Shown: positions 1 to 64,000 of the stretch, one piece after another
How positions within the stretch are numbered: the stretch's first letter is position 1
Layout of the letters: every line of letters begins with the position of its first letter
Origin: Sandaracinaceae bacterium
GTDB taxonomy: Bacteria > Myxococcota_A > Polyangia > Polyangiales > Sandaracinaceae
Assembly (NCBI GenBank): GCA_044220955.1
Contig: JBGAQA010000007.1
Span: 47,391-111,390 of the forward strand
Length of the DNA: 64,000 bases
Direction: 5' to 3'
Notes under the pieces: generated by a model
What the model saw: the letters and a program-made list of their open reading frames with translations, nothing else
Databases searched by the model: none
Told to the model about the DNA's origin: nothing
Translations under genes and position numbers: made by a program

Positions 1-1
1 C

Positions 2-310
2 GCGGTGATCCGCATGCAGAAGAGCGGCCTGAACGTCGGCCTGATCAACAAGGCGTGCCTCGACACGTACGACGAGGGCACGATGAAGACCCTCGCCGCG
101 GCGCCCTTCGTCCTCGTCGCCGAGGGCTTCAACGTGAAGACGGGTCTCGGCAGCCGCTTCGGCTCCGCGCTCCTGAGGCGCGGCTTCAACGGTCGCTACG
201 ATCACATCGGCGTGCACAAGGAGGGCTCGGGCGGCCTCTGGCAGCAGATGGGCTACCAGGGCCTCGACTCCGCGGGGATCGAGGCCGCCGTCCGCAAGCT
301 CGCGAAGTAG
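2..310 (+). CDS. Transketolase-like protein, C-terminal domain (5'-partial)
   Basis: Frame open from the window edge; FVLVAE...TGLGSRFG and GLDSAGIEAAVRKL resemble transketolase/E1-beta C-terminal domains. Confidence 0.65.
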   Translation, partial: AVIRMQKSGLNVGLINKACLDTYDEGTMKTLAAAPFVLVAEGFNVKTGLGSRFGSALLRRGFNGRYDHIGVHKEGSGGLWQQMGYQGLDSAGIEAAVRKLAK

Positions 311-418
311 CTCGCGCGCCGGGCGACGGAGGCGCGCGAGCCCCCGGCGCCCATCGCGGGGAGCCGCGGTGCCGGAACCAAGCACGCAGACCCGCGCGGC
401 GTCGAGTACGCTTCGGGC

Positions 419-2413
419 GTGAGATCGATCGGCCTCGCTCTGCTCCTCTTCGCGCTCGCGGCGCCTGCCTCGGCGCAGGACTGGTACGACGCCGACGCGC
501 TGGTCGCGGCGCACGTGCGTCCCTCGATGCGCGCCGACCTGCCGGCGCAGCTGGAGGTCGCCGACCTCGCGCAGCTCCCGCTCTACGACCTCGCGCTCTC
601 GATCCCGGACGACATGGCGTCGTACGGCCTGCGCGAGACGATCTGGGTGACGAACACCGAGGCGCGCCCGATGCGCGACGTGGTGCTGCGCGTCTTCGCG
701 AACGTGATCGTGCCGGACGGGTCGTCGCCGCCGGTATCGCTCGTGCGCGGCGCGTGCCTCGACGGAGCGAGCTGCACGGTGAGCGCGACGTCGCGCAGCG
801 TGTGGCGTGTGCTGCCGTCCGCGCCCATCCCGCCAGGCGGGCACCTGCGCATCGAGCTCGACGTGACGGGCGTCGTGCGCGAGCTCGACGCGTCGCAGAT
901 GAGCATGATGGCGCAGGGCCTGCAGTCGATGCAGCAGATGCAGAGCGGGAGCGCCGCGCCCGCGACCGACTATGGCCTGCTCGCGCACGGGCAGGGGATC
1001 GGCAGCTTCGCGAACTTCTTCGCCGTCCTCGCGCGACGCGATGCCGGCGCGTGGGTGACCGAGGACGAGGGCACCACCGGCGATCTCGGGACCGACGCGA
1101 TGGGCCACGTCCGCGCGCGCGTGGTCGTGCCGCGCGCGCTGCACGTCGTGTCGAGCGGCGCCGAGGTCGGGCGGAGGCGCGTGCGCGAGAGCGACGGCGC
1201 GAGCGATCGGCGCGTCGAGATCACCGTGCACGCAGGCGTGATCCGCGACTTCGCGCTGCTCGCGGGCGAGACGCTCGCGGTCGGCTCGCGACAGGTCGGC
1301 GAGACGCTCGTGCGCTCGTTCTACCTGCCGGAGGACGCGGGCAGCGGGCAGAGCGTCCTCGACACGAGCGCGCATGCGCTGGAGATCTTCGAGCAGCGCT
1401 TCGGGCCCTATCCGTACACGGAGCTCGACGTGGTCGAAGCGCCGCTCGTCGGCGGGGCGGGGGGTGTGGAGTTCAGCGCGCTCGTGACGGTCGCCAGCAT
1501 GTTCTACCGGCCTGCGATGGCGGGCGGTGCAGGAGAGCTCGGCGGGCTCGGGGCGCTCATGGGGATGCTGGGCGAGGGCGAGGGCGAGGGCGAGAGCGAG
1601 AGCGAGAGCGAGAGCGAGGGCGAGGGCGAGGGCGAGAGCGGCGAGCTCGACCCGATGCAGGCCTCGATCCTCGAGTTCGTCACCGCGCACGAGGCCGCGC
1701 ACCAGTGGTGGCACGGCATCGTCGGCAGCGACTCGCGCCGGCACCCCTGGGTCGACGAGTCGCTCGCGCAGTACTCCGCGATGCTCTACTTCGAGGACCG
1801 GTACGGCGCCGAGCGCGCGGAGCAGGAAGGCGAGCGTCAGGTCGCCATGAACTTCCACGTGATGCGTCTCGAGCATCACGCCGACGCGCCCGTGGATCGC
1901 GCCGCGAGCGCGTTCAGCTCCCCGATGGACTACGCGGGGCTCGTCTACGGCAAGGGGCCCTACCTCTACCGCGCGTGGCGGCAGGAGCTCGGCGATGCGG
2001 CGTTCTTCGAGCGCCTGCGCGCCTACGTCACGACCTACCGCATGCGCGTGGCGCCCGCGCGCGGCATCGTCGACGTGATGGCCTCGGGAGACCACGCCGC
2101 GCGCGTGCGGGCGCTCGCGCGGCGCTGGCTCGACGAGCGGCACGGCGACGACGACCTCGGGCCCTCCACCATGGACTCGGTGATGAGCCAGATGCTCCCG
2201 CCCGAGATCGCAGCCGACCCGCAGACGCGGGCGATGCTCGGCCAGCTCATGCAGGGGATGATGGGCGGCGAGGGCGGCGGCACGCCCGATCTCGGCTCGC
2301 TGCTCGGCGGCGGTGGCGGCGGCGATGGCGATGGCGAGGAGATCTCGCCCGAGATGATCGAGGCGATCGAGCAGATGATGGGCGGCGGCGCGCTCGGCGG
2401 GCTCGGCGAGTGA
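419..2413 (+). CDS. Secreted M1-family (gluzincin) metallopeptidase
   Basis: Signal peptide; GGVEF (GAMEN-like) motif; HEAAH followed by WVDES third-ligand Glu; downstream VYGKG tyrosine motif. Confidence 0.85.
   Translation: MRSIGLALLLFALAAPASAQDWYDADALVAAHVRPSMRADLPAQLEVADLAQLPLYDLALSIPDDMASYGLRETIWVTNTEARPMRDVVLRVFANVIVPDGSSPPVSLVRGACLDGASCTVSATSRSVWRVLPSAPIPPGGHLRIELDVTGVVRELDASQMSMMAQGLQSMQQMQSGSAAPATDYGLLAHGQGIGSFANFFAVLARRDAGAWVTEDEGTTGDLGTDAMGHVRARVVVPRALHVVSSGAEVGRRRVRESDGASDRRVEITVHAGVIRDFALLAGETLAVGSRQVGETLVRSFYLPEDAGSGQSVLDTSAHALEIFEQRFGPYPYTELDVVEAPLVGGAGGVEFSALVTVASMFYRPAMAGGAGELGGLGALMGMLGEGEGEGESESESESEGEGEGESGELDPMQASILEFVTAHEAAHQWWHGIVGSDSRRHPWVDESLAQYSAMLYFEDRYGAERAEQEGERQVAMNFHVMRLEHHADAPVDRAASAFSSPMDYAGLVYGKGPYLYRAWRQELGDAAFFERLRAYVTTYRMRVAPARGIVDVMASGDHAARVRALARRWLDERHGDDDLGPSTMDSVMSQMLPPEIAADPQTRAMLGQLMQGMMGGEGGGTPDLGSLLGGGGGGDGDGEEISPEMIEAIEQMMGGGALGGLGE
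1571..1636 (+). repeat. In-frame hexamer tandem repeat (RGCGAG)x11 encoding GE/SE
   Basis: (GGCGAG)4(AGCGAG)4(GGCGAG)3 read directly. Confidence 0.95.
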
Positions 2414-2454
2414 GCGCCGCCCGCTGAGCCAGGCTCGCCGTTCCCGAGAGCGCG

Positions 2455-2931
2455 CTACGCGGCGGCGCGCGGGTCCTTCGGGCCCTCGACCGTGACGACC
2501 TCGACGCCGTGCTGCTTGAGGTACGCCACGCCGTTGTCGCCGAGGTAGCCGCCCTCGACGACGAGCACGCGCGTGATGCCCGCGTGGTGAATGAGCTTGC
2601 TGCACATGATGCAGGGCTCGCCCGTGACGATGAGCCAGGCGCCGCGACACGCGACACCGCTCGCCGCCGCGTTGCAGATGACGTTCATCTCGGCGTGATG
2701 GCAGCCGATCTCGATGCGCGTGCCGCTCGGGATCTTCATCGTGTCGCGCAGGCAGGCGTCGCCGCCGCAGAGCGTGCCGCCGCCGCGCGGCGCGCCGTTG
2801 TAGCCGTCCATCAGGATCACGTTGCGATCCGGATCGAGGAGCAGCGCGCCGAACTTCCGACGCGGGCAGTTGGACGCCTCGGCGAGCGCGAGGCACTGCG
2901 CGATGCGGATGCGAACGTGCTTGTCCTTCAT
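2455..2931 (-). CDS. dCMP deaminase family (ComEB-like) zinc deaminase
   Basis: SNCPRRKFGA, GYNGAPRG, HAEMN and PCIMC motifs; ATG at 2931. Confidence 0.9.
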   Translation of the reverse strand: MKDKHVRIRIAQCLALAEASNCPRRKFGALLLDPDRNVILMDGYNGAPRGGGTLCGGDACLRDTMKIPSGTRIEIGCHHAEMNVICNAAASGVACRGAWLIVTGEPCIMCSKLIHHAGITRVLVVEGGYLGDNGVAYLKQHGVEVVTVEGPKDPRAAA

Positions 2932-2969
2932 CCCCGAAGCAGACCGCACGCGCGCGATCCGGTCAACGC

Positions 2970-4778
2970 CTACGCGAGCCGGCCCGCGTCGAGCGCGAGC
3001 GCGTGGAGCGCAGCCGCAGCGCGCGCTCGAGAGCGCAGGGATCGGTCGGCTCGCGCGAGCCCGCGCGCCAGCACCCGAGCGGCCGCCTCGAACGCGGCGA
3101 TGCGGGTCAACGCCTCGCGCGCATCCGCGATGTCGAGGGCGCCCGTCCGCGCGCGCTCGGCGACGTCGTGCAGCGTGTTCACGTCGGCCGCGAACCGGAG
3201 GCTCGGCTCGAGGGCGACCCCGTAGGCGAAGCCGCTCGCGGCGAGCACGCTCGAGCCGCGGTCCGCATCGCCCAGGCGATGGAGGGCCAGCCCGAGCCAG
3301 CGGCGCGCGAGCAGGCCCGGGAGCGGATCACGCGCGATGGCGTCGTGCACCGCCGGGTGATCGAGCGTCGCCATCACGTCGCCCCAAGCCTCCGCGAATG
3401 CGATCGCGCCACCGAGCGAGGTCCGCACCCACGCTTCCTTCGGCTGGCCGCGAAGACCGTCCGCCGCACACTCGGCCAGCGCCGCGGCCGCGTGGGCCCT
3501 CGCGTCCTCGATGCGCCCGACGCGCCCGAGCGCCTCGACGAGGTACGCGCGGCTGCGCGCGGCGTGAGCCGGCGTTCTCTCGATGGTGATCGCGAGCGCC
3601 TCCTCCAGCGGTGCGAGCGCGGCCTCGTCGCGACCCCGGGCCATCAACACCAGGCCCTCGACACCGAGCGCCTTGAGCAGGTCGCCGCGCAGCCTCGCGC
3701 GTCGCGCGATCGCGACGGCGTGCTTCGCAGCGCCCGTGGCTTCGACGAGACGTCCCCGGCTGCGCTCGTACATCGCGCGCTGCCGCTCGAGGTGTCCGAG
3801 CGCCTCGTCGGGCACGCCCTCGCGCCCGCGCGGGCTCTCGCAGACCTCGATCGCGAGCTCGATCGCGCGTCCGCTCCCTGCGAGGTCACCGAGGTGTCGT
3901 GATGCGGCTGCGAGCTGTGCGAGCGCGTCGACCCGGAGATCAGGCCGGCCCTCGGGAACGATCGCGATCGCGCGGGTCGTCGCCTCGCGCACCGAGCGCC
4001 AGCGGTACCCGCTCCACCCATCTCGCGCCGCGCGGGCTGCGCACGCGACGAGCGCATCCGGGTCGGTCGCGGCGGTCTCGGTCTCGAGGCAGGCGCGATC
4101 GAGCGCATCGAGCGTCGCCACCGCGGTCACCCCTTCCGCGTCGTGGGCATCGGCGCTTGGGGCGACGACCCGTCGCGCGCCCGCACGCCGGGCCGCCGCG
4201 ATCTTCGAGGCGGCGCTGCCGACGCTGATCACGGCGCTGCCCTCGATGGCGCCGGTGACGACGGTGCCCGCCCTCACGGGGCGGTCGGAGAACAGCGAGA
4301 GCGCCGACACGAAGCACGCTGCGCCGAGCGAGCGACCGTCGATGCGGGCGCGCGCGAGCGCGCTCGGCGAGCAAGGCACGAAGCGGTAGCGGCGCGCGTC
4401 GGGACGCGCCGCGAGCCGGCCTGCGGCTGCGGCGATCGCCTCGCGGCACGCGGCGTCGGCCTCCGCGTCGAGCGCGACCCGGCCCTCGACGGGCTCGAAT
4501 GCGACCTCGAAGAGCCGGACCACGACGGATCCGTCCTCGGCGACGAGCGGCACGCCGACCGCGTGCGGGGGACGCGGGCGCCGCGCGGCCTCGACGATCT
4601 CGCGCGACATGCCCAGCGCGAGAGCCCGCGCGGCCTCTTGCTCGGTGAGCACGCCCGGATCGGCGGCGACCAGCGCGCGCTCGAGCTCCGACCTCGCGAA
4701 GCGCTTCGCGGCCACGCCCTGCGCCGCGGCGAGCCGGTCGAGCCACGGTGCGACCGAGCCGTCGAGCAGCGCGGCCAC
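2970..4778 (-). CDS. Lon-like (S16) Ser-Lys protease domain fused to C-terminal TPR-like helical repeats, no ATPase
   Basis: IDGRSLG...VVTGAI...SVGSAASKIAAARRAG matches the Lon proteolytic domain pattern; Ala/Leu-rich helical repeats follow. Confidence 0.65.
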   Translation of the reverse strand: MAALLDGSVAPWLDRLAAAQGVAAKRFARSELERALVAADPGVLTEQEAARALALGMSREIVEAARRPRPPHAVGVPLVAEDGSVVVRLFEVAFEPVEGRVALDAEADAACREAIAAAAGRLAARPDARRYRFVPCSPSALARARIDGRSLGAACFVSALSLFSDRPVRAGTVVTGAIEGSAVISVGSAASKIAAARRAGARRVVAPSADAHDAEGVTAVATLDALDRACLETETAATDPDALVACAARAARDGWSGYRWRSVREATTRAIAIVPEGRPDLRVDALAQLAAASRHLGDLAGSGRAIELAIEVCESPRGREGVPDEALGHLERQRAMYERSRGRLVEATGAAKHAVAIARRARLRGDLLKALGVEGLVLMARGRDEAALAPLEEALAITIERTPAHAARSRAYLVEALGRVGRIEDARAHAAAALAECAADGLRGQPKEAWVRTSLGGAIAFAEAWGDVMATLDHPAVHDAIARDPLPGLLARRWLGLALHRLGDADRGSSVLAASGFAYGVALEPSLRFAADVNTLHDVAERARTGALDIADAREALTRIAAFEAAARVLARGLARADRSLRSRARAAAALHALALDAGRLA

Positions 4779-4784
4779 CGGCGC

Positions 4785-5114
4785 TCAGGTCAGCAGCTGC
4801 TCGAGCAGCGCGAAGTTCTCGCGCTCTTCTTCCGAGATCGTGCCGTCGGCCGCGATCACCTCGCGCGCCGCGTTCAGGAAGAGCGAGCGGTGCGCATGCG
4901 GCACCGCGGCGGGATCGACCTCTTCCGCGCGCGGCGGGAGCTCGAGCCACTTCTCGACCTGCTTGGCCTCGTCGGCGTCGAGGTGCAGCTTCTTCACGAG
5001 CTTGTGCACGAAGCGCCGCTCCTGATCGGCGATCTCGAGGTCCGCCCACGCGAAGGAGCAGACGAACTTCATCAGCTGGAGGCGCTCGGCCTTCGGGAGC
5101 TTTTCGAGCTTCAT
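4785..5114 (-). CDS. TerB-family (tellurite resistance-like) protein
   Basis: AWADLEIADQE and VIAADGTISEEE paired motifs. Confidence 0.85.
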   Translation of the reverse strand: MKLEKLPKAERLQLMKFVCSFAWADLEIADQERRFVHKLVKKLHLDADEAKQVEKWLELPPRAEEVDPAAVPHAHRSLFLNAAREVIAADGTISEEERENFALLEQLLT

Positions 5115-5142
5115 GGCGCGCGCAGGATAACCGATCTCGAGC

Positions 5143-5439
5143 TCACTCGGGCTCGACGACTTCGAGGACCAGGTTGCCCTCGCCCTGGACCTGGATCTGG
5201 CAGCAGAGCCGCACGTCCTTGCCGTCGCCGAAGACCTCCAGCACGTCGAGCTCGTCGTCCTGCGCCTTGCTGAGCAGGGGCATGCCCTCCTTCACGCGGA
5301 CGCGGCACGTCCCGCAGCTCGCCGAGCGGCAGGAGAAGGGCACCTCGGACTCGGGGTGCTCGTCGCACACGTCGACGAGCGCGGAGCCGACCTTGACGGT
5401 GCACGAGTAGCCGGACGGGAGGAAGCGGACGTTCGCCAT
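5143..5439 (-). CDS. 2Fe-2S ferredoxin
   Basis: FSCRSASCGTC...RLCCQ; ATG at 5439 (the upstream part of the track ORF is spurious). Confidence 0.92.
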   Translation of the reverse strand: MANVRFLPSGYSCTVKVGSALVDVCDEHPESEVPFSCRSASCGTCRVRVKEGMPLLSKAQDDELDVLEVFGDGKDVRLCCQIQVQGEGNLVLEVVEPE

Positions 5440-5576
5440 GGCGGGCGCGGGTATACGCGCGCGGCGTGCTGCGTCAACTCGCGTCCGGCTCGGTGCAGAC
5501 ACAGCGCGGCACAGATCCCCGTGGCACCGGCCGTGCACCCCGTTCACGGACTTGCTTGGAGAAGGGGAGGTGCGCG

Positions 5577-7166
5577 ATGGGCTCACGAGGTGCGTGTGCG
5601 GCGCTCGCGATGGGGATGTGGTCGACGGCGTGCTCGATGGGGGCGTCGACCCGCGCGGTGGACGCGGGTGCGATCGCGCTCTGGGACGCGGGGAGCGCAC
5701 GTGATGGTGGGAGCGCGCCGTTCCGGCCGGACTCCGGAGCCGACGCGGGCCGCGCGAGCGACGCCGCGAGCGTGCCCGCCAGCGACGCCGGCACCGCGCC
5801 GGCGGACTCCGGTCCACTCGTGGACGCGAACGTCGACCGCTGCGCAGCGCGCGACACGATGGAGCCGACCGTCCTCTATCTCTCGGCGGACGACTCGAAC
5901 TCGATGGCGTCACCCGTCATCGCACGCTCGATGCTCGCGGTGCGCTCGTTCCCGCCCTCGTCCGTGCTCCGGACCTACGAGGCCCTCAACTACTACGACG
6001 TGCCGTACCCATTCCCCGAGGCCGACCACGCGAACGTCGTGCCCGAGCTTCGCTGGCACGATCGTGACGCGGGCGAGCTCACCCTGCAGATCGGCGTGCA
6101 GGCCGCGCCCCGCACGACGCCGCAGGCGCGCGTGATCACCTTCGTGCTCGACCGCAGCGGCTCGATGTCCGGCGCACCGATCGAGCGCGAGCGCGAGGTC
6201 GTGCGCGCGCTCGCCCACGTGCTGAGCGCGGGGGACGTCGTGTCGTGGGTCGAGTGGAACACCGAGCGGACCGTGCGTCTCGAGGGCCACGTCGTGAGCG
6301 GGCCCGACGACGAGACGATCCTCGGCCTCGCGTCCTCGCTCGCAGCCGACGGCGGCACCGACGTCGACGGCGGCCTCCGCTACGGCTACGAGCTCGCGCA
6401 GGCCTACTACGATCCGACGCGGCTGAACCGGGTCGTGCTGGTGAGCGACGGCATCGCCAACGCGGGCAACACGTCCGTCGCGGTCATCGCGAGCCACGCG
6501 CAGGACGCCGAGACGGACGGCATCTACCTCGTCGGCGTCGGCGTCGGGGCAGGGTTCAACGACACGCTGATGAACGCCGTGACCGATGCGGGCCGCGGCG
6601 CCTACGTGTACGTGGACAGCCTCGCCGAGGCGCACGCCATCTTCGAGGAGCGCTTCGCCGAGACGATGGACGTGGGCCTGCTCGCCGTGCGCGTCGAGGT
6701 GACCCTGCCCTGGTACATGGCCATCCGCGAGTTCCACGGCGAGGAGTACTCGTCCGATCCCGCGGAGGTTCGACCGCAGCACCTCTCTCCGGGCGACGCG
6801 ATGGTGTTCCACCAGACGATCCAGGCGTGCGACCCGACGCTCGTCGATCTCGCCGACCCGATCCGCGTCCGCGCGACGTACACGCGGCCCACCGGGCGCG
6901 TGACGGCGGAGGACTCGATGCAGTCGACGCTCGGAGAGCTGCTCGCGGCGCCGGACGTGGGCCTCGTTCGAGGCGACGCGATCGTCGCGTACGGGGAGGC
7001 GCTCGCCGCGCTCGCGAGGCGACGCGAGCACTGGCTGCGGCCGGGCGAGGACGTGCCCGCGCGGGTCGCCGACGCGATGGCTCGGATCGACGCGGCGCTC
7101 GCGATCCCCGCGAACGCGGACCTCGCGGAGCTCCGCGACATGCTCGACGTGGCGCGCTCGCTCTGA
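5577..7166 (+). CDS. vWA domain lipoprotein (YfbK-like)
   Basis: GGGGAGG SD before ATG 5577; STAC lipobox-like; DRSGSM MIDAS, GGT and LVSDGIAN motifs. Confidence 0.85.
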   Translation: MGSRGACAALAMGMWSTACSMGASTRAVDAGAIALWDAGSARDGGSAPFRPDSGADAGRASDAASVPASDAGTAPADSGPLVDANVDRCAARDTMEPTVLYLSADDSNSMASPVIARSMLAVRSFPPSSVLRTYEALNYYDVPYPFPEADHANVVPELRWHDRDAGELTLQIGVQAAPRTTPQARVITFVLDRSGSMSGAPIEREREVVRALAHVLSAGDVVSWVEWNTERTVRLEGHVVSGPDDETILGLASSLAADGGTDVDGGLRYGYELAQAYYDPTRLNRVVLVSDGIANAGNTSVAVIASHAQDAETDGIYLVGVGVGAGFNDTLMNAVTDAGRGAYVYVDSLAEAHAIFEERFAETMDVGLLAVRVEVTLPWYMAIREFHGEEYSSDPAEVRPQHLSPGDAMVFHQTIQACDPTLVDLADPIRVRATYTRPTGRVTAEDSMQSTLGELLAAPDVGLVRGDAIVAYGEALAALARRREHWLRPGEDVPARVADAMARIDAALAIPANADLAELRDMLDVARSL

Positions 7167-7215
7167 GCGATTGCGCTCGCCGGGAACCTCCGGCCATCCT
7201 CGGGGTCGACGACCC

Positions 7216-7404
7216 ATGGCCGACCTCGAGGAGCACGCGATCCAGCGCGACAAGCGCTGGGTCTTCCGGCTGGTGGTGACGCTCGTGCTCGCCGCCGTGG
7301 CAGGGCTCTGGATCGCGAGTCACCTCACGAGCAGCTCGACCGGGAGCTGCGCCGCTTCGCTCTTCGGCGAGGCCGCCCCGGCGGCGGCCGACCCCGTCCA
7401 CTGA
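7216..7404 (+). CDS. Small single-TM hypothetical protein
   Basis: ATG at 7216, one hydrophobic helix, GC3-rich codons; fills the intergenic gap. Confidence 0.55.
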   Translation: MADLEEHAIQRDKRWVFRLVVTLVLAAVAGLWIASHLTSSSTGSCAASLFGEAAPAAADPVH

Positions 7405-7410
7405 CGAGGG

Positions 7411-7707
7411 TCACGGGGCGACGGGGTCGGCGATGCAGTGGGCCAAGACCGCGCGATCGGGGCAGACCACCTGGTTGCTGGTGTCGCACTGCGCCACGGT
7501 TCCGCCGACGAGCACGTACACGCCGGCGCCGTTCATCTCGTAGCGCGCCACGTCACCGGGGGCGTCGCACGCGGGCGTGCGGTTCGGGTCGTGACAGAGG
7601 GGGAGACCCCGGCCCGTCGGATCGACGGGCGTCGTGCACGCGTAGGGCGGCGGCGAAGCGCAGCCCAGGGCCGTCACGAGCCAGAGCAGGGTGGGCATGG
7701 CGCGCAT
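7411..7707 (-). CDS. Small Cys-rich lipoprotein
   Basis: ALGC lipobox followed by six further Cys. Confidence 0.65.
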   Translation of the reverse strand: MRAMPTLLWLVTALGCASPPPYACTTPVDPTGRGLPLCHDPNRTPACDAPGDVARYEMNGAGVYVLVGGTVAQCDTSNQVVCPDRAVLAHCIADPVAP

Positions 7708-7717
7708 CGACGCGAGC

Positions 7718-9670
7718 TTACGCGGGCGCGGAGAAGAATGCCTCGACCGCGGCGCGATCCCGCGTCCGAGGCACGGGCGGCAGGCTCTCGAGGAAGCGCT
7801 GGCCGTATCCCTTCTCGACGATCCGCGCGTCGAGGATCGCGACGACCCCCCGGTCCTCGCGCGAGCGGACGAGGCGCCCGAACCCCTGCTTCAGGGCGAG
7901 GGCCGCCGCCGGAACGAGGTACTCCATGAAGGGATCGCGGCCGGCGTCGCCGAGCTTGCGCGTGCGGGCCTCGACGAGCGGATCGCTCGGTACGTCGAAG
8001 GGAAGCCGGTCCACGATCACGAGGCGCAGCGCCGAGCCCGGTACGTCCACGCCCTCCCAGAAGCTCTGCGTGGCGAAGAGCACCCCGTTGCCGGCGGCCC
8101 GGAACCAGTCGAGGAGCACGCCGCGGGGCGCATCACCCTGCGTGCGCGCGGCGATTCCGGACGACCTCAAGGGCCCGCTCAGGGCTCGGCCGAGGTCGTT
8201 CATCGACGCCTTCGAGGTGCAGAGCACGAGCGCGCCGCCCCTCGACGCCCGAACGAGCGCGAGGACCTCGTCTCGAGCCGCCTTCGCGAACTCGGGCCCC
8301 CGCCGGTCCGGCATCTCCGGAAGGTACAAGAGAGCCTGCCGCGCCCAGTCGAACGGCGACGGCACGATCGCTTCGTCCACCTCGAAGTCGATGCCCAGCC
8401 GCGAGCGTACGAACTCGAAGTGGCCACCGGTGGTCAGGGTCGCGCTCGTGAGGACGACCGCCCGGTGCTCGCCGAGCACCTCGCGCCGGAAGATGGCCGA
8501 CACGTCGACCGGCGTCGCCCCGACGGCCACCGAGCGACCCTCACGCGCCGTCCAGCCCACGCGCGTCCCCGAGGCGAGGTCGTCGATCGCGCCGATGGCG
8601 CTCCGCACCCGATCGCCTCTGCGTGCCAGCTGAGCGATCGCCTCCCCCTCGTACACCAGCGCGCGGCAGCGCTCCGAGAGCGCCTCCACCGCCGCATCGA
8701 GCGCGTAGAGCGCGCCCTTGGCGGCGGGTGATCCGAGATCCGGCGCGAGCGCCGCGCGCCCCCCGTCGCTGGCCCGCGGCACCAGATCGAAGAAGTCGGA
8801 CGCCCGCACGCGCAGCGTCGAGACGGCGCGCTCCGCGGCGAGGTCCATCGCGCCCGCGGCCGTCAGCGCGTGGTCCGCGTCGCGCGCGAGCGACTCGAGG
8901 CGCCCGAGCGAGATCGACGCGCCGAAGAACTGGGCACAGACGTCCTCGATCTGATGCGCCTCGTCGAAGATCACGGCGTCGTAGTCCGGGAGCACCGACG
9001 CGACGACTCGCCCCGCGCTCGCCCGTGCCTCGGCACGCAGCGCGAGGTCCGCGAAGAAGAGGTGGTGGTTCACCACCACGATCTTGGCCTGCTCGGCGCG
9101 CCGCCGCGCCGCGGTGACGAAGCACTCGTCGTGGTAAGGGCAGCGCGGTCCGATGCGCGTCTCGCTGCTGCTCGCCACGAGCTGGACGAGCGCGTCGTCC
9201 TCCGCGAGCTCGGCCAGCTCGCGCAGCTCGCCGGTCGTCGTCGACTCCACGAGCCGGTCGAACATCGGCAGCGCGCGCGCGATCGCGCGATCGGTCACGG
9301 CGTCGCTGCTCCGCTTGAGCTCCGCGTAGCGTCGCCGGCACACGTAGCTCGGCAGGCCCTTCAGCACCGCGAGAGAGACCTCCTCTCCGAGCGCACGTGC
9401 GAGCTGCGGCGCATCGCGCTCCGCGATCTGGTCTTGCAGGGTCTTGGTCCCCGTCGAGACGACGACCTTCTTGCCCGAGAGGATGGCCGGCACGAGGTAC
9501 GCGAACGTCTTGCCGGTGCCCGTGCCCGCCTCGATCAGCGCCACGCCGTCGTGCGCGAGGCAGGCCTCGACGAGCGCCGCCATCTCGAGCTGTCCCTCGC
9601 GGAGCTCGTGCTTGTCGCGGGTCCGTGCGAGCGGGCCCTCGGCGCCCAGGACCTCGGCTGCCTTCACCAC
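7718..9670 (-). CDS. ATP-dependent DNA helicase, DinG/YoaA family
   Basis: EAGTGTGKT, Fe-S Cys, VVNHHL, IFDEAHQ, TSATL, FWEGVDV, QGFGRLVRS; GTG start near 9670. Confidence 0.93.
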   Translation of the reverse strand: MVKAAEVLGAEGPLARTRDKHELREGQLEMAALVEACLAHDGVALIEAGTGTGKTFAYLVPAILSGKKVVVSTGTKTLQDQIAERDAPQLARALGEEVSLAVLKGLPSYVCRRRYAELKRSSDAVTDRAIARALPMFDRLVESTTTGELRELAELAEDDALVQLVASSSETRIGPRCPYHDECFVTAARRRAEQAKIVVVNHHLFFADLALRAEARASAGRVVASVLPDYDAVIFDEAHQIEDVCAQFFGASISLGRLESLARDADHALTAAGAMDLAAERAVSTLRVRASDFFDLVPRASDGGRAALAPDLGSPAAKGALYALDAAVEALSERCRALVYEGEAIAQLARRGDRVRSAIGAIDDLASGTRVGWTAREGRSVAVGATPVDVSAIFRREVLGEHRAVVLTSATLTTGGHFEFVRSRLGIDFEVDEAIVPSPFDWARQALLYLPEMPDRRGPEFAKAARDEVLALVRASRGGALVLCTSKASMNDLGRALSGPLRSSGIAARTQGDAPRGVLLDWFRAAGNGVLFATQSFWEGVDVPGSALRLVIVDRLPFDVPSDPLVEARTRKLGDAGRDPFMEYLVPAAALALKQGFGRLVRSREDRGVVAILDARIVEKGYGQRFLESLPPVPRTRDRAAVEAFFSAPA

Positions 9671-9677
9671 CCTGCGC

Positions 9678-10436
9678 TCACCAGCGCTTGAGCCAGAGCC
9701 GCCCGAGCTCCGCGAGGCTCCCGGCCATGCCGGGGATGCGCAGTTTGCTCCCGGAGACGTCACGCCACGCGAGCACGGGCACCTCGAGGAACGCGTCGTC
9801 GGGCCAGTGTGGCTCGTCTCCGAGTCGGCCCATCAGCCGTGCGATGAGCTCCACGTCGAACACCCAGCGCGAGCCGAAGGGGCGATCGAGCGCGCGATCG
9901 AGCACCTCGCCCGAGCGGAACCACTTCGCCCCGCACTGCGTGTCGTACACCGCCACGTCGATCGCGTTCGATGCGAGCGTCGCGAACACACGCCCGAGGA
10001 TGTGACGCACGGGCGATCGCTGGATATCGCTCCCGAGGCGCAGCACGCGCGAGCCCAGCACGACCTTGTGCCCGCCGGCCTCGAGGATGGAGAGCAGGCG
10101 GAGGATCTCCTCCGGCGGCGTCGCGAAGTCGGCGTCTGCGTACCCGACGATGCTCGCGCCGCGGGCGAGGCAAGTCTGCATGCCGAGCCTCACGGCCTCG
10201 GCCTTGCCGGAGTTCCTCGCCAGCCGATGCGCCGTCACGCTCGCCGCGCCGAGCTCGGCCTGCGCGCGCTCGAAGAGAGCGAAGGTTCCGTCGGTCGAGC
10301 CATCGTCCACCAGGAAGAGGTGCACGTCCGGCCGCAGCCGGTGCAGCGCGCGGAGGGCGTCGAGCGGGAGGCGGCGCTCCTCGTTGTAGCAAGGCACCAC
10401 CAGGCCGCGCGTCATCGTCGTCGTGCCGGGCGCCAT
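9678..10436 (-). CDS. GT2 glycosyltransferase, polyprenyl/dolichyl-phosphate hexose synthase-like
   Basis: VVPCYNEE, VDDGSTDGT, NSGKAEAV, YADAD, DTQCGAK, WVFDVEL. Confidence 0.9.
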   Translation of the reverse strand: MAPGTTTMTRGLVVPCYNEERRLPLDALRALHRLRPDVHLFLVDDGSTDGTFALFERAQAELGAASVTAHRLARNSGKAEAVRLGMQTCLARGASIVGYADADFATPPEEILRLLSILEAGGHKVVLGSRVLRLGSDIQRSPVRHILGRVFATLASNAIDVAVYDTQCGAKWFRSGEVLDRALDRPFGSRWVFDVELIARLMGRLGDEPHWPDDAFLEVPVLAWRDVSGSKLRIPGMAGSLAELGRLWLKRW

Positions 10437-10471
10437 GTTCCACCGACGCGTATACTCGCCGGCACACTCGG

Positions 10472-12243
10472 ATGTCGACCCGTCTTCGTGCCGCTGCGCT
10501 CGCGATCTCGGTGTCCGCCGGCTGGCTGGCCCCGGAGCGCGCGGCGGCCGCCCGAGTGCTCTTCGTGAGCGACGACGGGAGCGATCTCTCGATCGCCGAC
10601 GTGCTCCGCGGGGACGGTCACGACGTGACCAGCGTCGAGGGCGACCTCACCGGCGGCCTCAACCCCTCGTTCCACCCCGATCTCTCGGGGTACGACTGCA
10701 TCGTCTGGAGCGCTGCCGGGCTCACGACTCACTCCGACACCGTCGCGTTCGCGAACCTTCGCGACTTCGTGTCGAACGGTGGAGCCGTCTTCGTCACGGG
10801 CTACGGCGCGGTCGGCTACGGCGACATGCAAGTCATCCGCTTCCTCGGCGGTACGGGCGGCACGAGCTACAGCGGCGCTCCGCTGACCGTCGTCGATCTC
10901 GACACGGACCTCACCACCGGCATCGTCGACCTGCGAGGCGTCACGCCGCGCAACTTCGGCGCGTTCGGCTACGAGGCGCTCACCGGCCTCGGGGCCGACA
11001 CGCTCGCGATCGTGGGCGGCAGCTACACGACGGAGGGCGCGCAGTGGTCGATCCGCAACCTCGGCGACGGGCACGTCGCGTGGGTCGCCGGCATCGACGG
11101 AGTCGACCGCGAGTGGACCGACACCGCGAGCGGCCCGGACGGCGCGTTCAACGCCGCGCTCCGGAACTTCGCGGCCGCCTCGACCGGCACCGCGTCCGTG
11201 CCCGGAGCGCCGCGGATCGCGTTCAACGCCCCGTACACGGCCGTCGAGGGCGCCGCGCTCACGGTCGGCGTACGCGTGACCGATCCCGAAGGGGACACGC
11301 TGACCTACAGCTGGGACCTCGACGGAGACGGCGTCTACGGCGAGGCGTCGGGGACGCCGATGGTGGAGCTCGCCGAGGGCACCACGGACGGCCCGGGCAA
11401 TTTCGTCGTCTCGGTCGAGGCGTCGGACGGCGCGCATACCTCGCACCGCTCGCGGAGCATCGCGATCTCGAACGTGGCTCCCGCGATCACGTCGCGCGCC
11501 CCGACCACGGCCGGCATCGCGCAACACGTCCGCTACGCCCTCGTGGTCGCCGATCCGGCGGGAGCGCACGACCCGCCGGCGTTCACCCTGAGGACCGGGC
11601 CGGCGACCGCCATCGTCACGCCCGAGGGCACCTTCGACTGGACCCCGACCGAGGCCGAGATCACCGCACCCGGGACCACGCGCGCGGTGGTCGTCGACGT
11701 CGACGACGGTGACGGCGGCACGACGAGCCAGGCGTGGGCGATGACCGTGATCGACGACCACGCGCCGACGGATCCCGTCCTCCTCTACCCGGGCGCGGAC
11801 ACCCCGATCCTGATCGCGGGCGCGCACTTCGCCATCGGCAACTCGTCCGACCTCGACGGCGATGGGATCACGTACGAGCTCCAGCTCGACGCGGTCCCGT
11901 CGTTCGACTCGGCCGACCTCCAGAGCTCGGGCACCGTGACCAACGACCCGAGCGGGATCACGACGTGGGCGCCCGACGAGAGCGCGCTCCACTACGGACG
12001 CTGGTACTGGCGGGTGTCGGCCTCCGATGGTCGCGTGACCACGTCGCCGATCACCTCGAGCTTCCTCTTCGTGCCGGACCCGACGATGTTTCCCGACGTC
12101 GGTACGCCGGACGGCGGGGCCGACGGAGGCGCGCTCGGGGTCGTGCCGCGCGGCTGTGGCTGTGCCGTGGCAGCCGCTTCCCGCCCGCCCGGCGGGCTCG
12201 TCTTGACCTTGCTCGCGCTCGCGCTCGCGCGCCGCCGCCGCCG

Positions 12244-12247
<4 letters not shown>
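10472..12247 (+). CDS. Secreted multidomain surface protein (PKD/Ig-like repeats) with MYXO-CTERM-type anchor
   Basis: Signal peptide; YSWDLDGDG PKD-like motif; C-terminal GCGC, hydrophobic helix and RRRRR. Confidence 0.8.
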
Positions 12248-13786
<1,539 letters not shown>

Positions 13787-13790
13787 GGCC

Positions 13791-14213
13791 ATGGCCGACG
13801 TCCTCACCCTCGAGGTCGCCACGCCCCTCGGGCTCGCGCTCACGACGACCGCCGACAGCGTGCAGGCGCCCAGCGTGCACGGCGAGTTCGGCGTGCTGCC
13901 GGGACACCTTCCCCTGCTCGCCGCCGTCAAGCCCGGCGTGCTGCGCTATCGCCTGAGCGGCAAGACGCAGATCGCGGCGGTCAGCGCCGGCTTCGTGGAG
14001 GCCGGGCCGGACAAGGTGCTGATGCTCACGGACGCGTTCCTCGCACCGAAGGACATCGACGCCGAGGTCGTGCGAGGCGAGCTCGAGCGCGCCGAGGCCG
14101 ACCTCGCGAAATACGGGCAGGAGTACGAGGGTCGCGAGTTCGAGGAGCTGCAGCGCCGCATCGACTGGGCGCGGGCGCGCCTGGACGCGAAGGCGGAGGC
14201 TTCTCGCTCGTAG
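13791..14213 (+). CDS. atpC: F1F0 ATP synthase epsilon subunit
   Basis: LEVATP, GEFGVLPGH, AVSAGFVE; immediately after atpD. Confidence 0.95.
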   Translation: MADVLTLEVATPLGLALTTTADSVQAPSVHGEFGVLPGHLPLLAAVKPGVLRYRLSGKTQIAAVSAGFVEAGPDKVLMLTDAFLAPKDIDAEVVRGELERAEADLAKYGQEYEGREFEELQRRIDWARARLDAKAEASRS

Positions 14214-14256
14214 CGGTTGGTTTGTCGCCCGACCTGGGCCCGCCTATCCTCGCGCC

Positions 14257-15036
14257 ATGCTCCGCTCCACCCTGGTCACCTTCCTGCTCACCTTCGTCGT
14301 CGTGCTCCCCGCATGCGCGTACCCTCGGCGCGCGACGTCGCTCTCCGAGGTCCACGCGAGCGCCGGCGGACCGGGTGAGCCGTCGAACGTCTACTGGATG
14401 ACGATCGTCAGCGCGCAGGTGCCCGAGCGCAACCGCGGCAACTCGAACTGGGACGACGGCGCCGGCCGCCCCGATCCGTTCGTGCGCGTCTACCGCGACG
14501 ACCAGCTCGTCTTCGAGTCGAGCACGCAGGACGACACCATCGCTCCCGAGTGGAACCAGTCCCTTCCGCGCAACATCGAGATCCCGCCGGACTGCTCGTT
14601 CCGGCTCGAGGTCTGGGATCGCGACGCGGTCGGGGCCGACCCGATCGGTGTCTACCGCGGTCACGGCCGCCCGGGCAACGCGCTGCCCGGGGTGGACGCG
14701 CGCATCTTGCTCGAGGGCGAGTCCTATCTGACGATCCACCTCGACGAGCCCCACGCGCACCGCGGCATCGGCATCAGCGCTTTCGAGGTGCACAGCGGCG
14801 AGCTCGTGGTGGTGTCGGTCGAGGCGCACTCACCCGCGGGTCGCGCCGGTCTCGTGCCCGGCGATCGCATCGTCTCGGTCGGGGGGCGGAGCATCTCCGA
14901 GCTAGGCCAGCAGCAAGCGACGGGCGCGCTCTCGATGGCGGCCGAGCGTCACCAGGATCTCTCGGTCATCTCCGCCGGCCAGGCCCAGCCCCACGACGTC
15001 GAGCTCGATCACGGCTACGTCTGGCTCTCGATGTAG
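14257..15036 (+). CDS. Lipoprotein with C2 domain and PDZ domain
   Basis: LPAC lipobox; DPFVRV...APEWNQ...LEVWDRD...DPIG (C2); GIGI...SPAGRAGLVPGDRIVSVGG (PDZ). Confidence 0.8.
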   Translation: MLRSTLVTFLLTFVVVLPACAYPRRATSLSEVHASAGGPGEPSNVYWMTIVSAQVPERNRGNSNWDDGAGRPDPFVRVYRDDQLVFESSTQDDTIAPEWNQSLPRNIEIPPDCSFRLEVWDRDAVGADPIGVYRGHGRPGNALPGVDARILLEGESYLTIHLDEPHAHRGIGISAFEVHSGELVVVSVEAHSPAGRAGLVPGDRIVSVGGRSISELGQQQATGALSMAAERHQDLSVISAGQAQPHDVELDHGYVWLSM

Positions 15037-15039
15037 CCG

Positions 15040-15633
15040 ATGAGGCTCGCCCTCGCTGCGCTGGCCCTCGCCGTCTCCGCCGCGAGCACCGCGCACGCGC
15101 AGTACGACGCGCAGATCACCTCCCGTCTCTTCGTCGGGGGCGGCGCGGAGCTCCCCGCGCAGCGGCCGGTCGCAGCGCTCCTCGACTTCGGTGTGCGCGC
15201 CGAGCTGCTCGTGGGCGACGCGGCGGCCCAGCGCTTCCGCGTCGGCCCCGGGATCGATCTGCGTACCGCCACGTTCCGCACCTTCGAGGCCGCCGCCGGT
15301 CTCGCCGTCCTCTTGCCGCTGGGCTTCGACTTCGCCATCGAGGCGATGCTCGGCGCAGGATTCGCCGCGCGCCCGGACGGTCACGACGGCGGCGTCGGCG
15401 TGCTCACCCTACGTGCCGCGTACCAGCCCTACGATCACTTCGACTGCTACAGCCACGGCGTGGCGATCTACGGCACGGGCCGCGGGGGCCTCGACGGGCA
15501 GACCTGGGAGGTCAGCGCAGGGGTCGAGATCGACTTCGAATTCCTGCTCGCGACCCCGATCGTCTACGTGATCACGGCGCTCTCGGGCCACGACCCCGAC
15601 GAGCCATCGCAAGAAGGTACCGACACCGACTAG
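15040..15633 (+). CDS. Exported hypothetical protein, possible small beta-barrel
   Basis: Signal peptide AHA-Q; alternating beta-strand pattern. Confidence 0.6.
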   Translation: MRLALAALALAVSAASTAHAQYDAQITSRLFVGGGAELPAQRPVAALLDFGVRAELLVGDAAAQRFRVGPGIDLRTATFRTFEAAAGLAVLLPLGFDFAIEAMLGAGFAARPDGHDGGVGVLTLRAAYQPYDHFDCYSHGVAIYGTGRGGLDGQTWEVSAGVEIDFEFLLATPIVYVITALSGHDPDEPSQEGTDTD

Positions 15634-15648
15634 AATCCCGGCCCCGTC

Positions 15649-17448
15649 ATGGCCGACACGATTCCCAAGCGTTTGTTCGAACAAGCCAACAAGCAGCCGG
15701 AGCGCAGCGCGTACCTGGTGAAGGATCACGGCGTCTGGCGAGGCAAGACCTGGCGCGAGTACGCCGCCGAGGTCAGCCAGGCCACGCGCGCGTTGATCGC
15801 GCTCGGCTTCGAGCCGGGGCAGCGCCTCTGCATCCTCGGCTTCAACCGCCCCGAGTGGGTGATCCTGGATCTCGCTGCGATGTGTGCGGGGGGCGCCCCG
15901 GCGGGCATCTACACCACCTGCTCGCCCGACGAGGTGCAGTACATCGTCGCCCACGCGGAGGCGCCGCTGGTCCTCGTCGAGAACGAGGTCCAGTGGCACA
16001 AGATCGAGAAGAAGCGGACCGAGCTGCCGGGGCTGAAGTTCGTCGTGTTCATGCGCGGCACCACGCCTCCCGCCGCGCCGGAGGGGAGCCCGAAGCTGCT
16101 CGGCTGGGACGAGTTCCTCGCCCGTGGAGCCGCGACGCCGGAGAAGGAAGTCCAACGTCGCATCGACGCGCTCGAGCCGAGCGGCCTCGCTACGCTCATC
16201 TACACCTCCGGCACCACGGGTCCGCCGAAGGCCGTGATGCTGACCCACGACAACCTCGCGTGGACCGCCAAGACGCTCGCCGACGTCACGAAGATCCAGC
16301 CCGGCGGGCGAGGCCTGAGCTATCTCCCGCTCTCGCACATCGCCGAGCAGATGGCGACGATCCACGGCCCGATCACGGGCGGCAGCGCCGTCTACTTCGC
16401 GGAGTCGATCGACAAGCTCGCCGACAACCTCAAGGAGTGCCGCCCGACGCTCTTCTTCGGCGTGCCGCGCATCTGGGAGAAGTTCCACGCCGCGATCGAG
16501 GGCAAGATGAAGGCCGCCACGGGCAGCAAGGCGCGCATCGCCCGCTGGGCGCGCGGCGTCGGCGAGCAGGTCTCCGCCCTGCGCGCGCAGGGGAAGTCGC
16601 CGAGCGGCATGCTCGGGATCGAGTACCGCATCGCGAGCCGCCTCGTGTTCGCGCCGCTCAAGGAGGCGATCGGTCTCGATCAGGCCACGTGCCTGGTCTC
16701 GGGCGCCGCGCCGATCGGCAAGGAGGTGATCGCGTTCTTCGCGAGCCTCGACGTCTTCATCCAGGAGATCTACGGCCAGAGCGAGGACACCGGTCCGACG
16801 TCGTTCAACCTCGACGGGCGAACGCGCATCGGGTCGGTCGGTCCGATGCTCGAGGGTGTGACGGTGAGGATCGCGGACGACGGTGAGATCCTCGTGAAGG
16901 GTCGCAACGTGTTCGCGGGGTACTTCAAGGACGAGGCGGCGACGCGCGAGACCCTCACCGAGGACGGCTGGCTCCGGTCGGGCGACCTCGGCCGCATCGA
17001 CGAGGACGGTTTCCTGCACATCACGGGCCGGAAGAAGGAGATCATCATCACGGCCGGCGGCAAGAACATCACACCGAAGAACATCGAGGAGCTCGTGAAG
17101 CGCTGTCCGCTGGTCGCCGAGGCCGTCGTCATCGGCGACCGCCGGAAGTTCCTGAGCGCGCTCGTGTGGCTCGAGCCCGATACGACCAAGAAGTGGATGG
17201 CCGACCGTGGCGCGACCGGAGATCCGGCGACCAACACCGACGTGCGTGCCGAGATCCAGCGGGCGATCGACGCGGCCAACGAGACGCTCGCCAAGGTCGA
17301 GCAGGTGAAGAAGTTCGCCATCGGCTCGCGGCCGCTCTCGATCGAGACCGGCGAGCTGACGCCGACCCTCAAGGTGAAGCGCAACAAAGTCGCCGCGGCG
17401 TTCGCCTCGCAGATCGACGCGATGTACGACGGAGCCGGCGCGGACTGA
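15649..17448 (+). CDS. Long-chain fatty acid-CoA ligase
   Basis: YTSGTTGPPKAV, YGQSE, SGDLG, ITGRKKEIIITAGGKNI, ELTPTLK. Confidence 0.93.
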   Translation: MADTIPKRLFEQANKQPERSAYLVKDHGVWRGKTWREYAAEVSQATRALIALGFEPGQRLCILGFNRPEWVILDLAAMCAGGAPAGIYTTCSPDEVQYIVAHAEAPLVLVENEVQWHKIEKKRTELPGLKFVVFMRGTTPPAAPEGSPKLLGWDEFLARGAATPEKEVQRRIDALEPSGLATLIYTSGTTGPPKAVMLTHDNLAWTAKTLADVTKIQPGGRGLSYLPLSHIAEQMATIHGPITGGSAVYFAESIDKLADNLKECRPTLFFGVPRIWEKFHAAIEGKMKAATGSKARIARWARGVGEQVSALRAQGKSPSGMLGIEYRIASRLVFAPLKEAIGLDQATCLVSGAAPIGKEVIAFFASLDVFIQEIYGQSEDTGPTSFNLDGRTRIGSVGPMLEGVTVRIADDGEILVKGRNVFAGYFKDEAATRETLTEDGWLRSGDLGRIDEDGFLHITGRKKEIIITAGGKNITPKNIEELVKRCPLVAEAVVIGDRRKFLSALVWLEPDTTKKWMADRGATGDPATNTDVRAEIQRAIDAANETLAKVEQVKKFAIGSRPLSIETGELTPTLKVKRNKVAAAFASQIDAMYDGAGAD

Positions 17449-17464
17449 CGCCGCGGCGTGTCCT

Positions 17465-18388
17465 TCACCTCGGCAGGGTGGCGATCTGCTTGAGCAGCAG
17501 GTTCTCGAGGTAGGGCGCACCGTCCCGGCCGACCCGTGCGGCGTGGCGGATCTGCTCGGCGGACCGCGCCCCGACGACGGCGCTCGTGACGAACGGGTTG
17601 GCGAGCACCACCCGCAGCGCGAGGTCGGCGACGTCTCCGTCCTTCGCCATGCTCCTGAGCGTCTCGACCCTCTCGAGACGCTTGCCGAGCGCTTCGCGAG
17701 TCCAGCGCTCGCGGCGGTGGTCGTCCTCGGCGAACGTCGCGTCGGGCTTCAGACGCCCACCCAAGACGCCGTATGCGAGCGGCGAGCGCGCGAGCACTCC
17801 TACCCCCTGCTCCTTGATCATCGGCATCAGCTCCTCGACGTCGTCGGGGGCGAGCACGTTGAAGGGCATGCAGAGCACCTGTGCGCCGACCTTCATCGCG
17901 ATGCGCGCGCAGCTCGCGGAGCTCGTGCTCACGCCCCAGGCGCGGACCTTGCCGCTCGCGATCGCGTGGCCCATGCCGCGGGAGAAGCGATCGCTCTGCA
18001 GCGCCACCTCGGGCGGGTCGTGCAGGAGCACGACGTCGACGAAGTCGCGTCCGAGACGCTCGAGGCTCAGCTCGATCGCTCCGGCGATCGCGATCGCGTC
18101 GAATTGCGCCATCACGCGGTCGCCGCTCTCGACCTGCCCCACACGGGTCACGAGGACCGCGTCCGCCAGGTTCTTCCCGAGCGCCTTCGCCGTCACGGTC
18201 TCGCTCGCCCCGTGACCCCAGAGCGGGGCGAGGTCGTAGGTCGTGACCCCGGCCTCCCATGCAGCCCGCACCGTGTCCTCGAAGCGCTCTTCGCGCACCG
18301 GCCCGTACGCTCCGCTCGCGAGACCCCACGTGCCGAGCGCGATCTCGGACACCCGCACCTCCGTGCGACCCAGGTAGCGCGTCTGCAT
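17465..18388 (-). CDS. Aldo/keto reductase family protein
   Basis: VSEIALGTWG, SLERLGRDFVDVVLLH, ARSPLAYGVL; catalytic Tyr/Lys positions look substituted (APLWG, VTRVG). Confidence 0.85.
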   Translation of the reverse strand: MQTRYLGRTEVRVSEIALGTWGLASGAYGPVREERFEDTVRAAWEAGVTTYDLAPLWGHGASETVTAKALGKNLADAVLVTRVGQVESGDRVMAQFDAIAIAGAIELSLERLGRDFVDVVLLHDPPEVALQSDRFSRGMGHAIASGKVRAWGVSTSSASCARIAMKVGAQVLCMPFNVLAPDDVEELMPMIKEQGVGVLARSPLAYGVLGGRLKPDATFAEDDHRRERWTREALGKRLERVETLRSMAKDGDVADLALRVVLANPFVTSAVVGARSAEQIRHAARVGRDGAPYLENLLLKQIATLPR

Positions 18389-18447
18389 GGGGCCTCGTGT
18401 CTGTCTGACCGTGCGCGCTGGCGCAAGTCGGACTAAGGCTCCGGCCC

Positions 18448-19797
18448 GTGTCCCCCGATCTGCCGGGCTTGCTCTCGTGCCATTCGGCCGATGCGCTCGT
18501 CGCGACCGGCTCGGTGCCGCGCACGGCCCGCGAGCTGCTGCGCGACGTCGAGGCGATCGCGCGGGCCCTGCCGGCGGACATCGCGGGGCGTGAGGTCGTG
18601 CTCGTCGCGGAGGACCGGTATCTCTTCGCCGCGGCGCTCGTCGCGTGCACGTTGCGCGGCGCGATCGCGGCGCTGCCGCCCAGCGCCCAGCCGGAGATGA
18701 TCGTCGAGATGCGGTATCGCGAGAACGTCGCGACCGTCTTGCACGACCGGCCCGGAATGCTCGGTATCGACCTCGGCGCCATCGTCCACGACGTGGCGGG
18801 CGCGCCTTGTCCGTCGTTCGTGCCGCTGCCGCCGCTCGATGCCCGCCTCGCGATCGTCGACGTCTACACCAGCGGCACCACCGGAACGCCGATGCGCTGC
18901 CCGAAGACGGCGGGCCAGCTCGTCCGAGAAGCGGGCGTTCTACGCTCGATGTTCGGCATCGCGCCCGGGACCGCGATCCTCGCGACCGTGCCGCCCCACC
19001 ACGTCTACGGCCTGCTCTTCGGCGTGCTCCTACCGCTCGTCTCCGGCGCTTCGTTCACACGCGAGACGGTGCTGCACGGTGAGCCGCTCGCGGCGCTCGC
19101 CCGCCGCGATCGCGCGCGCGTGCTCGTCAGCGTCCCGGCGCACCTGCGCGCGCTCCGCTCGCTCGATCCCGGGTCGATGCCGCCGCTCGATCGCGTGTTC
19201 TCGTCCGGCGCTCCGCTCCCGCGCGAGACCTACGACGATCTCGCGGCGCGCTTCGGCTGGAGGGTGATCTCGGCCTACGGCAGCTCGGAGACGGGAGGCA
19301 TCGGCTACCGTGATCACCCCGACGCCCCCTGGACGCTCTTCACGGGAGTGCGCATCGAGATCGGAGACGACGAGCGCCTGCTCGTCGACTCGCCATTCGT
19401 CGACCCCGCGGCGGCGCGGCCGTTCGCGACCGGCGATCGCGTCGAGCGATCTGGCGAGCGGGGCTTCCGGCTCCTCGGGCGCGTCGACGGCGTGCTGAAG
19501 ATCGGGGGCACTCGCGTGTCGGTGGCCGAGCTCGAGCATCGCCTGCTGGCCGTGCCCGGCATCGAGGATGCAGCCATCCTCCCCGTCGAGGTCGGCGGGC
19601 CACGCGGCACCGAGGTCTGGGCGGTCGTCGTGTCGAAGGTCCACCGCGACGCGCAGAGCGTCCGCGCTGCGCTGCTTCCGCACCTCGAGCCCGTCGTTCT
19701 TCCTCGCCGAGTCCGCGTGGTCGCCGCCCTGCCTCGCGACGGGAGCGGGAAGCTCCGTCGCGCGGATCTGCGCGCGCTCTTCGACTCGAGGCGGTGA
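18448..19797 (+). CDS. AMP-binding (ANL) acyl-activating enzyme
   Basis: YTSGTTGTP, TVPPHHVYGL, AYGSSETGG, TGD, GRVD. Confidence 0.85.
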   Translation: MSPDLPGLLSCHSADALVATGSVPRTARELLRDVEAIARALPADIAGREVVLVAEDRYLFAAALVACTLRGAIAALPPSAQPEMIVEMRYRENVATVLHDRPGMLGIDLGAIVHDVAGAPCPSFVPLPPLDARLAIVDVYTSGTTGTPMRCPKTAGQLVREAGVLRSMFGIAPGTAILATVPPHHVYGLLFGVLLPLVSGASFTRETVLHGEPLAALARRDRARVLVSVPAHLRALRSLDPGSMPPLDRVFSSGAPLPRETYDDLAARFGWRVISAYGSSETGGIGYRDHPDAPWTLFTGVRIEIGDDERLLVDSPFVDPAAARPFATGDRVERSGERGFRLLGRVDGVLKIGGTRVSVAELEHRLLAVPGIEDAAILPVEVGGPRGTEVWAVVVSKVHRDAQSVRAALLPHLEPVVLPRRVRVVAALPRDGSGKLRRADLRALFDSRR

Positions 19798-19841
19798 CGC
19801 CGCCATGTAGCCGACGAGCGCCGCCGTCGCGACCCGCGGCC

Positions 19842-19857
19842 GTCACATGCATGTCAC
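19842..19857 (+). promoter_or_regulatory. Putative Pho box (GTCAC direct repeat, 11-bp period)
   Basis: GTCAC at 19842 and 19853, upstream of the DUF2490-pst cluster. Confidence 0.55.
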
Positions 19858-20006
19858 GCAGAGCCCCCGTGGCGTGACGCGTCCGTGATGCAAATGGCCG
19901 AATTGTCACCCGAACACAGGCCCTGTCGCCCTCGGTGACGAAGTTCCCTTCCTGTCGCACGCGTACGTGACGACGGCTGCTAAACGGTGCCGCGACGGAG
20001 ACACCG

Positions 20007-20810
20007 ATGCGTCACGCGTTCGCCCTCGTCATCGTGCTCGTGCTCGGACTCGCGCACGCACCCTCGCCCGCATCGGCGCAGTCGCAGGACTTCACGCACG
20101 ACGGGCGCATCTGGACGGCCTTCAACTTCCAGGGGCCGATCGTCGGTGACCTGTTCTTCATCGGCGACCTCGGCTGGCGGATGTACCTCGGGGACATCGC
20201 CCCGATGACCCCGCAGCAGCCGATCGCCCGGGGCGCTCTCGCCTGGCGCTTCTTCAGCCAGCCCGAGCTCGGCACGATGTACGCCGCCCTCGGGTACGCG
20301 TGGCAGCCGAACTGGGGGCGCCCGGGCCTCGTCGGCTTCACGGACGAGCACCGAACGTACGCCGCGTTTCACTGGGACTACACCCACCAGGAGACGGGGA
20401 TCCGCCTCTCGTTCCGGTTCCGCGTCGAAGCGCGCTTCCGCCACCCCGATCAGGGCCTCGAGGTCGGCGTTCGGTTCCGCGAGCAGGCGCGCTTGCTCGT
20501 CCCGCTCGAGAACAGCCGCGTGCTCTTCCTGGTGTTCTGGGACGAGCTCTTCGAGAACCCGCACGACAGCGGTCACACCGCGTACACGGGCGTTTCGATG
20601 GGCATGCAGACCACGCTCTACACCTCGACGTGGCAGAACGCCGGCTTCGACCAGAACCGCGCCTTCCTCGGCCTCGGCGTGCAGGTCATCCCGAGCGTCT
20701 TCCGGGTCGAGGCGGGCTACCTGAACCAGTGGGTGCGCCGCCCGGCCAACACGGCCGGCGACGCGATGAACCACGTGTTCATGCTCCAGACGTATGTGAA
20801 CTGGAGCTGA
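20007..20810 (+). CDS. DUF2490-like outer-membrane beta-barrel protein
   Basis: Signal peptide; DEHR, RFRVEAR, RFR, WDELF, FDQNRAFLGLG, EAGYLNQ; aromatic C-terminus. Confidence 0.75.
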   Translation: MRHAFALVIVLVLGLAHAPSPASAQSQDFTHDGRIWTAFNFQGPIVGDLFFIGDLGWRMYLGDIAPMTPQQPIARGALAWRFFSQPELGTMYAALGYAWQPNWGRPGLVGFTDEHRTYAAFHWDYTHQETGIRLSFRFRVEARFRHPDQGLEVGVRFREQARLLVPLENSRVLFLVFWDELFENPHDSGHTAYTGVSMGMQTTLYTSTWQNAGFDQNRAFLGLGVQVIPSVFRVEAGYLNQWVRRPANTAGDAMNHVFMLQTYVNWS

Positions 20811-20818
20811 ACCGCGAA

Positions 20819-20834
20819 GTCACGAGCGCGTCAC
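20819..20834 (+). promoter_or_regulatory. Putative Pho box upstream of pstS
   Basis: GTCAC at 20819 and 20830 (11-bp period). Confidence 0.6.
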
Positions 20835-20880
20835 GCGAGCGCGATATGTCCCGGCACAGCCGAGCGAGGAGCGAGTAGCG

Positions 20881-21873
20881 ATGAGGAAGATGCACCACCG
20901 TCTGGGAGGGAGCGCCGCCGTCTCGGCGCTCGTGGCAGCGATCGCGGTCGCGTGCAGCGGCGGCCACGGCCGCGGCAGCGAGGGGCCGCCGGAGGCCACA
21001 GGCACGGGCGCGACCGGGGCCACGAGCGCGCGCGGAGCCACGCTGAGCCTGAAGGGCTCGGACACGATGGTGATCCTCGCGCAGCGCTTCGCCGAGGGAT
21101 ACATGCACGCGCACGAGGGCACGACGATCCAGGTGTCGGGCGGCGGCTCCGGCACTGGCATCGCGGCGCTCCTCGACGGGACCACCGACATCGCCGACTC
21201 GAGCCGCCCCATCAGCGAGCGCGAGACCTCCGATCTGGCGACGCGTCAGCACGCGGCGCCCCACGAGACCCGCGTCGCGATCGACGCCCTGGCCGTCTAC
21301 GTCCACCAGTCGTCCACGCTACAGAGCCTCACGATGGAGCAGCTCGCGCAGATCTTCACGGGCGCCGTGACCAACTGGTCCGCCGTGGGCGGCCCCGACG
21401 CCCCGATCGTCCTCTACAGCCGCGAGAACAACTCCGGGACGTACGCGTACTTCAAGGAGCACGTTCTCCACAACGCCGACTTCGCGGCGCAGGCGCAGAC
21501 GCTCCCCGGGACCGCCGCGGTGATCAACGCCGTGAGCCACGATCCCAACGGTATCGGCTACGGCGGCATCGGCTACGCCGAGGGCGTACGCGTGCTCGCG
21601 ATCGCCAGCGGCGGCGATCCGATCGCTCCGACCATGGAGAACGCGCTCAGCGGCGCGTACCCGATCTCGCGCTACCTGCTGATGTACACCGCCGGTGAGC
21701 CCAGCGGGCTCGCCGCCGACTTCCTCGCGTGGGTCGTGACCGCCGACGGTCAGGCGCTCGTCGAGGAGGCGGGGTACTACCCGCTCCCGCGCGACGGCAC
21801 GCTGCCCGCCGTCGCGCCGGCGGCCCCCACGGGGCCGACGCCTCCGCCGCCCTCCGGGGGCGCCGAGTCTTGA
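20881..21873 (+). CDS. pstS: Phosphate ABC transporter substrate-binding lipoprotein
   Basis: AVAC lipobox, KGSDTM, GGGSGTG, SSR, RENNSGT, YPISR. Confidence 0.95.
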   Translation: MRKMHHRLGGSAAVSALVAAIAVACSGGHGRGSEGPPEATGTGATGATSARGATLSLKGSDTMVILAQRFAEGYMHAHEGTTIQVSGGGSGTGIAALLDGTTDIADSSRPISERETSDLATRQHAAPHETRVAIDALAVYVHQSSTLQSLTMEQLAQIFTGAVTNWSAVGGPDAPIVLYSRENNSGTYAYFKEHVLHNADFAAQAQTLPGTAAVINAVSHDPNGIGYGGIGYAEGVRVLAIASGGDPIAPTMENALSGAYPISRYLLMYTAGEPSGLAADFLAWVVTADGQALVEEAGYYPLPRDGTLPAVAPAAPTGPTPPPPSGGAES

Positions 21874-22913
21874 CTCCCGGGGGCGAGGCAGGCGCCGAGG
21901 CCCCGATCGCAGCGCCGTCTGCGACGTCGGCCCCCGCGCGCGCGCCTCGTCCAAAGCTCGGCACCGGCTTCCGCGCGCCCCTCGTCGACCGGATCGCGGA
22001 GGCGTTGATCCGCGTCCTGGCGTTCACCGCCGTCGCAGCCATCGTCCTCATCTTCGTTTTCATCGCAAAAGAGGCGCTCCCGCTCTTCTGGGAGCCCGAC
22101 GCGCAGGAGCACATCGGGGGACTCTCGGGACTCGTGCTCCCGCGCGTGTGGCCCGGGCACACGGAGTCCGCGTACCTCTGGCAGCCCGTCGGCGACGTGG
22201 CGAAGATGAACGTCGTTCCGCTCTTCCTCGGCACGCTCCGCGTGACGACCCTGGCGCTGCTCATCGCCGTCCCGCTCGCGATCCTGGCGGCCATCTACGT
22301 CTCCCAGTACGCACCGGTTCGCCTGCGCGAGATCCTCAAGCCCGCGATCGAGCTGCTCGCGAGCATCCCGAGCGTCGTGCTCGGGTTCTTCTCGCTGATC
22401 GTGGTCGCGACGCTCGTCCAGGACGTCTTCGGCTTGACCTACCGTCTCAACGCGCTCGTGGCCGCGATCGGCTTGTCGATGGCCGTGATCCCGCTGGTCT
22501 TCACCATCGCCGAGGATGCCCTGCGCGCCGTCCCGCGCGAGCTCGAAGCTGCCGCGCTCGCGCTCGGAGCTCGAAAGCACCAGGTCGTCCTGCGGGTCGT
22601 GCTCCCCGCAGCGCTGCCGGGCATCGCGGCCGCCGTGATCCTCGGGCTCGGTCGGGCGATCGGCGAGACGATGGTCGTGCTCATGGCATCCGGGAACGCC
22701 GCCGTCATGGACGTGATCTCGCCAGGGGCCAGCGCGCGCACCGTCACCGCCACCATCGCCTCCGAGCTCGGCGAGGTCACCCAGGGCGACGCCCACTGGC
22801 GCGTGCTCTTCTTGCTCGGCGCCGTCCTGTTCCTCGTGACCTTCGTGCTCAACCGCGCCGGCGCGGTCATCGTCGAGCGGCTGCACCAGCACCTCACGGC
22901 GGGACGTCGCTGA
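21870..22913 (+). CDS. pstC: Phosphate ABC transporter permease
   Basis: ELLASIPSVV, RAIGETM; TTG start overlapping the pstS stop (start uncertain). Confidence 0.93.
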   Translation: MTPGGEAGAEAPIAAPSATSAPARAPRPKLGTGFRAPLVDRIAEALIRVLAFTAVAAIVLIFVFIAKEALPLFWEPDAQEHIGGLSGLVLPRVWPGHTESAYLWQPVGDVAKMNVVPLFLGTLRVTTLALLIAVPLAILAAIYVSQYAPVRLREILKPAIELLASIPSVVLGFFSLIVVATLVQDVFGLTYRLNALVAAIGLSMAVIPLVFTIAEDALRAVPRELEAAALALGARKHQVVLRVVLPAALPGIAAAVILGLGRAIGETMVVLMASGNAAVMDVISPGASARTVTATIASELGEVTQGDAHWRVLFLLGAVLFLVTFVLNRAGAVIVERLHQHLTAGRR

Positions 22914-22914
22914 C

Positions 22915-23817
22915 GTGCGCTACACGAGCGCGGACTGGATCCTGGCGGGGCTCTCGCTCCTCGCCGTGGTGATCATCCTCGGCACGACGGGTGTGCTGCT
23001 CGGCCAGGTGATCGTCGAGGGGGCGCCGCACCTCTCCGCGACGTTCCTCACCGAGTCTCCGACCGCCGACATGATGGGCGGCGGCATCTTCCCGGCGATC
23101 TACGGGACGGTCTTGCTGACGCTCCTGATGACCCTGGTCGGGGTGCCGATCGGAGTCGCCACGGGGATCTACCTCGGCGAGTACGCGTCACCGCGCTCTG
23201 CGATCGCGTCGACGATCCGGGCGGCCGTCCAGAACCTCGCCGGGGTGCCCTCCATCGTGTTCGGCCTCTTCGGGCTGGGGTTCTTCGTGATGTTCGTCGG
23301 ACGAGGGCTCGATGGGCTCCTGTATCTCCCGGGCGAGGGCCCGGTGTGGGGCCAGCCGGCCGTGATCTGGTCGTCGCTGACGCTCGCGGTGCTGACGCTG
23401 CCCGTCGTCATCGTCACGACGGAAGAAGCGCTCCGGAACGTCCCGCGCGATCTGCGGCTGGCGGCGCTGGGTCTGGGTGCCACGCGCTTCCAGACGCTCG
23501 TCCGTGTCGTGTTGCCCAACGCATCGAGCGGCATCCTCACGGGCGTCATCCTCGCCGTGAGCCGGGGCGCCGGCGAGGTGGCCCCGATCATCTTCACGGG
23601 TGCCGCGAACTTCCTGCCCTATCTGCCGACGGATCTGCGCGACATGTACATGCACCTGGGCTATCACGTGTTCGCGCTCTCGACGCAGAGCCCCAACGTG
23701 GACCAAGCCCGTCCGGTCCTCTTCGCCACCGTCACGGTGCTGCTCGTGCTCACGTTCTCGCTGAATCTGGTCGCGGTCGTCTTGCGCAGCCGTACCCGCG
23801 CGAAGTACGCAGCGTGA
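22915..23817 (+). CDS. pstA: Phosphate ABC transporter permease
   Basis: NLAGVPSIVFGLFG, RGAGEVAP. Confidence 0.93.
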   Translation: MRYTSADWILAGLSLLAVVIILGTTGVLLGQVIVEGAPHLSATFLTESPTADMMGGGIFPAIYGTVLLTLLMTLVGVPIGVATGIYLGEYASPRSAIASTIRAAVQNLAGVPSIVFGLFGLGFFVMFVGRGLDGLLYLPGEGPVWGQPAVIWSSLTLAVLTLPVVIVTTEEALRNVPRDLRLAALGLGATRFQTLVRVVLPNASSGILTGVILAVSRGAGEVAPIIFTGAANFLPYLPTDLRDMYMHLGYHVFALSTQSPNVDQARPVLFATVTVLLVLTFSLNLVAVVLRSRTRAKYAA

Positions 23818-23820
23818 CGG

Positions 23821-24600
23821 ATGAACCAGACTCCCCAGACGGCTGCGCCGCTGAAGGTCGAGACGCGTGACGTCAGCGTGTTCTACGGCGACAAGCGCGC
23901 GATCTCGAAGGTCACGCTGCCGATCGGCGAGAACCACGTCACGGCGCTGATCGGCCCGAGTGGCTGTGGCAAGTCGACGTTCCTGCGCTCGCTCAACCGC
24001 ATGAACGATCTCGTCGATGGCTGCCGCGTGGAGGGGACGATCCTCCTCGATGGCGAGGACATCTACGCGAGCAAGGTCGATCCGGTCGAGGTGCGTCGTC
24101 GGGTGGGCATGGTGTTCCAGCGCAGCAATCCCTTCCCGAAGAGCGTGTTCGAGAACGTCGCCTTCGGCCTGCGCATCCATGGCGAGAAGCGCGAGTCGGT
24201 GCTCGCGGAGGCGGTCGAGAAGTCGCTCCGCGGCGCCGCGCTCTGGGACGAGGTGAAGGATCGGCTCGACGAGTCGGCCCTCTCGCTCTCGGGGGGTCAG
24301 CAGCAGCGTCTCTGCATCGCGCGCGCGCTCGCCATCGCTCCCGAGGTGATCCTCATGGACGAGCCCGCCTCGGCGCTGGATCCGATCGCGACGGCCCGTA
24401 TCGAGGAGCTGATTCGCGAGCTCAGCGAGAAGTACACGATCATCATCGTCACCCACTCGATGCAACAGGCCGCGCGCGTGAGCGACTTCACCGCCTTCTT
24501 CTACATGGGCGAGCTGATCGAGCACGGCGAGACCAATCAGGTCTTCACGCGGCCGCGCGAACGAAGGACCGAGGACTACATCACCGGCCGATTCGGCTGA
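23821..24600 (+). CDS. pstB: Phosphate ABC transporter ATPase
   Basis: [32 protein letters not shown]. Confidence 0.97.
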
Positions 24601-24642
24601 GGCGGATCGGCCCTCGGGCCAGAGGCCTCAGGCCAAAGGCCC

Positions 24643-25773
24643 TCAGGCCAGCGGGTCGTCCAGCTCCACGTCACGAACGTCGCGCTGGGCCCGGCGCTCG
24701 CTCTGCTGTCGCCGGACGAACTCGACCATCACGTCGACGTAGGTCTCGAAGCGCGGGCACGTCGGTCCGGTCTCTCCGAGGATCTCCCGTGCGCCGCGGT
24801 CGTCGTAGTTGACCTCGGTCGCGAGCTGCTCGAGGAAAGTCCGCGGCACGTTCGCGAATCGCTCGAGCCCGGGGGTACGCAGGAGCGCGGTCGCGAGGTT
24901 GGTCGGCACCGATCCACGCGGCGAAGGCCGCCCCGCTGCGTGCGCGATGAGCTGGAAGACCTCACGCGCGGACGAGGGCCTCGGGTCCACGAGGTGGAAG
25001 GCGCGCCCGATGGCCCGCGGGTCGCGCGCGATCGCGGAGCCAGCATCCACCACGTAGTCGATCGGCACGAGGTTCAGCGGGACGTCGCCGCTACCGGGCA
25101 AGGGCACCCGGAGATCGACCGGCGCGCTCAGCATGAGCATCACGAGCAAGTAGGGTCCCTCGAACCGATCGATCTCGCCCGTCCGCGAGTCACCGACCAG
25201 GATCGAGGGCCGCAGGATCGTGATGGGCAGCGATGCCATGGCATCACGCATCAACCGCTCGCCGCGCGCGCGGGTCTCCTCGACGACGTTGCGGAAGGGG
25301 CCCCGCTCGAGCTCGTCCTCGCGAACGGTCCCTCGACGCTTGCCCGAGACGAGCGCGCTCGACCAGTGGACGAGCCGCTCGAGGTGGGCGGCTTCGCGCC
25401 CGAGCTCCAGCACCTCGCGGACGCCCTCCACGTTCAGCCGCTCCGCGACGTCGCGCTCGACTCCGAGGTAGGTCGCCGCGGCGCAGTGGTGCACGACGTC
25501 CACCTCGCGCGCGAGCGCGAGGAACTCCCCGCCCGAGAGCCCGAGGTCCATCGACGCGACGTCGCCCTCCAGCGTCCGCACGCGGGCGCGCTGCGCCGGC
25601 TCGAGCTGGGCGAGCAGCTCGCTCGCGCGCTCGACGAACTTCTCCTGCACGAGGCAGCGCAGCTCGGTCCGCGGCTCCTCGTCGAGGATCTTCCGCACCA
25701 TCCGCACCGCGAGGAAGCTCGTCGGAAAGCCCGTCACCAGCGTGACCCGTGACATCTCGGCCGACCGCTTCAT
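24643..25773 (-). CDS. Extended SDR / NAD-binding reductase-like protein
   Basis: LVTGFPTSFL, VHHCAA, ILRPSILVGDS, NLVPIDYV; YxxxK appears degenerate (VEETR). Confidence 0.8.
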   Translation of the reverse strand: MKRSAEMSRVTLVTGFPTSFLAVRMVRKILDEEPRTELRCLVQEKFVERASELLAQLEPAQRARVRTLEGDVASMDLGLSGGEFLALAREVDVVHHCAAATYLGVERDVAERLNVEGVREVLELGREAAHLERLVHWSSALVSGKRRGTVREDELERGPFRNVVEETRARGERLMRDAMASLPITILRPSILVGDSRTGEIDRFEGPYLLVMLMLSAPVDLRVPLPGSGDVPLNLVPIDYVVDAGSAIARDPRAIGRAFHLVDPRPSSAREVFQLIAHAAGRPSPRGSVPTNLATALLRTPGLERFANVPRTFLEQLATEVNYDDRGAREILGETGPTCPRFETYVDVMVEFVRRQQSERRAQRDVRDVELDDPLA

Positions 25774-25786
25774 CGTGGAGATCCTC

Positions 25787-26395
25787 TCATCCGCCGAAGC
25801 GCGCGAGAAGGGCTGCGTGCACCTCGCGCGTCCGAGCCTCGAGCTCCGCCTCGTCCCCGTCGTTCCAGATCACGTAGTCCGCGACCGCGACCTTCTTCTC
25901 GAGAGGGTACTGCGCGGCCATCCGCGCGCGCGCGGCGGCGGTGTCGAGCCCGTCGCGCGCCGCCACGCGCCGGAGCTGGGTCTGCTCCGAAGCGGCGACG
26001 ACGACCAGCGCCTGGAACATCCGGTACGACCCGTTCTCGACGAGCAGCGTGGCCTCGTAGATGGCGAGCGGCTCTCCGCGCGACGCCGCGGCCGCCATGA
26101 GCTGCATGCTGCGCGCGAAGATCCGCGGGTGGGTGATCTGTTCGAGCTGCTTCCGGCAGGCGGCGTCCTCGAACACGATCGCGGCCAGCTTCTTGCGGTC
26201 GAGCGAGCCGTCCGCGTCCAGCACCTCGCTGCCGAACGCGCCCACGATCTCGGCCAGGCCCTCGCTCCCCCGCTCCACGACCTCCCTGGCGACCTCGTCG
26301 GCGTCCACCACGGTCGCGCCGAGCTTGCCGAACAGCCGGCCGACCGTGCTCTTGCCCGAAGCGATGCCCCCGGTCAGTCCGACGAACGCAGTCAC
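25787..26395 (-). CDS. coaE: Dephospho-CoA kinase
   Basis: GLTGGIASGKSTV, DADEVAR, LDRKKL, THPRI; GTG start at 26395. Confidence 0.95.
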   Translation of the reverse strand: MTAFVGLTGGIASGKSTVGRLFGKLGATVVDADEVAREVVERGSEGLAEIVGAFGSEVLDADGSLDRKKLAAIVFEDAACRKQLEQITHPRIFARSMQLMAAAASRGEPLAIYEATLLVENGSYRMFQALVVVAASEQTQLRRVAARDGLDTAAARARMAAQYPLEKKVAVADYVIWNDGDEAELEARTREVHAALLARFGG

Positions 26396-26438
26396 GCTGC
26401 GCTTCCTACCACGCGTGCGTCGCGCTACACCGCGCGAC

Positions 26439-26888
26439 GTGCGAGCGGTCGTCCAGCGTGTGCGTAGCGCCTCGGTGGTCGTCGACGGCGAGGTCGTCGG
26501 CGCCATCGCGGGGGGGCTGCTGGTCTACCTCGGCGCCGAGAAGGGCGACGGCGCGCCGGATCTCGACTACCTCGTTCCGAAGGTCGCGAACCTCCGCATC
26601 TTCGAGGGCGAGGACGGCAAGATGACGCGCGCCCTGCTCGACGTCGCGGGCTCTCTGCTCGTCGTCTCGCAGTTCACCCTCTTCGGCGACGTGCGGCGCG
26701 GCCGGCGCCCCTCGTTCGACGACGCCGCGCCCCCGGCGGACGCCGAGCGCCTCTACGACGACGCCTGCGCGCGCCTTCGCGCCCTCGGGCTGCGGGTGGC
26801 GACGGGCCGGTTTCGCGCGCACATGATCGTGCGGAGCGAGGGGGACGGCCCGGTGACCATCCTCATCGACAGCCGCAAGCGCTTCTGA
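26439..26888 (+). CDS. dtd: D-aminoacyl-tRNA deacylase
   Basis: RAVVQRV, LRIF, SQFTL, DGPVT; GTG start at 26439. Confidence 0.96.
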   Translation: MRAVVQRVRSASVVVDGEVVGAIAGGLLVYLGAEKGDGAPDLDYLVPKVANLRIFEGEDGKMTRALLDVAGSLLVVSQFTLFGDVRRGRRPSFDDAAPPADAERLYDDACARLRALGLRVATGRFRAHMIVRSEGDGPVTILIDSRKRF

Positions 26889-26895
26889 GGCTCCC

Positions 26896-27933
26896 ATGTC
26901 GATTCGTTACGAGATTCGCGCCGCGACGTCCGCCGACCATGCGGACCTGCTGGAGCTCGCCCGCTACCTCGACTCGGTGAACCTGCCGAACGACGCGGCG
27001 ACGATCGCCCAGATCCTCGATCTGTCGGAGCGCAGCTTCAACGGCGAGATCGGCGACCCGCGCCGCGCCGAGTACGTGTTCGTTCTGCGCGATCTCGAGG
27101 CCAAGCGTGCGGTCGGGACCTCGATGGTCATCGGGCAGCTCGGTCGCCGCGACGCGCCCTACATCTACTTCGACGTCCACACCGAGGAGCGATACTCGCA
27201 GACGCTCGATCGGCACTTCAGCCACGAGGTCCTCTCGATCGGGTACTCGTACAACGGCCCGACGGAGATCGGTGGCCTGGTCGTGCACCCCGACGCCCGC
27301 CGCGCGCCGGAGCACCTCGGCATGCTCATCTCGTACGTGCGCTTCCTGTGGATCGCCGCGCACCGCGACCTCTGCCAGCCGCGCGTCCTCGCCGAGCTCC
27401 TGCCGCCGCTCGAGCCGGATGGCACTTCCCACCTCTGGGAGGCCGTAGGACGCCATTTCACCGGCCTGACCTACCGCGAGGCCGACCGTCTCTCGAAGAA
27501 GAACAAGGAGTTCATCCGGGGCCTGTTCCCGGACGGCGACATCTACGCCTCCCTCCTCGGACCCGAGGCCCGCGCGGTGATCGGGAAGGTCGGCAGCCAG
27601 ACCCGCGGCGTCGAGAAGCTCCTGAAACGAATCGGATTCCGCTACTGGGATCGCGTCGACCCCTTCGATGGCGGCCCCCATTTCGTCGCCCAGGCCGACG
27701 AGGTGACCCTCGTCCAGCGGACGCTCCGCGTCCAGGCGAGGGCCGCGGGTGCGGACCTCCGCTCGGCGCCGCGCTGTCTGCTGGCCATCGAGCACGAGGG
27801 GGCGCCGTTTTTCCGTGCAATTCCGACGCCCTTTCGGCCTCTGTCGCCCTCGACCATCGAGGTGCCGCGCGACGCGCTCGCGCACCTCGGACTCGCCTCC
27901 GGCGCCGCTGCGATCTCCCTCCCCCTCGATTGA
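26896..27933 (+). CDS. astA: Arginine N-succinyltransferase
   Basis: NLP, YVFVL, GPTEIGGL, S..RFL, AEL, LLKRIGF, VDPFDGGP. Confidence 0.88.
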   Translation: MSIRYEIRAATSADHADLLELARYLDSVNLPNDAATIAQILDLSERSFNGEIGDPRRAEYVFVLRDLEAKRAVGTSMVIGQLGRRDAPYIYFDVHTEERYSQTLDRHFSHEVLSIGYSYNGPTEIGGLVVHPDARRAPEHLGMLISYVRFLWIAAHRDLCQPRVLAELLPPLEPDGTSHLWEAVGRHFTGLTYREADRLSKKNKEFIRGLFPDGDIYASLLGPEARAVIGKVGSQTRGVEKLLKRIGFRYWDRVDPFDGGPHFVAQADEVTLVQRTLRVQARAAGADLRSAPRCLLAIEHEGAPFFRAIPTPFRPLSPSTIEVPRDALAHLGLASGAAAISLPLD

Positions 27934-28009
27934 GCAGGTGCGCGGTCGCGGTTTCGCGCCTATTTCCCGCTCGTTCTCGAGCAGTGGCGCGATTTTTCGG
28001 CTCACGCGT

Positions 28010-28037
28010 TTGACACCCCCGCCCTCGATGCTAGATC
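28010..28037 (+). promoter_or_regulatory. rrn P1-like promoter
   Basis: TTGACA, 16 bp spacer, TAGATC with extended TG and a GC-rich discriminator. Confidence 0.7.
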
Positions 28038-28120
28038 CGGCCCTCTCGCGAGCGACCTGCGGTTTCACCCAGGAAATCCAGCCACTTCCGAGAGAACCTG
28101 AGCGTCCGAAGAAAAACTCC

Positions 28121-28148
28121 TTGACGTCTTCGCAGACCGGAGTACAAA
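28121..28148 (+). promoter_or_regulatory. rrn P2-like promoter
   Basis: A-tract, then TTGACG, 16 bp spacer, TACAAA. Confidence 0.65.
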
Positions 28149-28491
28149 GCGCCCCCTTCCACTGAAGAGCCGGTCCCCTTCGTTCGGCTCCCGACCAGCA
28201 GAAGTTGACGTGGAGAGCAATCTCCGCTAGGCTCCTAAGCCCCCGAGACGGCGCCCTCGACAAGAGGTTTGCCATCTCCTCGGTCCTTGAAAACCGAATC
28301 GGACGACTCCGTGATTGAATTCACGGGTCCCGCATCTCGAAAGAGATGCACGGTCTCTCGAAAGAGAGATTGTCGAGTAAGAGCAACGAGTTCGACTCGA
28401 GGCACTCACCTTCGATGGTGACGGTCACGAGAAGAGCTTGGGTCTCGCTCACAGTAGGCGGTTCCGACTTCGGTCGGAGCTACCAAGAATC

Positions 28492-30054
<1,563 letters not shown>

Positions 30055-30290
30055 CGAATACTGATTCTCGGCTCTTCGGAGCGACGGAGAACAGTCAGCT
30101 CGGTCAAGCCCGTCGAATCTCTAGAGCTTCGAGCTCGAAATCACAAAAGTCGTCCGGTCCGGTTTTCAGGGGCCGATCCCGTCCGCCCGCCGCCTCAATT
30201 TCCCCGAGGCTGCCGGCCAAAGAGACGGATCGCTCCTTGAAACGATGGAACCCTCACGCCCCGATCCACCGATCTGGGCGATTCGCATCC

Positions 30291-30364
<74 letters not shown>

Positions 30365-30376
30365 CTCTGGACCTCC

Positions 30377-30449
30377 GGGGTTGTAGCTCAGCTGGGAGAG
30401 CACCGGCTTTGCAAGCCGGGGGTCACCGGTTCGATCCCGGTCAGCTCCA
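30377..30449 (+). tRNA. tRNA-Ala(TGC), CCA not encoded
   Basis: Acceptor GGGGTTG/CAGCTCC with G3:U70, anticodon loop TTTGCAA. Confidence 0.97.
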
Positions 30450-30717
30450 TCAGGGTCTCCATCGACACGAGTCGTTCTCTGGTCTTCCTTCACGAGCTCC
30501 TCTCGAGCTGGTGAGCGAAGACGAGGCATCGCCTCGGTGGCTCTCTGAAAACTGAATATGGAAGTGTGTTGCTGAATCGGTCCAGGCATCTCCTGGGCTG
30601 GTTCTGTAGACGAGTCTATGGCGCGACACCGCGGCGAGTCGGCGGAGACCCATCGAGAGATGGAGCTCTTGCGACGAACCCCGGTCTCGAGTCACGACGC
30701 GTGCCTTAGGGATAATT

Positions 30718-33678
<2,961 letters not shown>

Positions 33679-33888
33679 ATCTCTAAGGCAAACGTCAGAT
33701 TCGAGATCGGGGTTGGGAGTAAGAGCCGTTGCGCCACCGCGAGGTGGAAACGAGCCGCTCTCGGCCCCGCGGTACCTCCAGACGCTGGTTCTTCGGAACG
33801 GCGGGAGGGCGCACACGAGCTCGAGACGACAGGTGACTGTCCAATCTCCGAGCCGTGTAGACGAGTCGAGAGACACACTTCCGCATCT

Positions 33889-34004
33889 TCCGGTGGCAAC
33901 GTCGGAGGGGCCATACCCGATCCCATCCCGAACTCGGAAGTCAAGCCCTCCAGAGCCGATGGTACTGCTCGCGTGAGTGAGTGGGAGAGTAGGACGCCGC
34001 CGGG
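33889..34004 (+). rRNA. rrf: 5S rRNA
   Basis: CCCATCCCGAACTC, GCCGATGGTACT, GGGAGAGTAGG; terminal stem. Confidence 0.97.
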
Positions 34005-34013
34005 TCTATCTTC

Positions 34014-34053
34014 GAGCCCCGCTTCGTGATGAACGAAGCGGGGCTCTCTTTTT
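34014..34053 (+). terminator. Intrinsic terminator of the rRNA operon
   Basis: Perfect 14-bp stem GAGCCCCGCTTCGT/ACGAAGCGGGGCTC followed by TCTTTTT. Confidence 0.92.
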
Positions 34054-34095
34054 CCGTCTCGCGCTTTGCGCGCGGCGTGGTAGCCGTGGCCGGAA

Positions 34096-35349
34096 ATGAG
34101 CGAGCATCCCTACTTCTTCACCTGGGCGGCACAGCGCGGCGCGGTGCCCCAGGAGATCGTCGGCGGTGAGGGTGCGAGGTTTCGGACCGCTGACGGGGCC
34201 ACGTGGCTCGACTTCGCATCGCTCTCGTACCAGGCGAACCTGGGGCACGGCAACCAGCGGGTCATCGACGCGATCAAGCGCCAGGCAGACGCGCTCCTTC
34301 TGACCACACCCGGCGGCGCCTATCCGGCCAAGACCGCCCTCGCGCGGCGGCTTCTCGAGAAGGCGCCGCCCGGGTTCACCAAGGTGTTCTTCACCCTCGG
34401 CGGCGCGGAGGCGACCGAGAACGCCCTCAAGATCGCGCGGATGGTGACCGGGCGCCACAAGCTCGTCGCGCGCTATCGCAGCTATCACGGGGCCTCGATG
34501 GGCGCGCTCAGTCTGAGTGGGGACTACCGGCGGCCGCCGCTCGAGCCGGGCCTGGTCGGTGTGGTCCACGTGCTGGACTGCTACGAGTCACGGCTCGCGG
34601 GAGGCGCGCGAATCGTCGAAGGCGGCGGCTCCGCAGAGGCGCTCGGTCGAACCTTGGAGCTCGAGGGCCCTCGGTCGGTCGCCGCGGTGTTCATCGAGCC
34701 GGTGCCCGGCGCGAACGGGGTGCTCGTGCCGCCGCGCGGCTACTGGGACGAGGTCCGCGCCGCGTGCGACCGGCAGGGGACCCTGCTGGTGGCCGACTGC
34801 GTGCTCGACGGCTTCGGGCGCCTCGGAGCGTTCTACGGGTTCGAGGCGATCGGCGCCGCCGCCCCGGACCTGATCACGATCAGCAAAGGCCTGACCGGCG
34901 GATACGCGCCACTGGGGGCGGTCCTCGTTCACGAGCGCGTCGCCAGCTTCTTCGAGGATCACGTCCTCTACGCCGGGCTCACGTTCTACGGGCACCCACT
35001 CGGCGTCGCCGCCGCGCTCGAGGCGATGGCGGTCTACGACGACGAACAGCTCGTCGCACGGGCTCGCATCCTCGGGGACCGCCTGCGCGCGGCCGTCGAG
35101 TCCATGCAGGACCGGCACCGCGGCCTGATCCTGCGGACTCGCTCGCTCGGCCTGCTCGCGGCCATCGAGCTCGACGTGGACGACGCGCGGTTCGGGCGGC
35201 TCGAGCGCGAGCTGGCTGGCCGGCGCCTGATGACGCATCCGAACCGGCGCATCCGCACGCTGATCGTCTCGCCGCCGCTGGTCGTACGCGAGGACGAGCT
35301 CGACGAGGGTCTCGCCGCGCTCGAGGCGTCGCTGCTCGCCTCCGCGTGA
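34096..35349 (+). CDS. Class-III PLP aminotransferase (omega-amino acid type)
   Basis: GGAEATENA, YRSYHGAS, IEPV, ADCVLDGFGR, PDLITISKGLTGG with an intact PLP Lys (codon 34885). Confidence 0.92.
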   Translation: MSEHPYFFTWAAQRGAVPQEIVGGEGARFRTADGATWLDFASLSYQANLGHGNQRVIDAIKRQADALLLTTPGGAYPAKTALARRLLEKAPPGFTKVFFTLGGAEATENALKIARMVTGRHKLVARYRSYHGASMGALSLSGDYRRPPLEPGLVGVVHVLDCYESRLAGGARIVEGGGSAEALGRTLELEGPRSVAAVFIEPVPGANGVLVPPRGYWDEVRAACDRQGTLLVADCVLDGFGRLGAFYGFEAIGAAAPDLITISKGLTGGYAPLGAVLVHERVASFFEDHVLYAGLTFYGHPLGVAAALEAMAVYDDEQLVARARILGDRLRAAVESMQDRHRGLILRTRSLGLLAAIELDVDDARFGRLERELAGRRLMTHPNRRIRTLIVSPPLVVREDELDEGLAALEASLLASA

Positions 35350-35397
35350 TGCTTCGGCCGGGTGCGTGAGCTGCGGGGCGGTCTATGCTCACGTGTG

Positions 35398-38300
35398 ATG
35401 CCCATCGCAGGTGACTACATCGGCGGTGCGTTCGTGCTCGCCGAAGGCGAGAGCCTCGTCTCCCGGAATCCGTCCAAGGGTTCGTCCGTCGTCGTGGAGA
35501 CCACGTGGAGCGACGTGCAGGTCGGGCGGGCGGTCGTGGCGGCGAGCGAGGCACAGCGCAGCTGGTCGCGGCTCTCGCTCGACGATCGCTGGGCGGCGCT
35601 GGTTCGTTTCCGCTCCGCGATCGAGCAGCGCAAGGAGAGGCTCGCGGACGCGATCGTGCAGGAAATCGGCAAGATCCGGAGCGAAGCGCGGACGGAGATC
35701 CAGACGCTGCTCGGCCGCTTCGACGTCACGGCGGGCGTCGTTCGCGGCGAGCTGCGCGATGGCCCGCTGCCGGGGTTCCCCAACGAGGCGCTGCGGTGGC
35801 ACCCGCACGGCGTCGTCGGCGTGATCGGGCCGTTCAATTTCCCGCTCCATCTCTGCCACGCGCACGTCGTGCCGGCGCTGCTGCTCGGGAACACCGTCGT
35901 GGTGAAGCCCAGCGAGCTCGCGCCGCTCTGCGGCGTTCGGTATGCGGAGGCTGCCCACGCGGCGGGGCTGCCGCCGGGCGTGCTCAACGTGGTGCAGGGC
36001 CGGGGCGCGACCGGGGCGGCGATGGTCGCCCATCCCCGGGTGCATGGGCTGGCGTTCACGGGAAGCTGGCCGGTGGGGCGGCGCATCGCCGAGGCGGCGC
36101 TCGATCGGCCGGAGATGCTGGTGGCGCTCGAGATGGGCGGGAAGAACACGGCGATCGTGTGTCAGGACGCCGACGTGCGGCAAGCTGCGCACGAGATCGT
36201 CGTCGGGGGCTACCTCACCACCGGGCAGCGCTGCACGTGCACCGACCGCGTGCTCGTGCACCGGGCCAAGAAGCGGGCGCTGGTCGATGCGCTCCGCCCT
36301 CTCGTCGCGGGGCTGGTGTTCGGCGATCCGGACGACCCGCTCGCTTTCGCGGGCCCCCTCGCGAGCGAGCCAGGGCGCGAGAAGCTCGAGGTCGCGATGG
36401 CCGCTGTCGAGCGCGCCGGCGCCGAGTGCGTCGTCGAGGGCAAGCGGCTGCAAGGCGGTGTCTTCAGGACCGCGTCGTTCCACGTCCTGCCGGACGGGCT
36501 CCATCACGTGCCGGGATACACCGACGTGGAGCTCTTCGGCCCCGATCTCGGCATCGAGACCTTCGACGACGACGACGAGGCCGTCTCGCTGATCGACGCG
36601 TCCCCCTACGGGTTCGCGAACAGCGTCTTCACGGGCGACGACGCGCGCTTCGATCGCTACTACAGGGACACACGGGTCGGGATCCTCAACCGCAACCGCT
36701 CGACGAACCAGGCAAGTCCGCGCCTCCCGTTCGGGGGGACCGGCCGGAGCGGGAACTTCCGCCCGGCGGGGAGCTTCGCCGCGCGCAACCTCGCGATCCC
36801 CGTGGCCGTGCAGTCGAACGTGGCGGGCGCGTTTCCGGTGCTGTCGGCGCTGCGCGCTACGCTGATCACGCCGGACCTCGACGAGCTCGAGGCGCATCAC
36901 GAGCGCGAAGAACGGGCCGACGCCGCGCGCACTCTCGTCGATCGACCGCGACCGGTGGCGTTGCACCGACCGGTCGGTGGGTCCCTGCCGCGCTCGTCCG
37001 CGCTTCTCGAGCGCTTCCACGCGAGTGATCGGACACCGCGCGAGCAGCAGCCGTCGGTGTTCGATCATCTGCGCAGCCATGGGCCCTGGCACGTGTCCGT
37101 GGATGACGAGCCGCTCTCGGTGCTCGATGCGTCGAGCCAGATGGCGATGCTGCCACTCGGGTTCATGCACGAGTCGATGGTGCGCGCGTACGTCGATGGC
37201 GCCTTCGGCACCGCGGCCCTGCGCTCGTCCGATCTGCTCGACGGGCACGGCGAAGGCGCTCGCTTCGCCGCTGCATACGCGGACACGCTGCGTGCGCTCG
37301 TTCCCGGGTACCCGACGGTCGCGTTCACCGCCTCGGGAGCGGAGGCCAACGAGAAGGCGTTCGTCCTCGCTCGCGCCCACACCGATGCGCTCGGCTGGCG
37401 GGCGACGAAGCTGCTCGCGTTCGAGGGAGGCTTCCACGGGCGCTCGCTCCTCGCGCTCCACGCGAGTCACGCGGCCGCCCTGCGGGAGGCCTCCGAGCTC
37501 CCTGGATACGAGGTGGACTTCGCGCCTTTCCCGTGTTGCGACGACTCCCACGGCTTGGAGCCGCCGGAGCCGGAGGGGTTCCGGGAGCTCTGCGGGCGCG
37601 GGGAGGTCGACGCGCTCGTCGCTCGCTTCGGCACGGTCGAAGATCCCCTGCTCGCTGCCGAGGTAGCCTCACTCGCGCACGTCGCCCGGCTCGTCGCGGC
37701 GCGCACGCACTTCGCCGTGGTCGTGGAGCCGATGCAGTCGGAGGGCGGCGAGCGCTACGCCACGGCACGGTTTCACCGCGGCCTCCGGCTCGTGACACGT
37801 GCGCTCGGTGTGCCCTTGATCGTCGACGAGGTGCAGTGCGGCTTCGGAATCGGTGGGCCCTTCGTGTGGCACGCGTCGTTCGGCTACGTGGATCGGGTGG
37901 GCGCTCCCGATCGGCCCGACGCGATCACGTTCGCCCAGCGTGCCGAGGTGGGCGTCGTGATGAGCACGCTCGCCGACGTCGAGCCGACACAGACCTTCGC
38001 CGCCTCGCTCGTGCGCGGCCGTCTGCACGCGCTCCGGATCGCCGAGACCGACGAGGCCCACCGCGTCGAGTCGCTCGTGCGACCGAAGCTGGCCGCGCTC
38101 GCCCGCAGCTGGGGCCACCGAATCGCGCGGCCCCGCGCGTGTGGGTTCACGCTGGCGTTCGATCTCGCTTCGCCAGCAGAGCGCGATGCGTACGTCGGAC
38201 AGCGCCTTTGGCGTGGTGCGATGGTGGTGGCCGCGGGCGAGCGTACCGTCCGGTATCGCCTCGGGTCGGCCTTCGGCGAGCGCGAGATCGACCAGCTCTT

Positions 38301-40038
38301 CACGGCAATCCGCCAGTCGCTCGCGTGGCTGGAGGCACACCCGGGGAAGGAGCCCCCCGCGTGGGAAGACCTCGACACGCCCCGCCCGACCGAGGGTGAC
38401 GCCGGGATCCGGGTGCGAGAGATCGGCGCCGACGAGGTGCTCGTGGTCTTGCCCCAGATCCTCGCGCTGGAGGGTCGAGCCCACGACCCTGCGCACCGTG
38501 CGTCGGAGCGACGCCTGCGCGCGGGTGTCGAGGATCCGGACGGCGTCGTGATCGTCGCGGAGCGCGTCGCCGAAGGTCGCGCCGAGATCGTGGGCCACGC
38601 GATCGGCGTGCCGCTCGAGCGCGCGTCGGAGGACGTCGGGCCCGACGAGGATCCGGCGCACGGGAAGCTCGACACGCTCTACTCGGTGGCGCTCACCGTC
38701 GATGCGCCGCTCCGCGGATCGGGCATCGGCCGCCGCCTGAAGACCGCACAGCTTCGGGCCGCCGGCGACAGGCGCTCTGCCGACGGTTCGCCACGCTATC
38801 GCTTCCTCGCGGGCCGAGAGGAGCTCGGGCTGGTCGGCGCGACGGCGCGCCTGAACGACGCGCTCGGCGCGCACACCCTGTTCTGCGTCGCAGGCTCTTC
38901 CGACGCCGATCCGCCCCAGCGCTACTACCGCCTTCCGCTGCGGCCGATCGCGTCCCACGATGCGCCGGCTGCGGTCGCTTCGCCGGGCACGTCGTCGGGT
39001 CTGGTCACGCCACTGGCGCAAGCACCCGCGTCGCTCGTGCGGGCCGAGCGCGACGGGCAGCTCACCGGTCCGGCGGTGCAGAAGATCGCGCTCTGCGACC
39101 ACGTCACCCCTGCGATCGTGCGCGCGACCGAGTGGGTGACGGCGATCGCGCCCGACCATCCGCATCTCTTCTTCGCCTCCGGACGCGACGAGACGATGGA
39201 CAAGACCCTCGGACTGCTCCGTTTCCACCGCAGGCAGGGGCGCGTCGTCCTCGGACTCGCCGGCGGATACGTGGGCCACACGACGGCGTGTGCGCGCTCG
39301 ATCAGCGATCCGGAGGTGCACGCCGGAGGGCCGGCGCACTTCGAGTTCCCGCGGATTCCCCACCCGGCGGAGGTGGGTGAGGTCGCGTCGATCGAGGGGC
39401 TCCGCGAGAGCATCGCTGCGGTGGGCGCGAAGGCCGTTCTCGGCGTCGTCGTCGAGATGGTGCAAGAGCGGACCGGGCGCGTTCTCTCGGACGCCTTCGT
39501 CGACGCGCTCGACGGGCTGCGGCGCGAGACCGACGTTCCGATCGTCATCGTCGAGACGGCCAGCGCTTGCTACCGAAGCGGGCGCGGGCCCTTCGCGAGC
39601 AGCGCGCTCCGCGCGCGATTCGTCCCCGACGCCCTCGTCTGGTGGACGGGCGGGCAGCTCGGGCTGGTTCACGTCACGAGCAGGCTCTGGGTCGCCGCCC
39701 CGCACGTGTTCTCGTCGCGCTGGGACGGCGACGAGCTCTCGCTCGTGCAGGCCCACCACCAGCTCCGGGCAGCGCGGCGCGTCGACGTCCGGGTCGCGAG
39801 CGATGCGCTCGATCGGGCACTCGCGCCGCTCGCGCGGCTCCGCGTGGACGGCCTCGGCCTGTACCGGGTCGTTCACGCCGGCGCGCAGGCCGCCGCCCTC
39901 GTCGCGACGCTGGCGACCCACGCCGTGCGCACGCACGCGCTCCCGAACGGGGGAGTGCCGATCGCGCCGCCGCTCGATCGTGCGCTCGCCGACGCGTCCG
40001 CGCTCGCCCTCGGAATCGCCGCCTATCCCAGGCGTTGA
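35398..40038 (+). CDS. Four-domain fusion: AstD-like aldehyde dehydrogenase + class-III aminotransferase-like + GNAT + degenerate class-III aminotransferase
   Basis: GPFNFP, LEMGGKN, GQRCT, ELFGP, PFGGTGRSGNFRP; SGAEANE, FHGRS, EPMQSEGG, DEVQCG; LRGSGIG; GGYVGHT, VEMVQE. Confidence 0.85.
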   Translation: MPIAGDYIGGAFVLAEGESLVSRNPSKGSSVVVETTWSDVQVGRAVVAASEAQRSWSRLSLDDRWAALVRFRSAIEQRKERLADAIVQEIGKIRSEARTEIQTLLGRFDVTAGVVRGELRDGPLPGFPNEALRWHPHGVVGVIGPFNFPLHLCHAHVVPALLLGNTVVVKPSELAPLCGVRYAEAAHAAGLPPGVLNVVQGRGATGAAMVAHPRVHGLAFTGSWPVGRRIAEAALDRPEMLVALEMGGKNTAIVCQDADVRQAAHEIVVGGYLTTGQRCTCTDRVLVHRAKKRALVDALRPLVAGLVFGDPDDPLAFAGPLASEPGREKLEVAMAAVERAGAECVVEGKRLQGGVFRTASFHVLPDGLHHVPGYTDVELFGPDLGIETFDDDDEAVSLIDASPYGFANSVFTGDDARFDRYYRDTRVGILNRNRSTNQASPRLPFGGTGRSGNFRPAGSFAARNLAIPVAVQSNVAGAFPVLSALRATLITPDLDELEAHHEREERADAARTLVDRPRPVALHRPVGGSLPRSSALLERFHASDRTPREQQPSVFDHLRSHGPWHVSVDDEPLSVLDASSQMAMLPLGFMHESMVRAYVDGAFGTAALRSSDLLDGHGEGARFAAAYADTLRALVPGYPTVAFTASGAEANEKAFVLARAHTDALGWRATKLLAFEGGFHGRSLLALHASHAAALREASELPGYEVDFAPFPCCDDSHGLEPPEPEGFRELCGRGEVDALVARFGTVEDPLLAAEVASLAHVARLVAARTHFAVVVEPMQSEGGERYATARFHRGLRLVTRALGVPLIVDEVQCGFGIGGPFVWHASFGYVDRVGAPDRPDAITFAQRAEVGVVMSTLADVEPTQTFAASLVRGRLHALRIAETDEAHRVESLVRPKLAALARSWGHRIARPRACGFTLAFDLASPAERDAYVGQRLWRGAMVVAAGERTVRYRLGSAFGEREIDQLFTAIRQSLAWLEAHPGKEPPAWEDLDTPRPTEGDAGIRVREIGADEVLVVLPQILALEGRAHDPAHRASERRLRAGVEDPDGVVIVAERVAEGRAEIVGHAIGVPLERASEDVGPDEDPAHGKLDTLYSVALTVDAPLRGSGIGRRLKTAQLRAAGDRRSADGSPRYRFLAGREELGLVGATARLNDALGAHTLFCVAGSSDADPPQRYYRLPLRPIASHDAPAAVASPGTSSGLVTPLAQAPASLVRAERDGQLTGPAVQKIALCDHVTPAIVRATEWVTAIAPDHPHLFFASGRDETMDKTLGLLRFHRRQGRVVLGLAGGYVGHTTACARSISDPEVHAGGPAHFEFPRIPHPAEVGEVASIEGLRESIAAVGAKAVLGVVVEMVQERTGRVLSDAFVDALDGLRRETDVPIVIVETASACYRSGRGPFASSALRARFVPDALVWWTGGQLGLVHVTSRLWVAAPHVFSSRWDGDELSLVQAHHQLRAARRVDVRVASDALDRALAPLARLRVDGLGLYRVVHAGAQAAALVATLATHAVRTHALPNGGVPIAPPLDRALADASALALGIAAYPRR

Positions 40039-40074
40039 TCCGGGCGCCCTGCTCGATTCATCCTTCCACGCCCC

Positions 40075-40635
40075 GTGTCCGAATTGCCCGAAGTCCCGCC
40101 CGAGGTTCCGTCCGAGACCGCGGCTGCTCCCGCGTCGCGCCTCACCTCGCTCGCGCTCGAGACGGCGCGCGTTCTCGTGGTCGGCGCGTGCCTCGGGCTC
40201 GGGTACGGGATCGTCGGGGGTGTCCCCTCCGTGATCGAGTTCCGCACCGCGGCTTCGTGCGCCCCGCCGGTCGAGGCCCACCCGGAGATCGGGTGGATCG
40301 AGCAGGACGATGCGCGCGCGCTGGTGGACGACGTGGACGTGGTCTTCGTCGATGCGCGCTCGCTCGCCGACTACGAGCGGGGTCACATCCCGAACGCGAT
40401 CGCGATGCCCATGGACACGGGCGCCATCGAGGAGTCGACGGCCGCCCTCGTCCGCGGGGCGCACACCGTCGTCGCCTACTGCGACACGTCTGCCGAGTGC
40501 GCGAGCAGCCGCCGCCTGGCGAGCCTGCTCAGCGAGGATGGTGCAGGCGACGTGCGCGTGCTCCGCGGCGGCATCCCCGAGTGGCTGTCGAACGACTTCC
40601 CGGCGGAGTCGGGACCTTGCCGGGTGTGCCCGTGA
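40075..40635 (+). CDS. Membrane-anchored rhodanese-like protein
   Basis: N-terminal TM; FVDARS..Y..GHIPNA, VAYC, LRGGIPEW. Confidence 0.88.
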   Translation: MSELPEVPPEVPSETAAAPASRLTSLALETARVLVVGACLGLGYGIVGGVPSVIEFRTAASCAPPVEAHPEIGWIEQDDARALVDDVDVVFVDARSLADYERGHIPNAIAMPMDTGAIEESTAALVRGAHTVVAYCDTSAECASSRRLASLLSEDGAGDVRVLRGGIPEWLSNDFPAESGPCRVCP

Positions 40636-41105
40636 GCGAGCTCTCCACGCGCCTCGCCTCACCGGGCGGGCGGGCGCTCATCGTCGTCCTCCGACTCGTC
40701 GTGGCGGCGGTCTTCCTCGGCGCGGCCCTCCCGAAGATCGCCGACCCGAGCACGTTCGCGACCGACATCGACAACTACCGCATGGTGCCCGACGCGCTGA
40801 TCGGGCCCCTCGCCGTCGGCCTGCCCCTGCTCGAGGCGCTGGTCGCGGTCGCGCTCGTCACTGGCGTGCACGCACGGGGTGCGGCCATCGTGGCGAGCGG
40901 GATGCTGCTCGCGTTCGCGGTCGGGATGGTGCAGGCGATCGTGCGCGGAATCGACCTCGACTGCGGCTGCTTCGGGCACGTCGTCGAGACGCGCGTGAGC
41001 TGGCTGACGGTGACTCGCAACGTCGTGCTCACGATCGCATGCGGACCCGTCGTGCTCGGGCCCGATCTGCCGCTCTGGCCGCTGCGCCGCGCCGCGTCGC
41101 GCTGA
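40632..41105 (+). CDS. MauE/DoxX-family membrane protein
   Basis: Four TMs, KIADP..F, LPLLE, GIDLDCGCFG, TRN; GTGA overlap with the rhodanese stop. Confidence 0.88.
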   Translation: MSELSTRLASPGGRALIVVLRLVVAAVFLGAALPKIADPSTFATDIDNYRMVPDALIGPLAVGLPLLEALVAVALVTGVHARGAAIVASGMLLAFAVGMVQAIVRGIDLDCGCFGHVVETRVSWLTVTRNVVLTIACGPVVLGPDLPLWPLRRAASR

Positions 41106-41111
41106 GGCGGC

Positions 41112-41942
41112 TCAGCCCTTCGTCACCTCGTTCATCCGGTTCTTCGCGCCGCCACGGGTCATCGCGAGCCGGAGCACTCCGGGAAGATGCTGGCCGACGA
41201 ACGCGCCGACCCGACCGTGCCCCGTGAACACGAACTCGTGCTTGCGGGCCCAGATGGCGTCTGCCATCACGCGCGCTGCACGATCGGCGGGCCACATGAG
41301 GTTCTTCGGGCGCTTGTCCGCGCGCGACGGGTCGTGCACTCCGAGGTTGTCCACCTGCGCGATCTCGCTCTCGACGAAGCCCGGATGGATGAGCGTGACG
41401 CTGACCCCGCTGCCGGCGAGCTCGAGGTCGAGCGTCTGGCCGATCGAGCGCAGGGCGGCCTTGCTCGCGCTGTAGGCACCCACCCGCGGGGCGGGCACGA
41501 ACGCCGACACGCTTGCCACGAAGACCACGCGTCCCCTGGTCTTCTCGAGGGCCGGCAACGCGCACGAGGCCGTGAGCGCCGCGCCGATCACGTTCGTGTC
41601 GAGCTGGCGTCGCCAGTCGTCCTTGGTGAGCGCTCGAATGGGCGCGGCCACGGAGAAACCGGCGTTGGCCACGACCACGTCGAGGCGCCCGAGCTCGCGC
41701 CCGATCGCACGGACGGCGTCCGCGAGCGAGGTCTCATCCGTCACGTCGCAAGGGACGGCGAGAGCCCGTCCGGCAATCGCCTCGATCGCGTGGACGACGT
41801 CGTCCAGGTTCGCGCGTCGGCGGCCCGAGACCGCGATCGTCGCGCCCTGACGCGCCAGCTCGATAGCCAGAGCTCTGCCGATGCCGCTTCCCGCGCCGGT
41901 GATCCACACCACGAGACCGTCGAATCGTTTTTTCGCCGCCAT
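41112..41942 (-). CDS. Short-chain dehydrogenase/reductase
   Basis: TGAGSGIG, ANAG, YSASK, PGFVES. Confidence 0.93.
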   Translation of the reverse strand: MAAKKRFDGLVVWITGAGSGIGRALAIELARQGATIAVSGRRRANLDDVVHAIEAIAGRALAVPCDVTDETSLADAVRAIGRELGRLDVVVANAGFSVAAPIRALTKDDWRRQLDTNVIGAALTASCALPALEKTRGRVVFVASVSAFVPAPRVGAYSASKAALRSIGQTLDLELAGSGVSVTLIHPGFVESEIAQVDNLGVHDPSRADKRPKNLMWPADRAARVMADAIWARKHEFVFTGHGRVGAFVGQHLPGVLRLAMTRGGAKNRMNEVTKG

Positions 41943-42016
41943 CGCGGCTCTCTATCATGCTTCGGCTCGTCACTTCTCTTCTCACGCCACCTCGCATTGG
42001 CTAGGGTCTCGGCCTC

Positions 42017-43327
42017 GTGCGGACTTTCGTCGCGGTTCTGCTCTCGTACGCCTGCCTCACGTCTTGCGGCGGCGGGCCGCGCCTGGCCGTGTCGAGCGCG
42101 ATCGAGCGCCGGGACCTCGACGGGGCGCTGAGCGCGTACGAGCGCGTTCGCGCGAGCGACGGGGACGACGTGGGCCTGCTCGCGCGGCTCTCCGAGCTCC
42201 TGCTCGAGACCGAGGCGTCCAGCGACGGCGCCGAGCGACGGGACTCCGCGCTGCACCAGCTCGCGCTCGCCGGCACGGCGGGGCGTGGCGCTCTCGAGCG
42301 CATCGCCGGCGGCGGCTCTGCGTACGCGCTGGCCATCCTCGCCGAGGGCGGCAGTGCATCGGCCCGCGCGGCTCTGCGTGATCGGATCGACTCCGAAGAT
42401 CCCGAGATCCGCGCCGCGGCGGTGCTCGGCCTGGCGATCGACTCCGACCGCGGGCGCTTGCTCGCGCTCGCCGCCGAGTCGTCGTCCCGCGTGCGCGCGG
42501 CGGCTGTCGGGCGACTCGGAGAGCTCGCTCCCGAGAGCGCCGCGCGCGCCGTGCTCGAGGAGCGCGCGCGGATCGACCCCGATCCGGTGGTGCGCGGCGC
42601 CGCGGTCCGGGCTCTCGGCGCGTTCGGCGCACCCGCGATCACCCTGCTGCGAGAGCGCCTCTCGGACCCGATCGCGAGCGTGCGGCTGGCCGCGGTGGCG
42701 GCGTTGCTCCGCGCCGATCGCGACTCGGGCCGGGCTTCGCTCGCGGCGCTGCTCGCCAGCCCGCCCAGCGTCCAGGGCATCGAGGCCGCACGCCTGCTCG
42801 GTACGCCGCTCGCGCGTGGCGCGGCCCCGACCGATCAGGACGCGAGCGACGCCCGCGCGTTCCTCGCGGCGTCGCTCTCGGCGACCGATGCCTCGCTCCG
42901 CAGCCAGGCTGCGCTGGCGCTCTCGACCATGCCCACGTCGCCCGACTCGCGGGGCGCGCTCGCCCGCGCGCTGGCGCGAGAACAGGAGTCCGGCGTACGG
43001 CTCGCCATGGCGAGGGCGATCCTCTCCCTCGCGGACGGGGACGGGGACGCGCTGGCCGCGATCCGAAGCCTCGCGGGCGGGGAGATCTCGATGACCTCGC
43101 TCCAGGCCGCGATCGAGCTCGCGACACGCCGCGAGAGCGCCGGGGTCGACCGCGTCGAGGAGGTGATGCACGGAGCGGACATCCCGCTGCGCAGGATCGC
43201 CGCGCGCGCGCTCGCCCGTGATGCGATGATGCCCGAGCGCGCAGCGCCGGCTCTGCAGGATCCCGACGCGCTCGTGCGCATCCAGGCGGCCGGGGGGATC
43301 CTCGCGGCCGCCGCCGCGGTGCAGTAG
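42017..43327 (+). CDS. HEAT-repeat lipoprotein
   Basis: LTSC lipobox; repeated D...VR.AA..AL units. Confidence 0.8.
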   Translation: MRTFVAVLLSYACLTSCGGGPRLAVSSAIERRDLDGALSAYERVRASDGDDVGLLARLSELLLETEASSDGAERRDSALHQLALAGTAGRGALERIAGGGSAYALAILAEGGSASARAALRDRIDSEDPEIRAAAVLGLAIDSDRGRLLALAAESSSRVRAAAVGRLGELAPESAARAVLEERARIDPDPVVRGAAVRALGAFGAPAITLLRERLSDPIASVRLAAVAALLRADRDSGRASLAALLASPPSVQGIEAARLLGTPLARGAAPTDQDASDARAFLAASLSATDASLRSQAALALSTMPTSPDSRGALARALAREQESGVRLAMARAILSLADGDGDALAAIRSLAGGEISMTSLQAAIELATRRESAGVDRVEEVMHGADIPLRRIAARALARDAMMPERAAPALQDPDALVRIQAAGGILAAAAAVQ

Positions 43328-43382
43328 GCCGCGTTCGACGGAGGGCCACTCGGCGCGAGCTGGGGGACGACGCGGTCGGCGC

Positions 43383-43676
43383 TCAGCCCACCAGATCGGG
43401 GGGCGGGAGAGGTCCGGGGACCGGCATCCGCGCTGCGCAGCACTCGGTGTCGCGATGGATCGTGTCGCACGAGAGGGGCTGCGAGAGCGTGCGGGTCTGT
43501 CCGCTGCACGTGCAGTGAGCGCAGGCGACCGACTCGGGGATGACGGGACAACAGGCGCTCGTGGTCGCGGCGGCGCCGATCGCGGAGGCGAGCGTCAAGG
43601 CGCGCGCGAACCGGGCGTAGTGCGGGATCTCTCGAACGGGCGTGGGTGCGTCCATGGGCGTTCGATGCTGCGCCAT
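43383..43676 (-). CDS. Small 8-Cys exported peptide with C-terminal GPLPPPDL motif
   Basis: ATG at 43676 (or 43655); hydrophobic leader ending TSAC; CC..C..CxC..C..CC. Confidence 0.55.
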   Translation of the reverse strand: MAQHRTPMDAPTPVREIPHYARFARALTLASAIGAAATTSACCPVIPESVACAHCTCSGQTRTLSQPLSCDTIHRDTECCAARMPVPGPLPPPDLVG

Positions 43677-43872
43677 GTGCGTGGCCTGGGGAAGCCGCTG
43701 GCTCGATCGCGCGCCCGGGACCATCCTCACGCCCCGTGACGTCGCCCCCGGCCATCTCCAGCGTCGACCTCGCCGATCTCGAGGGCGCGCCCCGGCGCGC
43801 GCACGCGCCCGCGACGATCTGCGCGCGGCGCGACGGGTCGCGCGCGCGGTTCCGGGGGGCCGGTTGAGCACC

Positions 43873-44979
43873 ATGGAGCACGTCCCGCCGCCGGGAGGCC
43901 TCGGCGCGGTCGCCCGAGGCAGGCCGCACCTGTTCGGGATGCGGCCGGAGGATCTCGTCCTCGCCCTCGAGCGAGAAGGCGTCGCGTGCACGATCACCGA
44001 AGCCCGCCGCGTGGCGGCTCACGTCATCTCGTGGGGTCGCGACGACCTCGCCCTCGGCAAGCCACCGCGGCGCGAGGTGCTCCGCGCCATCGACGAGAAG
44101 CTCGATCGGACGCCGCTCGCGATCGTCGAGCGCGCGAGAGACGACGCCGACGGGTTCGTGAAGTACCTGTTCCGGCACCCCGACGGCGCGCTCACCGAGG
44201 CCGTGCGAATCCCGCTCGAGAAGCCGCATCGCTTCACGCTCTGCCTCAGTTCGCAGGTGGGGTGCGCGATGCGATGTTCGTTCTGCGCGACGGGCGAGCT
44301 CGGACTGACGCGCTCGCTCGCCGCGTGGGAGATGGTCGCAGCCTTCCGCGCGGTGCGGGACGAAGCCGTTCGCGAGGACCCTCGTCGGCGCGTCTCCGGC
44401 GCCGTCTTCATGGGGCAGGGCGAGCCCTTCCACAACTACGACGAGGTGATCCAGGCGGCTCGCGTGCTCTCCGATCCTTGTGGCGGGCGCATCGCGAAGG
44501 AGGCGATCACGATCTCCACCGTCGGTCTCGTCCCTCAGATCGAGCGCTACGCGCGCGAGGCACAGCCGTACCGGCTCATCGTCTCCCTGACGAGCGCCAT
44601 CGAGGAGAAGCGCCGCACGCTGCTGCCGGTCGCCGGTCGCTTCTCGCTCGACGACCTCGTTCGCGCGCTCGCGCACGCCGGCGCGGCCTCGGGCGGGCGA
44701 CGCGTCACGCTCGCCTGGGTGCTGATGCGCGGCGTGAACCACGGGGACGACGAGGTCGCGGCGCTGCGCGAGCGCTTCGCCGGCGTCCCGTTCCGCCTGA
44801 ACCTGATCGACGTCAACCGCGACGACGGTCGCTACGAGCGGGCGAGCGACGAGGAGCGCACGAACATGGTGTCGATGCTCCACGCCGCGGGCATCCCGAC
44901 CATCCGCCGCTACTCGGGCGGCAAGAACAAGCACGCCGCGTGCGGCATGCTCGCGCGCGTTCACGCGGAGGTCCCATGA
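43873..44979 (+). CDS. RlmN/Cfr-family radical SAM RNA methyltransferase
   Basis: CLSSQVGCAMRCSFCATG, MGQGEP, ISTVG, AACGML. Confidence 0.88.
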   Translation: MEHVPPPGGLGAVARGRPHLFGMRPEDLVLALEREGVACTITEARRVAAHVISWGRDDLALGKPPRREVLRAIDEKLDRTPLAIVERARDDADGFVKYLFRHPDGALTEAVRIPLEKPHRFTLCLSSQVGCAMRCSFCATGELGLTRSLAAWEMVAAFRAVRDEAVREDPRRRVSGAVFMGQGEPFHNYDEVIQAARVLSDPCGGRIAKEAITISTVGLVPQIERYAREAQPYRLIVSLTSAIEEKRRTLLPVAGRFSLDDLVRALAHAGAASGGRRVTLAWVLMRGVNHGDDEVAALRERFAGVPFRLNLIDVNRDDGRYERASDEERTNMVSMLHAAGIPTIRRYSGGKNKHAACGMLARVHAEVP

Positions 44980-46064
44980 TCGAGGACGTGGTCGTCGTCG
45001 GTGCGGGGATCATGGGATCGGCGATCGCGCGAGCCCTCGCCGGCGCAGGGCGCTCGGTCCGGGTCCTCGAGAAGAGCATCCCGGGCGCCGAGGCTTCGAG
45101 CGTCGCGGCGGGGATCCTCGCGCCGATGGTCGAGCACGACGAGGGGCCGCTGCGCACGCTCGGGATCGCGAGCCGCGATGCCTATCGGGTGCTCGCCTCG
45201 GCGCTGGAGGAAGAGACGGGCCTCGACATCGGCTTTCTGCGCTCGGGCGTGCTCGCCATCCCGCGCGCGGATCGTTCGCCGGAACAGCTCGCCTTCGGCG
45301 CGCATGGGCAGTCCCTGACCGCAGCGGAAGCGCGGGAGCTCGAGCCGGCGCTCGCCGAGTCCGTTCATGGCGCGCTGCTCTTGCCGGACGAGGCGCAGGT
45401 CGACCCGCCGCGCGTGCTTCGCGCGCTGGTGCGCTCCGCGGAGTCCCGGGGCGCGCGCTTCACGAGCGGAGCGGCGGTGCGCGGCCTGACGAGGCAGGGA
45501 GATCGCATCATCGGTGTCGACACCGACCGGGGGATGGTGCCGGCCGGCGAGGTCGTCCTGGCGGCTGGCGCGTGGACGTCGCTCGTGCCGGGGCTGCCTC
45601 GCATCTTCGAGACCGCGATCCGGCCCGTGCGCGGCCAGCTCCTGCGCGCGGAGCTACGCGCGCCGATCGCGCGCCGGATCGTGTTCGCCGAGCACGCCTA
45701 CATCGTTCCACGCCCCGATGGACGCGTCGTCTGCGGGGCGACGATGGAGGACGTGGGCTTCACCAAGGAGGTCACTCTCGGTGCGGTGGGCTCGCTCGCG
45801 TCGCACGCCGTGAGCGTGATGCCGGGGCTGGCCGCAGCGCGCTTCGTCGAGGCCGACGTCAGCTTCCGCCCGGCGTCGATCGACGGGCTGCCGCTGATCG
45901 GACCGGCCGGCATCGACGGCCTCTGGCTCGCGACCGGCCATTTCCGGAACGGCATCCTGCTCGCGCCCGCGACCGCGGCGATGATCGCGGCGGGGATCAC
46001 GCACACGAAGTCACCGCACGACGCACGGCCATTCGATCCGCGCCGGCTCGGAGGTGGCACGTGA
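44976..46064 (+). CDS. thiO: Glycine oxidase ThiO-like FAD oxidoreductase
   Basis: GAGIMG, ASSVAAGIL, PVRGQ, YIVPR, GHFRNGILLAP. Confidence 0.8.
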   Translation: MIEDVVVVGAGIMGSAIARALAGAGRSVRVLEKSIPGAEASSVAAGILAPMVEHDEGPLRTLGIASRDAYRVLASALEEETGLDIGFLRSGVLAIPRADRSPEQLAFGAHGQSLTAAEARELEPALAESVHGALLLPDEAQVDPPRVLRALVRSAESRGARFTSGAAVRGLTRQGDRIIGVDTDRGMVPAGEVVLAAGAWTSLVPGLPRIFETAIRPVRGQLLRAELRAPIARRIVFAEHAYIVPRPDGRVVCGATMEDVGFTKEVTLGAVGSLASHAVSVMPGLAAARFVEADVSFRPASIDGLPLIGPAGIDGLWLATGHFRNGILLAPATAAMIAAGITHTKSPHDARPFDPRRLGGGT

Positions 46065-46924
46065 GCGAGATCGCCCCCGTCGAGACGCAGGTCGTCGCGA
46101 ACGGTCTGCGCCACCACGTGCTCGAGTGGAGCCGCGAGGGCGTGCGCGGCACCGTGCTCTGCTGCCACGGGTACCTGGACGTCGGCGCGAGCTGGCACCG
46201 GGTCGCACAGCACCTCGTGCGCGCGGGCCGTCGCGTCGTCGCGTTCGACTTCCGTGGGCACGGCGGGACGGAATGGGTGAAGGCGGGCGGCTACTACCAC
46301 TTCGCGGACTACGTGCTCGATCTCGCCGATCTCGCCGACGCGGTCGCGCCCGACGGGTTCGATCTCGTCGGGCACTCGATGGGCGGCACGGTCTCTGCCA
46401 TGTTCGCGGGGCTGCGGCCCCCCCGCCTCCGGCGCCTCGTGCTCGCGGAGGGGCTCGGCCCGCCGGAGTCGCCGCCCGAGCACCTGCCCGACCGCATCGC
46501 GGAGTGGATCCACGGCGTGCGGAAGGTGCGTTCGGCGGCGCCACGCCCGCTGGCCGATCTCGACGAGGCCGTACGCCGTCTCCGCAGCCAGCACACCGAG
46601 CTCGACGATCCGCTCGCGCGCTGGGTCGCCGAGCGGAGCACGAGGCGTGACGAGCAAGGGCGCCTCTTCTTCGCGTTCGACCCCCTGCACCGGACGCGCT
46701 CCCCACTCCCGTTTCGCGTCGATCAGTTCCGCGCCATGCTCTCGCGCATCGACGTGCCGACGCTCTACGTCGCCGGCGAGCAGGGATTCCGGATGGGCGA
46801 CGAGGTCAACCGCCTCTCGGCGCTCGCCCAGCTCACGCAGCGCGAGATCCCGGGCGTCGGGCACATGATGCACTGGCTGGCGCCGGAGGCGCTGGCGCGC
46901 GAGATCGTCGCGCACCTCGCCTGA
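46061..46924 (+). CDS. Alpha/beta hydrolase
   Basis: HGYLD, DFRGHG, GHSMGG, GHMMH. Confidence 0.92.
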   Translation: MSEIAPVETQVVANGLRHHVLEWSREGVRGTVLCCHGYLDVGASWHRVAQHLVRAGRRVVAFDFRGHGGTEWVKAGGYYHFADYVLDLADLADAVAPDGFDLVGHSMGGTVSAMFAGLRPPRLRRLVLAEGLGPPESPPEHLPDRIAEWIHGVRKVRSAAPRPLADLDEAVRRLRSQHTELDDPLARWVAERSTRRDEQGRLFFAFDPLHRTRSPLPFRVDQFRAMLSRIDVPTLYVAGEQGFRMGDEVNRLSALAQLTQREIPGVGHMMHWLAPEALAREIVAHLA

Positions 46925-46939
46925 CCCTGGACGGCCGAC

Positions 46940-47515
46940 GTGGACCCCATCCTGGACCCGCGCTGCCTGATGACCACGGAGGCGGTGATCGTCGACGGCG
47001 CCAACGGTGTCTGCCACGAGCCGCGGCTCCAGGCGAGACAGGCGCCCGGGGCGGCTGCCGTGTTCGCGCTCGCGATGACCCTCGGCGCGACGTCCTGGTT
47101 CGCGCGTACCCGAGTGCCCCTCGGCCTGCGTCGTGCGCTGCTCCTGGCGTCGCTCGTCCTCGCGTCGCTCCCGGGGCTCTGGGCGATCCTGGCGGTACGG
47201 GCGGACGCCCCCGCCACCGTCGACCGCAGCGCCCGACGCATCGCGCGGACCCACGACGAGGTCCGCGCCTTCGCCCAGGCGCGGGGCTGCGCGTGGATCC
47301 GCACCGAGAGCGCCGCGGCGGCCGAGCCCATCACGCGCCTGGCGACAGTGGATCTGCGCTGCGCGGATCCCGCTCCGATCGATCTCTTCGCCGACGCGCT
47401 GGAGTCGGGGTGCGTCGAGACCGGCGACGGCGCGCTCGCGTGCGGGACCGTGGACGACGACACCGCCCTGCCCGAGCAGGCGCTTCCTCCCCCCCTCCCG
47501 CTCGGGGGCCCGTGA
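46940..47515 (+). CDS. Hypothetical membrane protein with Cys-rich soluble parts
   Basis: Two hydrophobic helices; GTGA overlap with the next gene. Confidence 0.55.
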   Translation: MDPILDPRCLMTTEAVIVDGANGVCHEPRLQARQAPGAAAVFALAMTLGATSWFARTRVPLGLRRALLLASLVLASLPGLWAILAVRADAPATVDRSARRIARTHDEVRAFAQARGCAWIRTESAAAAEPITRLATVDLRCADPAPIDLFADALESGCVETGDGALACGTVDDDTALPEQALPPPLPLGGP

Positions 47516-48876
47516 GCGTGGTCCCGATCGGCGGCGCGCTCGTCGCGCTCTGCCTCGGCGCCGTCGGCGGCGGCGCGGTGCTCTTCCGGTCCGGAACGGG
47601 CGTGAGCGCGGCGGCGTTGCTGGTGCGCGCGCTGCTCGGGCTCGTGCTCCTCGCGGAGCTGGTGATCCACCCCGCCCTCGGAGCGGCGCTCGCGTTGCTG
47701 ATCGGCATCGCGACCTGGCGCGGACGCGGCGCCGCGGTGGTCCCGGACCGTGCGCCCGTCGCGACGCCCGCCTCGCTCGCGGCGATCCTCGTCGCTGGCG
47801 CCGCGGCGATCGTGCGACCTCCCGTGCCCATCTTCTGGGATGAGTCGGTGTGGCTCGCGAAGGCGCGCGTCGCGTGCGGAGGCGGCGCCCTCTTGATGCA
47901 GCGGGCGCTCGACCCGCAGTCCGAGCTCGCGCCGAGGGGATACCCGATCGTCGCGGCGGTGATCGAGGCGTGCCTCGCGCTGCGCGACCCGTCGCTGGCG
48001 TCGCTGGTCGGGGGAGGCTCGGCGCTCGTCCTCGCCACGCTGGCGCTCTATGCGCTGCTCCTGGGCCGCGCGGCGGCGAGCCCGTTCGAGGAGCGCGCGA
48101 CGCTGCTCGTGGTCGCATGCGCGCCGCTCGTCTGGTCCCACCTCCGCTCGGTCCAGCTGGATCTACCGGTCGGGCTGCTCGTGGGCGCGCTCGTGCTCGC
48201 CGTCGAGCGCGCGGACGCGGGCGATCGACTCGGGCTCCCGGCGGCCGTCACGTCTGCCCTCTTGCTCGGCATCAAGGACGAGGGGCTCGCGGGCGCGGCT
48301 GCCGTCGCGCTCGCGCTCGGGACGCGGGGCGCCTCTGCCCCGGCGCGCCGCGCCGCCTGGATCGCGTTCGCCTCGCTCGCCGCCTCCGTCGTGGTGTTCC
48401 GCCTGCGCCTGCACCTGGCGGGCAGCGCGAACGACGACCACTCGCTCGGAGCCTTCACGCCCCGCGCGATCTTGCCCGTCGTCCTCGACGCGCTGCGCGA
48501 CGCGAGCGATCTGCAGACCTGGGGCCTGATCCCGGCGATCGCGCTCGCGGCGTGCGTCGTCTGCGCGCGGCCGTCCACGCCCCGGCGGGCGCGGGTGCTC
48601 GCGGCCGTCCTCGGGCTGCACGCCCTGGGGCTCTTGTCCGCGATCGTCCTCGGACCCGAGCAGGTGCGCGACTTCGCGTTCGAGGGGACGCTGCTCGATC
48701 GTCTCGGCCTCGAGCTCCTGCCTACGGCGGCGCTGCTGATCCCGCGGCTGCTGCCGGAAGCACCTCGAACAGAGAGCACGGAGCCCCATCCGCATCCGGA
48801 TACGCGAAGAGCCAGCGAAAGCGATCCGGCCGGCTCCGCGCCAGCTCCGCCGACGAACGAAGGGGCGGCTCCGTGA
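47512..48876 (+). CDS. Polytopic membrane protein, GT-C-like glycosyltransferase
   Basis: Many TMs; IFWDESVWLAKAR, GYP and IKDEG motifs typical of ArnT/PMT-like proteins. Confidence 0.6.
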   Translation: MSVVPIGGALVALCLGAVGGGAVLFRSGTGVSAAALLVRALLGLVLLAELVIHPALGAALALLIGIATWRGRGAAVVPDRAPVATPASLAAILVAGAAAIVRPPVPIFWDESVWLAKARVACGGGALLMQRALDPQSELAPRGYPIVAAVIEACLALRDPSLASLVGGGSALVLATLALYALLLGRAAASPFEERATLLVVACAPLVWSHLRSVQLDLPVGLLVGALVLAVERADAGDRLGLPAAVTSALLLGIKDEGLAGAAAVALALGTRGASAPARRAAWIAFASLAASVVVFRLRLHLAGSANDDHSLGAFTPRAILPVVLDALRDASDLQTWGLIPAIALAACVVCARPSTPRRARVLAAVLGLHALGLLSAIVLGPEQVRDFAFEGTLLDRLGLELLPTAALLIPRLLPEAPRTESTEPHPHPDTRRASESDPAGSAPAPPTNEGAAP

Positions 48877-50596
48877 GCACGACGACGCGGGCGTGCTGCG
48901 CGTCGGCCAGCGCGACGAGCTCGTCCGCCGTGTCGGGGTCGTCCTCGATGAAGACGACACGCCCGCGTCCGTCGAGCGGATAGAGCCGGCCCGCGAGCCC
49001 GAAGCCGCCGTCGTAGAGCACGGACTCGCCGCGGCGGACCAGGGCGCGCGCGTCCGCGAATCGGGCCTCGTAGTCGTCGAGGCCGAAGGCTCGCTCGCGG
49101 GCGTCGGCGCTCATCGCCGCCAGCGACGGGAGCGAGGGGCCGTCGAGCGCATACCCCGGCACGGCGAGCACGAGGCCGGCGGCCGCGGCCAGGGTCGCGA
49201 AGCCGTCGCCGAGCGCGCGCACCCGCAGAGGCAGCGCCTCGCTCGCGGCGAGCGCGAGCACCAGCAGCGATGCGGGCAGCGCGAGCGTGTAGCGCGCCCA
49301 GTAGGCCCCGGGCGAGGCGAGCGTCGCGAGCGCGAGGAGCACGACCCCGAGGGCGACGACACGCGCGTGGGCGCGGAAGCGCTCGGACCGGAGCGCTGCG
49401 ACCGCGGTCGCGATGGCGGCTGGCACCAGGACGAGCGCGAAGAGGGGACCGAACCCGCCGACGCGCATGTCGTACACGTATCGATCCGGAAAGACGGTCG
49501 TCCACGACTCGAACAGGCGTGCGAGCCAGCCGTCGTCCCGCATCGGCGGCCGCAGCCCCATGCTCGCGAGCTCGTCCATGGTGGCGAGCCCAGGGACACG
49601 GATCGGACCGAGGGAGAGCCGAACCGGCCAGATCGGGTTGCCGTGGAGCGCCAGGTTCTCCACGTACTTCCACGAGCCGATCGCGAGCGCCGCGCCGACC
49701 GCGAGCACGGCCTCGCCCGTGCGCGAGCGGCGATACGCACGCGTGAGCACCACGGAGAAGGCGAGCGCGACCAGCGGCGGGGCCGACGGCTTGGTCCCCA
49801 GGGCGAGGCCCGCCGCGATCGCGAAGAGCGCGAGCGAGCGCGGCTCGATGGGCCCGGTCGCGTACACGAACGTCGCGACGGCCAGCGCCGCGTACATGAC
49901 GTCCACGTAATTCGCGGCGAGCTGCAGCGCGACCGCCGGCAGCGCGAGCACCAGCATCCCGATCGCGAGCGCCCGCGGCGTAGGGACGGCGGCACGCCGC
50001 GCCCAGAGCGCGATGGAGAGCACCAGCAGCGGCGCATAGCCGAGCTGCGCGAGCTCGACGAAGGTCCCGTCGAGGAGCGAGAGCCGGAAGCCGATCAGGA
50101 AGACGTCGCCGAGGTGCGGATAGCAGTTGACGTAGGGCGCGCTCGACGCGATCGGGCGCATCGTGCCCTCGGTGATCGCGTCGAGCGCGAAGGGCAGGTG
50201 GTAGCCGAGGCCATCCCAGGCCCACGGGACGAGCAGGTAAGCGGCCGTCGCCGCGAGCGTCACCGACCCGAGCCCCACCAGAGACGCCGCCAGCCAGGCG
50301 GGGCGCCGCGCGATCCCGACCAGCGTCTCGCGCAGCGCCGTCAGGTCGTCCTCGAGGATGGCGCGCCCATCGTCCCCCGCGAGCGCGAGGGCCCCGAGCA
50401 GGAGCGCACCGGCGCCCACCAGGAACGGGATGGGCGCGATCCATCCGAGCGGTGAGAGCAGCTCGACGAGGCCCACGACCAGCGCAGGGAACAGCAGCGC
50501 CGCGGCTGCGGCCCGCTCGAGCGCGGAGCGGTCGGCGAGCAGGCGGGTGACCGCGAGCAGCGCGGATCCCGCGAGGAGAACGAGCGCGGCGAGCAC
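48722..50596 (-). CDS. Polytopic membrane protein, GT-C-like glycosyltransferase
   Basis: WDGLGYHLP, CYP, NYVD, GTKP, N...GNPIWP; C-terminal soluble domain; GTG start at 50596. Confidence 0.65.
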   Translation of the reverse strand: MLAALVLLAGSALLAVTRLLADRSALERAAAAALLFPALVVGLVELLSPLGWIAPIPFLVGAGALLLGALALAGDDGRAILEDDLTALRETLVGIARRPAWLAASLVGLGSVTLAATAAYLLVPWAWDGLGYHLPFALDAITEGTMRPIASSAPYVNCYPHLGDVFLIGFRLSLLDGTFVELAQLGYAPLLVLSIALWARRAAVPTPRALAIGMLVLALPAVALQLAANYVDVMYAALAVATFVYATGPIEPRSLALFAIAAGLALGTKPSAPPLVALAFSVVLTRAYRRSRTGEAVLAVGAALAIGSWKYVENLALHGNPIWPVRLSLGPIRVPGLATMDELASMGLRPPMRDDGWLARLFESWTTVFPDRYVYDMRVGGFGPLFALVLVPAAIATAVAALRSERFRAHARVVALGVVLLALATLASPGAYWARYTLALPASLLVLALAASEALPLRVRALGDGFATLAAAAGLVLAVPGYALDGPSLPSLAAMSADARERAFGLDDYEARFADARALVRRGESVLYDGGFGLAGRLYPLDGRGRVVFIEDDPDTADELVALADAQHARVVVLTEPPLRSSAELARSRPDRFRWLFAYPDADGAPCSLFEVLPAAAAGSAAPP

Positions 50597-50683
50597 GGCG
50601 CGCGAGTATAACGACTCGGGCCTGACCGGATCAGATCCTGACGATCCCTGGGAATGAGGGGTCGATCCGGGCCACGTGCGAAG

Positions 50684-52606
50684 ATGACCGGCCCGATGGC
50701 TCTCGTTCCTCGTCAGGATCACGATCCGCGCGTCCGCACCGCGGCGCTCGGGCTCGCCGTCGGCGTCCCGCTGGCCGCGTACCTCGCGACCGCGTCGGGC
50801 TCGAGCTACTGGCTGGACGCCGGCGAGCTCACCGCGGCGGCGGTCGATCTCGACGTGGCCCATCCGCCCGGGCATCCGCTCGCGTCGCTCGTCGGTCATG
50901 CACTGACGCTCGTCCCGCTCGGGCCGCTCGCGTTTCGCGTCGCGTTCGCGCAGGCGCTCTGCGCGGCGCTGGCCGCGGGCTTCCTGTACTCGGCGATCGA
51001 CACGACCGTGCGCTCGCTCGGCGTGCGCCACGACCGCCTCGTGGTGCCGATGGCGCTCGGGGCGAGCTGGCTCGCGGCGGGCTCGTACGGGTGGTGGCTC
51101 CAGGCGGTCCGTCCCGAGGTGTACGCGCTCGAGGCGCTCCTGATCTGCATCACCGTCGAGCGCATCGTCGCGCTCGAGGCCTCGTGGCCGACACGCGATC
51201 TCTCACCGCTGCCGGCGGCGACGCTCGCGCTCGGGCTCTCGCTCGCGAACCACCACTTCACGGGGTTCCTCTGCTTTCCCGCCCTCGCGCCCACCCTCGC
51301 GCGCGTCTACCGGGCCCGCGGCCTGCGTCCGCTCGCCACGTCGCTGGCGATGATCGGCGCGGGGCTCTGTACCTATCTGTATCTCCCGATCCGGGCGGCG
51401 ACCTCGCCTCCGATGAACCTCGGCAACCCGACGAGCCTCGCGCGCATCTACTGGGTCGTCTCCGCGCAGGCCTACCAGGGCTCCCACGCGCTGCAGCCCG
51501 AGCCGCTGGCAGACCGCTTCTTCGACGTGACGCTCTCGCTCGTGGACAGCCTGCACGTCGGTCCGGTGCTGCTCGCTCTCGCGGGCGGGTACGCGCTCTT
51601 GCGCGCGCCGGGCGCGGCGCGCATCGGGTACGTGTGGATCTCGCTCGTGCTCTTCTCGTTCGTCGGGCGCGCCTGGCTCGGGTTCGTCCGCGGCAATCCT
51701 GACGCGCTCGGGTACGTGATGCCCGCGATGGCGGGTGTCGCGGCGCTGGCGGTGTCGCTCGTCGCGGCGATCGTCGCGCTGCTCGGAGATCGCGGTCCGA
51801 GGGCGGGCAAGAAGCAGCGCGCGCCGGGGGCCGGGCTGGCGATCGTCGCGCTCGCGGTGGCGATGCTGGGCGCGATGCAGCTGGTGACGAGCCGCGCCCG
51901 GGCCTCGCTCGCGACGTTCCACGCCACCGACGATCTCGACGAGCTTCGCGTGCGCTCGCTGCCACCCTCGGCGGTGGTCCTCGTGTACGCGCCCCAGACG
52001 GCCTTCCGCTTCTTCGAGCTCGAGGCGACCGAGCGCGCGCGTCCCGACGTGACGCTCGTCCCGATGCCCTTCCTCGGCTACCCCGGGGTCATCGACGCGC
52101 TCGTCGCGCGCGCGCCCGACCTGGCGGGCGTTCTCCGCAGCGAGCTGCTCGACGGCGAGCCCTCCGCTTCCGAGCTGCAGAGCCTCGCGTCCCGGCGGCC
52201 CGTGCTCGTCGAGCTCGACGTGCGGGTCCCGATCTCGCTGCACGAGACGCTGCTGCCGGACCGCATCTTCTACTCGGTCGAGCCGGCCGGAACGACGGAC
52301 GTGGACGTCCGCGAGGCGGCGCGGCGGCGGGCGGAGACGCTCGACAGGCTGCGCTCGACCTTGGGGGCCAGCGAGGCCGACACCGAGACGCGCGAGCAGT
52401 TGATCTGGATACACTACGACGACGCGCTCTATGCAGCCTCGGTCGGCGAGCTCGACGCCGCGAGGATCTCGCTCTCCCGAGCGCTCGCGCTCGCGCCCAC
52501 GGCGCGCGAGCTCGTCCTGCTACGCGACGCGCTCGCCGATCCTTCCGTCCGCGGACCGATCGACGTGAGACCCTTCACGGTGGGGCAAGACTCGCTCGCG
52601 CCGTGA
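50684..52606 (+). CDS. DUF2723 / TMEM260-like membrane glycosyltransferase
   Basis: WLDAGEL, AHPPGHPL, RPEVYAL, LANH, YLYLPIRA, GNP; C-terminal TPR-like helices; start uncertain (50654/50684/50696). Confidence 0.8.
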   Translation: MTGPMALVPRQDHDPRVRTAALGLAVGVPLAAYLATASGSSYWLDAGELTAAAVDLDVAHPPGHPLASLVGHALTLVPLGPLAFRVAFAQALCAALAAGFLYSAIDTTVRSLGVRHDRLVVPMALGASWLAAGSYGWWLQAVRPEVYALEALLICITVERIVALEASWPTRDLSPLPAATLALGLSLANHHFTGFLCFPALAPTLARVYRARGLRPLATSLAMIGAGLCTYLYLPIRAATSPPMNLGNPTSLARIYWVVSAQAYQGSHALQPEPLADRFFDVTLSLVDSLHVGPVLLALAGGYALLRAPGAARIGYVWISLVLFSFVGRAWLGFVRGNPDALGYVMPAMAGVAALAVSLVAAIVALLGDRGPRAGKKQRAPGAGLAIVALAVAMLGAMQLVTSRARASLATFHATDDLDELRVRSLPPSAVVLVYAPQTAFRFFELEATERARPDVTLVPMPFLGYPGVIDALVARAPDLAGVLRSELLDGEPSASELQSLASRRPVLVELDVRVPISLHETLLPDRIFYSVEPAGTTDVDVREAARRRAETLDRLRSTLGASEADTETREQLIWIHYDDALYAASVGELDAARISLSRALALAPTARELVLLRDALADPSVRGPIDVRPFTVGQDSLAP

Positions 52607-52633
52607 ACCCCCGGTGCGTAGAATCGCGGGCAG

Positions 52634-53446
52634 ATGGACTACGAGGTGCACCCCCAGAGCGAGCCCGTCACCGACGCGGACTCGGCGCCGGCGCGGCGGA
52701 CCGGGCCCTTCGTCGTCGAGCCCGGTGTCCTGGTGCGGGACGTCGTGTTCCACGTACCGGGCGCCTCCCGCGCGATGGAGCGCTTCCGGCTCGACTACTG
52801 CTGCGGCGGGAGCAAGACGCTGACGGCGATCTGCGCCGAGTCGCGCGTCGACGTGGCCGCGCTGATGGCTGCGCTCGAGGAAGAAAAGGCCAAGGGCGGC
52901 GAGACCGATCAGGAGCTGCTCGAGATCCCGCTGACCGAGCTGCTCGCCCGGATCGTCGGCGAGCACCACGAGCTCTCCCGCAGGGAAGGACCGCGTCTGG
53001 TCGCGCTCGCCGAGAGGGCCCGCGATGCCCACGGGACCTCCATCCCGGAGCTCGGCGCGATCGCCAAGGACACCGCGCTGCTCTTCGGCGACCTCGTGCC
53101 CCACCTGCGACAGGAGGAGCGCGTGCTCTTTCCGTACGTGGAACAGCTCGAGATCGCGGGGCGTGACGGAAAGCCGGCACCCGTGGCCCTCTTCGCCACG
53201 ATCCGGCACGTCATCGTCGAGATGGAGCACGAGCACGAGGACGTGGAGCAGGTGATGGCACGCCTCCGGGCGCTCTCGCGCGACTTCGCGATCACCGACG
53301 CGACGCCGGCCGAGGTGCGCGCGCTCTACGAGGGGCTCGAGGCGCACGAGCGAGATCTCGTGCGTCACATGCACCTCGAGGGCAACGTCGTCTTCCCGCG
53401 GGCCGAGCGGCTCGAGACCAAGCTGCGACGCGGCGCGCGTCCCTGA
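52634..53446 (+). CDS. ric: Iron-sulfur cluster repair di-iron protein (RIC/YtfE/ScdA)
   Basis: LDYCCGG, HH, HLRQEERVLFP, EHE, HMHLEGNVVFP. Confidence 0.9.
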   Translation: MDYEVHPQSEPVTDADSAPARRTGPFVVEPGVLVRDVVFHVPGASRAMERFRLDYCCGGSKTLTAICAESRVDVAALMAALEEEKAKGGETDQELLEIPLTELLARIVGEHHELSRREGPRLVALAERARDAHGTSIPELGAIAKDTALLFGDLVPHLRQEERVLFPYVEQLEIAGRDGKPAPVALFATIRHVIVEMEHEHEDVEQVMARLRALSRDFAITDATPAEVRALYEGLEAHERDLVRHMHLEGNVVFPRAERLETKLRRGARP

Positions 53447-53448
53447 GG

Positions 53449-55080
53449 GTGGGCGTCGTGGGCTCGCGCTCGATCGCGCTCCTCGCGCTGACGTGCCTCG
53501 TCGCCGCGTGCGGCGAGCCGCCACCCACGCCTTCGTCCGCGCCGACTCCGCTGCAGGTGGACCGCAGCGCCGGCGAGCGCCCGGCCGAGACGCTCGCGGA
53601 GCTCTCGCTCGACGGCGGCGACGCCGCGCTGGGCGCGCTCGTGGGACAGCTGCCCCCCGGCACGATGCGCGCCGCGCTGCCGGCGCGGATCTCGACCGCG
53701 CTCGATGGGCTCATCGAGACGCCGCCGGCGGTCCTCGGGCGGGTGGCGGCCGACTCGCCGCTTCGCCTGCTCATGGCGCACATCGACGGCGAGGTGCGCT
53801 CCGCCGTCGCCGTCCGTCTGGACGAGCCCGTCCCCGCGGCCGACCGACGCCCGGGGGGACCGCGTGGCGCATGGCTCGTGGGGCAGAGCGCGGCGGTCGA
53901 CGACCGCGTCGCCGTCGTGGCCGACGACGCGGCGATGCTCGAGCGCGTGTTCGGCTACCTCGCCTACGGCGCGCTCGAGCGCGCAGAGGACGAGGGCGTG
54001 GTCGTCGTCCGCGTGCCCTCGAGCACGATCGCGACGACCTTGCGTCCTGGCTTCGAGCGGATGGTGCAGGAGAGACGAGCGAGCGTGCTGGCCTCGGTCG
54101 CCGCAGCCCGCGCCGCGCACGATCGCCCGCCGGACGTCGGCGATCCCGAGGCGCTGGTGGGGCTCGTCGCGGACGCGCTGCTCGCGCGGATCGGGTACCT
54201 GCCGGACCTCGGTGACGCGACCATCACGCTGCGTCCGACCCCCTCGGGCCTCGCGCTCGCGATGCAGGCCGCGATCACGTCGTCGAGCCCGCTGGCAGGG
54301 GCGCTCGAGGGTCGCGTGCCGGTCGCGGCCTCCCTGATCTCCGCGATGCCCGCCTCGTCGGCCGTGGTCATCGCCACCGGCACCACGGCGGCGGCGCGCG
54401 CCGAGACCCAGGGCGAGCTCGCCGAGGCGCTGATCGGCTTCGGCGCCGAGCGCGTGTCCGCGACCGAGCGGGCGGGGCTCGCGCGCGCGTCGTCGGCCGT
54501 GGCCTCGATACGCGGCGACCAGAGCGCGCTGGCCGTCGGAGCGAGCGACGCGAACGGGCTCTTCGCGATCGGACTGACGCGCGCGGGCTCGAGCGCGCCC
54601 GCGCCGATGCCTTGGGGCCGAGCGTATCCGTGGACGAGCGCGCTCGTCGGGGCGCTGGTGGGTTGCGTGCCGCGCGCTCCGGTCGCGACCCTGTGCGAGG
54701 GCGTCTCGCTCGCGACGAGCGATGGCGAGGGCGTCCGCGCCGACGCGATCGGTCGCGGGGCCGCGGAGCTCGCCGAGTCGAGCCGCACCTCGCTCGCGCG
54801 GGAGACGGTCGCCGCGAGCCCCGATCTGGCGCGCGACCTCGCCGCTCTTCCCGGGGGCGCGATCGCGATCGCGATGGTGCGGCCGCTGCGCGCGCTGCCG
54901 ATGATGGCGGCCTTGGGCGGGCCGCCGCCCACCGGGCTGCCACGCGGCGACGGAGCGGTCCTGCTGGCGCTCGCGCACGACGAGGGCGTGCTGCGGGTGG
55001 TGCTCCGCGCGAGCACGTCGTCCCTGGCGGATCTCGACGTCGTCGTGCGGCTGTTCGCCGAAGACGCGGACTCGGAGTAA
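53449..55080 (+). CDS. Hypothetical lipoprotein
   Basis: VAAC lipobox; long ORF with GC3 bias. Confidence 0.65.
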   Translation: MGVVGSRSIALLALTCLVAACGEPPPTPSSAPTPLQVDRSAGERPAETLAELSLDGGDAALGALVGQLPPGTMRAALPARISTALDGLIETPPAVLGRVAADSPLRLLMAHIDGEVRSAVAVRLDEPVPAADRRPGGPRGAWLVGQSAAVDDRVAVVADDAAMLERVFGYLAYGALERAEDEGVVVVRVPSSTIATTLRPGFERMVQERRASVLASVAAARAAHDRPPDVGDPEALVGLVADALLARIGYLPDLGDATITLRPTPSGLALAMQAAITSSSPLAGALEGRVPVAASLISAMPASSAVVIATGTTAAARAETQGELAEALIGFGAERVSATERAGLARASSAVASIRGDQSALAVGASDANGLFAIGLTRAGSSAPAPMPWGRAYPWTSALVGALVGCVPRAPVATLCEGVSLATSDGEGVRADAIGRGAAELAESSRTSLARETVAASPDLARDLAALPGGAIAIAMVRPLRALPMMAALGGPPPTGLPRGDGAVLLALAHDEGVLRVVLRASTSSLADLDVVVRLFAEDADSE

Positions 55081-55088
55081 AGAGGCGC

Positions 55089-55715
55089 ATGCGTCACGGG
55101 AGGCTCGTCCTGATCGCGTTGCTGATTGGGTGTGGCGGTGCAGGGGCAGAGGCGCCCCGAGCCCGGGTTCCCGGACCCGACGAAGGCGCACCGGTCGGCG
55201 GGAACGGAAACCACGTCGTGAGCGCCGACGAGACCGGCGACGACGCGGACACCGACGCGGGCACGGGCGCCGCCCTCGTCTCGGCCGACGAGATCCTCGT
55301 CGCTGGTCACGGCTTCATGCCGCAGACGATCGTGCGCACCGGCACGGCAGGGGCCACCGACTCGAGCACGGCCCGAGACGGATCGTCGTTCGATCCTTCC
55401 TGCATCGGCACGTTCCCACCTTCACCTCAGCACGTCGTGAAGCTCGGCGGCAGGCTCGACGTGCTGCGCGTCCTGGTGGACACGCCGAGCAGCGATCTCA
55501 CCCTGGCCATACGCACCTCCGATGGCGTCTGGCACTGCAACGACGACTCTGGCGATCCCCAGAACGGGCTCAACCCTACCGTCGAGCTCTACGCGCCGCC
55601 CGTCGGGCAGATCGAGATCTGGGTCGGCACCTACAGCTCGTACTACTCCGGAGCGCAGTACACGCTGGGCGTCACCGAGCAGTACGGCTACGCGTCCGAC
55701 TTCTTGAGGCACTGA
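55089..55715 (+). CDS. Lipoprotein with PPC-like beta-sandwich domain
   Basis: LIGC lipobox; DLTL...WHCNDD...LNP...IWVGTY. Confidence 0.7.
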   Translation: MRHGRLVLIALLIGCGGAGAEAPRARVPGPDEGAPVGGNGNHVVSADETGDDADTDAGTGAALVSADEILVAGHGFMPQTIVRTGTAGATDSSTARDGSSFDPSCIGTFPPSPQHVVKLGGRLDVLRVLVDTPSSDLTLAIRTSDGVWHCNDDSGDPQNGLNPTVELYAPPVGQIEIWVGTYSSYYSGAQYTLGVTEQYGYASDFLRH

Positions 55716-55736
55716 TCGGCACGCGGTCGGGCCGAG

Positions 55737-56894
55737 CTACCACCCGGTGACCCCGCGGAGCGCGGCGACGAGGCGAGCGGCCATGTGCATCTGCGTGGCC
55801 GCGCTCGGGTGGTAGTCGCAGCCGTAGCCGTCGGCAGGCGCCTGCTCGTCGAAGTCCACGATCGAGACGGCCGCGTCGCCGCGCGAGGTGGCCCGCGCGA
55901 CCACCATGGCCAGGTAGTCGCGGTGCTGCGCGTGCTCGAGGCCGCCGAGCATCGGGCTGGTCGCGAGCAGGATGGGCGTCCCGGGGTAGTGGCCGCGGAG
56001 CGCGACGACGAAGGCGTCGTACGCATCGACGAACGCGGTACCGGGATCGCCCATCGCGAAGTCGTTCGTTCCGAGCGTCACGACGACCGCGTCCGGCGTG
56101 TACGCGAAGTCCCATGGGTCGCCGGTGAACTCGGCGAAGCGGCGCTCGAAGAGCTCGGGCAGGAGCGGATCGGCCGTGCCGCCGTAGTTCCGGTACACGC
56201 CGCGCCCCGAGTACGCGATCGCCGCGTGCCCGACGCCGAGCAGCTGGGTCGCCAGCGCGCCGTAAGCGTCGGGCTCGCTCTCGGTGTCGGCGCTGAAGCT
56301 GCAGGTCGCGTTCGGGCCGAGCACGCCGTAGCCGCACGTGATCGAGTCGCCGATGATCTCGACGAAGTGAGGGTAGGGGGCCGGCGAGGGCACGAGCGTC
56401 GCGCCGGGGAATCCGAGGAACTGCGTGCGGCCGTAGAACGACTCGGTTCGGCGCACCACCCGCACCACGTGCTCTGCGTCCGGCAGGCCGCTCGCGATCG
56501 GATACGTCGTCGGGCCGCCGACCATGTCGAGCACCGGCTGACGGACGCCGTCGACCCACGCGTCGAAGTAGTCCTCACCGCCGTCGTCGAGACGTACCGA
56601 GATGGACGTCCCCCGGAAGCGCGCGACGATCTCGGAGCCCGGCCAGGCGAGCCAGGGCGTGTCCGCGCCGGGGGAGAAGTCGAAGCGGCCGACGAAGTGG
56701 ATGTTGGCGAGCGGCAGCCCGGCGTCGGAGCGGACGCCGCCGTCGTCGCCCGCGTGACCCGCGTCATCCACGGGTCCCCCGTCCTGACGTGCGCCCGCGT
56801 CGCCGGGGAGCGTGTCCGCGTCGAGGGCAGGCGGCGCGTTGCCGCTGCAGCCGCCGACGAGCAGGACGAGGGTCGCGAGCAGGCACGTGCGCAT
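55737..56894 (-). CDS. SGNH/GDSL acetylesterase, CE2-like, lipoprotein
   Basis: VGGC lipobox; WPGS, RRTE, IGDSITCGYG, LGTND, DYHPS. Confidence 0.88.
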   Translation of the reverse strand: MRTCLLATLVLLVGGCSGNAPPALDADTLPGDAGARQDGGPVDDAGHAGDDGGVRSDAGLPLANIHFVGRFDFSPGADTPWLAWPGSEIVARFRGTSISVRLDDGGEDYFDAWVDGVRQPVLDMVGGPTTYPIASGLPDAEHVVRVVRRTESFYGRTQFLGFPGATLVPSPAPYPHFVEIIGDSITCGYGVLGPNATCSFSADTESEPDAYGALATQLLGVGHAAIAYSGRGVYRNYGGTADPLLPELFERRFAEFTGDPWDFAYTPDAVVVTLGTNDFAMGDPGTAFVDAYDAFVVALRGHYPGTPILLATSPMLGGLEHAQHRDYLAMVVARATSRGDAAVSIVDFDEQAPADGYGCDYHPSAATQMHMAARLVAALRGVTGW

Positions 56895-56909
56895 CGCGCG
56901 AGTCTGCCA

Positions 56910-58442
56910 TCAATGCGCGCGCGTCGGGTCGCGAGCGATCTCGAGGACGAAGGGTCCGGTGGCGGCGGAGTAAGGACGCACGTCGACGTCGTAGCGACCC
57001 GGCCCGAGCGTCGCCTCGATGCGCGAGTCGAAGCCCGGGCCGGAGTCGTCGTCCTCCACGATCATCGCGCCCTCGCGCCGCACCTCGAGGTAGACGTCGA
57101 GCCCCGAGCGCGTCGAGAGGACCAGCGGCGTCGGCGCGTCGAGCTCGAGCGCGAAGCGCACGCGCGGACAGAGCAGCGAGAGCTCCGAGGAGGTCTCGCT
57201 CCCGACGGGGAGGCCTCGCCGCGGCTCGCAGTCTCGCCGCGGCGGCGCGATGCCGCAGACGTCGGCGATCGGCAGCAGCAGCGCGAGCCCGAGCGCGAGA
57301 GGCGCCGCCCAGCGCGGGGGCTCGCGGATCGCGTCGTCGGCCTGCGGCGGTGGTGGCACGTGCTCGGGACTCCCGGTCAGCTTGCGCATCAGCCACTCGA
57401 CCGGCCCGCGCGCGAAGCGCCGGCGGTAGAGCGCGGCGAGCGGGATCACCAGCACGACGAACGCCGCCCAGTAGGCGAGCATCTGCTCGATCGAGAGCGC
57501 GTCGGCCCAGCCGAGGAAGTACCGCGGGACGCCGATCGCCAGGTGCGCATGGACGAGATAGATCGTCAGCGAGAGCTGCCCCGCGTCCCCGAGGGTCCGG
57601 ACGAGCAGGTGTCGCGGGGAGCGGGCGACGAGCTCGTGCGCGAGCGCCACGATCGCGGTCGCCGTCGCCGAGGCCGACAGGACGTAGAGCGGCCCGGGCG
57701 ACCAGTCCGTGTGCACGAGCGTGAACAGCGTCCCGGTGCGCTCGCTGCGGATGGTGAGCGCGGACAGGGCGAGGCTCACCGCCTCCGTCGTGACGAAGAC
57801 CGCGAGCGCGCGGGACAGCACGCGGCGGCGTAGCCCGCGAGCCCGGAGGTCGAGCTGGCCGAGCCACATCCCGAAGAGCAGGAACGCGAGCCAGGGGACG
57901 ACGGGGTGGATGCCGTCGATCAGCGCGTCGCGGAGCACGCCGAGGACCGAGTAGCGATCGACCTCGGCTCGCTGGTCCTCGGGCAAGAGGAACGCGAGCA
58001 CGCCTCCGAGCACGCCGAGCGAGACGGCCGAGCCGACGAGCGCGCGGGGCGAGGCCCGAAGGAAGAAGATCGCCGCGATCGCGAGGTAGCACGCGTAGAA
58101 GTGCAGGATGTCGATCCACCAGCCGAGCGCGAGGTTGATCGCACCCAGCGCTACCAGCATCGCCGCCCGAAGCAGCAGCGTCCTGCGCGCGCGCGCGACG
58201 TCTCCGTACGCCATCCGTGCGATGCCGACCCCTGCCAGCGTCACGAAGAGCGACGACGCGCGACCGCCAGGCACGTGCGCGAGCCAGCGCAGCAGGATCT
58301 CGCCCGGGGTGCCGCGCGGCGGACCGAGCAGGTACACGCCGAAGTTGATCAGCACCATCCCGCAGATGGCGACGGCGCGCGCCACGTCGTAGCCAGCCAC
58401 GCGCTCGTGGCCGCGGACCTCGCTCTGCACCTCGGCGCTCAC
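56910..58442 (-). CDS. DUF418/DUF1624-like membrane protein with C-terminal PPC-like domain
   Basis: DVARAVAICGM, LFVTLAG, DILHFY, PWLAF, GQLSLTIYLVH, RGPVEW; then EDDDSGPGFDSRI...GRYDVDV. Confidence 0.78.
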   Translation of the reverse strand: MSAEVQSEVRGHERVAGYDVARAVAICGMVLINFGVYLLGPPRGTPGEILLRWLAHVPGGRASSLFVTLAGVGIARMAYGDVARARRTLLLRAAMLVALGAINLALGWWIDILHFYACYLAIAAIFFLRASPRALVGSAVSLGVLGGVLAFLLPEDQRAEVDRYSVLGVLRDALIDGIHPVVPWLAFLLFGMWLGQLDLRARGLRRRVLSRALAVFVTTEAVSLALSALTIRSERTGTLFTLVHTDWSPGPLYVLSASATATAIVALAHELVARSPRHLLVRTLGDAGQLSLTIYLVHAHLAIGVPRYFLGWADALSIEQMLAYWAAFVVLVIPLAALYRRRFARGPVEWLMRKLTGSPEHVPPPPQADDAIREPPRWAAPLALGLALLLPIADVCGIAPPRRDCEPRRGLPVGSETSSELSLLCPRVRFALELDAPTPLVLSTRSGLDVYLEVRREGAMIVEDDDSGPGFDSRIEATLGPGRYDVDVRPYSAATGPFVLEIARDPTRAH

Positions 58443-58483
58443 TCTCGGGCCCGGCAGTATGCACTCGTGCTACGCCATGGTGC

Positions 58484-58924
58484 ATGCCCGTGCTCTTGTT
58501 CCGACACGGCGAGGCCGTGGGCTCTCAGGGCGACGACGCCCACCGTTACCTCACTTTCAAGGGCCGCGCCGACACGCGGAAGGTCGGTCTGGCTCTCAAG
58601 GAGCGCGGCATCGTCGCGAGCCAGATCGTCTCGAGCCCGCTGGTGCGCGCGGTCCAGACGGCGGAGATCCTCGCCCATGCGCTCGGCTTCGACGGCACGA
58701 TCACGACCGACGGGGCCTACGTCCCCGACGGCGACCCGACGCTCGCCGCCAAGCGGATCCCGATCAGCACGGGCGTGACGATCCTGGTCTGTCACGAGCC
58801 GATCGTGCGCGGCATCGCGTCGTGCCTCACGGGGCAGCAGGGCTACCCCAGCTTCCGCACGAGCGGATGCGCCCTGGTCGAGGGCACGCGCGTGACCCTC
58901 GCGCTGAGCCCCGAGAACGCATGA
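58484..58924 (+). CDS. SixA-like histidine phosphatase
   Basis: RHGEA, SSPLVRAVQTA, CHEP. Confidence 0.88.
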   Translation: MPVLLFRHGEAVGSQGDDAHRYLTFKGRADTRKVGLALKERGIVASQIVSSPLVRAVQTAEILAHALGFDGTITTDGAYVPDGDPTLAAKRIPISTGVTILVCHEPIVRGIASCLTGQQGYPSFRTSGCALVEGTRVTLALSPENA

Positions 58925-60048
58925 TCGACCACGCCCGAGCCCTGCGAGCTCTCACCCTCACCGCGGCTCTGTCGCTCTGCCTCGTCGGCTCGGGTGCCAG
59001 CGTGCGCGCCCAGGAGACGGGCGGCTCGTTCGAGTCGAGCGACTGGGGCTCGGGCTCCGCGTCCGGCACGAGCGACTGGGGCTCGGGGTCGAGCTCCGGC
59101 GGCGACTGGGGCACGGGGTCGAGCTCGGGCAGCGACTGGGGCTCGTCGAGCCCCTCGCCGTATCCGAGGACCGACTACGACACCTCGCCCACGAGGAGCT
59201 ACGCGTCCCCGTCGACCTCCGACGGCGCCGTGCTCTCGCTCCTGCTCGTGGTGCTCGTCTTCCTCGTCGTGCCGATCCTGCTCGTCGCTCTGCGGGACGC
59301 GCGAGGCGGCGGGAGCTTCGGCGCGAGCGCGGCGTACGTGCCTGGACGTGTCTACGTCATGGGACCGCGACCGGCGGCGGTCGCGGGCCTCGTCGACGTC
59401 TCGATGCTCCAGCTCGCGATCGACTGGCGTGCGCGACGCTTCGTCCAGGCCGAGCTCGCGAAGCTCGCGACCTCCGGCGACACCACCACGCCGGAAGGCC
59501 GCGCGCGACTGCTCGCGGCGACGGGCCAGGCGCTGGCCTCCGTGAAGCTCGCGTGGCTCTACGCCGGCGCTCGCAACTTCAGCCCGATGCCGATCGAGCG
59601 CGCCCAGCGCGAGTTCACGCAGATCGCGAACGACGTCCGCGCCACGTTCCGCCAGGAGATCGTGCGCGCCGCTGCCGGTCGCGTCGTCACGGTCGAGGCG
59701 GTCGGCGTCCGCGCGCGCGAGCACGAGGGACCCGGGGTCGTGCTCGTCTCGGTCGTCGTGGCCGCGCGCCGCGAGATCTTCGACGTCGACGCGACGCGCT
59801 CGGCGTCGATCGACGCGCTCCTCGCCTCGCTCTCGCGCTTGCGTGCGGACGCGATCGTGGCTGTCAGCGTCGTCTGGACGCCGGCGGCGGAGCAAGACCG
59901 CATGAGCACCGACGAGCTCGTACAGCGCCATCCCAGCCTCGTCCGGATCGGTGACATCGGTGGTCGAGTCTTCTGTAGCTACTGCGGCGGACCGCACGCC
60001 GAGGAGGTGCGGACCTGCCCGCACTGCGGCGCGCCGGCGCCGAGCTGA
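58921..60048 (+). CDS. DUF1517-like membrane protein with C-terminal zinc ribbon
   Basis: Signal peptide, GGSF low-complexity region, TM, LQL...VQAEL..LA..GDTTT.EG, VVWTP...D.M..DEL; CxxC...CxxC tail. Confidence 0.75.
   Translation: MIDHARALRALTLTAALSLCLVGSGASVRAQETGGSFESSDWGSGSASGTSDWGSGSSSGGDWGTGSSSGSDWGSSSPSPYPRTDYDTSPTRSYASPSTSDGAVLSLLLVVLVFLVVPILLVALRDARGGGSFGASAAYVPGRVYVMGPRPAAVAGLVDVSMLQLAIDWRARRFVQAELAKLATSGDTTTPEGRARLLAATGQALASVKLAWLYAGARNFSPMPIERAQREFTQIANDVRATFRQEIVRAAAGRVVTVEAVGVRAREHEGPGVVLVSVVVAARREIFDVDATRSASIDALLASLSRLRADAIVAVSVVWTPAAEQDRMSTDELVQRHPSLVRIGDIGGRVFCSYCGGPHAEEVRTCPHCGAPAPS
59038..59151 (+). repeat. Four imperfect ~30-bp in-frame repeats encoding (S/G)DWG(S/T)GSSSG
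   Basis: GACTGGGGC recurs at 59041, 59074, 59104 and 59134. Confidence 0.85.
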
Positions 60049-60066
60049 GGCTCTCCCCCTCGAGGA

Positions 60067-60837
60067 TCAATCGAGGTCGCTGAAGATGCGCTCCCAGCGG
60101 ATGAAGTCGTCGCTCGACCAGTAGATCGCCTCGGCGCGGCCCTTCACGCGGCTGATCGGGATCATGCCGACGCGCGGGTTGCGGCTGTCGTTGCTGCGGT
60201 CGCGGTGGTCGCCGAGGACGAAGATGTGGCCAGGCGGCACCGTCTGCTCGGGCATCGACTCCGGCGGCGAGAGGAGCGAGTGGCTCGTGCGCCACGTGCG
60301 GCCGTCGATGCCCTCCTCGACCCACTCGCAGTCGGTCGGGTCCTCGCTGCTCGCGTCTTCGTGGCAGGGGCCGAGCACCTGGACGCGGATGGACTCGCCG
60401 TTCCGGTAGACGACGTCGTCGCGGATCTCGATCCGGTCGCCGGGCACGCCGATGACGCGCTTCACGATGTCGACGCCGTCCGCGGGGCTCTTGACGATGA
60501 CGACGTCGCCCGCGTCGGGCATGCCCCAGCTCACCACCGCGTCGTCCGTGAACGGGAGGAAGAGGCCGAAGGGGAACTTCGAGACGACGACCCGGTCGCC
60601 GTTCAGGAGCGTCGGCTCCATCGAGGGGCCGTCGATCTCGAACGCCTCGAAGAGCACGATGCGGATGAAGAAGGCGAGCAGGAACGCGCCCGCGATCGTG
60701 CGCGCGGTGGACGCGATACGGCCTTCCTCCGGCGGCTGCGGCTTGGCCTTGGTGGCCGTCTTGCTCGGGCTGGGCGTCGTGGCGGCGGGCGCCTTCTCGG
60801 CGCTCGGGGTCTCGGGCGTCTCGGGCGTCTCGCTCAT
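60067..60837 (-). CDS. lepB: Signal peptidase I
   Basis: SMEPTL, VKRVIG.PGD, GDHRDRSNDSR. Confidence 0.95.
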   Translation of the reverse strand: MSETPETPETPSAEKAPAATTPSPSKTATKAKPQPPEEGRIASTARTIAGAFLLAFFIRIVLFEAFEIDGPSMEPTLLNGDRVVVSKFPFGLFLPFTDDAVVSWGMPDAGDVVIVKSPADGVDIVKRVIGVPGDRIEIRDDVVYRNGESIRVQVLGPCHEDASSEDPTDCEWVEEGIDGRTWRTSHSLLSPPESMPEQTVPPGHIFVLGDHRDRSNDSRNPRVGMIPISRVKGRAEAIYWSSDDFIRWERIFSDLD

Positions 60838-61418
60838 CCGTGCACCGTCGGACCGAGCGGAAGGTGCTGAGCGATCCCGGCCTCGCGCGCGGCGAGCGTG
60901 GCCAGTCGCGCGCGCGTCTCGGCCTGACCGAAGCGCTCCTCGGCAGCGCTGGTGAAGAGCCGGTAGTGTCGCGCCTCGCTCGCCATCAGGTCGGCGTAGA
61001 ACGCGCGCAGGGACGCGTCGCCGAGCTTCTCCGAGAGCAGCTTGAAGCGCTCGCAGCTGCGCGCTTCGACGAGCGCCGACACGAGCAACCGGTCGAGCAG
61101 GGGCGGGTGGCCGCCCCGGTCCTCGTTGGCCGCTCGGCGGAGCATCACGACGTAGTCGTCCTGGTCGGGCAGGGACATCGTGCGCCCGCGCGCCCGCAGC
61201 CGGGCGTGGACCATCCCGACGTGCTCGGCCTCTTCGGCCGCGAGCGCCAGCAGTGGCGCGACCAGGTCGGGGTGCTCTCCGCCGAAGCGCGCCGCCATCG
61301 AGAGGGCGGACTGCGCGGCCTTGAGCTCGCAGTGCGCGTGGTCTTGGAGGAGGCGATCGAGATCGCGTTCGACGGCTTCGACCCAGGTCGGCAGCGTCGG
61401 CGTCAGCAGGCCGAGCAT
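60834..61418 (-). CDS. miaE: tRNA ms2i6A37 hydroxylase MiaE-like ferritin-fold protein
   Basis: DHAHCELKAA, EEAEH, EARSCERF, SEARH. Confidence 0.9.
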   Translation of the reverse strand: MLGLLTPTLPTWVEAVERDLDRLLQDHAHCELKAAQSALSMAARFGGEHPDLVAPLLALAAEEAEHVGMVHARLRARGRTMSLPDQDDYVVMLRRAANEDRGGHPPLLDRLLVSALVEARSCERFKLLSEKLGDASLRAFYADLMASEARHYRLFTSAAEERFGQAETRARLATLAAREAGIAQHLPLGPTVHG

Positions 61419-61525
61419 GAAAGGTGGGGGAAACTAGGCGCCATATCGAGCAGGGTCAAGGTACGCTGCCGCCCGGAGTGGCGATCATGACCCGGCGCCG
61501 TCGCGAGCTAAGGTTGGCCTAGCCG

Positions 61526-64000
61526 ATGGAGGCATCGACCGAGGAGCTGGAAGCGGAGGCCAAGCGCCTCATCGCCGAGCGACGCTACGACGAGGCGGTG
61601 CGCGCGTCGCGTCGGGCGCTGCTCGTGGCGCCCGAGAACGTCCCGCTCCGCGTGCTGCTGGGCGAGGCGCTCCTGGCCCAGGAGAAGTACGACGAGACGC
61701 GCGTCGAGATGCTCGCGCTCACGCGCCGCCATCCGCAGGAGGCGAGCGCCCACCGCATCCTCGGCGAGGCGTATCTCCGCGTCGGCCACATGGACAAGGC
61801 CCGCGAGTCCCTCGAGCAGGCCAGCGTGCGGGGCGACGTCGCGGCGGCGGATCTCCTGCGCGAGGCCGAGGGGGAAGCTTTCGTCGAGTCGAGCACGATC
61901 GAGCGCTGGTTCGGGGGCGACGAGCCCAAGACCATCGAGACGGGTCTGCCGCCCATCGAGGAGGAGGCGACCCCGCCACCTCGCCGAGCACCGACGGGGC
62001 CGGCCGAGCCTTCGATCCAGATCGATCCGGCGTTCGCGCAGGAGGCGGCGCCGTTCGCGAAGCTCGACGACCCGGGCGGCGACACGCTGCCCGGTAGCTC
62101 CGACATGACCCAGCCGATGCCGCGGATGCCGGGGTTGGTCGTCGCGCCGCCCGAGGGGCTCAAGGCGCTGCTCGCGAAGGCGCGTCCGAGCGAGGTGCCG
62201 GCGGGACCGAAGAAGGCGTTCGTCGTGCCCCCGCCCGCGCGCGTGGGCGAGCCGCCCCCGAGGAGCGGTCTTGCCCCGAAGACGGCCTCGCCCACATCGA
62301 GCGGGGAGAGCGTCACGCACGTCGCGCGCCCCGGCGTGATCGCCAAGCCGCCAGCGGCGAGTTGGCAGAAGAGCGCGCCACCTTCGGCGGGTCCGCCCTC
62401 CGGTCTGAAGCGCTCGACGCTCCAGGGCGCACCCTCGCCGCTGCCGAAGACTCCCTTGGCCGGGCCGCCTCCGTCCCGCTCGAGCTCCGCGTTCGCTACG
62501 CCCTCGAGCGTCGATCCCATCAAGAGCGCTGCGGCCGCCAGCGCGTTCGGGTCCAGCACGCGCAAGCGGCCGACGCTCCAGGGCGCGCCGAGCCCCCTCG
62601 CCGCGCCGCCGCCCTCGGGCAAGCTCGCGCCCGGTCACGTCGACGATCCAGGCGACCGCGCCCGTACGAACGAGCTGCGCGTCGACCTCGAGACCACGGA
62701 TCGCGAGCGCGCGCTGCCCAAGCTCGACGACGACGACGAGGGCATGACGGAGCTCATGGGGCGCGCGCAGCGCGCGGCCGCGATCGAGGGCGTCGCGCAG
62801 GGGGCGCCGCGTCCGCACGCGCCGCCTCCCCACGCGCCGCGTCCGCACGCGCCGCCTCCCCACGCGCCGCCTCCCCACGCTGCTCCGGCGCATCCGCCGG
62901 CGCCGTCGTATGCCGCGCCGCGCGCGAAGAAGCCGACCCTCATGGGCGTGCCTCCGCCCGCGATCCCCGCGCCCGCGCCCGCAGTCGCCCGCCCGATGGC
63001 CCCGAGCGCCGCGCCACCCCCGCCGCGATCGGCTCCGGCGACGCTGCGGCCCGCCGCCCCAGCGGTCCTGCCCCAGACCCAGCCCGAGATCTCGGCGCCC
63101 GCGGCGTCGCACCACGGGCATGCCGCGCCGCCCCCGCCGCGGCCCAGCGCGCTGCCGCGGCCGACACCGCCGCCGCCCCATCCGCCCCCGGTCCCTCACG
63201 CGTCGCACGCGCCGCCGGCGTCCGCGCCGATCGTCCGTCCCGTCGCGCCCGGACAGACGGGCGCGCTGACGCGCCGCATGGACGAGCTCCCGACCGACCC
63301 GCGCAAGCACGCGCGCAGCCGCGCCGGCGAGACGACGGCGTCGAGGCGGATCGGTGGCGGTCAGATGTGGGCGGTCGTCGGCGCCGTCGCCGTCCTCGTC
63401 GTCGTCCTCGTGATCGGCGGCATCATCGTCGTCCGGCGGCAGAACGCGCGCGCGCTCGCCGAGGGCGTCGAGCGTGCGAGTGACGAGGGGCGCCGCGCCG
63501 ACCTCGCGGACGTCCTCGTGCGGCTCGAGGGTGAGGACGCACCCGACGCGATCGCCCTGCGCGCGCGCCTGCTCGCCACGCGCGCGGTGGAGCTGGGAAT
63601 CGGTGACACTGCCGATGCGGAGATGGAGCTGGTCGCGCTCGACACCGCCGGAGGCGCGCTGCTCGACGCACGGATCGCGCGCGCGCTCGTCGTGCTCGCG
63701 CGCGGCCAGGCGGACCAGGCGGCGACCCTTCTCTCCGGTGTCGAGGGGAGCGGGGTCACGCTCGCAGAGGCGCTGCACGTTCAGGCGCTCTCGCTCGAGG
63801 CGCTCGGCCAGCTGTCGGACGCGCGGACGGCCGCGATGCAGGCCGCCACCCTCAGGCCGACGGGTGGGCGGCACGCGGCGCTCGTGGCGCGGCTCGATCT
63901 CGCCCTCGGTGACACCCAGGCGGCGGTCGCGGCGCTCGCCATCCCGGGCGCCGACGGCTCGCCGCTGGTCCACCTCGTGCGTGGTCGGATCGCGCTCGGC
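61526..64000 (+). CDS. Large TPR / Pro-rich / single-TM / TPR protein (3'-partial, absent from the ORF track)
   Basis: Manual translation from ATG 61526: MEASTEELEAEAKRLIAERRYDEAV...HRILGEAYLRVG; in-frame TM MWAVVGAVAVLVVVLVIGGIIVV at 63365; no stop noticed before the window end. Confidence 0.8.
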   Translation, partial: MEASTEELEAEAKRLIAERRYDEAVRASRRALLVAPENVPLRVLLGEALLAQEKYDETRVEMLALTRRHPQEASAHRILGEAYLRVGHMDKARESLEQASVRGDVAAADLLREAEGEAFVESSTIERWFGGDEPKTIETGLPPIEEEATPPPRRAPTGPAEPSIQIDPAFAQEAAPFAKLDDPGGDTLPGSSDMTQPMPRMPGLVVAPPEGLKALLAKARPSEVPAGPKKAFVVPPPARVGEPPPRSGLAPKTASPTSSGESVTHVARPGVIAKPPAASWQKSAPPSAGPPSGLKRSTLQGAPSPLPKTPLAGPPPSRSSSAFATPSSVDPIKSAAAASAFGSSTRKRPTLQGAPSPLAAPPPSGKLAPGHVDDPGDRARTNELRVDLETTDRERALPKLDDDDEGMTELMGRAQRAAAIEGVAQGAPRPHAPPPHAPRPHAPPPHAPPPHAAPAHPPAPSYAAPRAKKPTLMGVPPPAIPAPAPAVARPMAPSAAPPPPRSAPATLRPAAPAVLPQTQPEISAPAASHHGHAAPPPPRPSALPRPTPPPPHPPPVPHASHAPPASAPIVRPVAPGQTGALTRRMDELPTDPRKHARSRAGETTASRRIGGGQMWAVVGAVAVLVVVLVIGGIIVVRRQNARALAEGVERASDEGRRADLADVLVRLEGEDAPDAIALRARLLATRAVELGIGDTADAEMELVALDTAGGALLDARIARALVVLARGQADQAATLLSGVEGSGVTLAEALHVQALSLEALGQLSDARTAAMQAATLRPTGGRHAALVARLDLALGDTQAAVAALAIPGADGSPLVHLVRGRIALG
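62805..62881 (+). repeat. 15-bp in-frame tandem repeats encoding AP(R/P)PH
   Basis: About five copies of GCGCCGC(G/C)TCC(G/C)CAC. Confidence 0.85.

What the first reader, a model, noticed from the sequence alone, without database searches (positions are those of the whole stretch)
35398..40038. Unusual 1546-aa ALDH - aminotransferase - GNAT - aminotransferase megaenzyme
Seen in one uninterrupted frame: an AstD-like ALDH (about 35398-36830; catalytic Glu in LEMGG, Cys codon at 36232), a class-III aminotransferase resembling lysine epsilon-aminotransferases (about 37050-38340), a GNAT with an acyl-CoA motif RGSGIG (about 38400-38940), and a second, eroded aminotransferase fold (about 39000-40038). 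Known: acylation, transamination and semialdehyde oxidation are the chemical logic of AST-type and N-acyl-lysine/ornithine catabolism, and fold-type-I PLP enzymes are obligate dimers. Inference: a single-chain assembly line for basic amino acids or polyamines, with the two aminotransferase folds forming an intramolecular pseudo-dimer that channels a reactive semialdehyde. I know of no characterised protein with this architecture. This is the best candidate for an undescribed system in the window.
Basis: partly seen in the sequence, partly recalled or inferred. Interest (0 to 1): 0.78.

Follow-up and report, generated by a model that had tools for sequence, protein, structure and literature searches.

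The report
One-chain pseudo-dimer transaminase, beta-lysine route
This four-domain enzyme, widespread in myxobacteria and their kin, joins two half-broken aminotransferase copies that are predicted to build one shared active site, and it likely carries out three steps of an undescribed way to burn lysine, although the copy in this genome has lost its key catalytic residues.

Summary
The ORF is real: 1546 aa, ALDH-AT1-GNAT-AT2, present in 31 of 32 genomes of its family. The AT1-GNAT-AT2 core also occurs without the ALDH in distant lineages. AT1 and AT2 have lost complementary residues. Across 121 intact members AT1 keeps the PLP lysine but not the partner-subunit Ser-Thr-Trp loop, and AT2 keeps that loop but not the lysine. 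This predicts one active site, as in serine palmitoyltransferase. AlphaFold gives the core pTM 0.94. A conserved operon adds a C45 deacylase, a beta/omega-transaminase and a 3-oxoacid CoA-transferase. A lysine-2,3-aminomutase-like gene is in 26 of 26 module genomes, but also in 67 of 225 others. Best reading (about 45%, untested): beta-lysine is N3-acylated, epsilon-transaminated, oxidised, deacylated and sent to 3-oxoadipate. Rivals are the N6-acetyl-beta-lysine route and an AST-type ornithine/lysine route. Only the ALDH is intact (0 of 146 invariant sites changed). Test an intact ortholog, not this copy.

The parts
35398..40038 (+). Fusion gene ALDH-AT1-GNAT-AT2, 1546 aa; partly degenerate copy of a conserved family
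35398..36837 (+). AstD-like aldehyde dehydrogenase domain; intact (E245 at 36130, C279 at 36232; 0 of 146 family-invariant sites changed)
36985..38334 (+). AT1, LAT-clade class-III aminotransferase, the catalytic half in the family (K, FHGR, DEVQ, Glu/Arg switch; no own STW loop); here 14 of 142 invariant sites changed
37936..37938 (+). Q847 (CAG) in place of the PLP-binding lysine (K in 118 of 120 homologs); same codon in contigs of other studies
38407..38940 (+). GNAT acyltransferase between the two aminotransferase halves; here 8 of 31 invariant sites changed (YEPARR and GRNR motifs eroded)
38992..40005 (+). AT2, lysine-less LAT-clade half that keeps the trans loops (NKxxxN and STWDGD) in the family; here 5 of 73 invariant sites changed
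39715..39723 (+). S1440-R1441-W1442: the family's Ser-Thr-Trp loop (LAT S329-T330-W331) with Thr replaced by Arg in this copy
34096..35349 (+). AT3, class-III beta/omega-transaminase (PRK06062-like; best PDB match taurine:2-oxoglutarate aminotransferase); member of the conserved operon; intact (0 of 84 invariant sites changed)
34058..34096 (.). Junction where same-genus genomes carry a C45 (Ntn) deacylase gene of about 1.1 kb; missing here and not found elsewhere in G000 (88% complete)
26896..27933 (+). astA-like arginine/ornithine succinyltransferase; possibly feeds the ALDH as AstD; not a fixed partner of the module (16 of 26 module genomes)

Best explanation
The gene encodes an ALDH fused to an aminotransferase-GNAT-aminotransferase core whose two aminotransferase halves are predicted to fold into a single-chain dimer with one active site, and the intact family members likely acylate beta-lysine at N3, transaminate its epsilon-amine and oxidise the semialdehyde, while this genome's copy has lost the aminotransferase lysine and GNAT motifs and likely works only as an ALDH. 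Proposed route (all steps inferred): KamA-type aminomutase makes beta-lysine. The GNAT adds an acyl group, probably succinyl, at N3, which stops the coming aldehyde from cyclising to a pyrroline. AT1 (Lys, PLP, Arg for the C1 carboxylate, Glu/Arg switch for 2-oxoglutarate) with AT2's STW and NKxxxN loops removes the C6 amine. The AstD-like ALDH gives N-acyl-3-aminoadipate. The C45 hydrolase deacylates it, AT3 makes 3-oxoadipate, and ScoA/ScoB plus a thiolase give succinyl-CoA and acetyl-CoA. In this family the ALDH probably also serves as AstD for arginine/ornithine. Odds by layer: one-site pseudo-dimer 0.9; this copy AT/GNAT-dead 0.9; protect-transaminate-oxidise-deprotect module for a diamino acid 0.7; this exact beta-lysine route 0.45.
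For: Shown: complementary losses. In 121 intact members AT1 has K353 in 121 and no [ST]W loop in any; AT2 has S-T-W in 121, K741 and N746 in 121, and no Lys near the catalytic position in any. The pattern holds in 58 distant members (K 57, T 56). In LAT, Asn328, Ser329 and Thr330 come from the partner subunit (PMC9780415, passages), and AT2 aligns to exactly those loops while AT1 deletes them. All four sequences that lose the Lys (window, P0013, P0038, P0244) also lose the Thr. AF2 of an intact core: pLDDT 93.8, pTM 0.94. AT1 and AT2 are each one clade (support 100) on the LAT side of the tree, with matching subgroups (quick tree). Operon: in 20 loci outside the family ScoA is present in 18, AT3 in 16, C45 in 12; in 28 metagenome loci C45 is in 18, AT3 or a YodT-like AT in 17, ScoA/B in 18, usually in the order module-C45-AT3-ScoA-ScoB, which is the reaction order. 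A KamA-like gene is in 26 of 26 module genomes and 10 bp upstream of the fusion in L181/G167. L184 has a PRK06917 AT, C45, ScoB and a divergent thiolase. AT3 is closest to taurine:2-oxoglutarate aminotransferase, a beta-amine enzyme. The ALDH is closest to AstD (283 bits vs 212 for the next family; NCBIfam AstD 355-365 vs SSADH 199). LAT Asn328 is Val/Ile in AT2 in 121 of 121. Natural knock-out: in G000 the GNAT, AT1, AT2 and C45 decayed together while ALDH 0/146, AT3 0/84, KamA-2 0/152, ScoA 1/64 and ScoB 0/69 did not. G000 alone among 11 family genomes carries an extra PRK05769-type omega-AT beside a P5C-dehydrogenase-like ALDH, a possible unprotected bypass.
Against: G010 (96% complete, 5.1 Mb) lost the GNAT, C45, AT3 and KamA-2 but kept AT1/AT2 and the ALDH. 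That is the pattern the N6-acetyl route predicts, and my reading explains it only by a second role as AstC/AstD (G010 has AstA but no AstB). KamA-2 also occurs in 67 of 225 genomes without the module, is usually unlinked (adjacent in 1 of the loci examined), and may just supply beta-lysine for EF-P, since genX is in 5 of 5 genomes tested. ScoA/B are closest to acetoacetate-type SCOT in PDB, with no 3-oxoadipate enzyme named among the hits. AT1 scores nearly as well against eukaryotic GABA-T (156 vs 170 bits). The GNAT's acceptor and donor cannot be read from sequence or fold. A C45 ortholog is missing in 11 of 24 module genomes tested (only weak paralogs).
Confidence: 0.45

Rival explanations
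1. Same parts, different order: the long-orphan N6-acetyl-beta-lysine pathway of Pseudomonas B4 (recalled from Barker's work, not found in the library). The GNAT acetylates N6, AT3 makes 3-keto-6-acetamidohexanoate, ScoA/B and thiolase give 4-acetamidobutyryl-CoA, C45 deacetylates, AT1/AT2 acts as GABA transaminase and the ALDH as SSADH.
For: Uses KamA, a beta-transaminase and a 3-oxoacid CoA-transferase equally well. The G010 loss pattern fits it exactly. AT1 has GABA-T-like stretches (SQIxS, QSEGGD) and a hydrophobic residue at GABA-T F351 (the role of F351 is recalled). A PRK06917 AT replaces AT3 in L184 and L185; that this family is B. subtilis YodT of the kamA operon is recalled.
Against: It puts non-consecutive steps 2, 7 and 8 in one chain, with the GNAT between the two AT halves in 72 of 73 distant full-length members. 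In G000 AT3 is untouched although the steps on both sides of it (GNAT, C45) are gone. The ALDH is AstD-like, not GabD-like. A keto-acid cleavage enzyme (PF05853) was not found in 3 of 4 intact-operon genomes, each 97-100% complete.
Confidence: 0.23
2. An AST-type route for alpha-amino acids: N2-acylation of ornithine or L-lysine, omega-transamination (AstC or LAT role), oxidation (AstD role) and deacylation by C45 (AstE role), giving glutamate or 2-aminoadipate.
For: In 5 of 5 family genomes with AstA and AstB the fusion's ALDH is the only AstD-like gene (355-390 bits vs at most 252) and no AstE reaches the cut-off. Sister ALDHs sit directly behind astA in other families (L121, L122). AstA is in 30 of 32 family genomes. 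The GNAT fold is nearest to N-alpha acetyltransferases, though the top Z-scores are tied. G000's extra omega-AT resembles an ornithine/lysine enzyme.
Against: It gives no job to AT3 (beta/omega type) or ScoA/B, the most constant neighbours. AstA is not found in 10 of 26 module genomes and AstB only in 14 of 32 family genomes. The module is never next to astA or astB in the loci read, apart from astA across the rRNA operon in this genus.
Confidence: 0.2
3. Acetyl-protected diamine catabolism: the GNAT acetylates putrescine or cadaverine, AT3 and the ALDH give the acetamido acid, C45 releases GABA or 5-aminovalerate, and AT1/AT2 plus the ALDH finish.
For: AT3's wider PDB neighbours include putrescine and polyamine:pyruvate transaminases. 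In G169 the ALDH sits with AT3 and ScoA/B, apart from the module. It fits G010 and would let G000 keep AT3 and the ALDH.
Against: It does not explain 26 of 26 KamA-2 or the kamA-fusion operon, and needs a 3-oxoacid CoA-transferase to act on glutarate. The ALDH is AstD-like rather than an aminoaldehyde dehydrogenase.
Confidence: 0.08

Closest known systems
L-lysine epsilon-aminotransferase (LAT, TIGR03251; M. tuberculosis Rv3290c, PDB 2CIN)
   Same: Best structural and profile match for AT1 and best full-length match for AT2. AT1 keeps K300, R170, E243 and R422; AT2 keeps S329, T330 and W331.
   Different: LAT is a homodimer with two sites acting on free lysine. Here the residues are split between two unlike halves of one chain, N328 is Val/Ile, a GNAT is inserted, and the score is far below the cut-off (116 vs 521 bits).
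Serine palmitoyltransferase SPT1/SPT2 and the single-chain Coccolithovirus SPT
   Same: Fold-type-I pair in which one half lacks the lysine and one site is formed. The viral enzyme is one chain with the lysine half first (PMC6148460, passages).
   Different: Different subfamily (AOS, not class III), different chemistry, no inserted GNAT or fused ALDH; independent origin.
Arginine succinyltransferase (AST) pathway, AstA-E
   Same: Acyl protection, omega-transamination, semialdehyde oxidation, deacylation; the ALDH is a close AstD relative.
   Different: The acyltransferase is a GNAT unrelated to the AstA family by Pfam, the transaminase is LAT-clade rather than AstC, the deacylase is C45 rather than AstE, and a second transaminase and a CoA-transferase follow.
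N6-acetyl-beta-lysine pathway (Pseudomonas B4; B. subtilis kamA-yod operon)
   Same: Same kinds of parts: aminomutase, GNAT, class-III AT, CoA-transferase A/B, deacylase (operon make-up recalled; PMC6522883 passages confirm only KamA activity and that kamA and yodT are SigE-controlled and uncharacterised in vivo).
   Different: No LAT-like pseudo-dimer or AstD-like ALDH is recalled there; no member of the GNAT alignment hit an AblB/YodP model (0 of 45).

Membership tests
LAT (TIGR03251) | Catalytic Lys, Arg170, Glu243/Arg422 switch | tested here: met
   Family AT1: K, R, E, R each 121 of 121. The window copy fails at the Lys (Q847).
LAT (TIGR03251) | Score above curated cut-off; homodimer with both cis and trans residues in each subunit | tested here: not met
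   116 vs 521 bits; cis and trans residues are split between AT1 and AT2.
LAT (TIGR03251) | Activity on free L-lysine | not testable with these tools
   Needs an assay; Asn328 is replaced by Val/Ile.
AstD (TIGR03240 / PRK09457) | Score above curated cut-off | tested here: not met
   355.5 vs 579.3 and 365.2 vs 514 bits, although the best families.
AstD (TIGR03240 / PRK09457) | Catalytic Cys/Glu and AstD-type motifs (HLxxxH, LEMGG, GQRCTC, SGNxRP) | tested here: met
   Alignment to 4KNA and 5U0L; E245 and C279 120 of 120. Motif choice is mine from that alignment.
AST pathway locus | astA, astB, astC, astD, astE together | tested here: not met
   AstB 14 of 32 and not in G000; no AstE over cut-off in 5 of 5 and no PF04952 hit in G000; AstA in 16 of 26 module genomes.
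GNAT superfamily | GNAT fold with acyl-CoA motif | tested here: met
   Pfam Acetyltransf_1 1.7e-6 on an intact member; ESM Atlas 0.95; VIA Z 18.8, rmsd 2.0 over 152.
Beta-lysine N6-acetyltransferase AblB/YodP | Profile match | tested here: inconclusive
   No such family among hits for 45 GNAT domains at E 0.01; these domains hit almost no NCBIfam model at all.
One-site single-chain PLP pseudo-dimer (SPT-like mechanism) | One half has the Lys, the other lacks it and supplies trans residues | tested here: met
   co-loss of Lys and Thr in 4 of 4 cases.
One-site single-chain PLP pseudo-dimer (SPT-like mechanism) | Physical AT1-AT2 pairing and one PLP per chain | tested here: inconclusive
   Single-chain AF2 pTM 0.94 suggests a fixed arrangement; no coordinates returned and no complex prediction could be run.

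The most novel reading that the evidence does not exclude
An undescribed aerobic lysine catabolic pathway, lysine to beta-lysine to N3-succinyl-beta-lysine to 3-aminoadipate to 3-oxoadipate, joining lysine breakdown to the beta-ketoadipate end game with recycling of succinyl-CoA. It would be run by the first single-chain, one-site class-III aminotransferase with a built-in acyltransferase, conserved from myxobacteria to 30%-GC lineages.
Probability: 0.4. Interest if true: 0.87.

Novelty: new variant of a known kind. Interest (0 to 1): 0.72.

Why it matters
It is a clean natural case of a homodimeric PLP enzyme turning into a one-site single chain by complementary loss, known to me so far only from serine palmitoyltransferase. 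The family is large (515 and 662 hits; 26 of 251 phylum genomes) and databases mislabel it as PutA or plain ALDH. The six-gene operon defines a testable catabolic pathway in predatory bacteria: either a new beta-lysine to 3-oxoadipate route (3-aminoadipate and 3-oxoadipate are adipate/nylon-relevant intermediates), or the genes for a beta-lysine pathway whose enzymes I recall as orphans since the 1970s. Natural partial knock-outs (this genome, G010, P0013, P0038, P0244) show which domains work together.

Tried and rejected
Assembly artefact or chance fusion: rejected. Sequencing error at K847Q or T1441R: rejected; contigs of other studies match (X3 record 23, 0 differences over 37871-38139; X2 record 16 and X3 record 24, all differences listed lie elsewhere). 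An intact second copy in G000: not found. AT2 as a free-standing gene: not shown; short hits are mostly contig-end fragments, and the long-contig ones checked start inside a domain (7 checked). Fixed link to astA/astB: rejected. KamA-2 neighbourhoods in 20 further genomes showed no other pathway genes. GNAT specificity from PDB, NCBIfam, Atlas or fold: no answer. Complex prediction of AT1 with AT2 was not available, so there is no verdict. No RNA holder listed. Earlier scan findings: none. Literature: ten searches found no paper on this architecture, operon or the 3-aminoadipate route; the library lacks most subscription journals and I read no supplements. The tree is the quick version and does not resolve whether AT1 and AT2 are sisters. 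dS between congeners is 0.44-0.93, so no branch dN/dS was attempted.
Full report
1. Observation. The + strand holds one open frame from 35398 (ATG) to 40038, 1546 aa. Pfam finds the ALDH (aa 15-459) and the first aminotransferase (aa 550-974). Profiles built from homologs place AT1 at 36985-38334, the GNAT at 38407-38940 and AT2 at 38992-40005. E245 and C279 lie at 36130 and 36232. The fusion is no artefact. A search gave 515 hits among 7991 scored candidates; 119 of the 120 listed cover at least 94% of the query at 52-77% identity, with names from Sandaracinus, Haliangium and Kofleriaceae.

2. The conserved unit is AT1-GNAT-AT2. In 251 phylum genomes an AT2 profile finds 26. In several the ALDH is a separate gene, adjacent or elsewhere. 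A profile search of 1.84 billion representatives gave 193 hits at E up to 1e-30. All 73 newly listed proteins of 850 aa or more carry AT1 and AT2, and 72 carry the GNAT between them. Related loci go down to 30% GC. AT1 and AT2 each form one clade with support 100 and matching subgroups, on the LAT/GABA-T side of the class-III tree (quick tree, 63 rows), consistent with one old fusion.

3. One active site from two halves. Both halves are closest to lysine epsilon-aminotransferase over their full length: AT1 170 bits (GABA-T 156), AT2 62 bits (a partial 74-bit match to another transaminase ranks first). Foldseek ranks LAT first for the predicted core. In LAT, Lys300, Arg170, Glu243, Arg422 and Asp271 come from one subunit, and Asn328, Ser329 and Thr330 from the other (PMC9780415, two passages read). 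In 121 intact members AT1 keeps the Lys, both Args, the Glu and DEVQ in all 121 and has no [ST]W loop in any; the LAT alignment shows a 14-residue deletion there. AT2 has no Lys at the catalytic position in any, but S-T-W in 121 and the K and N of the second trans loop in 121. In 58 distant members the Lys is kept in 57 and the Thr in 56. All four sequences that lost the Lys (the window, P0013, P0038, P0244) also lost the Thr. None of the 118 Lys-bearing close homologs lost it; one distant Lys-bearing degenerate (P0232) has Ser. AlphaFold on an intact stand-alone core (P0121, 121 rows) gives pLDDT 93.8 and pTM 0.94. The precedent is serine palmitoyltransferase, including a single-chain viral form (PMC6148460, passages), in a different subfamily.

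4. This copy is partly dead. At positions invariant in at least 95% of 115 homologs (five visibly deviant ones left out), the window protein changes 0 of 146 in the ALDH, 14 of 142 in AT1 (K550Q, K551Q, K695L, K847Q and others), 8 of 31 in the GNAT and 5 of 73 in AT2 (T1441R). Medians of the references are 1, 1, 0 and 0; maxima are 8, 15, 22 and 4, gaps counted, so a few other members deviate too. GNAT dN to congeners is 0.29-0.37, against 0.05-0.22 among them. The C45 gene that lies between the rRNA operon and AT3 in same-genus genomes is missing at 34058-34096 and has no hit in G000 (88% complete). Contigs from other studies carry Q847 and R1441 and bridge the junction without an insert. G000's AT3, KamA-2, ScoA and ScoB change 0/84, 0/152, 1/64 and 0/69 invariant sites. 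The frame is still open over 1000 codons, so the decay is recent or the dead domains still serve a structural role; I could not tell which.

5. The operon. Neighbour clustering shows [ALDH]-module-C45 hydrolase-AT3-ScoA-ScoB. In 20 loci outside the family ScoA is present in 18, AT3 in 16 and C45 in 12. In 28 of the 69 metagenome loci (those with module-level matches; many end at contig ends) C45 is in 18, AT3 or a PRK06917-like AT in 17, ScoA/B in 18. Inside the family the operon is mostly dispersed: C45 and AT3 lie within 8 of 20 loci, but they are in 27 and 29 of 32 genomes. A strong C45 ortholog is in 13 of 24 module genomes and 1 of 30 others; the other 11 have only weak paralogs, and some loci carry M20, MlrC or amidohydrolase genes instead or as well. 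AT3 is closest to taurine:2-oxoglutarate aminotransferase, ScoA/B to SCOT, and the ALDH to AstD. A lysine-2,3-aminomutase-like gene (TIGR03820 about 260 bits, below the 525 cut-off) is in 26 of 26 module genomes and 67 of 225 others, and lies 10 bp upstream of the fusion in G167/L181. Kin are not independent, and this gene may also serve EF-P modification. AstA is in only 16 of 26 module genomes.

6. Mechanism. AT1 keeps LAT's carboxylate-binding Arg and Glu/Arg switch, so its substrate should be an omega-amino acid with 2-oxoglutarate as acceptor (inference). LAT's Asn328 is Val/Ile, four extra basic residues are nearly invariant (K61, K62, K201, R202), and the partner ALDH is AstD-like. These suggest an N-acylated, probably succinylated, substrate (inference; the residues were not located in the model). 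Beta-lysine acylated at N3 fits every gene, in the order the genes stand: epsilon-transamination, oxidation to N-acyl-3-aminoadipate, deacylation by C45, beta-transamination by AT3 to 3-oxoadipate, CoA transfer, thiolysis to succinyl-CoA and acetyl-CoA. Acylation would stop the C6 aldehyde closing onto N3, as succinylation does in the AST pathway (established knowledge). G000 lost exactly the protect-transaminate-deprotect set. It also has an omega-AT and P5C-dehydrogenase-like pair at C99 with no ortholog in 10 relatives (best 37-42% identity). Its best PDB match is 7VNO, which I recall as PH1423, listed as an ornithine/lysine omega-aminotransferase (PMC9986279, table passage). This may be a bypass. 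The ALDH's survival may reflect an AstD role: in 5 of 5 genomes with AstA and AstB it is the only AstD-like gene, although G000 has AstA but no AstB hit.

7. Against. G010 lost the GNAT motifs, C45, AT3 and KamA-2 but kept AT1/AT2 and the ALDH. This is what the N6-acetyl-beta-lysine route (recalled) predicts, with AT1/AT2 as GABA transaminase. SCOT-like ScoA/B and GABA-T-like stretches in AT1 also fit it. Against that rival stand the G000 pattern, the GNAT's place inside the AT pair, the AstD-like ALDH, and no keto-acid cleavage enzyme in 3 of 4 intact-operon genomes. An AST-type role on ornithine or lysine explains the fusion and C45 but not AT3 or ScoA/B, and may be a second function. The GNAT's fold is nearest to N-alpha acetyltransferases, with tied scores, which decides nothing. 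Odds: beta-lysine N3 route 0.45, N6 route 0.23, alpha-amino-acid AST type 0.2, diamines 0.08.

8. Novelty. The parts are of known kinds, but neither AT half passes the LAT cut-off, the ALDH does not pass AstD's, and the locus is not an ast operon. Ten literature searches found no description of the architecture, the operon or a 3-aminoadipate route. The library is limited to open papers and I read no supplements; PMC6522883 was seen as passages only. The scan's earlier notes held nothing. Verdict: a new variant of a known kind, with a well-supported unusual enzyme architecture, a clearly bounded and testable pathway whose substrate is still open, and a local copy that is a natural partial knock-out. 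Interest 0.72.

Noticed in passing
window about 28350-34010: An assembled rRNA operon on the + strand (GC 57-58%, 94% identical to congeners; recognised from sequence, not scanned with Rfam) directly upstream of AT3; same position in same-genus genomes.
   Followed up: partly
window 26896-27933: astA-like gene with no astB or astE hit in this genome; astA without astB is common in the family (30 vs 14 of 32), so an ornithine-succinylating or other role is open.
   Followed up: partly
L043 / L003 (G020), aa 974 of the fusion: In-frame TGA between AT1 and the GNAT splits the gene into ALDH-AT1 and GNAT-AT2; a natural split, a pseudogene or an error.
   Followed up: no
P0026, P0029, P0040: Fusions that keep the PLP lysine and the GNAT but change pocket motifs in both halves (FHGVT or FHGTT; PHALxxTWDG), possibly with a new substrate.
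   Followed up: no
P0013; P0038; P0244; L056 (G010): Further natural decay states: GNAT deleted with AT dead (P0013), AT dead with GNAT intact (P0038, P0244), GNAT eroded with AT intact (G010).
   Followed up: partly
L153 (G000:C99:24782-27522): PRK05769-type omega-aminotransferase beside a P5C-dehydrogenase-like ALDH, 69% GC against 72.5% for the genome, with no ortholog in 10 relatives.
   Followed up: partly
L171, L172, L173, L176, L198, L200: A D-Ala-D-Ala ligase family gene lies directly upstream of the module in six low-GC loci (two tested by HMM); may be plain synteny.
   Followed up: no
L150, L151 and family genomes: Two KamA-family paralogs in most family genomes plus genX elsewhere; which one serves EF-P is open, and the 460-490 aa KamA-2 clade passes no specific NCBIfam cut-off.
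   Followed up: partly
L122:4606-9411: AT-astA-astD-like operon followed by a small gene that looks like an amidinotransferase by eye, possibly a non-AstB dihydrolase.
   Followed up: no
window 40075-41105: Rhodanese-domain and MauE/DoxX genes directly after the fusion, conserved in the genus only.
   Followed up: no
window 12263-14213 and 20007-24600: ATP synthase beta and epsilon genes; a phosphate-type ABC transporter operon.
   Followed up: no
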